Positions 1 to 64,000 of a stretch of DNA of 64,000 nt are shown here, one piece after another (the stretch's first letter is position 1; each line of letters starts with the position of its first letter). A program made the position numbers and the translations under genes. The notes under the pieces are model-generated. The model saw only the letters and a program-made list of their open reading frames with translations, did no database searches and was not told where the DNA came from. The DNA comes from Podarcis tiliguerta (Eukaryota): NCBI GenBank assembly GCA_965153285.1, contig OZ229113.1; one strand, given 5' to 3'.

Positions 1-18
1 TCTTTGTTTCTACTTTAG

Positions 19-99
19 ATTTCATCAAGTACATCCCATTCAGGTCCTCCTGAATTAACAAAGCAGTGTGGGACATCGGCATTGTTTCAGTTGGCAGAG
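19..99 (+). CDS. BBX: BBX internal coding exon (81 nt, phase 0/0): ISSSTSHSGPPELTKQCGTSALFQLAE
   Basis: Pyrimidine tract with AG at 17-18 and GT at 100-101. The SALFQLAE motif precedes MCLASE in vertebrate BBX, and the exon splices in frame to 2517. Confidence 0.9.
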
Positions 100-1331
100 G
101 TAGTATTAAAATCCTGTGGCTTAATTACTACTGAATGATGCTGGTTGCCAAGGTCTGGGAAGCGGAGCAGTACTACAGTCATAATTAGCATTGTTGTTTA
201 TAGAACTGTAAATTACCACGTTGGTGCCAAGGAACAAGATTTACCTTGTCTAACCATTAGGCACACAGTCTCTGTAGAGCCAAGGCGTCAAGTTAAGAAC
301 AGCTAGCTTCAAGGTGCAGTAGTGCACTGGGTAGTAGGCAACAGCCAATATGTGAAATACTGCTCTTAATTCTTTTGTTCTTGGTTTTAAAGAATGTTTT
401 ATATCTTTCATGGAAAAGTTCACAAAATGAAAATTGCATGGTGAGAGAGTTGTGCTATTTCTTCCAGTGATGCAACATGCATTGTCCAGTAGAGGAGCCC
501 ATGACTCTCATGCAACTACAATCTGCATGTACCAAGTTAGTAGTCTCTATAAAAGCCAGTTCCCACCATTCCGTCATTCCCTAGAGAGACCAAGAAAGAG
601 AACTAAAAGATTAGGATATTTTGAAGAACAGGCTTTATTTTCAATGAGTGGGATCACTGTCCCCTGAGTAGGTCCATGCAATGTAAAATCCTCTCTACTG
701 TACATGTTTTAGCCATATTTCAATCAATAGATTTTGCTTCTATTTAAATAATGATAAATGAATACATATAGAGGTGGCTGTTTTCTCTTCTTTGATTAGA
801 CAAGGCAAATCTAAAGTACACTTGGGTTTTATATTGAGCTGCTACCAGCTGAAAGCAAAGACACTCTTTGTAAAATCCTCTTACATGTACAGTCTTTTTT
901 CACTTGATCGCGATGAGCATGGCTTACACAGCACCCCTGCTTTCAAATTCAGAGGATGACACCATCAGGTTAAAAACTAACAAACGACAGTGCCACTTTT
1001 CTCAAGTATTTCTTTTAACATCTTTAAGAATATATTTGCCACAGTTTGATATGAACATAAGGGTGCTCCAGCCCACTACAGACGGTGGGTTAAGCACATT
1101 TAACTTTGTACAGGGACACCTTGTTTCAATGTGCTTTGCTTTATTGTGCTTCACAGATATTGCTCCTTACGAGAATGCAGGTACAGCTGCAGGCAGTCCT
1201 GCTCCTCACCACCACTGCGCCTCTTCTGGCTATGGGAGTGGAACTGGCTAGAGCCAGTTTTTCCCCTGCAGCCTCGGGTGGTTGGCTTAATAGACAATAG
1301 TATAGTTTAACATTACTTTTACATGCACTAG

Positions 1332-1690
1332 GGGACGCGGGTGGCGCTGTGGGTTAAACCACGGAGCCTAGGACTTGCCGCTCAGAAGGTCGGCGGTTTG
1401 AATCCCTGCGACAGGGTGAGCTCCCATTGTTCGGTCCCAGCTCCTGCCAACCTAGCAGTTTGAAAGCACAAAGTGCAAGTAGATAAATAGGTACCGCTCT
1501 GGTGGGAAGGTAAACGGTGTTTCCGTGCACTGCTCTGGTTCGCCAGAAGCGGCTTTTTCATGCTGGCCACATGACCCGGAAGCTGTCTGCGGACAAACGC
1601 CTGCTCCCTTGGTCAATAAAGCGAGATGAGCGCCGCAACCCCAGAGTTGGTCACGACTGGACCTAATGGTCAGGGGTCCCTTTACCTTTA
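1332..1690 (+). mobile_element. Sauria SINE (lacertid POM-type), full length
   Basis: GGGACGCGGGTGGCGCTGTGGG head with A/B boxes, AAGTGCAAGTAGATAAATAGGTACCGC core, and ACCTTT tail. Confidence 0.92.
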
Positions 1691-2138
1691 GGAAACCCAA
1701 ACATTTAGTGCCTGGCCCATTCAGCCCACTCAGGCTCTTTTTATGAAGATCCAAGATCAAGGACTTCCCAGGTCCCTCTTGAACTCTAGTGAGAGGAATT
1801 TCCTCTCAGCCTCTTCTGTTTCTGAGTTGGAGGAAGGGAAACTGTCCAGAGAAGAGCCTCCCATCCCCACATAAAACACATAAGAAACCTCCTCATTCCC
1901 TTCATTCCAGGGGATGTCCCTTCACCTGCAGGTCCAAAAGCAAATTTCAGGATTCCTGGGTCTCCTCCTGATCCCAAGGCCACTGCAAATCAGGCAGAGG
2001 CTTCAACTAATATTGGGCTAAGAGGTGCCAGTTCAAGGAGACCCGGGTATGATGCCTGGAGCATGCTGGTGGGAGGCAGTCTGCATCTGTTCACAGAGGA
2101 GTGTAAATGCTAATAGGACCCACGAATGCTGGACAATG

Positions 2139-2318
2139 TTTATTTATTTAATAAGTTTATACACCACATTTTTTTCCAAAGAGCTTATGGTGGTGCTTCC
2201 CTCCCCATTTTATCCTCACAGCAATTCTGTGAAGTAGGTTAGGCTGAGACACAGTGACTGGTCCAAGGTCACCCATTGAGTTTTATGGCTGAGTGGAGAT
2301 TCAAACCCTGGTCTTCCA
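2139..2318 (-). mobile_element. tRNA-derived squamate SINE (Squam3-like), partial
   Basis: Its reverse complement matches the copy at 50276 (GGGTGACCTTGG..CAGTCAC..CTCAGCCTAACCTAC) and has a TAAA tail. Confidence 0.7.
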
Positions 2319-2516
2319 TAGAGCTCAGTAATTGTGAGGGTTATCACATTGTGCTATTAGGATGTGCTCCCCATTGTCTGGTAATCCTACTGCAAGTATA
2401 CAGGCTGTGTAATGTTGAACTGCCAAGAACAAGGGTGTTTTTTCTAGAACAAGTCACAAAGCTCTTACCCAGCATTGCACTAGAAACGTGAAATTAATGT
2501 TTTACCCTTGTTTTAG

Positions 2517-3435
2517 ATGTGCCTTGCCTCAGAGGAAGTAAAAGTGAGGGAACCCGGGAAGGGAAAGCTAGAAGCACCCAGAATTATCAAAGCTTTGGAA
2601 GCACCAGAGGAGATCAAAGTTGAAGAACCAGAGAGGGTGAAAGTAAAAATCGAAAAATCTCATAAGGTGAAGGGCCAAGAGCACGAGAAGACAAAGATTG
2701 GAACGTCTGAGGAGGTGACAAGATGCAGTCACATTGCAGATCCTTCTTTGGACAGCATGACGTTAGTTGGACCTGACAGCACAATTGCAAAGGATTCTGT
2801 ATGCCATTCCCAAGAACTGACAATGGCTGACATCAGCACCTTAGGATTAAGCAAGCCGGAAAAGCTAAAGAAGAAAAAGAAGAAGAAAAATAAGCCGGAC
2901 CAGCAAGGACTTGAAAAATGTACCCCTAAGAAGGCTTGCAAAAAGAGGCAGTCTTCTGAATCAGACATTGAAAGCGTCATTTATACTATTGAAGCGGTTG
3001 CAAAAGGGGACTGGGGGGCAGAGAGACTCACAGAAGTGCCCCGTAAGAAAGCCCGCCCTTCCTCAACGGCGAAGGGGAACATCTTGGAAACAAAGTTACC
3101 AAAGAAAAAAGTGAAGTCGAAAGAGAAAAGAGCTCTAAAGGAAAAATGTGTAGAGACCACCAAAGAATCAAAGCCTCCTGATTTTTTTGACGTTACCGAC
3201 AACAAGGAACTGCCATGCGAGGTACCCGAAATCATCAAATCGGAACCGCTCACCCCAACGGAAGAGATGATGCCACAAAGCTTACCAGAGCAGGTCAAAC
3301 CCGAGGACAGTGACTGTAACAAAAAGACAGAGACATGTGGCTCGAGGAAATCTGAGAGAGCTTGCAAGGGTGCTCTGTACAAAACTCTGGTGTCAGAAGG
3401 GATGCTGACATCCCTGCGTGCCAACGTTGACAGAG
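2517..3435 (+). CDS. BBX: BBX large internal exon (MCLASE...LTSLRANVDR)
   Basis: ttttag acceptor and G|GTACGT donor (phase 1). Contains the BBX motifs KKRQSSESDIESVIYTIEAVAKGDWG and RKSERACKGALYKTLVSEGMLTSLRANVDR. The ORF-track call reads through into the intron after 3435. Confidence 0.97.
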
Positions 3436-4120
3436 GTACGTGGCTTTTAACCTGCCTATGTTTGGCATGTCTGATACAGGCAGTGACTGCTGCTGTGTTA
3501 GCATCTTGATCTGGAGTTTCTTCCAACAGCACAAGAAAGAACAGTGGCAAAAGCCTAGAACAAGGGTAGGGAACCTCAAGCCCAGAGGCCAAATGCAGCC
3601 CTGCTGCCAAGCTCTCAGGCCACACCCCCTCAGTAGCCATGCTCCAAACCATCCCCGGGTGCCTTTGCATGGCTGAAACTGTGATAATGCCTCTTGCTTG
3701 TTTGTGTATGATGGCTGCAAAAACCCGACATTCACATAGCTGGAATGTAGCCTACTGTACAAAATAGGAGTCACGTCCATCGCCTTGGGCGCTTTTGTTG
3801 AAAATAGGAATTGATTTAAAAATCATTTTTAAAAGTGATGGATTAATTTGGTTGCTTAAATCTGATGTTTTTCCTTGACAGACTCAGCCTTAACAAGGTA
3901 AAGGTACTTTGAGATTCAGGATAATTAATTTAATCACACCACTTTTACAAATAAATGAGGAGCTGCTTGGGAGTTGCAACGTTCAATAATAATTTAAGTT
4001 GCATGAGTTTTGCAGGTCCCACTGTAGGTGCCCATCTGCCTGCCTGTCTGCCCAGCTTCCTTCTGTCTTAATGTCCCATGATTCCATAACAGGCTCTATG
4101 TCTCCTAATGTCTTTCCTAG

Positions 4121-4259
4121 GGAAACGAAGCTCAGGAAAAGGCGGCAGCTCTGATCATGAAGGATGCTGGAATGAAGAAAGCTGGGCATTTTCCCCTGGT
4201 GGGGCAAGTGGGAACAAAAAGCTTAAAAAACCTAAGCCAAAGGAAGAAATAGTTGTGGG
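4121..4259 (+). CDS. BBX: BBX exon (139 nt): GKRSSGKGGSSDHEGCWNEESWAFSPGG...EEIVVG
   Basis: tctttcctag acceptor and GG|GTAAGT donor; phase 1 in, phase 2 out; SSDHEGCWNEESW motif. Confidence 0.95.
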
Positions 4260-5976
4260 GTAAGTGCTATAATGTGCAAATGTGCCGTTTTGAGTATGCA
4301 AACTTTTTCAAGCTGGTTTTAAAGCAAGTAGAAATTGCCTCATTTTCATAGGTTGACTGTGCTTTATGTCACTTTAGTAAAATATAGTCTTCTAACAAAA
4401 GGAATGCAACATTAAATCACCTATTCAAAGTTATTTTCCACTTTCCCCTATGGTTCTTGTTCACTATCAGTCTTGTGCTGGTATTTAGCCTTAGACAGAG
4501 TTTACTACCTATTTGGGGCTGCATTCCCTAGCAGTCGAAAGCCACAGTCCCAGCACATGAGGCATCCCCTACCAACCTCATTTCGTTGGCTGTGTCTCAA
4601 TTAGAAGGCTTGAAATCTCCAGAGTTGAATCACCTATTCAAACCCATTTTTATTTCCATGTTAGCCTTAAGCCATACTAGAAATACAGCACATGGACGAT
4701 TGATATATGTAAAATGATTAACAGTATCTGTACAGATGTGTACAGTAGACTAGGTCAACCAAAATTGTCATTACAGCAATCGTGACAGCAGTTCACAAAT
4801 GGGGGGACTCAACAAAAGCACCAATAGTGAATAAGCTCTCGTTCTTTGTTGACGTCTGCTTTTAAAGAGTCAATCCTTTGTAGGAGTGAAGAACTCTAGT
4901 CACATCCAGATACTCCAAAATTGGATCTGATTTCATTCGTTCTGTGTAAGGTTGCAGATACCCTGCTCAAATAATAAAATAAAAATAAAAAATAAATTGG
5001 AAGGCTACATGTACACAGCTGCATACCATAGATAAACATTTACCTAGTAAAGCACACACACTTGGGTGAGGAATCCCTACAGCTTTAGAGTGTGTGTGTG
5101 TTATCAGGGTGCTGGTATAGTCTTTACTCCTGCATGCTGGTGTAGCCAAATACATGTTTTCACCCACAAATTGCAGTTGTTGAATTGGAGCCAATTCACC
5201 ATTTCTTTTGAGCCACTTTCCCATTTGAGACTTAGTCTAAAGCCATTGTTTGAATGATTCATAGCTACAGGGAAAACCAATAATACATTATGCTTAACTG
5301 ATCTGATAAAACAGAGGTGTTCATCTTTATAACTTCTTAATGGAGCAGACTACTAGCTATACTCCATTGTGAGGCTGGGAGTTTTCATTTCTCAAACAAA
5401 CAAGGAAGATTAACTTACTGGCAAGCAATATTTCCATTCCTATAATGCACCAGTGGGTAAGGGATTTTTGATTCTGCCACACCGTAAAGTACTTGGATTG
5501 CTAGCATTAATTATCTTCTTTCTGTTGTTGAGAGGTAGGGAGAGATAATCTGTCTTCGCAAGTTGATTTTTTTTTTCCTATATGAAGAATCACATCCTAT
5601 TTCTTTTTGCTAAAAAAACTAGTCAACCCTTTTCTAATTTTCCCTGTATCATATTTTTTTATTTGCTAGGAATAATACCCAGATTCTTTGTCCCACAGTA
5701 ATCTGCAAAAATATTCAATAACCTTTGTAATTCTATTGAATTCCATTAAATTAATGATGCATTGTCTGCACTCAATAAATACTGTAATGACATTTTTTCA
5801 AACATTGTGAACCTAAAATTTCTCACCCCCTGTATATGAATTCAGATTGTCTTGTGGCACCCAATCTGTTTTTAAACAACCTTGTGGAACTTCTTGTTCC
5901 ATTGTAAAGCTGTTAGATAATGTCTCTCCTAAACCAGACCTTATGGTGAAATATCTGTGTTGTTTAAAAATGTATA

Positions 5977-6226
5977 CAGCCGTACATTGAAAGTCAAACG
6001 GAATCCGTTCTGGAAGCCCATTTGACTTCCAAAATGTTCGGAAACCAAGGTGCAGCTTCCAATTGGCTGCAGGAAGCTCCTGCAGCCAATCGGAAGCCAC
6101 AGAACCAGCATCAGATGTTGGGGTTCCAAAGAAAGTTCTTAAACCGGAACACTCACTTCCGGGGTTGCAGCGTTCAGGAGTCAAAATGTTCGCGTCGCAA
6201 GGCGTTTGACTTCCAAGGTACAACTG
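5977..6226. mobile_element. Tc1/mariner-type MITE, family A
   Basis: TA|CAG...CTG|TA ends with imperfect TIRs, and the internal palindrome GCTTCCAATTGGCTGCAGGAAGCTCCTGCAGCCAATCGGAAGC. Confidence 0.8.
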
Positions 6227-6569
6227 TATTATGCTTTATCTAGTTCCTGTCAATTTCCCCCACAATTGCCTTCAACTCCCTTTAAATCAAAAGTCGCGTA
6301 AAGCTGCTCATTCTTTCGGTACGTTTAGTAGCCCAATCCTGTGCATGATTACTTGGAAGCAAGAGTGCTGTCCTTTACATACCTACTGAGAAGTAAGACC
6401 CATTGAGTTCAGTGGGACTTACTTCCAGGAGAATGGGCGTAGAATTGTAGCCCAACAGTGCAATTCATAATCCCAGGCAAGCAGCAATGGGATGGGATGG
6501 AGCAGCATAGCTACATCTGCAGCCTTGCCGCTCAACACCAGGGTGGTGGATAGACAAAATGCTGCTCTG

Positions 6570-6710
6570 CATCTGAAGGCAGCCCTGTTTAGGGAAGTTT
6601 TCAGTGTTTAATGCTGTATTATGTTTTTGATATTTGGTTGGGAGCTGCCCAGAGTGGCTGGGGAAACCCAGCCAGATGGGCAGGGTATAAATAAATAAAT
6701 TATTATTATT
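6570..6710 (+). mobile_element. L2-clade LINE 3' end with (TTA)n tail
   Basis: Same 3' end as the RT-coding L2 fragment at 42118-42663 (CCCAGAGTGGCTGGGGAAACCC.GCCAGAT). Confidence 0.8.
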
Positions 6711-6712
6711 AA

Positions 6713-7080
6713 GGGACGCGGGTGGCGCTGTGGGTAAAACCTCAGTGCCTAGGACTTGCTGGTCGTAAGGTTGGCGGTTCGAATCCCCACGGCGGGGTGA
6801 GCTCCCGTCGTTCAGTCCCAGCTCCTGCTCACCTAGGAGTTCGAAAGCACCCCTAAGTGCAAGTAGATAAATAGGTACCGCTTTATAGCGGGAAGATAAA
6901 CGGCATTTCCGTGTGCGGCACTGGTGCTGGCTCGCCTGTTGCAGCTTCGTCACGCTGGCCACATGACCCGGAAGTGTCTTTGGACGGCGCCGGCTCCCAG
7001 CCTCTTGAGCGAGATGAGCGCGCAACCCTAGAGTCGGTCACGACTGGCCCGTACGGGCAGGGGTACCTTTACCTTTACCT
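6713..7080 (+). mobile_element. Sauria SINE, second subfamily, inserted in the L2 tail
   Basis: Same head and core as the 1332 copy, (ACCTTT)n tail, and tattatta on both flanks. Confidence 0.92.
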
Positions 7081-8103
7081 ACTATTATTACCTGTCTGGA
7101 ATCACGTGACAGCAGTGGGGCCAGCTCAGGATCCATTCCATGGCACATTCTATTCAAATCCCATCAGCAGTACTTCTGCCCACTCATGATTTAGTTGGGC
7201 AGAATGGGGAGCTCAGTGCTGGAAGAGTGACACTGGCATGGCTGTTTTGGGCTGTGCAGAGGGAAGCCTCCGCCCAATCCACACACACGAAACCCATGGG
7301 GGATCAGGGTTTTGGATGGCAACCTAAGTCCCATTTCTGATATATGACTTCCTCCCAGGTACTCCTCCCATCTTTTTTCACACTGTATAGTGATTTCTTA
7401 AAAATTGTTTAAAATACAATCCCCCTAAATACAGTGGGGATACATACTTCCAAGTCAGTATGTATAGGATTGTTCTGCACTATATTGTAGAACAAAGTAA
7501 TGATCCACGCAAGAACAGCGTCATAAAAGCTTTACTGCTCTTTACTGTTGTACAGTTTTACTGAATAAAAGTGACTTACTGGTTTATGTTGTTATACAGG
7601 CTTCACAGCAAATGATTAAGTAATTTTCCATTTTAATAGTATTATTTTAATATATAGTAATATGATTTTTCATTTTCCCAAAGCTTACTTGGCAGTTTTT
7701 CTTAATAATATTGTTCCTTTATGACCATACCCATGTTTCAGTTTGTCTCACAGCTGATTGCAACTTATTAACAAAATGCAGTAAATTCTGTGTTCTAAAA
7801 ATAAAATAATAATCTATGAATATTTGAGGAAATTCCAGTAAATCAAAGCAAAATTCCAAATGAAACCACCTCTACCTAGAAGTAAGTGCCATTGACTCAG
7901 TGGGACTTATTTCTGAAAGATTGAAGTATTAGCCCTAGTGTGGCAGCCTCTTGAAATTGTAGGCACAATTGCATGTGGAAAGCTGTTTGGTTTTTTAAAA
8001 AAGTATTTCCACATGGTCTGACCTGTGGCTCCATCTTGTTGATTTGGTCCAGTTGATCAAAAAAAGAGTAACAACATTTTTTTTTTTGCCTTCCATTTTC
8101 TAG

Positions 8104-8252
8104 CTTAGCAAAGCTGGAGGAAGAATTTGAGAAAAAATTCAACAGCCTCCCTCAATACAGTCCTGTCACATTTGACCGGAAAAGTGCATCTGTTCCAAGA
8201 AAAAAGAAGAAGCTTGGTAGCTGCTCAACAGACCAACAGAAATCTAACAAAG
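8104..8252 (+). CDS. BBX: BBX exon (149 nt): LAKLEEEFEKKFNSLPQYSPVTFDRK...KSNK
   Basis: ttccattttctag acceptor and G|GTGAAA donor; phase 2 in, phase 1 out; FEKKFNSLPQYSPVTFDRK motif. Confidence 0.95.
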
Positions 8253-9590
8253 GTGAAAGGCTTCTGGATAATCCATTCCCAGTTATTAGCAGCCACCCTG
8301 CTAGGCCAGAAGCTCTTACAGTCTCACTTCACTTAATGTATGCATGTTTGAGCAAAGATACATATTTTATTTGATCATGTCAGAATTTTCACACATTCTG
8401 CTTATTGCTTTTCCATTGATGCCTGGTTCTATGTGGGAAGAGGACAGGCAAGTTATACCTCAGGAAAGAAGGCCTACTGTTTTATTTAAAAATACTTCAG
8501 TTTTGCCTGCTTACTATTTTAACTGCATAAACTTCTAAGAATAGTTTGCTTTTTTAAAAAAAAATATTTATATTTACAGCTTTTCAAAACTTCTTTCTTT
8601 TCTGTTCTAGGTTGAGAAAATAGTAAGATTAGCCTTGGGCATATTTGGTAGTCTTGAACAAGCTTTTTAATCTCTCATCCTGAGACCTTGTTTGTGAAAT
8701 ATAAACAGAAACATGCCCTATTGCACATGGATGATAAGAGGAGTAACAAAATAAAAGTATAACTTGTTTGTGCATTTGAAATGTAAATACTTTCTTTAGA
8801 GAGAGAGAGATTGGCCACAATCTTCCAGTGATTGAATACCACCAAAATCAGTGAAACTACAGGTTGCTTCCATGCTAAGTTGTGCTGTTATTGCTTTTCT
8901 GCCAATCAGCTAGAAATGGTGCCTAATATTCCATTACATTAACCATAGGCTTCTATAATATTTACTCAGAAATAACTTTAATTCAGCAAAGGTTTCCTGT
9001 ATATTTCATTAAAGGTTTCCTCTTGTGGGGAAGAAACCTGTAATTAAACACCACCACCCCGGTGGGGTCAGGATTAATTAACAGTTATTGTAGTCACACA
9101 CACAAATCAACATATATACCCTTATTTTTAGATGTAGTTATCTCTCTCACTTCAGTGTTGAAAGAATAGTACTTTTCCGGGTCATTCTAGATAGACTGCC
9201 TCTGCACTTGTGTTTGAAATGAGGGGGGGAATCACTATAACAGTGGCGAAAAAAAGATTGGTAGACAGTATTGAAAATACAAGGATGCAACAGGCTGGCA
9301 ACAATCTCAACTAAAAAAAAAAAAGTGAATGTAGAAAAGATAGCAATTTCAGACCAAATGTCTAGCATGAAGGCATTCTGAATTTCTTAATTCCCTTTCA
9401 CTTGATTTCAGTGGCACTTAGCCACCACTAACTGTTGGTGGATTGTGCCTGTTAATCAACAAAAAGTCACTTGCAGAACAACAATAATGCAATCAAGGGA
9501 ATAGTTGCCTTGTTTCAATGGAAGAGGTTGACAGGCAGAAACTTCTGACCGCCTATACTGCAAGCCTAAATAGAATCCCACCTCTGACAT

Positions 9591-9591
<1 letters not shown>

Positions 9592-9632
<41 letters not shown>
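9592..9632 (+). repeat. (GT)n microsatellite, ~20 units
   Basis: Directly visible. Confidence 0.97.
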
Positions 9633-9634
<2 letters not shown>

Positions 9635-9905
9635 CTCCTACACTTACCTTTGACTCCTGGCAAATGTTTAGTGCTGTGGGTGGTCGGTTGCGGAAGTGCC
9701 AATCCCCAGTTGGACATGGGGAAAAGGAACCAGGCTGCCCTTTGCTCTCAGCACTGTCAGCCTATGTTGTGATCAGCACAGTCACATTTAACAACAGGGG
9801 TTGTCTGTAAGATTGAAGTGACAGAAAGGGAAGCTACTGTAGCAGCAACCATGCAGTGGTCAGTATAGGAAAATCAGAATTCTGTGTCTCTCCTAAATAC
9901 TGCAG

Positions 9906-10022
9906 AGTCTGCGACAATGCAAGAACCTTTGGTTGGCAGCCAGAAGAGAAAAGCAAGGAAAACCAAGATCACACACCTGGTTCGAACTGCAGACGGCCGA
10001 GTCTCACCAGCAGAAGTTCTGG
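9906..10022 (+). CDS. BBX: BBX exon: ESATMQEPLVGSQKRKARKTKITHLVRTADGRVSPAEVL (5' boundary inferred)
   Basis: Conserved QEPLVGSQKRKARKTKITHLVRTADGRVSP and G|GTAAGA donor. The best phase-1 acceptor downstream of the in-frame TAG (9866-9868) is ttctgtgtctctcctaaatactgcag|9906. Confidence 0.85.
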
Positions 10023-10572
10023 GTAAGAATGTGACTGGTGTTTTTTTTCTAGGTAGTTTTCAAAATTCAAAATATTTGTTCTTTTGTTTTTGTTTCTTAA
10101 AAATAAACATGATTTGTGGGCTGGGTGGGCAGGAAATGGAGTTTGGGGTTGAGGACAAACAAGTCCTAAGTTCTCCTCTGGGAGATGTATTTCTGCCTCT
10201 ACAGGGTACAGCTATTGTCAGAAGAGAAGGAAGTGCCTTCTTTGCTTGTAGGCATCCTCTAGTTGGCATTTATTTATTTCATAAAACTTATATACCACTT
10301 GATTGTAAAAAGCCTCAAAGCAGTTTGTACTCCTGACAAAGCCTAATATGGGTCTGTTACAGAGAATATATTTTCAGTTTTTGAGCATCAGTTTGTAGTC
10401 TGGCCTCTTTCCTGCCCCCACCTTGTGCCCCAAACAGTACCTGTTCAGAGAAGAAGCACTGAACATGGCCGGACATTTTGAGCAGGGAGGGAGGAATGTA
10501 TGTCTCCAATCCTTACAGCTTTAGGAGTCCCTTCAGCCGTTGTTTAAAGTTTACATTTTCCTTTCACTATAG

Positions 10573-10765
10573 AAGAGAAACCAAAGGAGCAACTGCAGAG
10601 TAGTCTTCTGAAAGCATCGAGTATAGGGATGGACTGCAGCGAGGAATCCTTGCAAAACAGTGAATTGGAGGAAGGTCATAGTGTTACACCAGACATGCCA
10701 TCTGTCTCTGCATTCTTTAGCCTAGCTGCTCTAGCAGAGGTAGCAGCGATGGAAAATGTGCACAG
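10573..10765 (+). CDS. BBX: BBX penultimate coding exon: EEKPKEQLQ...SAFFSLAALAEVAAMENVHR
   Basis: ttttcctttcactatag acceptor and AG|GTCAGT donor; phase 1 in, phase 2 out; VSAFFSLAALAEVAAMENVHR motif. Confidence 0.95.
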
Positions 10766-11599
10766 GTCAGTATGTGCTTTCTTCACCCCTTTGGCTTGTA
10801 ACAACTCTTCCTTTTAGCATCTGTACTTATATTTGAAATAAAGCACCCAGATCAAGCAGCACTTGAACTGTCTGCTGTGATCTACTTAAGAGCACCCTAT
10901 TTGGTACATATTACTTGCATACATTGTTGTGTCCAATGCAGCATTCATGCAAGATGTGCTCACACAAGCAGAATTCCCTGCCCTTCCTCTCCGCTGCAGC
11001 CCCGTGACTCCTAAAAAGCTATCCTAAGGGCCAAGGAATCCTCAGGACAGGCCTGACAGTTGGGACAGGGGGTGTTTAGTGAGCAGGAAGGCTGTGCTCA
11101 TTCCTGCTGCTGCCACCTGAGGCAGTATGCTTTTGGAAACTGCAAAAAGGAAGAGTGCAGCTGTGCTCAGGTGATGCTTGCAGGCTTCATTGATTGCTTT
11201 TACTTATATGCCACTTTTCCACAACAAGCTGTGCCCAAAACGGCTTGCAGCAAACATTAGAAACATTGAAATAGAGAACATCAGGAATACAAATATACAA
11301 AATACAATGTCAGTAACTTTTCAAAACAATACCAATCAACAATCTAGCAAACACAGAATAAACACAATGTTACAAAAAAAGAGAAAGCCACCCTGATCTA
11401 GGCTTAAATACATAAATACAAAGCAAAAACAAAAGTTTACTGACAATAGAGTTTCTGGAACTGGTCTTGTTGCACTCCAAGGAGCCTGGCTTAAATACAG
11501 TTCAAAAAGGAGTGGTAGATGACATACAGCTGGCCTACAGGCTAGGTGACATACGGCTGGCTCCTACATCTCTCATCCAGAGCAGACTGACAGCACCAG

Positions 11600-11775
11600 A
11601 AAGCAAGTGTTGGGAAGAGTGATGATAGTGAGTCTCTTCCCTAGCCTCCTGGAAGTACCACCTGGTGGTGCAGGTCTTATGACTTCCATATGCATCTGAT
11701 TGGCCCCTGTAAGAATAGGATGCTGGACTAGATGGGCCACTGGCCTAATCCAGCAGGACCTGCTTATGTTCTTAC
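11600..11775 (+). mobile_element. Old CR1 LINE 3' UTR fragment
   Basis: GGATGCTGGACTAGATGGGCCACTGGCCTAATCCAGCAGG...TTATGTTCTTA terminus, shared with the copy ending near 42748. Confidence 0.7.
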
Positions 11776-12107
11776 AGCAACTTTCTCACTTCTGAAGCTT
11801 TCCTGGGGGTTTCACCTCTCACATCCCTGGCCTTTTTAGGGGGTTATAGGTACTGCATTGAGAAGGAGGAGGTAGGGAAGTGCTGCATTGGATACAACCC
11901 ACAGTCATCTTTGACCCTCCCCCCCCTTATTTGTAGGTGAACCCATTAGTCTTGCTTGACTCTTTAGCATAATTTGTTCATAGCAAGAAACCAGGCTAGT
12001 ATGTGGTGGTGGGGTTTTAAGCCACAGTTTCTGTGTGCCAAGTTCAAAAACCAAATCAAACTGCATACTCATTTTCTAAAGAAGCAGGGAAATTCAAAAT
12101 ATATCGT

Positions 12108-12307
12108 NNNNNNNNNNNNNNNNNNNNNNNNNNNNNNNNNNNNNNNNNNNNNNNNNNNNNNNNNNNNNNNNNNNNNNNNNNNNNNNNNNNNNNNNNNNNN
12201 NNNNNNNNNNNNNNNNNNNNNNNNNNNNNNNNNNNNNNNNNNNNNNNNNNNNNNNNNNNNNNNNNNNNNNNNNNNNNNNNNNNNNNNNNNNNNNNNNNNN
12301 NNNNNNN
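12108..12307. other. Assembly gap (200 N) in the last BBX intron
   Basis: Run of exactly 200 N. Confidence 1.
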
Positions 12308-12831
12308 CAGAGTAAGATTGTGATACAGAACATGAAGAAAGGTCTCCTGAACCCGGCACTTTCCTCGTTTTTTAATTAAACTTACTTCAAAATATAATGA
12401 GCACTGAGGATCCTGACTCCTAGTCAGTGGAAGAGATTGTCTTTATAATTCCCAAGCGTGTGTGATCTTTGCTAGCCAAATGAAATGTTTGCATTTTTAA
12501 GGTTTTAAGCAGCATCGAGAATGCAAAGATTCCTTAAAGGAGATATTAATAAATCTGTCAGGCTTTGACAAGGGTCTAGGAACCAGGGCTTGGGGAGAAG
12601 CTGGCTGTTAGTCAAAGTGGGCCAGAAGCAGGTGTATAGTCCGAAAGAGTTTGGAGAGGCAAATACTAAAGTAGAAATGGAGGATCAAGAAGGCCAGAAA
12701 GCGGTCGGTAGCTAGGGAAAGCAAAGTAGGTGTCGAGATGGATTCAGGGACTAGAGGCTGCTGCATGGGCTTGGAAACGTAACTTTGCAAATTAATTCTG
12801 GGTTGACTTTCCATCTATTCTTCCTTTGCAG

Positions 12832-12919
12832 AAATCAGAGGACGGCGCCTCTCCCATGTGATGGACAGCCAAAAGAAATGTCTCAGGCTCCAGTGCTTAT
12901 TTCCTGCGCTGACCAGTGA
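12832..12919 (+). CDS. BBX: BBX terminal coding exon: NQRTAPLPCDGQPKEMSQAPVLISCADQ*
   Basis: ttcttcctttgcag acceptor, phase 2; TGA at 12917-12919; matches the BBX C-terminus APVLISCADQ. Confidence 0.95.
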
Positions 12920-15900
12920 AACTCTACCCTATTGTAAAACGTTGTGCTTTGCCTAATATCCTAGCCTTGTCTTTACCAACGGATGCTAGTCAGTCCATGT
13001 GATGGAGGAACCCATAGACTGAAAATGAGTGGTTTGTGTTCAGGGTAGCACAGATTTCGCTTATAGCTTGGGTCAGGTCCCCTCCAGTTTGGGGCACAAG
13101 AATCTGCTACAAGGGTGTTGTTGTTTTTTTCTCTGTTAAGCAACAGAAATGAAAAGATCCTGGAGCTTTGCTTTCTATTGAAGGTTTTTAAAGTGGTAAA
13201 TACATAGTTACATGGAAGAGGGCAGACTTTACTGTAGCTCACACAGCATCTGTTTTATCAACCAGAATATGGAAAATAGTTTCATATAATAACTAGCTAC
13301 TCTAAAAGAAAAAAAATACAGAAGAGGAAAGGGGGAGAAACTGACGCACTGCACTAGTTACTAGATATTCTTAGTCCTTTTTGTACATGAAGATTTCAGT
13401 TCGGAGATGGTTTATATAATAGGTTATGCCTACATTTATATATTTTAGAGTGAATTTAAGAACCTGTTTGGAGAATTCAAGAAAGCGTGGGGCAAGCGTA
13501 CCATTGTTAGTGGCGTATGCGCGGCCCTATGGCCCATAAGTTCTGCACTTTTTTGTATTTGCCACCAGGATGGTAGAGTTTATTGGCAAAAAATCTTGAC
13601 AGACTTTATTTTGCTTGGGTTTTGTTTTTTAAATAAGCATAGAATAATGAGGATGATCTGCATTTGAAACAAAGGTTTGGCATATTGAGAAGAACAATTC
13701 TGCAGATTACTGATTTGTCTTTCAAGCCTTGGAGGGTTCATTTATTTTTGGATAGAGGTCTAAAATGACTATGTGGGAACTAAAGCAGTGAAACAGGAAA
13801 AAAAAATACTATTAATATGTTGTTCAGAAGTGACCTTAGTATTACTTCACTCTTTGGGGCAGGGCGGGGGAATTTTCAATTGACATGCACACTGATGAAC
13901 ATATTATACATTTTACAGACACTGGAATTGTCATAAATACTATGCACAGTCTAAATTGGCTTCATTGGTTGTATGAAGTGCCAATGCTAGTTTGGGATAG
14001 CTAAGTGCTGAGTGTTGTGTAAGTGAGTGATGACTGAGAAATAATGTTCCTAAATTTAGGCTGTCAGACAGATCCCTTTCCAGTTCATGTTCCTTGTCTT
14101 TACTCTATATGTTCTAACTTACTCCCATACACACATCTCATGCCAGAGCAGATTCCAGCTTTCTTTACTTTTTTCTTTCTGTTTCTTAACCACTTCTCTT
14201 CTACCAGTTGCCTACGATCCAGTACGGCACACCTGGAGCAATCAGGGCTGTGTGTGCACAGAGCCCTCAAGAGTTAGCCCCACAAATTAGCTGCTTGATG
14301 TTCAACAGCCGATTGGCAGGATTTTCGCTTTGGGGGTAGCGCCCCCCAGCCCAGCTGTTGGATCATTAAAGGGAACTGTGCACACAACACTTGTTTGTGC
14401 CCCATCCAGCTAGGGACACACAAATAGAAGCCTGTTTCTTCATCCATATAGCCCCTGGCTGGATTGAGGCAACATTGTTCCTAGCAGCAAAATATTCATT
14501 TGTTATTAGAATTTGACATGAAGTTACACATTCAACACAGGGTACTTCTTCCACAGCACAAGATGTTTCCCTGCATATTTTTCATCATAGCACAAAGACT
14601 TAACCAAATGCTATTGACCAGACCCCAGCAATAATTTTCTATGAGTCTTCTTCTCTCTGGTGGGATTTTGATAGTGTTCAGTTCAGCGAGACCCCTTTTT
14701 TATTGATTAGGTCTCTAAACGATGAGAGTTTACACAATTTTATCAGGCTTTCTTAATTTATACTTGACAGAATTGATAACGGATGTGTGTTTTGGGATTT
14801 TTTTGTAATTGGATTTAATAGCCATATGAAAAGTGACTCTTGAAACCTGCTTGGCTTAGCCTTTAATTGTTGTAACCAATGCATGTATTTCAGTGTCTGT
14901 GTCAGAAACAACATCAAACAGATCATACTCATTGTAAAAATTATGACAACTTAAAAGGAAAGTGTCACTTCAAGCCCATGTAAAAACAACAACAGCAACA
15001 AAAACAGACTCCTTGAAAGATGCAAATGGTGACTTGGATGAAGGAAAAATGCAACTTCAACAGGAATGAGACAGTTAAATGCTTTTTTTGTTTTAATAGA
15101 AAATTCAGGTAGAAAAATCTTCCACATGCTGCCTGAGCATGTGGTGCTATTTTAATAGCTTGATTTTGTTAACATTCTCTAAATTATTTTAACAAAACAA
15201 AATGCTGCCATCATGCCATACTGTTGGACATATATTGTGGTGGCTTTGGGAATGTCAGGCCATGTACTGGCTATGGTTTAAAACATTGTAAGTAGCTGAA
15301 ATCCAAATACCTTACGGTGCAGCCTCTTCATCTTGACAGTCATACTAACATACAAACTCTGTTGAACCCATTAGAATAGATGCATTTTTGCTGGAGTACC
15401 ACCTTCTGCCATTTAAATTTCAATATTGTTCCTAAAATATTTCTTTATATGAATGGTACATTTATAAAAGATGCATAAAATTAGCTTTTTTCTATGTGAA
15501 TTAATATACCTTGATTATCTTCCTTTCTTAAATCTCATGAACTTTCCCTTAGACAAGGGACTGGATTTGGGTCAATTTACTGAAAAGGAGTGTTTTCTGA
15601 TGCTTATAAACCTTTATGTAGATATGCTTAATTTTTAAGCAGTTAGGCACTGAGAGTAGCAGAAATCCTGCAAAGCTTTATAGTCCATTCGAAGCGCAGT
15701 CCACTTCAAAGTTCTCTTCGCACAAGCCCCATTGGAATGAGCAGTATACATGTTTTTCTTCAGTTTCCCGTCATTTCAGTGGTGATTTTGCAGGAGAATC
15801 TACAGCTGGATGGTGCCCTGTGGCTTTCCCCCCCCTCGGAATAATGTTTTGATTTCAATAGAGAGATTTGCTGTAGCGCTGAATTTGTTAGAATGGGTGT

Positions 15901-18900
15901 CCCTAATTTCAGGTAGAAAGAAAATTTGTTAGCACAGAAAAATTCAAACCAACAATGTACTGTTTAATTGTTTATTTGTTTTTTTAAAATTTCCATTGTT
16001 TTGTGTTTTTGTTTTTTTAAAAATAATAATTGTGGCATGTATTTTCGTATACCAGCAATGTCACCCATCAACCTATGTCCATGAATTCATTTAGAGACAG
16101 CAATGTTGCACCTTAATTATTTCAAATGAACCAAAATATTATGTTCTCTGCTTTCATGTTTATTCTGATTCTATTGTATTATAGTTTATCAAGCCCATTC
16201 TAACTTAGCAAAAGCTATCAGTATTTATGCATTTAACCATATTCTCTAGATTTGAACCTGTGTATGTCTTTCTTTTTTACAAGAAAAAATTTAAATAAGA
16301 TAAAACAAATTATTCTTACCCTCCTCTATGGTTTCTTAATGGAAGCGAGGATATATTTCTCAATGTGTAAATTTAGCACTATCCCATTTTCTTTGTTTTT
16401 GTTTATTTATTTAGTGACCTTTGATATTTCATGTAGTTTTGAGGTATATACATAGAAGCTGATACTGCAAGCATAGAATCAGCTGGGAGAAGGATACTGT
16501 AATGTCATTTTCATGTAATTGTGTTAGTACTGTATTACGGGGGGGAGGGAAGGGGAGTTCTGCAAAGTATTTAACATGTACATTTGATTTTGATTCTCCC
16601 ATTAGGTTGTATTCCAGATACAAGACCAAATTTGATGTAAAATCTTGTGGAGCTTATATCATGCTGTTGTACTTATGACAGTATTTTTCCCTGGATTGTA
16701 CTGTGATTCCACAAATAGGATATATTTATTTAAGAAGATATAGTATGCTTTTTTACTAATACAATATCCCAAAGCTATGAGCAAAGGAGTTCTTTCTTTG
16801 TCTCGCTGTCCAGATTACAGTTCAGTCAATGATTTCCAGAACCGATTTACAAAGTGTTGTGGATGTGGTGAAGGCAGCAAAGATAACCTGGCCTCTGTGA
16901 CTTTTGCTACTTTTTTCTAAACAGCTTACGTAGCATAAATGTAGCTGCTAGTCACTCGATAGCTGCTCGCTCCATATATTCACCTGCAAACCAGTACAAG
17001 TTGTATATTGCGCTTCAGCGAGGGGAACATACACAGGGTGGAAAATGCCTATCAGTTTTTAAAAATGGTGCATCCCAAAGGGTCCATTCAGTCTTTTAAA
17101 AAGAGAAACGTCGTTGTCTCTGCTCAGAGGCTCACAAGAGGAATAGGTCTGAGAGTCGTCCCTGGCACGCAACATGTGCTTGGAAAAAGGATAGGCTCCA
17201 TGAATGCAACGCAATGTCATCTACATCTTGCTGTCTTTGCAGGTTTCTGGTTAAGGGCTGGAACTGCACATGGACTGGGGGAAATCTACATGCTTGCATA
17301 GCACAGGTGTTCCTTGTGCAGAGCCCGTTTTGCAGATTTTGGGGGTCCCTATGTAGTGAGAATATAACACAACATTGTTGCCTGGGATGATAAGGAATTG
17401 CTGTGTGTTTTCTACTGACTGAATTTGAAACGGGCTGTAAAAATTTAGTTTTCTGATCCAATAGTGGCATCACTGTCCATTTCACACTGAACCCTTTCAG
17501 ACAACTGAGTAGCACTGTATTCTCAGTGAATGATTATCTGTGGGGGTTGGGGGGGGGGGGCTGGTTGAAGCTACCCTTAGTGTGAAGCATTAGAATAGAA
17601 CAATTTTTCAAATGTGCTCCGTGCTTAGGAACTGCAAGAAAAGTGTTGTTTTTTTGTGCTGAAGGGAATAGCCTGGGAATTGGGTTAATCAAAGAGAAAA
17701 AAAGGGGGGCATTATTGCCACATGAGGGAGTTATATATTTTCTTAATCTCTGAAGGAAAAATGTGGTAAAGACTATAATGATTGTCAGGTTTGCCTTGTA
17801 CTATTGTGTATTTATGCCTCTCAGCTGCACTCTGTTCTACAACTAATTCTAATAATGCTACCTCTATTAAAGGCTACTGCAGTTGACTTCCATTTGTTTT
17901 CAAGATTCCTCATGCAGTCTTTTCAAGTTGGTGGGTATCTGTTTTGGATCACGCTGTTTTATTTTCTAAGAAGAGCAGTTTGGTAGAGGGAACAACATAC
18001 ATCTCAAATTGCTATCCGTACTCGTACTATTCATAAACAGAGCTACTTGATGAGTGTAGCTTTTGTGTAATTTTTTTCTCTGTAAATTGATAGATTTTTT
18101 AAAAAAACAGCTTCAAATACATCACGCACAAGTACTTTCTTTTCAATGAGAAGATAAATGCTCTGTATGCAAAAGTATTGGATGCTGCACTGAGCGCTTG
18201 TCTTTCATTGAATGTAATGGGACGGCCTCTTTGCTTGTAGAATTCCTCAGGCACAAGTGGGCAATCTTCTGTGACATTCTTGACTGTCCACAGTGTGAGA
18301 TTATTATCATGGGAAATGATCATTAATTGTTCCCTTTACAGATATGAGCTATATAAAGATTACAAAAATAATCTACACTATACATGCTCATTTTGTTTCT
18401 TTGGGTGGGGTGCTAAATTGTAGAGTGGTTAAATAATCTGTCATACTTTCCTTCCTTTCTTTTTCTTTGCCCGGCTTAAATACAAAACCAGCACCAGCAA
18501 ATATCAAAACATAAAGACATTTCAGTGAGAAGGCAGCTGCAAACTAAGGCAATAAGAGAGGTCCGTGCTTCTTGGTTGTGGCTAAACCTCAGTAAGATTA
18601 CAGTTTGTTATTCTTAAATGTGCTCTAACATTATTGATTGTTGAGCTCCCACAATGTCTCTGATTTATTTTTATTTTTTTTACAAAACACTTGGCTCCTG
18701 GGCGTTGCAAGCAATAGTTTGCATAGTGAAGCTTTGATCCAGAAAGGCAAGCGATGTGGTAATCAGATGCATTGAACTGTGCCTTTCTGAATACAGATTA
18801 ATAAGAGCTTCAGTTCACAATGGATTGTAAAACATGGGCTGATAGTCTTTAACCCTGTTGTTCCAAGTAATTGTTTTCTGATGAGTAACTTGTCAAGCAG

Positions 18901-19845
18901 TCATCATCCACTTACAGTGGGGGGTGGGGTGGAATAAGTATTACCTTTCTAAGTAAGTTTTTTGGACAACAGTACTGTGTTTTCTTAATAAAGATTTTAT
19001 CTGCCCTTTTAAAACCACATATATGGAGCAACTTATTTTCCTTTTCATTATTTGTGGATGAGATCCAACATTGCACCAGCGGATGCAATGGGATTCCCTT
19101 TCTTCCCCTCCTCTAGCAGCCTCCATCTGCTCCAGAGGGTTGCTCAACCCTGTATAGTAGATTACTGTACCCTGTTTGCGAAAGCAGAAGTCCACTGTGC
19201 AGATGGAATGCCCCAATTGTATATCTCCCATTATTTAATTATATATTTTTTATAATTTATATCCTATTTTTTCTCCTTGGACCCAGACCATCTTATCATG
19301 ATTGGGCTTCTCATATATAGGGCACAGCTACCTGGAGCTGGGCTTGCACAAGCCCCTCTCCTCACTTTCAAATGGGCGCAATTGTTTTCTTGCACAGCAC
19401 ATCACTGAGGTTTGTGCAGGGGAAGTATATGTGGATTGCGTGCTAAAAGTCTAATAATCTCTTTAGAGAGGCTCTGTGGCCTTTGCTTATTAGATTTATC
19501 AGTCAGGCCATATTTGCCGTTGCTGAATGTTTCTTTTTGGTTGCCCTAGTCTACTAGCAGATAATTCCACTAGATTCTAACCCAGCACTTGATTTTTTTT
19601 GGTGAAGTTTCAATGTAAAATGTGCGTTGTAAAACTCATTCCCTCCAGTGGTACAATAGAGTTACTGCATTCTTAGCTTTTGTGTAGTGCCCTTAGTAAC
19701 TTAGTAAAGCTTTATACCTAGGTGGATCTACAGGTGTATTATAAGTACACATGTTAAGTCATGTGTATTCCATGCTAAAGAACATTGCGATACTGAATAT
19801 GGAGCAATTATTTAATAAAATAAATGATTTCTTTTATAAAAAAAT
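12920..19845 (+). other. BBX: Putative long BBX 3' UTR (~6.9 kb)
   Basis: AU/U-rich sequence after the stop, with no young SINE or LINE copies seen. It ends at overlapping AATAAA hexamers followed by a U/GU-rich tract. The end point is inferred. Confidence 0.55.
19814..19824 (+). promoter_or_regulatory. Candidate distal polyadenylation signal (overlapping AATAAA x2)
   Basis: tttAATAAAATAAAtg followed by U/GU-rich sequence (tatgttcacattttatgttc). A second candidate AATAAA lies at 18987-18992. Confidence 0.55.
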
Positions 19846-20255
19846 AATAATTCAGATATGTTCACATTTATGTTCGCATTTTCAGCTCTCTAGTGTATAT
19901 TGAGAAGTTCTTCCATTTCATAACAGAATGGCTATAAATACCGTCATTGATGGAAGCATATTTTCTATTGCTAGGTGATGTTGGGCCACAAAATGGGTAC
20001 CTAGTACATCAAGGACCAGTTAAAATCATTTGAATTTTCATGTACAGATGACTCAAATGGGATTTAGGGACACCTAGATTTTTTGGGATTGTACCCTCTG
20101 GCTGTAAATCTATGGTACACAGTATATAGCTGTTAATGCTTTTTATAATCTTGGATATGCAACATCACTGGCGTAGGCTCTGACTCAGAAATAATGTGTC
20201 ATGATTCCCTTTATGTATACATGCAGAGAGAGAGTCATGAGAGTCATTTCTTACT

Positions 20256-20257
<2 letters not shown>

Positions 20258-20296
<39 letters not shown>
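20258..20296 (+). repeat. (GT)n microsatellite
   Basis: Directly visible. Confidence 0.97.
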
Positions 20297-20298
<2 letters not shown>

Positions 20299-23263
20299 CT
20301 AACCATATAATCTGGGCCCATGGAGTGAGTTTATCCCACCGGATCAGTAGTCAACTAGAAATGAAAATAGGAAAGATTCATGCAATTGGCCCTACCCATG
20401 TGTTTCCAGAATCCACACACAGTCTGCAGTCTCATAGACAAATGTCTTCCAATACAGCTCAACATGTTTGTGAAGGACACTGGAGTCTAAGCTGATATCA
20501 ATAGAGCAGGGGCAAAACTAGGCTTTATTTTACCCAGGACAAAGACTCAGTTTGGCATCCCCCCTGCACATTTGTGTGCACACACACACACAGACAGAGA
20601 GAGAGAGAGGCTGGGAGCCTCAGTGGCTCCCCTCTGGAAGGCTTCACATGGGGCAAAAAACTTGGCTAGCACGCCTGAAGCTACGGCACTGCAATAGAGT
20701 AAGACAATTACAACTAAATTTAGCTGGAAAGAGGCCTTGGTGTTTAATATGTGACAGACTTAGAGACTGATTCACTGTCAAAACAATGCTCTGTTTTTTA
20801 AAAAAATGCATGTTCTGTTTGCAAACATGGTATTTCAAATTAAGTGTTGTGTTACAAAAATGCTAAGCTTAACAAGGAATTGGTGAAACCAGTGGCTACT
20901 TCAGACAAATCCTTTGGAACCTTAATACAAGGTTTAGTTCCTTCTACTACATGCTTATATTATTGGGAGAAAATTAATTCCAATGTAAATAGGATTCTAA
21001 CATTGAAAAGGTAGGCCTCCCCCCTCCCCTTTTTTTAACGTTCTCAAAAATCCTGTTTTCCTCCTGAATATATACTTTGTGTACAATAATAGGTACTGAA
21101 GCCAAGGAAACCATAGGGTCATTTCTCTACCATGCTATTAAGCATCTCCTCCATAGAGAACCCCATCCCTGGCATCCAGTTGGAATGTGTTGGGACAACC
21201 CTGCCTGTATTGGGTTTGCATCACCATAGCAGAATAAAGGGAATGTTCTAGACCAGGGATTTAACTTCAGCGCTCAGGAAGCCAGCTATATCAGTTTCAC
21301 CCTAGACACTTCATATTTGCTAGTAACTTCATAATCAGGTTGCAGCTGAAAAGCATATGAGCACTCTCCACTGCTGTTGCTCCTTTCCCTGTAGTCACTT
21401 GATAGGTTGTCAAAGCCTTACTTATCTTTAGAATTGGACTACAAAAAATGCTTCTAGCTTCTCCACTCTTTTTTACAGTGAATTTTAAATAACACCACCA
21501 TCAAGATTAGCAGGATTAAACATTGCATCTTTTTTCATTTATACTTTGCAATAGAGAAGCATGATAACCAGTATGTCTCAACTAACATACTAGAAAGCTG
21601 GAAAATTCAATTGGCTGCAAATACTGTTTTTTTTTCCCCCATGCAAAGAATATACCACCATTGATGACATTCAGTTGGCTGTAAAGAGAGCAAAAATGTG
21701 TCTGAGCACTCTGTTCAGTATTCTGATTTATGCCCGACGACTTAGCATAAGGTTTACCAAAAGCTTTTCCATCACATTGTATGATATTGTGTCAACAGTG
21801 TATTGTTAACCTCACAGTCAGATTCAGCTCTTTCAAAATTGAAGGGCCATCAGCAGCTGTCATTTATTTCCATGTCATTTTGAAGGGGAATGGCTGTACA
21901 GGTAGTTCAGAGATAGAGGGCATACTTTGCATGCCAGTCCCTGGTGTTTCTAAGTTGGATTGCAAAAGTGGTCTCTAAAGCCGTGGAAAACTGCCAGTCA
22001 TTGTCGACCCAGGATGATGAACATGTGGCCCTCCAAATGCTATTCACATATTTCCTAGCAGTTGGCCATGCTGGATGGAATAGAAAGCTAGTTTATCTCA
22101 AGATTGGTGCTCTTAGCTTGGTATTGTAATCAGAAATGGGAAACCTGTGGGCATCTAGTTATGGTTGAACTCAGCTCCAATCAGCCATCCAGTATGGCCA
22201 ATTGCTAGGAACTGTGAGAATTGCAAGCGAAAAACACTGTGAACTTCCATCAATGTAAATGTGCCAGGCAGCATCCAGGCAGGTGTTTTCTTTTGCTATT
22301 AGGCCAGCTTTAATCTCACTTCCTAGTACAAGCATTTCAGTACCTGAGCTCAACAGAAGTATTGTGCCATCTCTCTTTCTGGCATCAGGTTCTTTAAAAA
22401 AAAAAAAAATGTATGTGCACGCTCATGCATGTAAATTTGGATTTTCCCACCCATTCACCCATGTTCACATGAACGCATGAGGATTTAAAATGTGGCGATG
22501 GGCATAGATACAAGCTCCACTCCCAGTATCTCTGGGTGCATAGGCAAAGGGTTTCTAAGCACAATCAACCAAACACACTTCGAACCCCTGTTCAGGTCTA
22601 AATGCATGAAGGTCTGCAGATAAATTATTGTGTCCCAAGGGATGTTGGGGTGTGGGACTTTCATGCACATTCCCCCCTCTCCCAGCAATGTTTTAAACCT
22701 TCAGATGTTCAGGAAAAAATGGGTTACAGGCACAAAGAGCCACGAAACACAGTTGAATTTATTTGCTAGCACTGTGCTGCACATCTGCTAATTTATTTCC
22801 AAGCATCAGCTAGACCTGGCCACTTCAGAATCTTCTTGTGTTAAGGTTCATCCTTCCTTCGAGACAGCACGTTTTGTCACATAATATCTGAATTAATGAA
22901 AGGTGAATAGATGTGATTATGCAAGTTTGCGCACGTCTGACAGTTTGACCTCTGCACAGTGAGAGATGGTCTTAATCTTTATGCTTAAAATAATGTGTAC
23001 TGAAAGCTATGCTAGCCTTCTCCCTCTCATATAAAATTGAGACCTGCAGTTTAGGAGGAATAGAGAATGTGTGGGGAAATAAGCAGACATAATGAAAAGA
23101 AATCAAGGTAAATGTGGCAAAGAGTGCTGGTTTCAATGCTGTTATAAATTATGCTACCAATAGTAGGAGGAGAAGGAGTTATTTGTCAAGGGTCTAAGAA
23201 AACTCCACGTTGCATAAGTGCAAAAAAAGAGAGCACTGACCTACAGAACAGGCAAATACAGTA

Positions 23264-23440
23264 CAGTGGTACCTCAGGTTACAGACTCCGCTAACCCAGA
23301 AATAGTACCTTGGGTTAACAGAAATTGCGTGGCGGCAGCGGGAGGCCCCATTAGCTAAAGTGGTACCTCAGGTTAAGAACAGTTTCAGGTTAAGAACAGA
23401 CCTCCAGAACAAATTAAGTTCTTAATCCGAGGTACCACTG
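23264..23440. mobile_element. Tc1/mariner-type MITE, family B (internally deleted)
   Basis: TA|CAGTGGTACCTC...GAGGTACCACTG|TA, with internal repeats of GTACCTCAGGTTAA. Confidence 0.88.
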
Positions 23441-26267
23441 TATTAAAAAGGTCCGGGGGGACGGGGGGGACGGCAGATGAGAGCAGGCCTGATTAAACTC
23501 AAAATACATGTAAACAAGTAGATAACACACACCTTAGTACATAGATCGAGATTTATTGAAACACATATTGGAATGTGCATCTCATTTGAAGCAGCCAAGC
23601 ATTCACACTTGCATGCTCATTTGGATTTGAATGTGCAGACGTGCACAATCTAAATGCACAATCTATTGTGACGGCAGAAATTGCCATGGAACTCATAAAT
23701 AGGAAGGTGCAAATTATGTAAGGCTTAGATAGAACTGTAGAAATGGGGAACTGAAAAAGTCCTATCATCTGATTCCCTGTTCGGAGCCAAACGCTAAAAA
23801 AATTAGCCTGAGATAGCAAGGTTAGAATACACCACAAGCTGAGAGGAAGAAGTGTTACATACACCAATGTGATGTCCAGATACATTCAGAGAAATGCACC
23901 CAGATGTCTGCCTGAAGCAATCGCACTGAAGAGCATGTGGCTTCCTCCTGCCTTGGCTGCCATCCATGAGCAAGGAGTCAGTGTAATTAACTGCTAAGCT
24001 AGCTAATTTTCACCCTGCCTTATAAGATGCATGGTAAGAAGAGGAGAAATTATGAGGAGCATGTGCCCAGGATACTGTTCTCAGCATGGCGATTCATACG
24101 CCTTCCGTCTTACATTGCATCATGACACAACTGAGTCCTGTTCATCCCATTGAATGAATGGACTTTCAAAAAACAAAGCTCCTGTGGCCTTGACTGCTGG
24201 CTTGAGAAAGCTCTGGATAAGAATTGTTGGGGGAAATACCGTTCTATGGAGGGTACAGCTACACCTCTTAGGCTGTCTGTGTAACACAGAGTCATTCCTA
24301 AACATCCCACTGGGACGCTTCCCACAATGTTGGTGGTGGGAAGGTTGGCTGGCGATGCTTGCTTACCACATTCAGTGAGTCCTTGGTGAGAATGTGTGAA
24401 AAGTGAAGCTTCTTTTAGGGGTCTTGGGATTGCAGGCAAATAAACACTTGTAATAATGAGATGCTGCTTGAACAGTGTCTTCTATACGCTCCCACATCCC
24501 ACTCCACCCCTGTCTTTTGACCCAGTCATTTTCATGTATGGAGTCCCTCATTCACACATGCCATCCTGTCACTCGGATCAATGGAATTGCATGGACTACC
24601 CAACATGCATTTTCATTTAATTAATTTAATTTCAATGTAATTTAATCAGATCTGCATAAATGTGCATGTGAGTCAAACCATAGCACTGAAGGAAAAGGCA
24701 TTCTTTGTTTTTACAGAATGTGTCGCAGCAGGCACCATTTTCAAAGAGGGAATGCTCTTCTAAGATGGTGCTTACTTTGGATGGCACATGTGCGCATTGT
24801 TTAAAAACTAAATAAGATTATTTTTAATTCACCCTGGAGATCATTCTATATACTGCATAATAGGAACTACCAGATTAGGGTGTTTGGAGTTTTTGTTTCT
24901 TTTGTAACTCCCCTGAGTTTTCTGGTGTTAAAGGAACAGACGCGATCTATTCTAGCCAAAGAGCTAAAGTGAAGCAAGTACATAGTTTAGAAACAGCTGC
25001 CATGGTTTTGTTTCTGTGCTCGGGGCAATAATTTTCCCATCAGCAAGAATGCAGAAGACAGAAGTGCAGTGCATATTCTAAGAGAAGACTGTAGCCTCTT
25101 GATTAAATACGTATTTGGCTCATTGAGTGACTGCAGTTAACAAATGCATTTGTTTGCATATTTCATAAACAAAATCAAGTGCTTACTGTGGTCTTAATTA
25201 CAGCCTAAGCAAGTTTTATATAACAGGCTCCTGAAAATATGCTGTTCGTTGCTGGCAGATGGTATCAGACTTGAAATGTACTAGGTGCGTAGAATGTGCC
25301 ATTTCTTACTGGTCTCCAATTAGAACTTGGCTTGTAACAATGGAGTGTAAGGGCACATTCGCTTCAACAAAAAGGGAAGTGGAGTTGGCAGGCTTCAAAT
25401 GTGCTTAAATGTGTCCTAGGGCCAAATTAGATATGACATTAAATGCATAGTTGCATTTAACATACTGGGTTTTGTTTTGTTTCAGTGAAAATAACAGCTG
25501 GGCGGGGGTGATAATTAACAGGACTAGCAGGCATGATGGTGGTGGGGGTAACCATATCCTCACCTGCTGTGATCTGTGGTGGGGAAGCCCCCCATTGACG
25601 CCAATGAGGGATTTCCTCCCAATACAGACACCACCATCGGAGGAGGAGGAGGAGTTATCATCAGGACCGCAGCAGTAGAGGAAAGAGTTAATTCCCCTCT
25701 TTCCTGCCTGCTGTCATCCTGATAATTACACACACCACTCTGCATGTTAAATGCAAAGACACATTTAATATTATATCCAGTTTGGCCCCTGCTGTTTCTA
25801 TATGACATAGGAACATGGCAAAAGAAAAGTGAGTGAGTTTAGAGTCTTGCTAAGCTGCCATAACACAATGCTTTGCATGGGGGTTTGCAGGCACAGCCAG
25901 GTTTCCACCCACTCCATACCTGCTGTCATATATGATGTCATGTGCCAGGCAGGTGGGCATGGCTTGACTGAAGTGGTGGCACAGAGCAAATGGGGAGGCC
26001 TGGCAGACCCAATTAGACCCCCCTGGGTTAGAATATTTGGTAAAAATCAAATCTACTATATATTTTGGAAAGTTGTCTTTGGACACCTCTTAATATAGAC
26101 CAAATTTTGCCAGATAGTTCCTGAGACCAAGGAGCAGGTTTTCATCTATGCTTGGATATGTTTGGAAGCCATTTTGGATCCAGATAGTGGACTGAAACAT
26201 CTAAAATTACACTGATTTCAGACCTTCACTGACTTCCTTAGACTTCTCGAGCAAAGTCTACTGGTAA

Positions 26268-26390
26268 TAGAATCACAGAATTGTAGAGCTGGAAGGGACT
26301 CTAGGGGTCATCTAGCCCAGGGCCATGCAATATAGGGATCTCAACTAAAGCATCCATGGCAGAATAGAATCATATAATATTTAGAGTTGA
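26268..26390 (-). mobile_element. CR1-type 3' tail fragments
   Basis: ATAGAATCACAGAATTGTAGAGCTGGAAGGG is the reverse complement of a CR1 stem-loop plus ATTCTRTG tail. Confidence 0.65.
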
Positions 26391-29300
26391 ACACAGGTCT
26401 ATTTTAATATCGGTCAGGTGATTCTGTAATCACTTTTCCTTTACCTGTGACCACTGGGATGGGATTGCACATTAGGGGAGAGAAATTGCATATTACGGGG
26501 GGGGGGGGGGGACACAAAAAACACACACACAAAAACCCCCACCAAAATGGCTGCCATAAAAACAGCAGACCTGCATTTAGTTTTCCCTTCCATCTCCATA
26601 TTGTGCATGTTAAACTTATGGCATGCCCTGATGTGATTAAAACAAACAGGGATAAAACAGGAAGAGAAACATGGAAACAAAATGGATAGAGGGAACCATC
26701 TCATTGTCATTTTCTGGTTCACACTGAGAAGTTATTTTTGAATGGCCCCAGGGATGGACGTGAGAGCTGCCTGCAGAAATCGATGGAGAAATCCAAGGTT
26801 TTTATATGAACTGTAATTGAGCTAGGGAAGGGGACAGATGTGTCAATGCTCAAGAGGAAGAAGAAGTAAAAAGTAACGACAGGAGAAGAAAGAGGGAGGC
26901 CGAGAGGAGAGAGTCTAGATGGATGTTAGGAGGTGGTGAGAGAGATGGGGAAGAAGATGGGTTGACTGGTAGCTCCCCTGAGGAAAACAGAACCGTAACT
27001 CTTTGTGAAGGCAAGCTTTCTCCTTTGTGAGGGGACCCTAGGGTGCCATCCTTCCACAGAAGGACAGGTGTTCCCTCAGGCCTCACCCGCTTCAAGCCAC
27101 AGGCTTGGGTAATGCATGCTTACCAGCAACAATTTGCTGTGGTGCCTCACTTGTATCCATTATAATCGCCACCAACCCAGCACAGAGGAGGCCGAATTTG
27201 CCGCCTGAGGTGACTGCCTCACCTCGCCTCATGGGCAGGCTGGCCCTGGTTACAGCACACGGTTCAAAGCCCTCATCAATCTAATCACCCCAATTAGGGT
27301 TGATTATAATGTGAGCTGCATACGATGAACAACTTCAGCACTGATGGCTATGTTGACTTTATTTTTGTCTCAGCTTTTCTCCGAGTAGCCCAGAGAAGCC
27401 TCGCAACAACTGTGTGGGCTGGGTGGTGATATAGAGAGCTTTGCCAACTGAGAAGAAATCTGAATTTTGGATTCCCATCCTCAGTACCACCAGTCAAGCC
27501 ATTGCAGTCTGACTAGTAGACTTTATCCTTCCTCAAAGTAGGGATGAGGTGCCTCAAGCCTCTCTTGTTTCTACTTTGCACCTTCCCTTAGTGTATTTGC
27601 CTGTGTCCCTGGATACTGATAATACTTCTTGCTTGCCTGGAAGGAGGAAAGAGAAAGCTGTGTGGAGAAGGAAGCCTACTGTGCTGAGGTAAAATTGATC
27701 ATTAGTTTTGCCTTTGGCCCAGTCTACTGCCAGCATGTGGCCCCTCAGGGTAGCCCAGAAGGGAATGCAGCACCTGATCTGAAAACGTTTCCCCATCCCT
27801 GCCTAAGGCCTCTATGTATTTGTGTCCCTCCTAAATAGGGCTTTTTCCAGCCAGAACTCAGTTCCAGCGCCTCTCAGGTGGGCACCATTGCCATTCTAAG
27901 AGAATGAGGGAAGTGTTCATGGTGAGTTCCAGCACTACTGTATTTTTCTAGAAAAACAGTGCTGCTCCTGAATAGTATACTCTTGTTTTTGACTTTAAAA
28001 ACCTGTTTCCAGAAGTTTCAGGTTTCTTTTTGCAAAGACAAGTCAGTTGTTACCATTAGCCATGTAGCTGAAAATTCACAGCATCCTCACTCTGGAAATT
28101 TTATCTTTTATAAAAAGAACACTATTTGTTTATCAAGTTTGGGCAGCAAGCATAAAATTTACAAAGCTCAGTCTTTCACCACAAGGCTCCGGAGGAAGAG
28201 ACCTCAGCCTTGCAACATCTTGTACTTTGTGACAAAATCTTTCGCCTGAGATTTCAATTACTTGGGTAGCAAATGACATTTTAAAGCACCCTCCTCCCAA
28301 AAGTTGAGCTGTGCTTTTCCTTTGCACATCACACAGCTGTGGTTTGACACAAGAACACAGAGAAGGAAACGGATTCACATAGAAGCTGAATGCCTGTGGG
28401 CTTAACTACACGTTATTTGATGATTATTTTATTTTATTGCCTTGTAGCCATAATCAAGAGACTTTTCCGATCCTAGGTGGGCAGGTGGAGGTATGGGGAA
28501 AGAGACAATTTCCATTGGGATCACAGGGTTTAAAAAAACACCCTCAGCTGTGACCCCAAAGAAAATTACACAAATAGGCTGGAATTCAATTATTGGGGTG
28601 GGGGGAGCTCCCCTTAGCACCAGTGGAAGGATTTCCCCCGCCGTCTCTAAATGTAGTGTGAGGGCAAATAGTGAAGGAAGGCTTAAGTCTCTCATCTCTG
28701 CATGTTGCCCTCCCGATGAAAATCTGCCCCACATCTAGGATTGTTTTGTTGTGTTTTTTTTTGATCCCCTGACCTGGCTGCAAGCTACATATAACACAGG
28801 CAGGTCTTTCAAGGGTTGATTCATGAATTTATCCTTTGGTAGCCAAAATGGTGCCCTCCAAATGTTTATAGACCAGAACCCCCCTCATCCTCACCAGTGG
28901 CCATGCTGGCTGGGGCTGAGCCCAGCAACATCCGGAGAGCACTGTGTTGGCTATCCCTCGATTTACCTCTCTGCAAATCCTCCACCATTTTCCTGTTTTC
29001 CACACCAACTTCCATCATTTCATCAACATATAGATCATTCTACTAGAATCAACATCTTGCATTAGCTTTAAAAATGGCTGCAGCAAATGGCCACTTGGGA
29101 GCCCCCACGCCCTGCACACCAGGAGGGATCAGGATTCTATCTCTTATTTGGCCTACCGCCCCCTTTTCGGGGGGGGGGGGGATACTCAGTGCCCCCTGGG
29201 AAATCTACCTTCTTTTAGTGAACAAACAGAAAGATGCAGTGAGAAATTTGCATTCTTTTATGTATCTATATTTCTACCTATGTCCTACAACATAGTAAAG

Positions 29301-30550
29301 AAAGATGTAAAAAAGTCACCATTAAGATTAAAATTATAAATAGGCAAACGGAGAGCTAGAGGATTTGCTGGCCCTGCAAAGCACTGCCCCACCAACCTTG
29401 CTTTGATCTCAGCCAACCCCCACCTGCCCACAACCAATCAGAGGGTAGGTCTGCCTGTTATTGGCTCTGGCTTCACCTACTGTTGGTCTCCTGTCCACCC
29501 AATAGGCAGCAGCCACCACTGCTTCAAGGCTAGCACCACATGCCAAAGGATTGCTTAGGCCTGGGCTAGACAAAAAGCAGATCGTTTGCTGTAACTGTTC
29601 CTAGAGTCTACTACTTCAGACTACAGGGTCTGAATGCTTCCATATTGGGTGGAGGAGGTCCTACACAAAGGAAGCTAGATGTCAGAAGAGGCTAGGCTAG
29701 AATCCTTATGCCACATATGAATTTTATAGTTGGCTATTAATTTGATTTCTTATTTTATTTTCCAAATTTGTATACCACCTTTCATCCACAGATCTCAGGG
29801 TGGTTCACAACATAAAACCACAAAATACATTTGAAAAAATTAAGATCAACAACAAATCAAAAAATTGGTTGCTGTTGCTTATTTGGGAAATATTCAGCTA
29901 TGAGATTACTCACCTGCAGCTTGAAATGGAGATCTAGGAATGTTTATGGCACATGATCTGCTGTTTACATGAACAGAACTTTAGGCATTCTAATCAATAT
30001 GAAATCATTTTAAGTGAGCAAAATCGATCCTTCATCTTCTAAGCAGAGTGCTCCCTGCTACAGATGGAGGCTCATATTCCATTTATGTCCTCCCAACTCC
30101 TTGCAGACTTGTGTTTATTGAACTGCCCTGCCTTTAAAGTACTCAATACAAAGGTGGGAAATTGTGTGGCGCTTTAAAAAAACTAATATATATTGCTTAA
30201 GGATATAATGGGAGCCTGTTAAGCCTGTCACTATGGTCTTAGAGCTAGTGCATCTGCCATAGTATCCTGCTTTTTCAAATACCAATCTTCTCTTGTGTAG
30301 CTGCTGGTATTCCTCATCACCCATGTGCTAGTGCAAAGCGGTTTAGGACTGGGCTGTTAGGTTGCCCCATAAGTCATTATCTATTACGTTTTTGTCAGAG
30401 AGCAGCTGTTAACTGAAACATATGCACTCCAATCCTATGCCTATTTATTCAGAAAACAGACCTTGTTCTCACAGTAATAAATTTGTTTATAGAGACTCTA
30501 CCACTGCAGTTGGGGTTCACAGAGTTGAATGTTCCTCTCTCTCCCCACCC

Positions 30551-30686
30551 CAGGCATAGGCAAACGCTGGCCCTCCAGATGTTTGGGGCTACAATTCCCA
30601 TCATCCATAGCTATCAGGACCAGTGGTCAGGGATGATGGGAATTGTAGTCCCAAACATCTGGAGGGACGGAGTTTGCCTATGCCTG
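30551..30686. mobile_element. Palindromic hAT-like MITE
   Basis: TIR CAGGCATAGGCAAAC / GTTTGCCTATGCCTG and near-complete internal self-complementarity. No TSD resolved. Confidence 0.8.
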
Positions 30687-32096
30687 GCCCAGGCTCTGCT
30701 TAATCCCCGCTTCACATGGAAAATTATATGTTAATGAGAAAAGCCTGGGGTTTTTTCTGATACACTTGTTTTCTGTATAAATGTTTTCACACCTATAGAG
30801 GAGCATAATGTGAACCACCACCTATGGTCTGAGGCTAAGGCACAGATTTACAACTCAGCTGCTGGTTGTGAGAATTAGGCCAATATTCCACTAGATTCAG
30901 TGGGATTGACATTTAAGTAAGTAAGCACAAGACTTAAGTCTTAGGCAGCCTATAGGATTGGGCTTCATGTTACAAAATAAAATTAAAATAAAATAGTAAG
31001 CTCTAACCCTATGTGAATTTACCAATTGAAGCCATTCGCTTTAAAAAGGGTAATTGTTCGTTCTTTCTTTTTCCCATAAAAGCTTACTGGCATTGTACTA
31101 TTTTGAGGCAGGTGCTCAGCGAGTCTTGTCAATCTTGTCTCAGTAGCGATTGACACCTTGACGAGTCTGCCTGTAATATCCACAAGCAAAAGGAAGTGTG
31201 TCACGTTTTGAAGAGTCCAGGCACCAGTGCAGATGTCGGCATGCCCCATCCTGTATGCTTCTCGTTACTTGTTGTCTGTTGGACTATAAAATTTCAGCAA
31301 TTTTGAAAACCCACCAGAATGAATAGCCATTGACGAGAAATCTCTCAGCAAAATCTGAAAGCTAAATGAAAAAAACATCTGCATTCTATTCAGGTTGTCA
31401 CAGCCTTTTCAGTGGCGTTTGAATAGTTTTCCAGTTGCTAACACTGGAGGCCTGGAACACCATCAGAGATACTATAGGGTTTTTGATGAGGATGATAAAA
31501 AATGAGGATGATTTAAAGGAGACTCGTGATATTTTTGGTTTCAGTGACTTTGTCCAACTCATCACTGAAACAAAGCCCAAGCATGTGCAACTTGCCCTTT
31601 CTTCCTTTCATTCCTTCTTGAACTTATTTCCCTCCCTCTTTCTTTGTTGCCTGTCTCCCCTAGGACTAAATTTAGACTGTGGATTTGGAGCACGGAGCAG
31701 AGATGCATTTAGGGCACTGGGTGCTGAGCCAAGGGCCTTCTCAAAGCCCAGTAAGTAAGGCACTGGGCTTTGGGAAGGAGGTGTGAGGGCTCTGAAAGGG
31801 CCCTAGAGTCCTCCTGTCTCTTTCCCAAAGCCTAGTTAGTGCTTTCCCAGCTTTAGGAAGGAGGTGGGAGGGCTCTAAGGCCCTGCCTGACCCTTCATGC
31901 CTCCTTCCCAAAGCCTTGCTTTTCCGGCTTTGGAGTGGCAGTTCAAATTTTGGTGCCATATTACCCAAGTCCATCACAGCAGGGAGCTGCTGTTTGTTTA
32001 AAGCAAGGAATAGTAACCTCAGGCCCAGTGGCCAAATGCGGCCCTCCATGCCTCACTCTTCCTAGGCCACATTTCCTCCCCAGCTACACCTAAGTG

Positions 32097-32905
32097 CATA
32101 AGAAGAGGAGCAGGCTGCTGGCTCATTGAATCCAGCATCCTGTTCTCACAGTGGCCAATCAGATGCCTGTGGTGTCAGGTGTGTGTGCAGGAGCCAGGCC
32201 CTGTGACCAATAGGACTCTGCAGGACTGGGGCCTTCCTAAGTTTGTTCTGAAGAGGCAAGGCGCGGCTTCACAGATGAAGCCAATTGGTAACTCACAGCA
32301 CCTGGTGGCAAGAGCTGGGAAGGTATATAAGGTCAACATTTCCCTTTGGCTCTTTGCCACAGCAACATGCTTCCTGCCTTACTGTGTTTGGCTTCTTGCT
32401 TTCTGATCCTTGACTCCCTGCTTCTTGATCTTTGGACCCTTGACTTCTTGCTTCTTGATCCTTAGACCCCTGACTTTGTGACTCTTTGCTTCCTGACCCT
32501 CGGACCCTTGGCTTCTTGACTCCTGGCTCTCTGACCCTCGGACTCTTGGCTTTCCAACTCCTGGCTTCTGGACTCCCGCTCCTGCTCCCACCCTGCCATC
32601 TTGCCCCCGGTCCCGACATCCCCAGCCAGGAGTTCGTTCGCCCGTGAACCGGACCGTGACATGTGGGGAGCAAGGTAGTCATGAACACAAGAGCCCACCT
32701 ACAACTCCCGGCCACTGGCATTCAGAGGCATATCACTTCTGACAGTCGAGGTAAAATATGTCCATTGTGGCTAGTTGCCAATGATAACCTTGGCCTCCAT
32801 CAATCTGTCAATCCTTCTTTTAAACCTATACAAATTGGTGGCCATCACTGCCTTCAGTGGGAATGAGTTCTGTAGTTTAACTATGTGCTGCGTGAAGATG
32901 CACTT
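32097..32905 (-). mobile_element. Old CR1 3' fragment, interrupted by a solo LTR
   Basis: CATAAGAAGAG...TCCAGCATCCTGTTCTCACAGTGGCCAATCAGATGCCTGTGG resumes after 32662 and continues to GAGTTCTGTAGTTTAACTATG. Confidence 0.7.
32173..32661 (+). mobile_element. Solo LTR (Ty3/Gypsy-like), 489 bp
   Basis: TGTCA...TGACA inverted termini, perfect 5 bp TSD TGTGG (32168-32172 and 32662-32666), and internal CCAAT and TATATAA. Confidence 0.85.
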
Positions 32906-33735
32906 TTCTCTCCCTGGGCCAGATGGCTTACAGGCCCTGCATTGCGCCATCCTTTAGTGCTTTTGCCCGGCTGCAATGGGTCATTGAATTCTGGTGCTAC
33001 GTCTTGCTCGGCTGGAAGGAGGCTAGAGAGGTGTGCACACAGAAACTAGACTGTGCCAAGATAAAAATCACATATGTTGTTCTGCCCATTTTTGCTTTTG
33101 GCCCTGCCCGCCACTAGCATGCCCTCTACCCAAAATGTTTGCTGTGGCCAAAAAATTATTCCTCCCTCTGGTTTGCATCTGGCATCCTTGGGCAGCTGCT
33201 GGAGCCACAGCAGCCCCACAGGCCCAGAACTGATGCCTGCCCTGAGCTTGCAAAAAAAACACAACCACCACCACCCAAATCCTTACATGGTACTCCAAGC
33301 AGCACTGGGCAATCAGGTCCAGCTGGCATACCACAGTCAGCACACACACCTGCCAAGTCCCACTGATGGAATACTGTTTTGTCCAGGGCTCCCTGTAAAG
33401 TGTTATGTGTGTTGATGGTGCTATCTAAACCCTTTCCAGCGTTTGGCATCTTCACCCTAACCAGTTGTGGGAGCCTATTTGCCGCCATTGCATCTCTGCT
33501 TTGCAGGCTTCCATCACATTTAGTTTACACGTGGTTATCTAGAAGTAAGTTTAGTCAGGACTGATTTCAGAGTATGAGTATTTGGGACTCGGGCGCTTTC
33601 AAAATTAAATCAATCAACAATGTGCTGGCATCTCATAACTATAGTATCCAAAGAACATAACACAAAATCAGGTTAATCACTGGTAGGATCCAGTTTACCA
33701 AATCCTTGTGTTTCTCTTTTCATCTTTTTCTGATT

Positions 33736-33849
33736 TAGAATCATAGAATTGTAGAGTTGGAAGGGACCCTCTAGTCGAACCCCCTGCAATCTTTTGCTCA
33801 AACTCACACACTGAGGTTAAGAATCTCAGGCTCTACCGACTGAGTTATC
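33736..33849 (-). mobile_element. tRNA(Lys)-derived SINE with CR1 tail, internally deleted
   Basis: The reverse complement begins GATAACTCAGTCGGTAGAGCCTGAGATTCTTAACCTCAG and ends CCCTTCCAACTCTACAATTCTATGATTCTA. Confidence 0.75.
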
Positions 33850-34269
33850 GCAGGACTAGATTCCTCTTCTTCCTACATATCTGGTTGAAAATGGGCAACT
33901 GGATTTTCACTCATTCTTAGGAGCCCAGTGATGAAACAACTGGAGCACATTCTAATTATTCGTATTATATCACTGAAAGGAACACTATAGGAGAAGACTC
34001 CTGTCTGAAACACTGGAGAGCAACAGTCAATCAAAATAGACTATAATGAGCGATATGAAGAAATGAAATTCTGGCCTGGAGTCAGGCAGCTTCCTTTGTT
34101 CCCATTTCTGTTCATAAACTACTTTAAAAGTTCCCTTGGATTTTGACAAGATTTGCCAAGTGGCAATGAGAATGGCCACCCTTCAGTGAATCCATGCAGA
34201 ACGACATGCAACATGGTACATCCATCGGAAGCTTTTATTCCTCGAGTAAATTTTGCGATCGGGCTATAA

Positions 34270-34495
34270 ACATAAGAACAGCCTGCTGGATCAGGCCATC
34301 TAGTGTAGCATCTTGCTGTCACAGTGGCCAACCAGATACCTGTGGGGAAACCTGCAAGCACAATTTGGGTCCAAGAGCCCTCTCCCCTCTTGTGATTTTC
34401 AAGTGGTATTCAGAAGCATTACTGCCTCCAACTGTGGCAGCAGATCACAGCCATCATGGCTAATAGCTCCTGAAAGCTCTTTTCTCCATGAATTT
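34270..34495 (-). mobile_element. Old CR1 3' UTR fragment
   Basis: ACATAAGAACAGCCTGCTGGATCAGGCC...CACAGTGGCCAACCAGAT, same family as the 11600 and 41829 copies. Confidence 0.7.
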
Positions 34496-37033
34496 CTCTA
34501 TTTCTCTGTCCTCTATGTATTAAAACCCTATGCTAAAGCTCTCATACTTAAACAAACAGGGTGAAGTTCTCCCATATTCATGCATGCATCTTAAGTCCAA
34601 TAATTGCTTTGTGATAATCTCTTCAGGGTACTTAAACAAAAGCCGGCCCATTAACTTCAGTAGAGTCAGGCTTGCTCTTGGCATTATTCATACTGTGCAG
34701 TTAAACATTCAAGGCAGTCTTAGATACATACTGGATTTTTAAATGTTAATGATATGATATAACCCAACACTTCAAACAACTCAAAGAAATAATTAAGGGA
34801 AATTCCATCATTTCTGGATCATAATTTTCTTCTTGCTGCTGGATTGCTTTGCCCATATTATCAAAGCTGAACAGGTTCTCTGATTTTAAACATGTGCTAC
34901 ACATTTTTCAGCGTATGTATGTATCTGGGATGGCTGGAATCATATAAGATAGAACGAATGACTGTCGAAATTATCAGAAAGACAATAGACTGTCAACATG
35001 CTAATGTGAGCACAATGAATGAAAATGAATACTTTGCTTCCAAGAAACTTGGAGTAGTTTGGAGAGAAGGAATAGATTACCTAAATACATTTAGGTACTG
35101 AGTGCAATTTAGAATATTTTAGCTTCACATTAATGCGATCAAAGGGATTTCAACAGAACACAAGAGTGCATCCTTTGGACATGTCACCTGTGTTTGATTC
35201 CTTTCTCCATCTAATCCAGATCAGTGTTTCTCCATCTGGGAATAGATCAGAAATTCAGTTCAGATTGTGTTTAAAGGAGAACATCCCAAATGCACACTTT
35301 CCAGAACACGGCCATTCTTCAAAATTCACACTTCTCCAAATTTTGCAATGTAGTCATCCAGCCAAGCAATGTATACAAAAATGCATATACTAGGGTAAAG
35401 TGTGTCTAAAATGCACATTTTAGTGAAAAGAACATAGTAAAAGGCATTGTATTAATCAAAAAATGTGTATATTAGGCAAGATTGCATACAAAAATGTTCG
35501 TATTAATAGGAATTTGCAATGAAATGCTGGCTCATTTTCATGAGGACGTTTTTCGGGGGAGCGGTTAAACCCAAACAGCTGTGGAAATGTGAACTGAATT
35601 TAACAGTGGAAAAAATGAAAAATGTAGAGGAATCGAGATTGAGAGATTTACCCTTCCCAAGATCAGATTGCAGTTATCATGTCATGTCTTGAATCTTAAC
35701 CGCCCTCTTGAAGATTGGTGATAGCCTACCAAACCACTGGCAGAAATCTCACCCAACCACTTCATTATGGGCAGTTTATATGAATATTGTAATTTAGAGT
35801 TGGGGAAAACATGGTCCACTGTGACAGCAGAAGGTCTCAAAGTTGGCCCTATGATTCTTTGGACTGTGCCTGTTGCCACTTCTTTGATACTTCACAGTGA
35901 AGTCAGCCTCGCATGCTATTCTCAGCGGTAGAAAATGATTCTTATCCTTGTCATGAAAAGTCCAAGAGCGATTCTGTTCGAACAACACACCTCCACAAAA
36001 CTCCAGAGCTACTTCTGCAAAATGCACAAGGCTGCCAATACACAACTGCACCCTATGATGTCTTTGAAGTCATCTGCCCAACAGCTCAGGTGCTTTAAGA
36101 GAGGACACTGAAGGCATTTTTGGTGTTGCATCGCTTGCTATTATTGCTATGCATGAACTGCCCATCAGACCAGACTGGCGTCAATGTAATTTGGTACTTT
36201 GTAATAGAGGGCAATAGGAGAGGAAAGGCTTCCATTGGAAAAGTGTGGGCCATCACACAAGAAGCTATTTAGAGTTCAGTGTGTGAAAAATTTATAAGAG
36301 GTGATTCACACAACACTTCAATATTGCTACGTCAAGCCATGGTCTATGAATCACTCTTTTAGCAGCGTATTTCCTCTAGAGAGCCATTTGAGAAATGCCA
36401 GGGTGAGATGCTTTTCAGAAGTGCAGAGCTCTGAGTGAGTAATCTATATTTCAATTCAAGCACAACTCTGTGTTTTTGTACATTCCACGTCTCCCAACAA
36501 AATGCTATCTCACCCTGAGAACCCATTGCAGTTTTCATTTCGATATATACCATTAAGCGCAAGGAGTTTAGCCATTGCAATTATGACAAAATAAATATCA
36601 AACAGAATGCCTGGAAACATCAGGTCTGATGTTGATGGCAAACTATAGCCATAGAAAGGTGTCTGAAATAGACCAGAGACTTGGGTGACAGGGAGGACAA
36701 ATTTATATGCTATTTTTAATATAACTGCGCAAGCGCAAATAAAGGTACACCGCCTCTTTGAAAATTAGTGTAGGAACTGCAGGTAGTTCATGTTATTTTT
36801 AAAATTGTATATAAAAGTGGATGTACAAAATTCAGCAGCCTGCATTATGAAAGGCTGCTGATAATGTTCTGAGCAAATACTATATTACTGTGCACTTTGG
36901 TTTTGTATCGCTCTCTGCAGAGTCCCTGACATATATATATATATTTATGTTTATTATAAGAATAAATGCTGTGTACAATATGAAATACAGAGGTTTTGCT
37001 ACAGTCACTGAACCCTAACGACACGTTCTCAAG

Positions 37034-38062
37034 ATGGAGGGGGAGGGAACAGCTGCAGTCGCCTGCAGTTCCTGCGCAATGCTTGCCATCTTGCCAAAGG
37101 TTGCAGGCAGCTTTACATGCAGCAATTGCATGTTGATTGCCCTCCTAAAAGACAAAGTCCAGCAACTGGAGGAACGTGTAGCTACACTCCAAAGAATTAG
37201 AGAGCTGGAGCTCTTCTTGGAAGCAGCAGAGCACACCGTCTCCACCAAGGAGGAGACAGGAGACTCCCCTGGGAAGGAGGCTAGTTCACCAACACAGGAG
37301 CCCGATATGTGGAGAAACGTGACTCAAAGAAGTAGGAGGCCCAGGGTTCGCTCTGATTGTTTAGAAATACACAATCGCTTTGAGGTCCTCTCCCCTAGCA
37401 TGGAAGACGAAGAGCAGACTCCATTTGAGGATCTCTCCCTCATTACAGTCGATCAGGTATATGAAGATGAGCAGCAAAGTCAGTCCTCAGGGAATGTGCA
37501 GGCGACCTTGGAACGGACCGCTCACGGAAGAACCCTGACCAAACCTAAGAGGAGGCGTGTAGTGGTGATAGGGGATTCCCTACTGAGGGGAACAGAAGCA
37601 GTGATCTGTGGGCCTGACAAGATGTCTCGGGAAGTGTGCTGTCTCCCCGGGGCTAAGATCCAAGATGTAACTGAACGACTGCCACGAATCATAAAACCCA
37701 CTGACAAATACCCCTTCCTCTTGGTTCATGTGGGAACCAATGACACTGCAAGCAATAGCCTCCAGAAGATCAAAAGAGACTACGAGGCTCTGGGCAGGAA
37801 ATTGAAGCAATTAAATGCACAAATCGTCATCTCATCTGTCCTCCCAGTTGAACGACGTGGCCCAGGGAGAGAGGGGAAAATAGTGGAAGTAAACAGCTGG
37901 CTTCGCAAATGGTGTAAACAGGAACGGTTTGGATTCTTAGATCACGGACTGCAGTTTCTTGAAGATGGACTTCTGGCAAGCGATGGGCTGCACCTCACAA
38001 CGGTTGGGAGGAATGTTTTTGCCAAAAAACTCAGAAACCTCATCAGGAGGGCTTTAAACTGA
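37034..38062 (+). CDS. CR1 ORF1p (342 aa): Zn-finger/leucine zipper plus SGNH/GDSL esterase domain
   Basis: CSSC..CSNC, heptad [15 protein letters not shown], esterase blocks VIGDS, HVGTND and DGLH; ends RRALN*. Confidence 0.95.
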
Positions 38063-38067
38063 CTAAT

Positions 38068-40989
38068 GTGGGGGAGGGAGACAGTGCTCCTGAAGGTAGG
38101 AGTCTATCAACTGATGAAGATGATCATCCAAATGTCATAGACCAAATGGAGCAAACAGCAAGCAGACCTAGTGGTGGGAGGAAAAAATCCTTAAGTAAGA
38201 GACACAGGGGAATGACTAATGGACTTCAATGTCTGTACACTAATGCACAAAGCATGGGAAATAAACAAGATGAGCTTGAGCTCTTGGTACAGCAAACTAA
38301 ATATGACATAATAGGCATCACTGAAACCTGGTGGGATAAGTCCCATGATTGGAATGTAATAATGGAGGGATACAATCTATTTCAGAGAAACAGACCAGAC
38401 AAGAAAGGAGGAGGAGTGGCGTTATATGTCAGGGATGTGTATACCTGTGAAGAGATCCAAGATTTAGAACCTCAAAGCCAAAGTGAGAGCATTTGGGTCA
38501 AAATTAAGGGAGAGAAGAATAACAGTGACCTCATTGTGGGAGTTTATTATAGATCCCCAAGCCAAACGGAGGACATAGATGATGCCTTCCTGGAACAGAT
38601 GGCCAAGCATGCAAAAGGAAGGGAGATAGTAGTAATGGGGGACTTCAATTACCCAGATATTTGTTGGATGTCAAACTCAGCCAAGAGCATAAGGTCAAAC
38701 AGATTCCTCACTGGCCTTGCAGACAACTTCATTGTCCAGAAAGTGGGAGAAGCAACAAGAGGAACAGCCATTTTAGATCTGGTCCTAACCAATGTCGATG
38801 ACCTGGTTAATGGGGTAGAAGTGGAAGGATCATTAGGCGCAAGTGATCATGCTCTTCTGAAGTTTACTATACAACGGAAAGGAGCAGCCAAGCATACTAG
38901 GACTCAATTTCTTGACTTTAAGAAAGCCGACTTCATAAAACTTAGGGAAGTGCTGGGTGAGATCCCATGGACAGTAATACTAAAAGGAAAGGGAGTTCAT
39001 GATGGCTGGGAGTTTATTAAGAGGGAGATAGTAAAAGCACAACTTCAGGCAATACCAATGAGACGGAAACATGGAAGGTGCCTAAAGAAGCCAGGGTGGC
39101 TATCTAAAGAACTTTTAACTGAGTTGAGATTAAAAAAGGATGTGTACAAAAAATGGAAAAGGGGGGAAACCACCAAAGAGGAATTCAAACAAATAGCCAG
39201 CACGTGTAGACACAAAGTCAGAAAAGCTAAAGCACAGAATGAACTCAGGCTTGCTAGAGAGGTTAAAAGCAACAAAAAAGGCTTTTATGGGTATGTTCGT
39301 AGCAAAAGGAAGAACAAAGAAACAGTGGGGTCACTCAGAGGAGAAGATGGTGAAATGCAAACAGGGGACACAGAAAGGGCTGAACTCCTCAATGCCTTCT
39401 TTGCCTCAGTCTTCTCCGATAAAGAAAACAATGCCCGACCTGAAGAATTTGGAGCAAATGATTCAGCAGAGAAAACACAGCCCAGAATAACTAAGGAGAT
39501 AGTACAAGAATACTTGGCTAGTTTAGATGTATTCAAATCTCCAGGGCCAGATGAACTGCATCCAAGAGTATTAAAAGAACTGGCAGATGTGATCTCAGAA
39601 CCACTGGCAATCATCTTTGAGAATTCCTGGAGAACAGGCGAAGTCCCAGCAGACTGGAGGAGGGCAAATGTTGTCCCTATTTTCAAAAAGGGGAAAAGAG
39701 AGGACCCAAATAATTACCGCCCAGTCAGTCTGACATCAATACCAGGGAAGATTCTGGAGCAGATCATTAAGCAAACAATCTGTGAGCACCTAGAAAGGAA
39801 TGCTGTGATCACCAATAGTCAGCATGGATTTCTGAAAAATAAGTCATGTCAGACGAACCTGATCTCATTTTTTGACAGAATTACAAGCCTGGTAGATGAA
39901 GGGAACGCAGTGGATGTAGCCTACCTTGATTTCAGCAAGGCATTTGACAAGGTGCCCCATGATATTCTTGTAAAGAAGCTGATAAAATGCGGTCTTGACT
40001 ATGCTACCACTCAGTGGATTTGTAACTGGCTGACTGACCGGACCCAAAGGGTGCTCATCAATGGTTCCTCTTCATCCTGGAGAAGAGTGACTCGCGGGGT
40101 GCCACAGGGTTCTGTCTTGGGCCCGGTCTTATTCAACACCTTTATCAACGACTTGGATGATGGACTCAAGGGCATCCTGATCAAATTTGCAGATGACACC
40201 AAACTGGGAGGGGTGGCTAACACCCCAGAGGACAGGATCACACTTCAAAACGACCTTGACAGATTAGAGAACTGGGCCAAAACAAACAAGATGAATTTTA
40301 ACAGGGAGAAATGTAAAGTATTGCACTTGGGCAAAAAAAATGAGAGGCACAAATACAAGATGGGTGACACCTGGCTTGAGAGCAGTACATGTGAAAAGGA
40401 TCTAGGAGTCTTGGTTGACCACAAACTTGACATGAGCCAACAGTGCGACGCGGCAGCTAAAAAAGCCAATGCAATTCTGGGCTGCATCAATAGGAGTATA
40501 GCATCTAGATCAAGGGAAGTTATAGTGCCACTGTATTCTGCTCTGGTCAGACCTCACTTGGAGTACTGTGTCCAGTTCTGGGCACCACAGTTCAAGAAGG
40601 ACACTGACAAACTGGAACGTGTCCAGAGGAGGGCAACCAAAATGGTCAAAGGCCTGGAAACGATGCCTTATGAGGAACGGCTAAGGGAGCTGGGCATGTT
40701 TAGCCTGGAGAAGAGGAGGTTAAGGGGTGATATGATAGCCATGTTCAAATATATAAAAGGATGTCACATAGAGGAGGGAGAAAGGTTGTTTTCTGCTGCT
40801 CCAGAGAAGCGGACCCGGAGCAATGGATCCAAACTACAAGAAAGAAGATTCCACCTAAACATTAGGAAGAACTTCCTGACAGTAAGAGCTGTTCGACAGT
40901 GGAATTTGCTGCCAAGGAGTGTGGTGGAGTCTCCTTCTTTGGAGGTCTTTAAGCAGAGGCTTGACAACCATATGTCAGGAGTGCTCTGA
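38068..40989 (+). CDS. CR1 ORF2p: APE endonuclease plus reverse transcriptase (true start uncertain; first AUG at 38146)
   Basis: EN motifs YTNAQS, ITETW, GDFN and SDH; RT motifs [26 protein letters not shown] and FADD; CR1 C-terminus LEKRRLRGD. Confidence 0.97.
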
Positions 40990-41828
40990 TGGTGTTTCCT
41001 GCTTGGCAGGGGGTTGGACTCGATGGCCCTTGTGGTCTCTTCCAACTCTATGATTCTATGATTCTATGATTCTATGATTCTATAATGCCATTAGGAAAAT
41101 AAAGGCTCGTTTTTTTTTAAAGAACAAAATCCTTATTTATATTCTGTATGAGTTATCGCCTAATGAATTGTGATGCAGTATTCCTTGTCTTTGCCTCTTC
41201 CGCGACAATGTTTACTCTTCGCTATGATTAATTAGCAGGTAATAAAGTCTATTTTGTGTTTTGAAGCCAAATTGTCTACTAAGTTCTTCAGTGCTCCGTC
41301 ACTTGGGGATAAAATGCTAAACCACCATTCCAGGCTTTAGTTTCCAGGCATGCATGCTGCCATCATTCACCACCATGGAGGGATAGAACTTTGAGCACTA
41401 ATGACTTAAATGAATCGGGATGCTGTTGTGGAAGAGGAGCTCTGTGGGAGCAATGCAGCTTTGAATGTGTAGCAAAGAGATGGATCAAGCTGCATGGATC
41501 CAGCCGCAGTCTTCTAATCATCTTCGAGATAAGAAACTAAGCTGCTTCTTGCTGGATCAAACCAAAGGCTAACGCCGTCCAGCATTCTTTCTCCCACAGT
41601 GGCTAACTAGGACATAAAGACAAAAACTGTGTGTTCAGGCTTTGTTTGTTTTTAATTAATGTGATACAATTTTTTATGGTTCTATACTGCATGTCAATGG
41701 TTTCTGCTGTTGTTGCTTGTGAGCCACCCAGATAATTTCAGCTATGGGACAGCTATACAAACGGGATTTTTTACTTTAGAGAAAAAGTGAGGAAAACGCT
41801 TAGAATATTACATACGGATACAGAATAG

Positions 41829-42748
41829 TTTTTTCTCCCTTTCGCATAACACGAGAACTTGTGGACATTCCATGAAGCTGAATGGTGGACGATTCAAGAC
41901 AGATAAAAGCACGCATTTCTTCATGTCACATACCGTTAAACTATGGAACTCACACTTGCAGGAGGCAAATGATGGCCACCAACTTGGATGGCTTTAAAAG
42001 AGGACAAATTAATGGAGGAGAAAGCTTTTGATAGCTACTAACCATGATGGCTATGCTCTGCCACCACAGGAGGTCAGAGTGCTTTTGTGCTCGGGATCTG
42101 CTTCCAGATTTCCCACATGCTCTAGTTATCTCCCGCTTCGACTACTGCAATGCTCTCTACGTGGGGCTACCTGTGAAGGTGACCCGGAAACTACAACTAA
42201 TCCAGAATGCGGCAGCTAGACTGGTGACTGGGGGCAGCAACCAGGACCACATAACACCGGTCTTGAAAGACCGACATTGGCTCCAAGTACATTTCCAAGC
42301 ACAATTCAAAGTGTTGGTGTTGACCTTTAATGGCCTCAGCCCAGTATACCTGAAGGAGCATCTCCACCCCATCGTTCTGCCTGGACACTGAGGTCCAGCG
42401 CTGAGGGTCTTCTGGCGGTTCCCTCACTGCGAGAAGCTAAGCTACAGGGAACCAGGCAGAGGGCCTTCTCGGTAGTGGCACCCGCCCTGTGGAACTCCTT
42501 CCTACCAGATGTCAAAGAGAAAAACAACTACCTGACATTTAGAAGACACCTGAAGGCAGCCCAGAGTGGCTGGGGAAACCCGGCCAGATAGGCGGGGTAC
42601 AAATAATAAATTACTATTACTATTATTATTATTATTACTATTACTATTATTACTATTACTATTACAGGCACCTGGCTGGTCACTGTGAAAGCAGGAGGCT
42701 AGACTAGATGGGCCATTGGCTTCATCCAGCAGGCTCTTCTTAAGTTCT
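41829..42748 (+). mobile_element. Old CR1 3' fragment split by an L2 insertion
   Basis: Degenerate ORF2 end (GTTAAACTATGGAACTC, TTGGATGGCTTTAAAAGAGG). The 3' UTR resumes at 42664 (ACAGGCACCTGG...GACTAGATGGGCCATTGGC). Confidence 0.75.
42118..42663 (+). mobile_element. L2-clade LINE, 5'-truncated
   Basis: Encodes HALVISRFDYCNALYVGLP..KLQLIQNAAARLVTG..HITPVL..HWL..FKVL, the L2 ORF2 C-terminus, and has a (TTA/CTA)n tail. Confidence 0.9.
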
Positions 42749-42834
42749 TTTGAGTAGTAGCCAAAATAGTAAGAATAATAATATCTTTATTGTCATTGTA
42801 CAACCTGTGCACAATGAAATAAGATACTCCAGGA

Positions 42835-43810
42835 AGGTATCTAATCCCCCTTTAAAGCACTCTTAAGTTAATGGCCTTCATCAAATCTGGTGGTAACAAA
42901 TTTAACTATGAGCTGGGTGAAGAAGTACTGTACTTGGAAGGCACTCTGAGGGGAATCTAATCCGATCCCCTGCAATTCAGGAATGTCAGCTAAAGCACCC
43001 ATGACAGATGGCTATCAACCTCATAGGAAGGAGAGTCCACCACCTTCGGAGGGAGTCTGTTCGGTGGTCAAACAGCTCTTTACCCTCAGGAAGTTATTCC
43101 TGATGTTTAGTCAGAATCTCCAAGTTTTAACAGCTGACGGGAAATTTTCTATGCATTTTCTCCATACAATGCATAATTTTATCGTGTTCTCGATTATTTG
43201 CCTCTTTCTTCTAAATCAAACGCTGTAACGTTTCCTTATGAGGGAGTTGCTGCAGCTCCCTTCTCATTTTAGCTGCCCTCTCTTGGCACCTTTCCCAGCT
43301 CTGTGGTATCTTTTTTGAGATGCGGCAACCAGAACTATACACAGTATCCAAGTGCAGTCGCACTATAGATTTGAATAATGACATTATGATATTGGCAGCT
43401 TTCTTTTCGATCCCTTTCCTAATGCGCCCTACCATGGAATTCATCTCCCTCACAGCTGTTACACACTGGCTCAACAGCATACCTAAGCTACCCACCATGA
43501 CTCCAAGATCAATTTCCTACTCAGCCTTCGCGTCCTCAGACCCCCATCAATGTGTGTGCATCTCTTTACATTTAATTATGCTGAACTGTTTGCTTACACT
43601 GACCTTGCATTTGCAATTTTATTGATCATTCACCCATTTGGGAGAGTCCCTTTTGCAGTTTTCTGCAGATCCCTTTTTGTTCTTATCACCCTGAATAATT
43701 TGGGTCATCAACAAAGTTGGCTACCTCATTGCTCTTCCCCAACTCCAGGTCCTTTATGAACAAGTTGAAAAAGCACCAGTCTAAATCTTTGGGAGACCCC
43801 ACTACTTACA
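42835..43810 (-). mobile_element. Degenerate CR1 ORF2 (RT C-terminal) fragment with a second CR1 3' end nested at ~42935-43122
   Basis: Minus-strand peptide SQCVTAVREMNSMVGRIRKGIEKK..IIMSLFKSIVRLHL resembles the intact ORF2 ([36 protein letters not shown]). It is frameshifted. Confidence 0.8.
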
Positions 43811-46800
43811 CTTCTCAAGAACCTGGGATCAGGTTAACCAAAGAATCACCTCTCTCTTGTTAAAGCTGAGGTGGTGGTGGAGAGATGTTATTGTGATTTT
43901 GTTATTATTCCGCTGTCTGTTATCATGCTTTTTATCATGTTTTTATTATTGATGCTCCATAAAATGTGTTCTTAATGTTGTGCACCACCTTGAGATCTTT
44001 TGATAAAGGGCAATGTATAAATTGAATAAATAAAATAATAATATTATCAGATGAGGCTACTGCTGAAAGTACCACATGCCTTAGAGGTGCATTTCGTTTG
44101 TACTAGAAACTGGACTTTTTAGTGTTGCAGCTTCAGCCCTCTGGAATCAATTACCAACCAAAATTAAACATACACATCCTGTTATTCATTTATTGAATTT
44201 ATATCCCTAACTTCCTTCCAAAGGAGCCCAGGGTGGGATATAAATTCCCAATGAGGTGCCTCCTAAAGAAGTTTTCTTGTAAAATATGAATAGTGCACCT
44301 GTAGAAATAGTACTTTTCATTCATAGTGTAGGAAATGCTTTAATTGTTTTTTATATTTGGGTTTTTTTTGTATTTTCTTTTATTTATAACTCATATACCA
44401 CTTTGATGGCCTCAGGTAGTTTAAGCATTTTAATGATACAATCTCTCCATTGTGAAAACTGTCAATTTATTCTTACTCGCTTTTCTTTAGCCAGTTACTG
44501 ATCTGAATGATGATCTGCCCTTTTACCCACGACTATTACATTTGTTCAGGAACCTTTGCTGAAAAGCTTTGTCAAACATTTTTTTAAAAAAATAAAAGTC
44601 CAAGATCTAAGTGAAGTGGATAATCCTTATGCACATGTCCAAGATGGAAACTTCTGGTGAATTCTAAAATGTTAGCAAAACAGGACTTGCCTTTGAAGAA
44701 GCCGTGTTGATTCTTCAGCTTCATGGGAACTTTGTTAGAGTTTGTTAAATGTTGACATTGCTAAGACATAATGGTCCCGAGGTAGCAAACTGAGTAAAAG
44801 CACCACAGCTTTCTCACCAGATGAAACACCATTATCACTATGAGTTTTAACGCAATGAGAACAGAATGAGTGTCTATGGAAAAACACATAGATGGGTAAT
44901 CTCTTCCTTCCATTGAAACAGAATGATTCAGTAATAAGAAGCAGAGCAACAATTACCCAAAAGTATCAAACCAACTTGGCTGTGCATTTCGCAACATTTT
45001 AGGATGCATTTAAGGAACGAGGGAACTTCTCCACATATGCTAAGCTGGTCATCTGTTTTCACATTTCCTGCTGAGGATTGGAAATACGGCTTGAAAAGCT
45101 GGCACTGCGTTCACTTCAGAAAGAACCATTTCCATCCTGCCAAAGAGAAAGGCAACATTTCCCAACCAACCCATTATCTGAAGAGCTCTTCACATCAGTT
45201 CTTCCACAGAAGAATTTTTTTCTTAGCTTCTCTGCATAGTCTTTTGATTTATGTGCTGGGTGCCAGTTTCACTCTGCTCTACAGCTCAGAAGCCAGTTTC
45301 TTGATTAAAGGCAGAAACCAAAAATACACATTTCTTCACATTGGAATGGAGCTTCAGAGAAGGTGTCCTCATCCAAGAGAACAGATGTATAGCGAAAGAA
45401 TATGGTGGAGATCCAAAGTGCCTCATGTAGATGCCTAAATGCTATCGTGCCCTCCAGATGTCCCATCCCTAACTCCTTGTGATTATTGGAGGCTGTCCCT
45501 TCTGTTCTGACACAGCTTTGCAGAGTGTTCAGTAAGAAGGGAACATCAGCAAAAGTCCCTGTGGGTGGACGGCAATTGGGGGTACAGAGACTGCTGAACT
45601 CAGTTTCACCTTTAGCTCCTTGCCCCACATTATCCCCAGCTACAGAATGGGGATAAGAGGGGCCCATATTGTAGTGCTATTGCAAGTATGACTGAGAACA
45701 TGTGTGAATTGTTTTTAATCTTCAGTTGAAGTGTTGAAGATTAAAAGCTATTTTTAGATGTGTGCAGAGCTGATTTTTTTTGTTTGTAATACAAAGGGAA
45801 GAGACACAGCATGGCATTGTTCAAACCAATAGAACTGCTCTAGAGTAAGGAAGGAATGCTTTGGAAGGGATATTCTAGAGGCGGTTATGTCGGAAAATAT
45901 TTTGCCAGTGCTGAACATTGGTTCAAAATGCCCACCTGTGATTCCATGAGATGAGCTAAAGGTCTTCTCAGCGTAGCTTATTTAATTATACATTTCTTTA
46001 TCTTAGGCTTTGAGACCACTACTTAGGCAATTGCCTCTCAAAGCTGTTTACAACTGCAAACATTACAAAGCCATGAAATCAACAACAATAATAGAAAGGC
46101 AGAGTTGGAAGGGGCCTCTGAGGCCAACCCCCAAATATGATTAAACATTTAAAATAGCCATTTCCTTCCAAGGTGTCCAGGCTACAGCTCACCATACAAG
46201 AAGAGAGGGGAACCTTGCTGGCTTTTGGTGGCCTTGATCTTTATCTCCTCCCAAACTTCAGAACCATTTCAGAGACAGTCAACCACTCCAACATCAATGA
46301 CACCAAGTGATTGACAAGTGGGTTGTCCCACAAACCTGCCAAAGCTGGAATGCAGGGGAGGAGATAGTAACCAAGCAGGATTGAACCCGCTGTGCACCAG
46401 CTGATGTGCAGAAAATTCAATCTTCCTTTCTGCAGGGCAGCCACTACTCTACCTGCCCTGCACCTAACATAAATTGTGACATCAGGTATGGGGCAAGTGG
46501 GTATGGTTTTTTTGAGGGGGAAATGGCCTCACGCCAAAACTGGGGAGGCCTGGGGGGCCAAATTTGACCCTTGAGCCAGAGGTTCCCCAGCCCTCCTATG
46601 CAATAAAAGAAAAAGCTAGTTCTAAAGGACAACATCCAATTTAGAGATCACAACCAGGACATAGCAGTATAAAATAGTTTGCCCTACCCTGTTGCACCTC
46701 ACAGCAGCCCATGCTGGTTAGGATAACTGTTGACTTGGCAGCACATTAAAGCCCTCTTGAGCCTTATGAAGACTGGTTGGTCAGAACTTCCTATTAGCCT

Positions 46801-47934
46801 CCCCTGCTGTCTGTTCTTTTAAAGGACCATTGCCATTGTGTAGCCTTGTTTCCCATGGCATGAAGGTGCTGAGGGATGAATCAGAAGGGTGTCCTCTGAG
46901 CTAGAGAAGGCCACATTTGGTCTTGGGTGCAGGGGTGTGTGTGATGACTCCCCAGATGATATTTCCTTTCCCTCCGAGTTGGCTTCTGGATTGTGGCCAA
47001 AGAACTGTCTGTTATCACAACTTTCTTTGTGCAACTACGCAAAGAGGCGCTTTGAGATACACTCTTGATTTCCGTTCTCCAATCTTGACATGTTTGGTCA
47101 CTGAAAATGACAACAGCAAGATGACACCACTACCCTGGGCTCTTTGGATCTCAGCACTGGTCATCCCACAGCTACGCAGATTGATGTTTTGAAGGCTCCA
47201 AATTTTCTTTAAGATTGATCTGGCTGTGATAAAGAAGAGCATCTAGTCAGAAAGTGGGAGGGATCCTCCTGTTTCTGTGGTTTCAAAGCAGCGCGCACGG
47301 CTCTAAAGAAGTTCTTTGTCCTGACAAATGGATGAATTATTAATGCCTTCACAAATACAAGGTGGAGAGAGATCTTTTTACATCCTCTGACACCCAGAGA
47401 TATAATGAGTCTTCCTGACAAGCCGCCATAGCAAAGCAACAGCTAGAACATACCACACGTTACAACGGCGTATAAATAATACATGCTTATTAAAATGAAA
47501 AGTTGAGGCAAACAGCAAAGGATGGCTACTACCAGTAGGATTACAGTAAAACCTTATTCATCCAGACCTCCCATTTAGGAAGCCTTTGATGCAATAGGCC
47601 TCTTTTGTGGCATCTGGTAGCTGCAGGGGGAAGCACTCTTTCTATGAATTACCAATGTTAATTGTTGACTTTGAAGTATTATCTCTGTTTTCATTCCACA
47701 TGGTCATGCTGTTCTCTGGAGGCTTCCAGGTTCTTCTCTTTAAAGTACAATCTGGGGGGAAATTATTGGAGCTCATTTCCCTCCCCCCCCCTCCATGGAA
47801 TCTTGGTTTTTTGCTTGTCCAATGCAAGTCTCTTCTTCCCAGTAGCATTGCTATGTTCCACCAATGTGCAACAAACTTTAGAGCTGTGTGTGTGTGTGTG
47901 TGTGATCTACATTCACATACACACACAAATATAA

Positions 47935-48285
47935 ATTTATTTGTTTTCCCCCCAATTAAAGTTTTACGATCACATATCCAACATACAACATATAAAAACA
48001 AGATTCCAAAGAATCTTCTGGACTTCTCTCCTCCTCATTTGTGGGTCCTGTTGTTAGTCATTTCCTCCTGCATCTTTTATTATAATCCAGATCTTTTACA
48101 TCTCCATCATATCCAAAATTCACCATTAAACTACAAATGTTATTCCAATCCTGCTAACGATTTTAACTGTTTACAATGGTTTTTTAGGATAAATTATAAA
48201 ATTTCCCCTTCTCTTTTTGAAATTTTGGTCTTTCTGATTTCTGAGTCTTACGGTCATTTTTTGCCATTTTGGCATAATCCATCCA
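47935..48285 (-). mobile_element. L1-clade LINE 3' end
   Basis: Minus-strand MDYAKMAKND....KFQKEKGKF resembles the squamate L1 ORF2 C-terminus as recalled, followed by an A-rich 3' UTR. CA/TG runs flank it. Confidence 0.6.
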
Positions 48286-48601
48286 CACACACACACACAC
48301 ACATAAACACACACACACTAACATTTTTCCATCATGCAACTCAGGTATGTCTTCCATCCAGACCAAGCCCGCTTAACCCTGCACACTTGCATCATGTCTA
48401 ATCAGAACGCATCCTGATCCCAGGTTAATGATGAGTGGTTAAGGATGGGTCCAGAATTCCTATGGCCACTGGAAGGGTGAGGAGACTACTTGGACCTCAG
48501 AGAGAGAGGGGTGCCTTGATGGCAGAGGCTGATAGAGCCAGGCAGGCCTGTGAAGAGGACTACTTCTACCTCATCCAAACCTCCTAGAACACAGAAGATC
48601 A

Positions 48602-48799
48602 GGAGAAGGACTGTGACTCAGTGATTCCATGTTGGCTTCCCATGCAGAAGGTCCCAGGTTCAAACCCTGGCATCTCCAGGCAGGGCAGAAAGACACCCCT
48701 GCTTGCAACTCTGGAGAGCTGCTGCCCATCAGAATAGGTAATACTGGTTTGCGTGGGCCAGTGGTCTGAATCAGCCTAAGATGGCTTCCTGAGTTCCTA
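48602..48799 (+). mobile_element. tRNA-derived SINE (LF-SINE-like squamate family)
   Basis: B-box GGTTCAAACCC, then CTGGAGAGCTGCTGCC, ending GGCTTCCTGAGTTCCTA. Confidence 0.65.
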
Positions 48800-50275
48800 G
48801 GTTTGGATGGCTGTGCCCACCTTGTGGAATTCTGTTAGACTTCAGAATGGACAAGTTTAGAATTGCACTACGATAAAAATAGCTTTCGAAAATAGAACTA
48901 TGAAATACTGACTATTCTTTAGCTCCACAAAGAACTAGATGTAGAAAAGGCCCCCACATACCCATGTTTTCTCAAACCCCTTAATGCTGGCTTTTGTAAC
49001 TTAAATCAAATTGGGCTTGCTGAATGTCTGATGGCCTACCATGTGTCCAAACCCTTCGTATAAATTGCTTTGCTGTGGATTCCACTCCTTGGGGACTGTC
49101 AAAGAGAAGAAGAAGAAAAAGGCATTATTTCAATACATGCATAGTATGACGCAAGTTTTAAATTAGATTGGATTTTTATTATCTTGGATAAAAAGCAATG
49201 GCAGCTACAAAATCACAATTGTACGCCCGGCAGTAACAAGCTACTGTAAGATGCAAGGCAGGTCCCAGTAACATAAGCAAGTCTCATGGTGTTGTCATTC
49301 TACTTCTCTTAGAATCAGTGATATGCTTCTGCACAAAATCCTGTTTAATTTTCACACTAGAGACAGGGAAGCCTACTGCCTTGAACGTTATGCTGAAAAC
49401 TGTCCAGACCTATGTTACCTCCTCTGCTCTTTCAGATTGGCTTTTAGAATGCAGAGAATAAAATCTCCTGGGTTTTGGCAGGTATGTTAGAGAGGATGGT
49501 CTATGAAGATATTAATTAAAACCATAGAAACAGATTTGCCTTCGGGATTATAATGAGGAAGGGGGTGATGATAGGTTAGCTTAGCTGACAATATTCTCCG
49601 AGGGAATCGTCTTCCAAAACAGCTCTCTTAGCCAAGGCCAGAAGGAACTGCATTTGCCACCTCCACCAACGTGAGTCACACTGCCTTAATGTATATAATT
49701 AAAGTGATATGCACCTCTTAAGGAGGCAGAGGTGAAGCCAAATTAGATGGGTGATGGAGGACATCGCTCAAGTACGGTCCCGTGAGCAATGTGAGAAGTG
49801 GTACATTTAATAAACTGCTTAATGAACTTTGGTTTTCGGAGGCATAGGGGAACACTTTTGTCTTAAGCATTGTAAACACAGTAATTGGTAACCTAGCCTT
49901 GTTTTCAAAGGTGATGCAGCTGCGGCTTCTGCTGAACATGCCCAGGGCTCTGTAGCTAAGTATATGCTTCACATTTCTGTGGTCTTTCATTCAAGCCTGA
50001 GCCAGTGACAGCGTGGAAAAGATGAATGCAGGAGTGCCTGAACAGCCGCTGCCAGAGAGGTTTGGGCCATTGTCATAATTCTGCAAATAAACACTGCAGG
50101 TGGCTGAAAGATACCAACCTGCCAACCTATTTCTGTACACTATCTGCCCAGGTGTTCCTTTGTTCAGGGCTCCAAGGTGCCCAGGTATACTTCTCTCTGT
50201 ACGCAACCCTTCTGCTTCAAAGAATCAGGTACATTCTCTGGAAATGTGGTGTTGGGAGAACACAAGGACCACACT

Positions 50276-50512
50276 GAGAGCCAATGTAGTGCAATGGTTG
50301 GAGTGTTGGACTAGGGCCTGGGAGATCAGGGCTCATATCCCCACTCTGCTATGAAGATCACTGGGTGATCTCAGGCCAGCCACTACCTCTCAGCCTAGCC
50401 TACCTCACAGGGTTGTTGTGAGGCTAATTGAGGAAGGCAAGAACCATGTGTGCCACTTTGAGCTCCTGGGAGGTAAAGCTTCTTGGTGGAAAAGGTGAGC
50501 TATAAATGCAAC
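50276..50512 (+). mobile_element. Squam3-like SINE, near full length
   Basis: GAGAGCCAATGTAGTGCAATGGTTGGAGTGTTGGACTAGG head, CTCAGCCTAGCCTACCTCACAGGGTTGTTGTGAGG core, and TATAAAT tail. Confidence 0.75.
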
Positions 50513-50825
50513 AAGCAAACAAACGAACAACTCCATTATTGTTTCAATTGCCTTAGGAACACAGAATCTAGATTGCGGTCCATTGGTTACAATCAAGCCT
50601 GAGTGCTTTGAGAAAGGTAGTACATCATTCACGACAAGCAAAACTCACCATTTCTGTATTCTGTATTTCACTTGTAGTCTCTGGACCAACTCCCACATTC
50701 TGCAACTCAAGTACATTCACACTCATTACAATATGCATTTAATTCCATATGCGGGTATGGATCTGTTTGAGAATATATGATGTAGCAGTGCAGATAGCAA
50801 TCTTGTATGAACAAATAAATATCCA

Positions 50826-50953
50826 AAGTCTAAAGAAAGGATGGGGAGCCTTTGGCCCTCCAGATGTTACTGCAACTGAGGCCTGAGACTGATGGTAGTT
50901 GGAGTTCAGTAACATCTGGAGGGCCACTCATTCCCCAACCCTCCTTTAGACTT
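50826..50953. mobile_element. Palindromic hAT-like MITE
   Basis: TGGCCCTCCAGATGTTACTG / CAGTAACATCTGGAGGGCCA inverted arms. Confidence 0.7.
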
Positions 50954-51718
50954 TGTTTAAAATATTATCTTCATTTGCCAACACAATATTTTTATCTGCA
51001 CTGCTAATTACCAACTACAAGTTGAGTCCAGACTTAATCATGCTTTTAGACTCCTTGAAATCAAATAGTCTTAAATTAGTCTCATTCATTTCATTAGGTC
51101 TATTCTAAACATGGCTAACTCCATACCAATTTATTCCTATGTTTCATGCAGTGCATATATTTGTGTAAATAGACGTTAATGACAAATCATCAGTGCTGAA
51201 GTCTCCTATCTTTGGTATGCTATTTATTAGCCTCTGGCTGGTCAATTTAAATATGGGTTCTCTTCTCAATTGTTTGCATCTCAAGGAGTCTGGTTAGGAA
51301 TTTATGAGGCATGATTCTACATGAGAACAATATATTATTATTAGTCTGTGCTCACTGGAATCACATCAATTTAACTCTGTCGTTAATGACAAAATGAGGG
51401 AAAGCTGCAGTCGGTGTGGAGACTGGAAAGGCAAGAAGAAAAGAAAACATACAGATCTGGGGTAAGCCATCACGCCTTCTAATAGCAAACTCACCCAATG
51501 AGTGCCAACAGGATTGCAAGCAACACACAGCCACTGAGAAACAAGGGGGAGATACCAGCATGCTCAGGGGAAACCCAAGGTTTGCAGAAGCCACTGAAAA
51601 ACTGAGCAAAGAGGATGTCCAGCAGCCACCCTCTTTTCAATGTCTTACTTCATTCTCTCGCGCAGTTTAATACCATGATCTTAAAAACATCACAACAATT
51701 TGGACAAAGCTCCATGTA

Positions 51719-51958
51719 TAGTCATACCTTGGTTCTCGAATTTAATCCATTCTCGAAGCCCGTTTGACTTCGAAACCATTCGAAAACCAAGGCGCCGCTT
51801 CTGATTGGCTGCAGGAGCTTCCTGCACTCAAGCAGAAGCTGAGTTGGATGTTCGGCTTCCGAAAACGATCAAAAACCGGAACACTTACTTCTGGGTTTTC
51901 GGCGTTTGGGAGCCGATTTGTTCGTCAACTAAGCCTTTCGGGAACCAAGGTATGACTG
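51719..51958. mobile_element. Tc1/mariner-type MITE, family A
   Basis: TA|TAGTCATACCTTGGTTC...GAACCAAGGTATGACTG|TA, with the same core as 5977. Confidence 0.85.
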
Positions 51959-53640
51959 TAGTCCAACAAAGCAGCCCCATCATTAGACAGAGTGAGGGAG
52001 TTGGTATGGATGTTACGAAAGGGCCACAGACTGTTTATTATTATTGTATTTCTTCTGCCAGGGAGATGGAGGAGCACTTGGGGGGCTTTCTGCCTTGGGT
52101 GGCAGAATACCATTAGGAACCATTAATTTGTAGAGAGGGCCATTTTTTTGCTGCTCCACCTCAGACATCAGAATATCTTGGGCTTGCCCTGGCTGAACCT
52201 GTGTATATAAAAATTGCTGTGCCACGAAGACATGCTCACACTTCCCCTTGTGGCCAAACATAACAGCACAGGCATCACCATAAGCCCAGAAGTGTCGCAA
52301 GGAAGCAGAGTTTCAATTTGTTAAAATGTCAGTTATAATTAGCGAGTAATCAGTTCAACATTTGTAAGTGACATTTTTACACGTTTAAAACATACTGGGA
52401 GTGAAGCCCTCTGTTATTTACCCATTATTATTTTTTTCTGGATGCAGTGCCACATCAGAGAGCTTTGCAGCTAGAGAGAAGGAGCGATGCAGCAGCACCT
52501 ACAACAAATCCAGGATGATGACTGCACCACAGCCTGTACGCTGCTTGATCATTAGCCAAAGTCTGCTTTCTGAGCGAGTGTCAAAGGCAGTACGTGGGCT
52601 CTGAAAGAAGACAGGCAGAATGTTGTCTTCCACTGTGCTGAGACGTGCAGGGACACACACGCTTCTGTTCCCCATAATACTGAAACCAGCAGCTGTTAAC
52701 AAGGAGTGGGATTAAAAGCAAAAAAGAAGAGGGGTGGGGGAGGAGTGGAAAATATGATCCTTGACCAGAATTCTCAATTCTGCGTTGCTGCCTGAACCTA
52801 AAAATAGGCCGTAAATAAGCAAAGGTTTTCAGATAGTGAGACTCTTTCATATGGAAGCGTTGATAGGATTCCTACCTGGGAGCCTTCACAACATACAATT
52901 GAAGCACATTTGAAGCGGATGACACCACACCCATGCAAACAATCCTGGGAACCATGGTTTGTTAAGGGTGCTGGAAAGTATAGCTCTGTGAGGGGGTAAA
53001 CTAGATTTCTGTCGATACTTTGTGGGAGGCAACGAGCTTTAAATATATGGTGTGTGCGCAGCCATTGTCAGTACGGAGGAAAAAGCCAGAGATTTTTTTT
53101 CATTTAAAGGTGACAATCTTTTTGCTGAAAAACAGAGTGTTGTTGTCATGTATTGGTGAAACAAACTGCACAGAAATGGAGATCCATATGCATTTTTTAG
53201 GAATGTTTTGAAAAGTCTGCTGAAGTAACTTGCACAGCTTATTCTGATGTGTATAGTGATATATTTTATGTATCCAATGTATTTGTTCTTTAAAACTATT
53301 ATTATTGTTATTATGTCATAATACAGTCGTATTATGTATTATGTAATTAATACATAATACAGGGAAACACTGGCCTGTGAGCGCTCCAGTTGGAGAACAG
53401 CTTTTACCCAAGGTGTAATGGGCTTTGAAGACACTCAAACTCAGGACACAAGGGAGTAACGTGCTAAGGGGAAGGCATGCTTGGCAAATCCACACTGTGA
53501 TCAACTCCTGCCCAGAAACCAATGTCCCCAATGTGGAAGGGCATGTGGATCCAGAATTGGCCTCCACAGTCACTTATGGACTCATTGTTAAAACCGTGTT
53601 TATGGAAGACAATCTTACTCGGCTACGAGTGATTGACAAA

Positions 53641-53680
53641 GTAGAAGTAGAAGAAGAAGAAGAAGAAGAAGAAGAAGAAG

Positions 53681-53713
<33 letters not shown>
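53641..53713 (+). repeat. Compound (GAA)n(AAT)n microsatellite
   Basis: Directly visible; it abuts the MITE at 53714. Confidence 0.95.
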
Positions 53714-53714
<1 letters not shown>

Positions 53715-53961
53715 AGTCATACCTTGGTTCCTGAACGCAAACCATTCTGGAAGTCCGTTCGACTTCTGAAAACATTTGAAAACCAAGGTGTGGCTTCCGA
53801 TTGGCTGCAGGAGCTTCCTGTACTCAATCAGAAACTGTGGAAGCCACGTTGGATGTTTGGGTTCCAAAGAAAGTTCGAAAACAGGAACACTTACTTCTCG
53901 GTTTTCTGCATTTGGGAGCCAAAACGTACAAGTGTCAAGGTATTCGAGATCCAAGGTACTG
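53714..53961. mobile_element. Tc1/mariner-type MITE, family A
   Basis: TA|CAGTCATACCTTGGTTC start and shared core; the right TIR is degenerate. Confidence 0.8.
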
Positions 53962-55100
53962 ATATATTTATCTAAGTGGAAGTTGCTGGGAACCACAGAA
54001 AGAGAGAGTGCTCATTTCAGTCCTGCTTATGGGTTTCCCACAGACTTTGCCACTGTAAGAACAGGATGCTGGATGGACCACGGACCTGATCCAGCAGGCT
54101 CTTCTCATTTTCTTATCAGAACTATACTGGGGAGATTATTCTGACCAGTTTGTGGGGTGGGTGTGCGCGCTGCTTCAGTATTCAGTATTCCCATCTCGGT
54201 GGGACTAATAGTGCAATCTTATACCTTTCTACTCAGAATTAAGTCTCAGTGTGTTGATGGGGTTTACTCCCAGGTGAGTGGGCATAGAAATACAATCCCA
54301 GCTCCTTGGGTTTATGAAATAGCCATCAAGCTATGTGATTTTTTTTTAAAAAAGGTGTTCTGGAAAACTTCCAATGTGACTAAGAGTGTTTTATTTCTAC
54401 ATATCACTTCATTCTGATGCTATATATTATCCTATTTCCATGGTTACAACGTAGAGAATTGCCATGAAACATCTCACAGATTTTAATGAAGAGGTGGCTG
54501 CATTCCATTAGTTGGTATAAAGACCTTTCCTGTGCGATGCAGCTTACAATTACTTTATAAAGTTTGCTGAGTGTCTTCCCACAATAAGCACTGGCAGCTG
54601 AAATAATTCTATATTTACTTGCCTTTATGAATGCCACACTAGTAAATACCTCACCACTTTCTTTAAAAGAAAAAGAGAAAAAGCTTTGTTGCAGATGTCC
54701 ACATTGTCGTCTTTCATTTTAAAGATACCTTCTTTGCGTATTATTGGTCCAAGGCTACAATATGGGTTTTGTTATTAATAAAACCTTTTCTTATCCACAT
54801 TTATCTGAACCTGAATGGTGTTCAAGGCCTCACTAGAATGCAGCGCATAGTAGCTGGTCATCTTCCTGTGCAGGCAAGAACAATCTTTTCTGTCCTGGTT
54901 CAGTTGAAATTTAATAAAATAAGGAAGTGTATGGGGAAAAGAAATGTTCTCTCCATTACTGAAAGAAAGCCTTTGGTTTGCAAATTGACCATCCATATGC
55001 CAATATACAGGTAACACTTGAGGGTTGAATCAGACTAACGGTGTAGTCCTGAGCATTTCTGCTCAGACATATCTTCTGTTGAATTCAGTGAGGCTTACTC

Positions 55101-56210
55101 TGTGGTTTTTAAGAAGAAGTTTTTCTTCTTCTTAAATGACTGAATATTTCTTGGTAGAAGCTTTCAACCAATAAGCAGCCGAGACAGTTGGAGCCTGTCT
55201 GCCTTCTCAAGACAGGGAGTTTGCATTATCTCCCAGGTGTGGTGGGGGGAAAGGATGTGAAGTTGTAGAGAAGGACTTTTGTCTCCAGATGAGGAAGGCC
55301 TGCAAAAGGTGGAGAGGTCTCTCTTTGTTCACCTTTGTCCATCTAGGTAAGCAAAGAGGCATTGTCACAGTTTAAGTATGCATCCCAGCCTGGCAAAAGC
55401 ACTCAAGGAGGATGCAGGACAGAGCCAGAGAAGGATAGGACCTGAGAAAAAGGAGGTGTGGCCTAGGGAAAGACACCTTGGTTGAAGAGAGGCCTGAGGT
55501 TTGTGGGTAGAGAGGCCTGAGGACTTCAGCCTCTGGGCCGGAGGTTCCTCACTCTTGTTATGGTGAATCAGACCACTGGTCCTGGTAGCTCTACAGGGTT
55601 TCAGATGGGGTTCCCCCGGCCATTCCTGGTGGACCTGGATTGGGCTTGAGGCCTTTTCAATACAAAACCAAGACTACTGTCTGTAATGAATGCTCTGTGT
55701 TGGTATGTGCCAAGTGTTATTCTTGTAGGCTAAACCAGCCTCATATAAGCAGCATGCTTGAGTCTACTGAATGCATGAAGGGGTTACTGCCATAGAGGAA
55801 GCTGTCCTGCCAGGCTTAGCCTAGGTCATGTCCCCTCACCTTGGAAGGAAATAACCAAGCTTTTGGTCCCTCAGTCTACATGTGAACTTTGGTGTGTGAG
55901 GAGTGCTGAGCTGCTCCCTCCAGCCACATGGTTTTAGCCAGGCTTTTTTGTTTCAGACAAGAATGGAATCTGAAACGAGTGTTATCCTATAGTAACTTTT
56001 ACCATTTTGTAACCAAGCAACCTTTTATTGCCTCTGCAACTCTTTCTGACTGCTGTATGGAAAAGCACACGAACATGACCTTCGGCGAGTTTCTAAATAA
56101 ACCATTTTTATAACTTACCAAATGTGCGGTCTATCTGTGTGCTGGGGAAGAGGAAACTTTGGAAGGAAATTTAAAAGGGGGATAATTTGGAATTCAGCAC
56201 AAAGAGCACA
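55101..56210 (+). mobile_element. LTR-like insertion, ~1.1 kb (unclassified)
   Basis: Interrupts a short palindromic repeat. Starts TG, has CCAAT near the 5' end and AATAAA at ~56096, and has candidate CA ends. No TSD resolved. Confidence 0.35.
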
Positions 56211-56561
56211 TTTTAAAGGTTTCACAGCCTATATTTCTATGCTTTCCTTTGCTGCATGTCTTGCCATGTTAAATCTCTGTTGAAGTTCTCTCACCAAAGA
56301 GTAGCTGCCCCCAGCCTGGGTCCTGGCTTTCAGGATTTCCCAACAATTCTCTCCTCTCTCTCCTCTTGTGTTCAGAAGCCTGGGATTTTTAGAAGTGAAG
56401 AACCTGGACTTGGATGATGCTTACTAGGTAGCAGGTTTATTTCAGACTAACTTCCTTGCTTATGTGGACATGTAGACTGGTGTTCTTTCTTCCAGAATTC
56501 CCTTCCTCCTTGTCTGCCTACTGTAAGTCCTGAGGTAGAGTTATCTATGCTTACCCCAGAG

Positions 56562-56695
56562 CAGGGTTTCAAAAAAATTGGGTCTTCAGTTGTTTTTGGA
56601 TTGCAATTCCCATCATTGACCACTGGTTCTGCTGGCAAGGGATGATGGGAGTTGTAGTCTAAAAACAGCTGGAGACCCAAGTTTGGGAAGCCCTG
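56562..56695. mobile_element. hAT-type MITE with 8 bp TSD
   Basis: CAGGG(T/C)TTC TIRs, internal palindrome, and TSD CCCCAGAG / CCACAGAG. Confidence 0.85.
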
Positions 56696-57484
56696 CCACA
56701 GAGCAAGAAATGGATCAAGAAATAGATCTGTCATAGATATTTCTCCTCCAAAGGAGCTCAGAACATGTTTTCCCTTTTTATCTGCAGAACAACAGCTCTA
56801 TGAGGTATCATTTTAAGGATGTGATCCTGCATTTTAAGACTGCAGTGCTGAAATGAAAGGAAGTTCCCCTGAATGAAGTAAGGCTTATTTCCAAGTTTTA
56901 CAAAATTATCCTTTATATTTAAATCTTGCTGAACTGAATGTTCTGGTATAGCAGAATGTAAATAATAAGACAAATATTTTCTCTTCCAGCCCTCCCATAT
57001 TCCTATTACAGACACTCCTGGCAGCACATTCATGCTGGTTCTCACACCTCTGGAACATTCTGCTACAAAGAAGGTTTTCACACAATGCTTGCCACAGAAT
57101 CAGCAATCTACAGTTCAGCTAATTTCTCTGAGCTCATTTCTGGAAGGTCAGAATTCACAAAACCATAAATGAGAATTCTTACAGAGAATTCAAGTCATCC
57201 TGATTAAACTTCAGTTCCCAGACTTCTCTGGGAGAAGGCTGCACAATTTAAACAGCTGTAAGTCATGTGCAGTGTGCATGCCCTGTGCCAGCAACAATAA
57301 TAATTTATGATTAGAGCTCTTGGAAGTGCGGTTCTCCTGCCCTCGCCCTGCTCTCAGCAAGTGAGATGAAGACATCTGTATCCCATATAGCCAAAATGGT
57401 TTTGAATTTAAGGTGATATGGCAAAAAGGAAGGCATCTAAATATTTTACTGCCTCTTTCTTCATCTGCCCTTGATTGCAGCAGT

Positions 57485-58080
57485 CAAAAACAAACCCCTG
57501 TGTTGCAATGAGAACCAATCACAGAAATATAGACACAACACATAGGCTAATAACTGTTAAATCATATATAATAAAATAATGATATCATTCAGAGTTCAGA
57601 CTAGTGGCACAGAACGTCAAGCCAAAAGTCTACTACTGTTTCGTGATAGTCTTAATCAGCTGAAAATACAATACAAAGCATACAGCCAATGAATGATAAC
57701 AAAATTGAGCTACCCACATACACATTGTATAATAAAACAGAAGATACAAAACAAAGTGTATAAAGAAAGGTACGTACCCAATATTTTTCATAAGAGACTT
57801 TTGGGACATCTTCCGTTGAAACTTTTGAAAAACTATTGAGAAAACTTTACTTCTTAGACTTTTGAGACATCTTTTGTTGAAACCTTTGAATAACCATTGT
57901 GAGACTGACCTTCGACGCCTATCTTGAACACATGACTTCTGCACCACTAGTCTGTTACATTGTATATATGAACTCTAATAGATTTATTTCTACCTTTTGA
58001 ATGATATATTATTCTATTATATATGATTTAACAGTTATTAGCCTACGTGTTGTGTCTATATTTCTGTCTATATTTCTGTG
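57485..58080. repeat. Unclassified 596 bp insertion with long inverted arms and a 15 bp flanking direct repeat
   Basis: CTTGATTGCAGCAGT at 57470-57484 and 58081-58095. Inverted arms at 57520-57591 and 57998-58067. Confidence 0.8.
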
Positions 58081-60003
58081 CTTGATTGCAGCAGTAGCAA
58101 TATCCACCGCCTTTCATTTTAAACATTAAGGCTGCATTTGTTGGCACGTCTGCTCTGGCAGAAGTCCATTAGTGCCAACCAGACTGACTCTCAAGTATGT
58201 GTGTGTATGATTGCAGCCTAAGTGTGTGTGAATACTCTCTCTTTCTCTCTCTCTCTCTCACACACACTTTATATGCGGGTGGGCGGGTGGTATCAGGTAC
58301 GCACAATGGTAGACCTGAAATTGCATTGCTTTCTTAAGCTGTAATCAAGAATGCTATTTTTTGTTTTTGTTTTGCTCCCAGAAAGCTGCATTAAGATAAC
58401 ACCTGGAGTATAAATATAGTGCTTGAGTTTAAAAATGATAGTAATTTTTCACCAGTCCAATGTACGTGGGCTGGTCAGGTCTCATCTTTGGCACAATTGC
58501 TATTCAAAAGCAGCAGATCTGACTTTGTGTTCAGTTTTCAGCAGAGCCTTCAATCTTTTTGTCAGCTAGGCCTCCTCCTCCTCTTCTCTCCCCCTCCCCC
58601 TCTTTCTGTGTTACAATTTCCAAATACATATTATTCATCCTTACAACAGGAGGAAAAGGTTTCATAAACATTTAGGTGCCCTAAGTGGAGATATCCATGC
58701 CTATGTGAATTGCATTTTCCAAATATGTATTACTCATCCTTTCAGCTGAAGCAAAAGCTTCCATAAAATATTTGAAGTGTCCAGAGTTTAAGATAACCTT
58801 AGCATATCAGCCCATAGCAGAAGGTATATAGGAGATTAGATGAAACACTTTATTAACATTTCACAAAAAAGAACACCATTTGAACACTATATATTGCTAT
58901 AAGTACACACGTGTAGTGCATTTGCACAGTTTCTTGCTCAGATGTCTTCAAAAACAGATCAGCCTTAACCAACTTGGTGCCCTGTAGATGTTTTGGGAAA
59001 CAGCTCTCCATTCAACCCAGCCATGCTGGCTGGGGCTGATGAGAGTTTTAGTTTAAAACATTTGGAGGGCAACAGGTAGGTTGACAAAATTTGAATTAGA
59101 GAATTTCACAGAGAACAGGTCTACCAGTAACAGCTAAACGGAAGTTTGATGTTGAGAAGCATCAGGAGATGCTGGGGCCAATAATAAGGGAAGACCACTT
59201 GGTGTACTGCTTACGAGCACTGAGAGTTATCTCATTCATTCTGGATGGGTACAGAAAGCTGAATGAGTTGCTCCTTGCTCTGATCCAATAAAGTAATTAT
59301 TATGTGCTTAGTTTGCACAACCTGAGAATTTCTATGAGCCCAAATCCAGGGTGGTTTTCTTTTTTGGGTCTAGGTGTCTTGATTTAATTCCTGTTTGTAG
59401 ACCAGTCACCCACAAGACCTTAGGGCATAGTCATGTGGGAGATGATCCAATAGCAACCCCCCCCCCCCCAATGGCAAGAAAATCACCCACCGTGGCCTAT
59501 GAATAGATGGAGAACTGACATTGAAGAAATCTCTGCCCTCCATTAGATACAACATTAAATAATTAAACTGTATGTTTACAGTACTTGCTTACAGCATATG
59601 GCTCTCAGCCTCACGGCCATTTCTGTCTCTCCACTTAACCAAGACTGTCACCTGAGGGCATTCACATGATAGCAAAATGCTGTTTGCATTTCCACATTGT
59701 GGTTGTAAAACGTACAAGAGCTAGAATATACATTGGACGAGGTTTGAAGGGTTTTTTGTTTTTTCTTAAACTGAGGCTGTTGGGTGTGTTTTTTAACTGT
59801 CTTCTACATTTCATCCCACATTAACAACATTCGCACATATATAAAAATTGCAAGAAGAAGAAAAATCTTGAAAGTGCATTTAGTATCATCTGGGGAAATA
59901 CTCTAAGTTGCTCCTCTCCAGGAAATGAAATAAAATGTTCCAAAGCAGAGGTAGGAACCTGTGGCCCTCTAGATGTTGTCAAACTTCAAGAGCCCTTCAA
60001 ATA

Positions 60004-60254
60004 CAGTGGTACCTTGGTTCCTCAGCTTAATCCGTTCCGGGAGTCTGTTCGACTCCCAAAATGGTTTGAAAACCAAGGCGTGACTTCCGATTGGCTGAAG
60101 AAGCTTCCTGCACTCAATTGGAAGCCCCAGAAGCCGTGTCGGACATTTGGCTTCCGAAAAATGTTCACAAACCGGAACACTCAGTTCCAGGTTTGCGGTG
60201 TTCAGGAGCCGATTTGTTCAGGAGCCAAGCCGTTCGTCTACCAAGGTACCACTG
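60004..60254. mobile_element. Tc1/mariner-type MITE, family A
   Basis: TA|CAGTGGTACCTTGGT...ACCAAGGTACCACTG|TA, a perfect 15 bp TIR, with the shared core. Confidence 0.9.
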
Positions 60255-61466
60255 TATTATAATTATTGTACATTTGTGATGATTTGTGCTCATGATGGTA
60301 TCAGGGCATTTATACACAATCCTACTTTTAATTGAGTTTGCAACTGCAGAAGTTTTGGGGTGGACATACTGTTTTGTCTCCATATAACTTCCTGCTGAAA
60401 TCCAGTAACTTCTTATGCCACGAATGTTCTGGTTTATTTTTGCGGGTGTGTGACAGGATAAGAATTATGTTCACTGTGCCTTTCACTTCACCACTGAATA
60501 TCTGCAACCTGTCACCACCACACAGTTAGGATTAGGGAACAAATGCACCTAGCAGATGGCATGGATTGAAGGAAGTCTTGAGCCCCAGGATTTCTCTTTT
60601 AAAAAGAATTAAGCACTGGTGGTGGAACTCAGAAAGCTCTGTTTGTGCCAGCTGATATTTAAGTAACTGAAATCAATAACCTGTGTCAGCTTGTAGCAGA
60701 GTATAGGCAGAGGACAAAAGCATCTGTGCTAACAGTTGTCTGTTTCTACTTTGGTCACAAAAGGTCTTAGTGAAGTTCACTATCTTGGCCAGCACAACAC
60801 TCGTCTGTCTGAAGGACCCTTCAATGGGGGTCTTGTTTGGGAACAAGCCATCTTTTTGAGGCCACTGGGGGTGGGGAGCATCGTACAAAACACAAAAACT
60901 GGCGTTTTGAGCAGATGAAGGGAGACAAAAATAAATAGACATAATTTGATTTGTGTGCTTTGAGAGGGGAGGGATATTTAATAAGCATGTACACTTGTGG
61001 ATCTCAGTGTTAGACAGAATAATAATACAAGCTTCACTCAAATTGACTGTACTCCGATGGCTTGTTTACACCGCAATTCATATTTGCACAACGGTACCCC
61101 ATTAGGCTTGAACAGTTCTTATTTTCTTTTAATTTCTGATAAAAGGTTATGCAAGTTCTCACATCCCACCCACCCTCAGCTCATGCACCAAGTACTTTTG
61201 TGGGGAATGCTTCCTACATTTCCACTTCTGTGCTAAAGCACCAGACAGTCTGTAGGGCAGCTTTTCTCAACCTGGGAGTTAGATATTTCCCTTAGATTCC
61301 AACAGCAGCTCCTTATGCCCTGACACAAACCCCAGACTGCCAAGCCCTGAAGTGAACTCTCAGTATATATTTTAAGGGCACAGGGAACCTGCAGTTGGAC
61401 TCTAACTCCCATCACCCCAGCCAGCATGGGGATAATGGAAGCTGTAGTCCAACAACTTTGCCTAAG

Positions 61467-61868
61467 TGTCTGGGCCAGCAATCAGCTTCACCTGCTGAAC
61501 AGCAGCCTGAAGGGGGAGAAGGCAAAGTGAGTCCACCTGCAGCTGATCAGCCTTCAAGAACACAGAGGAGAAGGCCCTGATGAGAATCAGTTGGCTTCAG
61601 CCTTCCTAAGCAGAGCTTCCAACAGCAGTCAGTTGCTGGTAACAACACTAGTAGTTCCTGGTCCTACCTTGCTGCTTCCTGTTCATCTTGATCCTGACCA
61701 TCAGATTCATCTGACCATGGGGATTGCTGTTTGCCCAACCCTGCGACTGGACCTGACTTTAGATACAGACCCTGCCTCCAGGCAAGTATACCTCCAAGAC
61801 TTTTCTGGTTGGCTGGCCTCCAAGTCCACTGAGCTCTGCTTGTTCTTGCTCAGCATGAGACTACAACA
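61467..61868 (+). mobile_element. Possible old solo LTR (402 bp)
   Basis: TGT...ACA ends with a near-TSD CTAAG/CCAAG; GC-richer than the flanks; abuts a MITE arm. Confidence 0.4.
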
Positions 61869-64000
61869 CCAAGTCAGGTTTACATATTGATTTGGGGCCT
61901 CCTGTTTCTGGAAGATTGCCCCCTGGTTTTAATGGTGTCTGCCACACTCATGGATTTCTTTATGTTTACATTTAGCAGCTGGGCAACAAGGGAGAATTGG
62001 TGGCATACTATTAAGTGGGCATGGGTCTTTGGCATGGCTGAAGTATGGTCCAAGCATATAAGCCCAAGCAAGGCCCATGGCATACCCCGCAAGTGTCCTG
62101 GAAAACCTAGGACATCCTATTAAAAAGAAAGGGCAAAGGGGTTGTGCTGGATGTAGTAGGTGATTGGAAGCCAAAGTAGGGCTTTGAGGAAGGGTGTGTG
62201 TGTGTGTAACACAGTCTAAATAATGGTAGAAGATGATAATATTTTTTTGCAGCAGAGTTTCTGGACAGAGGCAAGGAAACTGAGTCGTGGCAAAGGAGAA
62301 GCTAGAGAACAAAGTTGCAGTGAATAAAGGTCAGAGATGGCTAGCGTCTGGGCCAGGGTTTTGGTTGAGGAAGAATGGGTGGGTTTTTAAAAGCAAAAGC
62401 AAATGACTTGATTGTGCATTAAAGGAGCAAAGGAGAGGGAAACTGAGTTGAATGTATGAGAATTTTTGCTTGGATATTCTGAATTTGAGATGGAACATCC
62501 AAACAGAAATATTGTTGGAAGGCTGTCCGACAAAAAGTCTCTATCCCAGACTATTTTCTTCACCTGCTCTTGCATCTCCAAAGGCGAGGCCTCATGGGCT
62601 GTTCAGACAGAAGGCGTCATGCGTTCACATTCAGTGGGCATAGGAGGGGGAAGCAGGATTGCATCCATGGTGTTTGTCTGAAAGGGACCTACAGGTGTAC
62701 AGATGCATGTGTGCATCTGCTTAACACCACCAGGAGTCCTGACTGGCCAGCACTCTCACTCACATAGTGTCATCCTTCATGTTCATGCAGAGGCGTATTT
62801 AGGGGAGCGCAACCAGTCTGGTCGCACTGGGTGCTGAGCCTCAGCGATGCCACAGGGAAAATTGCAACTATTATTTAGAATGGAGTGCGAGAGGTGGGGG
62901 GTTTTAGCGTTGCACAGGGTGCTACTGAAATTCAAGATCCGACTGGTGCATGTCTGTACCGGGATTTGGGTTTGCTATTCTGTACTTGTTCAGCTTTTGA
63001 TCACGCTATCATAACTCAAACTCATCTGTCGTGGTTCACATTTTGTTAAACATACATGATCTTGGCCCACTCTAGTGGTTTGCAAAAATAGAATGATTGC
63101 TTTTCATCCTCCGAATAATGTTGTGAGCCTAGTTTACAAAATGGATATTGCTATTTACAGTTATTCATGGCCCACCATCAAGTAGCCATTTGTATGTTTT
63201 CAGGGGTATTGTAATGCATCTGTCTTGTGGTGCCACATTAAGTATGACATGCTCTTTGCCTCAGTCTACATTTGAAAAAGAATTTTAATGAGGTTCAGGG
63301 GTGCCAACGTGAATAAAATATTGCAGGGTAGGCAAGCCCAACCCCATATCATTGATGTGACACACACACCCCATTTAAATGGCAATTCCCAACAACTTTG
63401 GGGGTACCTGGTCCCATCAAATATTTTATTGGGGGGCAAAAGAGACCTTGGCCTCTAGGAGTTGGCTCCTATGATGAGATTTGTGCCTGTGACTGAACAA
63501 AATACTTTGCTTTACTATTTTGCTATTATTTTTTAACTCACCTCCTCCTGTTGCTGGCCCTGTTTTATTTATTCTTACTTATATTTTTGGGGTGATGCTG
63601 AGAAATGTCTCATGTCTTAAAGTTCTACTTTAAGCCTTATCAGTTTGTGTACTCCTCTCTTGATCATGCAGTTGCAGTGATCCAACTCAAAATTTATAAT
63701 GCTCAATCTACCACCCAGTGTAGAAAAAAATTGGTACAGTATAAGTAATAGTTTTGTTTCCACAACCCCACTCCATTCCCCTCCCCTCAGCTTGTTCATT
63801 TAGCCTCAGGGCACAGACTTCTAAGCAACATTTTTGCACTAATTATTGACCCATTTCATTGATAGAAATTCCTCTGGGAGAAGCTCAGAGAATCGTTCTT
63901 GTAAAATTTATTTGCCTATGTATTTATAAAGCTACTAGTACCTCTAAGTATTTCTATCTTACTCTACCCCCATCCCCTGCCAGTCATGTAAATGGAGAGC

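Follow-up and report, generated by a model that had tools for sequence, protein, structure and literature searches.

The window, a stretch of 64,000 nucleotides from the lizard Podarcis tiliguerta, contains a full-length CR1-type LINE copy on the plus strand (positions 37013–41083), in which both ORFs are intact. Its 5' end is approximate: the contigs of other copies part ways upstream of about 37013, leaving loose ends. ORF1 (37034–38062, plus strand) encodes a protein of 342 amino acids, in which an N-terminal Cys motif and a coiled-coil-like region are combined with a C-terminal SGNH/GDSL esterase (Pfam Lipase_GDSL_2, PF13472, E = 9.9e-10). Residues 176–338 of this protein match the ORF1p esterase of the zebrafish element ZfL2-1 (PDB 4c1b, E = 2e-23), and a Podarcis muralis protein is 94% identical to the window ORF1. 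ORF2 encodes an endonuclease of the apurinic type and, after it, a reverse transcriptase (PF03372, PF14529, and PF00078). The endonuclease domain occupies positions 38224–38850 of the plus strand (Exo_endo_phos, E = 2.1e-16) and has the N-terminal motif LQCLYTNA starting at 38224, while the reverse transcriptase domain occupies positions 39688–40338 of the same strand (RVT_1, E = 1.2e-34; ORF2 residues 541–757). At the 3' end, the element has no poly-A tail and terminates in a short octamer microsatellite (TCTATGAT, 4.6 copies, 41047–41083, plus strand), identified with Tandem Repeats Finder and by sequence. Octamer repeats of this kind mark the 3' ends of CR1 elements. With its endonuclease–reverse transcriptase ORF2, esterase ORF1, and octamer 3' end, the element is a CR1-clade LINE with an esterase-type ORF1. 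The esterase is the sole identifiable ORF1 type in CR1 and L2, and Zenon is the only CR1-group element with poly-A tails (PMC13343379).

ORF1 ends with GCT TTA AAC TGA. Its last two residues, leucine and asparagine, are encoded by the heptamer T_TTA_AAC (38053–38059, plus strand), which has the X_XXY_YYZ phase and is directly adjoined by the TGA stop (38060–38062, plus strand). No other X_XXY_YYZ site (Y = A/T) is in phase within the 342 codons of ORF1. Relative to ORF1, ORF2 occupies the -1 frame, which is open from 37963 to 40989, across the heptamer. Following a -1 slip at this site, the frame would be read from 38059 to 40989 on the plus strand (stop at 40987–40989), with a 55-codon linker preceding the endonuclease and the reverse transcriptase. 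The first ORF2-frame AUG after the heptamer, 29 codons past it (38146–38148, plus strand), is a possible alternative start in this copy and is not conserved in other families; a second one, at 38212, also precedes the endonuclease motif. The other nearby AUG, at 38066, belongs to the ORF1 frame, where only 24 codons are open from it. The junction thus reads AAC TGA CTA ATG with the closely adjacent ATG out of the ORF2 frame, unlike the stop–start arrangement of SART1 and caliciviruses. The initial annotation had proposed that a programmed -1 frameshift at this heptamer fuses the two ORFs, and its description of the junction, including the heptamer and its phase, the stop, the open -1 frame, and both AUGs, is correct in all coordinates; the fusion of ∼1318 amino acids that it predicted agrees with our translation (342 + 976 = 1318).

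Two other ways of passing from ORF1 to ORF2 were considered and rejected. Readthrough of the TGA would add just 25 codons in the 0 frame before a TAG at 38138 ends it, short of ORF2. Ribosome skipping of the 2A type would need an NPGP motif, and the window linker has none.

To the window junction we compared 74 related CR1 junctions, found in metagenome contigs of bird/turtle-like hosts and forming seven family groups. At the DNA level, the evidence is drawn from the lizard window together with these contigs, which represent a few sauropsid-like hosts and in which one sample supplies most of the loci. TTTAAAC is present in 65 of the 74 junctions and, by an unbiased count, is directly abutted by a stop (TAG, TGA, or TAA) in 60. 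Of the other junctions, three have TTTAAAC with a mutated stop, two have the heptamer behind an upstream indel, and seven differ from it by one base, the pattern expected of decay in dead copies. Each of the seven family groups has NNT TTA AAC followed by a stop as its fixed sequence. Thus, the alignment of junctions across CR1 elements, suggested as a check in the initial annotation, yielded a positive result. For turtles, frogs, snakes, and sharks, the evidence consists of protein tails and readings of gene models. An LN tail is present in 107 of the 215 esterase ORF1 relatives that we retrieved, which have 45 distinct final pentamers, and this bears out the initial annotation, which gave RALN as a common ending of CR1 ORF1. 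The LN-ending proteins come from sawshark, poison frogs, turtles, snakes, lizards, and birds, and chimeric gene models from stingray, tortoise, and one further source read F-K-L, that is, TTT AAA CTN, at the junction. A small group of proteins ends in QGN, a tail for which the frameshift reading would predict G_GGA_AAC. No relatives were found in viral contigs scanned with ORF1 and the endonuclease, or in genome contigs scanned with ORF1.

As a synonymous-site control, we used seven family representatives whose ORF1 proteins are 31–53% identical to that of the window. Only three of the 36 invariant degenerate ORF1 columns retain a single codon, namely one aspartate, the terminal leucine (TTA), and the terminal asparagine (AAC). 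The eight other invariant leucine columns use from two to five codons each, and TTA accounts for 6.9% of the leucine codons in these ORF1s. The T preceding TTA is kept even when the residue differs (GCT, ACT, TCT, or GAT), and in the 120-nt junction alignment (alignment A2) C-TTTAAAC-T is the only contiguous invariant block. The conservation of the heptamer, as judged from the synonymous-site control and alignment A2, exceeds the amino acid requirement. As the heptamer is the only in-phase site in ORF1 and its synonymous positions are invariant across divergent CR1 families, it is more than a chance occurrence.

The position of ORF2 is equally constant. All seven family groups have it in the -1 frame, even though the linkers differ in length (29, 31, 55, 58, 70, and 89 codons), and this means that all indels between the families have been multiples of three. 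Across the linkers of 41 copies, only six stops fall in the -1 frame, as opposed to 114 (0 frame) and 118 (+1 frame). In most copies of the ER and DR families, a TGA closes the -1 frame two codons upstream of the heptamer, and hence the stretch in which a shift can be productive is essentially the heptamer itself. Synonymous variation in the terminal A-L-N, a variable frame offset, and stops ahead of the endonuclease had been named in advance as observations that would contradict a frameshift, and the families show none of these. When shared variants in the ER-family linker were assigned to codon positions, the counts were 10, 14, and 14 for positions 1, 2, and 3, but the positive controls of the same test were non-significant as well (ORF1, p = 0.10; endonuclease, p = 0.22).

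A survey of 36 open linkers found no AUG upstream in the -1 frame, and in 16 of them there is no AUG from the heptamer to the endonuclease motif LKCxYTNA. In the DR-long family, an AUG coincides with the start of the endonuclease. Since ORF2-frame AUGs precede the endonuclease in DR-long and in the window copy (38146 and 38212), ORF2 could be initiated independently in these two cases. This would be expected if the heptamer were a by-product, with ORF1p needing a C-terminal Ala-Leu-Asn, the codons frozen by descent or mutation bias, and ORF2 translated from its own AUG by leaky scanning or internal entry. The invariance of the leucine and asparagine at the protein level is also consistent with such a constraint. 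However, the linkers that lack an AUG would have no such start, and 33 of the 34 other invariant residues have diverged synonymously between the same families in which TTA, a rare leucine codon in these ORF1s, and AAC remained unchanged. A requirement for the protein tail would not preserve the T before TTA across different residues either. Moreover, the alignment with the homologous esterase of solved structure stops at residue 338 out of 342, which places the end of ORF1 at or past the limit of the esterase fold. We therefore consider a by-product of protein-level constraint very unlikely.

RNA-seq reads span the junction with no indels, no joints or splices, and no coverage step. As the reads are clean at the junction, a change of frame in the RNA that affects 5% or more of the reads can be rejected, be it by splicing, editing, or polymerase slippage. 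The same data bear on a possible non-translational role of C-TTTAAAC-T, for instance as a TATA-like promoter inside the element that drives an ORF2-only transcript, or as a site of packaging or protein binding on the RNA. TTTAAA is similar to a TATA variant, and a signal in the nucleic acid would explain conservation at the nucleotide level. But the read depth in run X23 is ∼46 (31.6 + 14.6) before the junction and 44 (29.4 + 14.4) after it, with no pile of read starts downstream, and this disfavors an internal promoter. In many families, an ORF2-only transcript would still lack an AUG, and a signal of this kind gives no reason for the motif to coincide with the point from which the ORF2 frame is open. 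The existence of CR1 lineages with no ORF1 (PMC13343379) fits an ORF2-only transcript; still, on balance we see hardly any likelihood in such a signal.

Downstream of the heptamer, the families have little in common. The only conserved neighbors of the heptamer are the adjacent stop and a G-rich tract 8–12 nt downstream, the latter being the sole downstream feature shared by all families in alignment A2 and the junction listing. In the window, this tract (GGGGGAGGGAGA, 38070–38081, plus strand) starts 11 nt past the heptamer and encodes G-E-G-D in the -1 frame; it may contribute to the shift. Canonical -1 signals have a stem-loop or pseudoknot 5–9 nt downstream, and we found no such element here. 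The 91 nt downstream of the window heptamer fold worse than shuffled sequences (z = +1.29). The consensus folds of the ER and WR families, obtained with RNAalifold, are weak (-10.3 and -6.6 kcal/mol, respectively), with almost no covariation. Comparison of per-sequence minimum free energies with those of shuffles yielded no structure common across families and a plausible hairpin in the WR family only, and the junction has no match in Rfam. The initial annotation had already called the stimulator weak, which our folding bears out. It had also pointed to a small pseudoknot, in which GGGAG (38072–38076) pairs with CTCCT (38087–38091) and the loop AGAC (38079–38082) pairs with GTCT (38102–38105); these segments are present at the positions given, but the pseudoknot is neither predicted by folding nor conserved. 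A G-quadruplex in the G-tract was also rejected, as on inspection most families have only two close G-runs. Four tracts with loops are out of reach for the ER and DR families, and additional runs lie 9–21 nt away.

The lack of a stimulatory structure in these folds is also what one would expect if no slip takes place, and ORF2 is instead translated by termination–reinitiation. In this case, some 40S subunits would be retained past the ORF1 stop and resume translation in the -1 frame, from a downstream AUG or from a codon other than AUG, with C-TTTAAAC-T and the G-tract acting as a retention or restart signal; the models are human L1, where the restart is AUG-independent, and SART1, where it is coupled through UAAUG. 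The abutting stop, conserved as strongly as the heptamer, would fit this process. So would the absence of an ORF2 AUG in many families, as L1 tolerates this, reportedly according to Alisch et al. in 2006. Where the stop is TGA, the -1 codon that overlaps it is CUG, a near-cognate start; however, the more numerous families with a TAG stop have CUA there, which is not one. The junction has no overlapping AUG, and reinitiation after an ORF of 342 codons is normally very inefficient. Furthermore, the perfect X_XXY_YYZ heptamer in the phase of ORF1, identical to the coronavirus and arterivirus site, would have no explanation. How two-ORF non-LTR elements translate ORF2 has been called unclear (PMC3708506), and this, too, leaves a place for reinitiation, to which we assign a modest probability.

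Taken together, the conserved heptamer suggests that the reverse transcriptase of CR1 is made by a programmed slip of the ribosome. The best reading, and one that we consider probable though far from certain, is that U_UUA_AAC at the end of CR1 ORF1 is a conserved, selected site of -1 programmed ribosomal frameshifting. This supports the interpretation given in the initial annotation, as the heptamer is conserved, ORF2 keeps to the -1 frame throughout, and no other frame is open through the linker. That ribosomes actually slip at this site, how frequently, and on what stimulus, we infer from the sequence. In the proposed mechanism, the majority of ribosomes would decode Leu-Asn, reach the adjacent stop, and release ORF1p. 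A minority would slip back by one base, either by a tandem slip, from UUA to UUU and from AAC to AAA, or by a slip of the P-site Asn tRNA alone with the stop in the A site. These ribosomes would then read CUG or CUA as leucine and proceed through a linker of 29–89 codons into the endonuclease and the reverse transcriptase. The product would be an ORF1p–ORF2p fusion, made at a low fixed ratio to ORF1p, similarly to Gag-Pol relative to Gag.

The proposed signal resembles known recoding systems to differing degrees. Coronaviruses, toroviruses, and arteriviruses use U_UUA_AAC at the ORF1a/1b boundary (G_UUA_AAC in equine arteritis virus), and the CR1 heptamer is identical to it, has the same phase, and likewise opens the frame of a downstream polymerase. 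The rare CR1 ORF1 tails ending in E-L-N would fit the G_UUA_AAC variant, since glutamate codons end in A or G. Sites of the coronavirus type have a pseudoknot 5–7 nt downstream and reach efficiencies of tens of percent. By contrast with the strong viral pseudoknot, no conserved structure was found in CR1, and the 0-frame stop follows immediately. Retroviruses and LTR elements with Gag-Pol, as well as the domesticated PEG10 (G_GGA_AAC), produce a nucleic-acid-associated first protein and a fusion with the reverse transcriptase at a fixed ratio from one RNA, as proposed here for CR1. However, CR1, being a non-LTR element, has neither Gag nor protease nor particle; its ORF1p is comprised of an esterase and a coiled coil, and no protease would free the reverse transcriptase from the fusion. 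Heptamers of the Gag-Pol type are situated within a short overlap (reviewed in PMC5009743).

Among LINEs, human L1 and silkworm SART1 are similar to CR1 in that ORF2 is translated from a bicistronic RNA and depends on events at the ORF1 stop, and the AUG of L1 ORF2 is dispensable (PMC3708506). Unlike CR1, which has a canonical slip-site motif and no AUG at the junction, they have no slippery heptamer there and produce two separate proteins. Expression of the gag gene of HeT-A, a telomeric non-LTR element of Drosophila, has been reported to need a frameshift, but this shift occurs inside gag rather than at an ORF1–ORF2 junction, HeT-A has no reverse transcriptase, and the review that reports the shift (PMC5009743) mentions no conserved U_UUA_AAC for it. 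Finally, 2A-like ribosome-skipping peptides are found at the N-terminus of ORF2 in invertebrate CR1, L2, and Rex1 elements, just upstream of the endonuclease (PMC3708506). They are thus a recoding device in the same group of LINEs and at the same place; however, they split the products of one ORF, whereas the CR1 heptamer would join two ORFs.

A wider hypothesis is that in CR1 LINEs with an esterase ORF1, which dominate among the transposons of birds and reptiles, the reverse transcriptase is made solely as an ORF1p–ORF2p transframe fusion, by a slip at U_UUA_AAC that has been kept since the ancestor of jawed vertebrates, from sharks to birds. Its stimulus would be the abutting stop and the G-rich tract rather than a pseudoknot, and a trans-acting factor, for example the region of ORF1p with the Cys motif, might recognize the tract. 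The system would then be Gag-Pol-like and possibly self-regulating. This hypothesis is speculative, and we find it somewhat doubtful. The title of a paper on ZfL2-1, a relative from the L2 clade, reportedly states that its retrotransposition has a low dependency on ORF1p. CR1 variants with no ORF1 also exist (PMC13343379). Both observations imply that ORF2 can work unfused, and they count against the proposed frameshift as well.

In the open literature we found no link between CR1 and ribosomal frameshifting, although a brief remark in the original chicken and turtle CR1 papers is possible; a 2026 survey of CR1-group elements mentions neither a frameshift nor an overlap (PMC13343379). How ORF2 is translated from a bicistronic LINE RNA is a long-standing question, partly solved, in different ways, for human L1 and silkworm SART1. 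No transposon family is more abundant than CR1 in birds, crocodilians, turtles, and many squamates, and with a candidate slip site that is letter-perfect and deeply conserved, a simple reporter would put the question to a direct test. If the proposed frameshift is real, it would be the first ORF1–ORF2 frameshift fusion in a non-LTR retrotransposon and a widespread cellular example of -1 frameshifting with no classical downstream structure. Genome annotations contain many chimeric or truncated gene models at the CR1 ORF1–ORF2 junction, and these would be improved. The active CR1 enzyme would then be a fusion of an esterase, an endonuclease, and a reverse transcriptase, with consequences for cis-preference and RNP assembly.

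The window contains a full-length, intact CR1-type LINE (∼37013-41083, plus strand) with both ORFs and a 3′ microsatellite. ORF1 (37034-38062, plus strand) encodes 342 aa with the Pfam domain Lipase_GDSL_2 and matches the esterase of the solved zebrafish ZfL2-1 ORF1 protein (PDB 4c1b, E = 2e-23); in a protein search it is closest to proteins of Podarcis muralis (94%) and Zootoca vivipara (82%), which makes the host a lacertid lizard. The Pfam domains Exo_endo_phos and RVT_1 are found in ORF2. By sequence and repeat detection, the 3′ end of the element is an octamer microsatellite (TCTATGAT, 4.6 copies; 41047-41083, plus strand). An AT-rich/TA microsatellite (36930-36960) lies immediately 5′ of the element, and a T-run (41100-41120) immediately 3′ of it.

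The initial annotation proposed that a −1 ribosomal slip fuses ORF1 to ORF2, and its description of the junction between them was borne out by the sequence. ORF1 ends with GCT TTA AAC TGA, containing the heptamer T_TTA_AAC at 38053-38059 in the X_XXY_YYZ phase; this is the only in-phase site of this type (Y being A or T) in all of ORF1. Translation places ORF2 in the −1 frame, which is open from 37963. The first ORF2-frame AUG 3′ of the heptamer is at 38146, and the AUG at 38066 belongs to the ORF1 frame, opening 24 codons. The product of the predicted slip would be an ORF1-ORF2 fusion of 1318 aa, as had been calculated.

The 80 relatives found with the ORF1 protein as query belong to lizards, snakes, turtles, frogs, and birds, and nearly all full-length ones end in Leu-Asn (LN). 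When 24 diverse ORF1 proteins (32-84% identity) are aligned, all share the terminal L and N, although the residues before them vary. The junctions were compared at the DNA level in 80 related loci (L001-L080) from metagenome contigs, most of them from one sample, evidently host DNA; a second JGI sample contributed three loci, and two further ENA assemblies contributed two. The ORF1s of these loci are closest to a penguin CR1 ORF1 (60-81%) or to a JGI protein, turtle ORF1s being more distant. By the ORF1 tail and the length of the linker, that is, the −1-frame stretch leading from the heptamer to the endonuclease motif of ORF2, they form at least six groups (ER, DR-long, DR-58, WR, and two single loci from ENA assemblies), and the window copy represents a seventh.

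The ORF1 terminus falls within the locus in 74 cases. TTTAAAC is followed directly by a stop codon (TAG, TGA, or TAA) in 60 of these; in the other 14, the heptamer precedes a mutated stop (3) or lies behind an upstream indel (2), or the junction is one base off (7) or unrecognizable (2). This is the pattern expected of dead copies decaying around a fixed ancestral state. The initial annotation had suggested aligning the junctions and looking for invariance at synonymous sites, and both comparisons agreed with its expectation. Among 17 representatives aligned over 120 nt (mean column identity 63%), C-TTTAAAC-T is the sole contiguous invariant block. In the last 170 codons of ORF1 from seven family representatives, 36 columns have an invariant degenerate amino acid, providing an internal control for descent; a single codon is retained in three of them, namely one Asp and the final two residues, Leu (TTA) and Asn (AAC), and the remaining eight invariant Leu columns have 2-5 codons each. 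TTA comprises 6.9% of Leu codons in the ORF1s of the compared loci. Moreover, T precedes TTA despite differing residues (GCT, ACT, TCT, GAT). Taken together, the counts, the alignment, the single-codon columns, the rarity of TTA, and the constant T argue for selection on the heptamer letters themselves, beyond the amino acids. Thus, a constraint on the ORF1 C-terminus solely as protein, where Leu and Asn are indeed invariant, is an unlikely explanation.

The conserved letters are also unlikely to be a DNA-level signal; beside them, the frame of ORF2 is kept. It is −1 in every family group, as had been anticipated, and the loci scored in another frame are either group members with later indels or decayed copies with no readable junction. 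From the heptamer to the endonuclease motif LKCxYTNA, which contains a catalytic Asn, the linker comprises 29, 31, 55, 58, 70, or 89 codons, and hence has been remodelled repeatedly, every time by multiples of three. Across the linkers of 41 copies, the −1 frame is interrupted by 6 stops, compared with 114 for the 0 frame and 118 for the +1 frame. The −1 frame of most ER and DR copies is closed by a TGA two codons 5′ of the heptamer, and therefore the ORF2 frame opens essentially at the heptamer. Of 36 open linkers, 16 have no AUG from the heptamer to the endonuclease motif, and none has an upstream AUG in the ORF2 frame; in such families, ORF2 lacks a conventional start 5′ of the conserved N-terminal motif of the endonuclease. 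This argument is family-specific, as in the DR-long family an AUG coincides with the endonuclease start, and the window copy has ORF2-frame AUGs at 38146 and 38212. In one WR-family copy (L005:3507-3530), the heptamer with the stop occurs twice, 15 nt apart (TTTAAACTGAAGGATTTTAAACTGA), the junction having undergone a short local duplication.

To assess breadth, we searched 1.84 billion representative proteins with a profile and pooled the best 150 matches with the earlier protein set. Among the 215 proteins pooled from the matches listed, 107 have LN at the C-terminus, and their last five residues take 45 distinct forms; one of the 107 is an ORF1 relative from the sawshark Pristiophorus japonicus (...GEELN). 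K, Q, M, and W never precede L in these matches, and E does so in three proteins only. This fits a requirement for U in this place, or alternatively G, as in the arterivirus site G_UUA_AAC, which would suit the tails with E before L; it could also come from a position-specific amino acid preference. More distant esterase ORF1s have other endings. Five of them, from ENA contigs, end in ...QGN (P0148, P0169, P0180, P0195, P0202), and these tails, known from protein alone, could encode G_GGA_AAC, the classical slip site of PEG10, if the codons are CAG GGA AAC.

At the junction, gene models from a stingray, a tortoise, and a third source are chimeric and read F-K-L, that is, the −1 translation of TTT AAA CTN. 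CR1 ORF1 and ORF2 pieces also occur within annotated host genes or under wrong names (P0044, P0065, P0029, P0036, P0050, P0069, P0237), such as "Replicase polyprotein 1a [Varanus komodoensis]" or "SGNH/GDSL hydrolase [Klebsiella pneumoniae]", on a 2.9-kb contig that is probably vertebrate contamination, as well as in isoforms of NUBP1, steryl-sulfatase, and hydroxyacid oxidase 2. The CR1 junction is a source of chimeric gene models.

In raw RNA-seq reads (two runs, labelled as the same species as several contigs with related loci; junction depth 30-45), neither indels nor joints were seen near 38040-38150, and therefore the two frames are not joined in RNA at ≥5% of reads. The same reads had neither a depth step nor a pile of read starts 3′ of the junction; there is no sign of an internal promoter. 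Over 37000-41000, the depth climbs about tenfold toward the 3′ end of the element, with both mate orientations present, as expected if most of the signal comes from 5′-truncated copies co-transcribed in host transcripts; the coverage is therefore no proof of full-length sense CR1 RNA. Nearly all RNA reads have T at two positions, 38029 (A in the window; T in ∼27% of the depth in DNA contigs), which may be a subfamily difference, and 38111 (C in the window; T in ∼96%), where the C looks like a private substitution of the window copy.

No stimulatory structure was detectable by folding. In the window, the 91 nt following the heptamer fold less stably than shuffled sequences (z = +1.29), consensus folding of the ER and WR families gives weak structures lacking covariation, and the junction region has no match in Rfam. 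A reasonable hairpin is predicted in the WR family only, where the G-tract pairs with CCCATCCC. The one downstream feature common to all examined CR1 families is a G-rich tract 8-12 nt 3′ of the heptamer (GGGGGAAGGGGA, GGGGGATGGGGGG, GGGGGAGGGAGA), found in the window as GGGGGAGGGAGA (38070-38081, plus strand) by alignment with the corresponding region of L001-L080. Read in the −1 frame, the tract encodes G-E/D-G-D/G, with Gly mostly as GGG. The structures predicted in these families do not account for the tract, and a quadruplex is unlikely.

The stop abutting the heptamer is conserved as strongly as the heptamer itself, with varying identity; the −1 frame across it reads CUG or CUA, both Leu. 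Termination-reinitiation, with the same letters serving another purpose, is the main rival explanation, if a rather improbable one: it would account for both the conserved stop and the absence of structure, but it offers no reason for the conserved letters to form a perfect in-phase slip site, and it fits poorly with the TAG-stop families, which have no near-cognate start.

In the full-text literature searched, we found no paper tying CR1 to ribosomal frameshifting; a brief earlier remark, for instance in Kapitonov & Jurka 2003 or the 1997 chicken and turtle CR1 papers, is possible. For non-LTR elements, a comprehensive recoding review (PMC5009743) covers only the Drosophila telomeric HeT-A, where the frameshift is within gag, and TART, plus reinitiation in mammalian LINEs. 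The words frameshift and overlap are absent from a CR1 survey (PMC13343379), and ORF2 translation in two-ORF non-LTR elements has been called unclear (PMC3708506).

A conserved programmed −1 frameshift is the best reading of these sequences, and we hold it with moderate confidence. A minority of ribosomes would slip at the heptamer, yielding an ORF1p-ORF2p fusion at low frequency. As exemplified by L1, a LINE needs very little ORF2 protein, and low efficiency with no strong stimulator would suit such an element.
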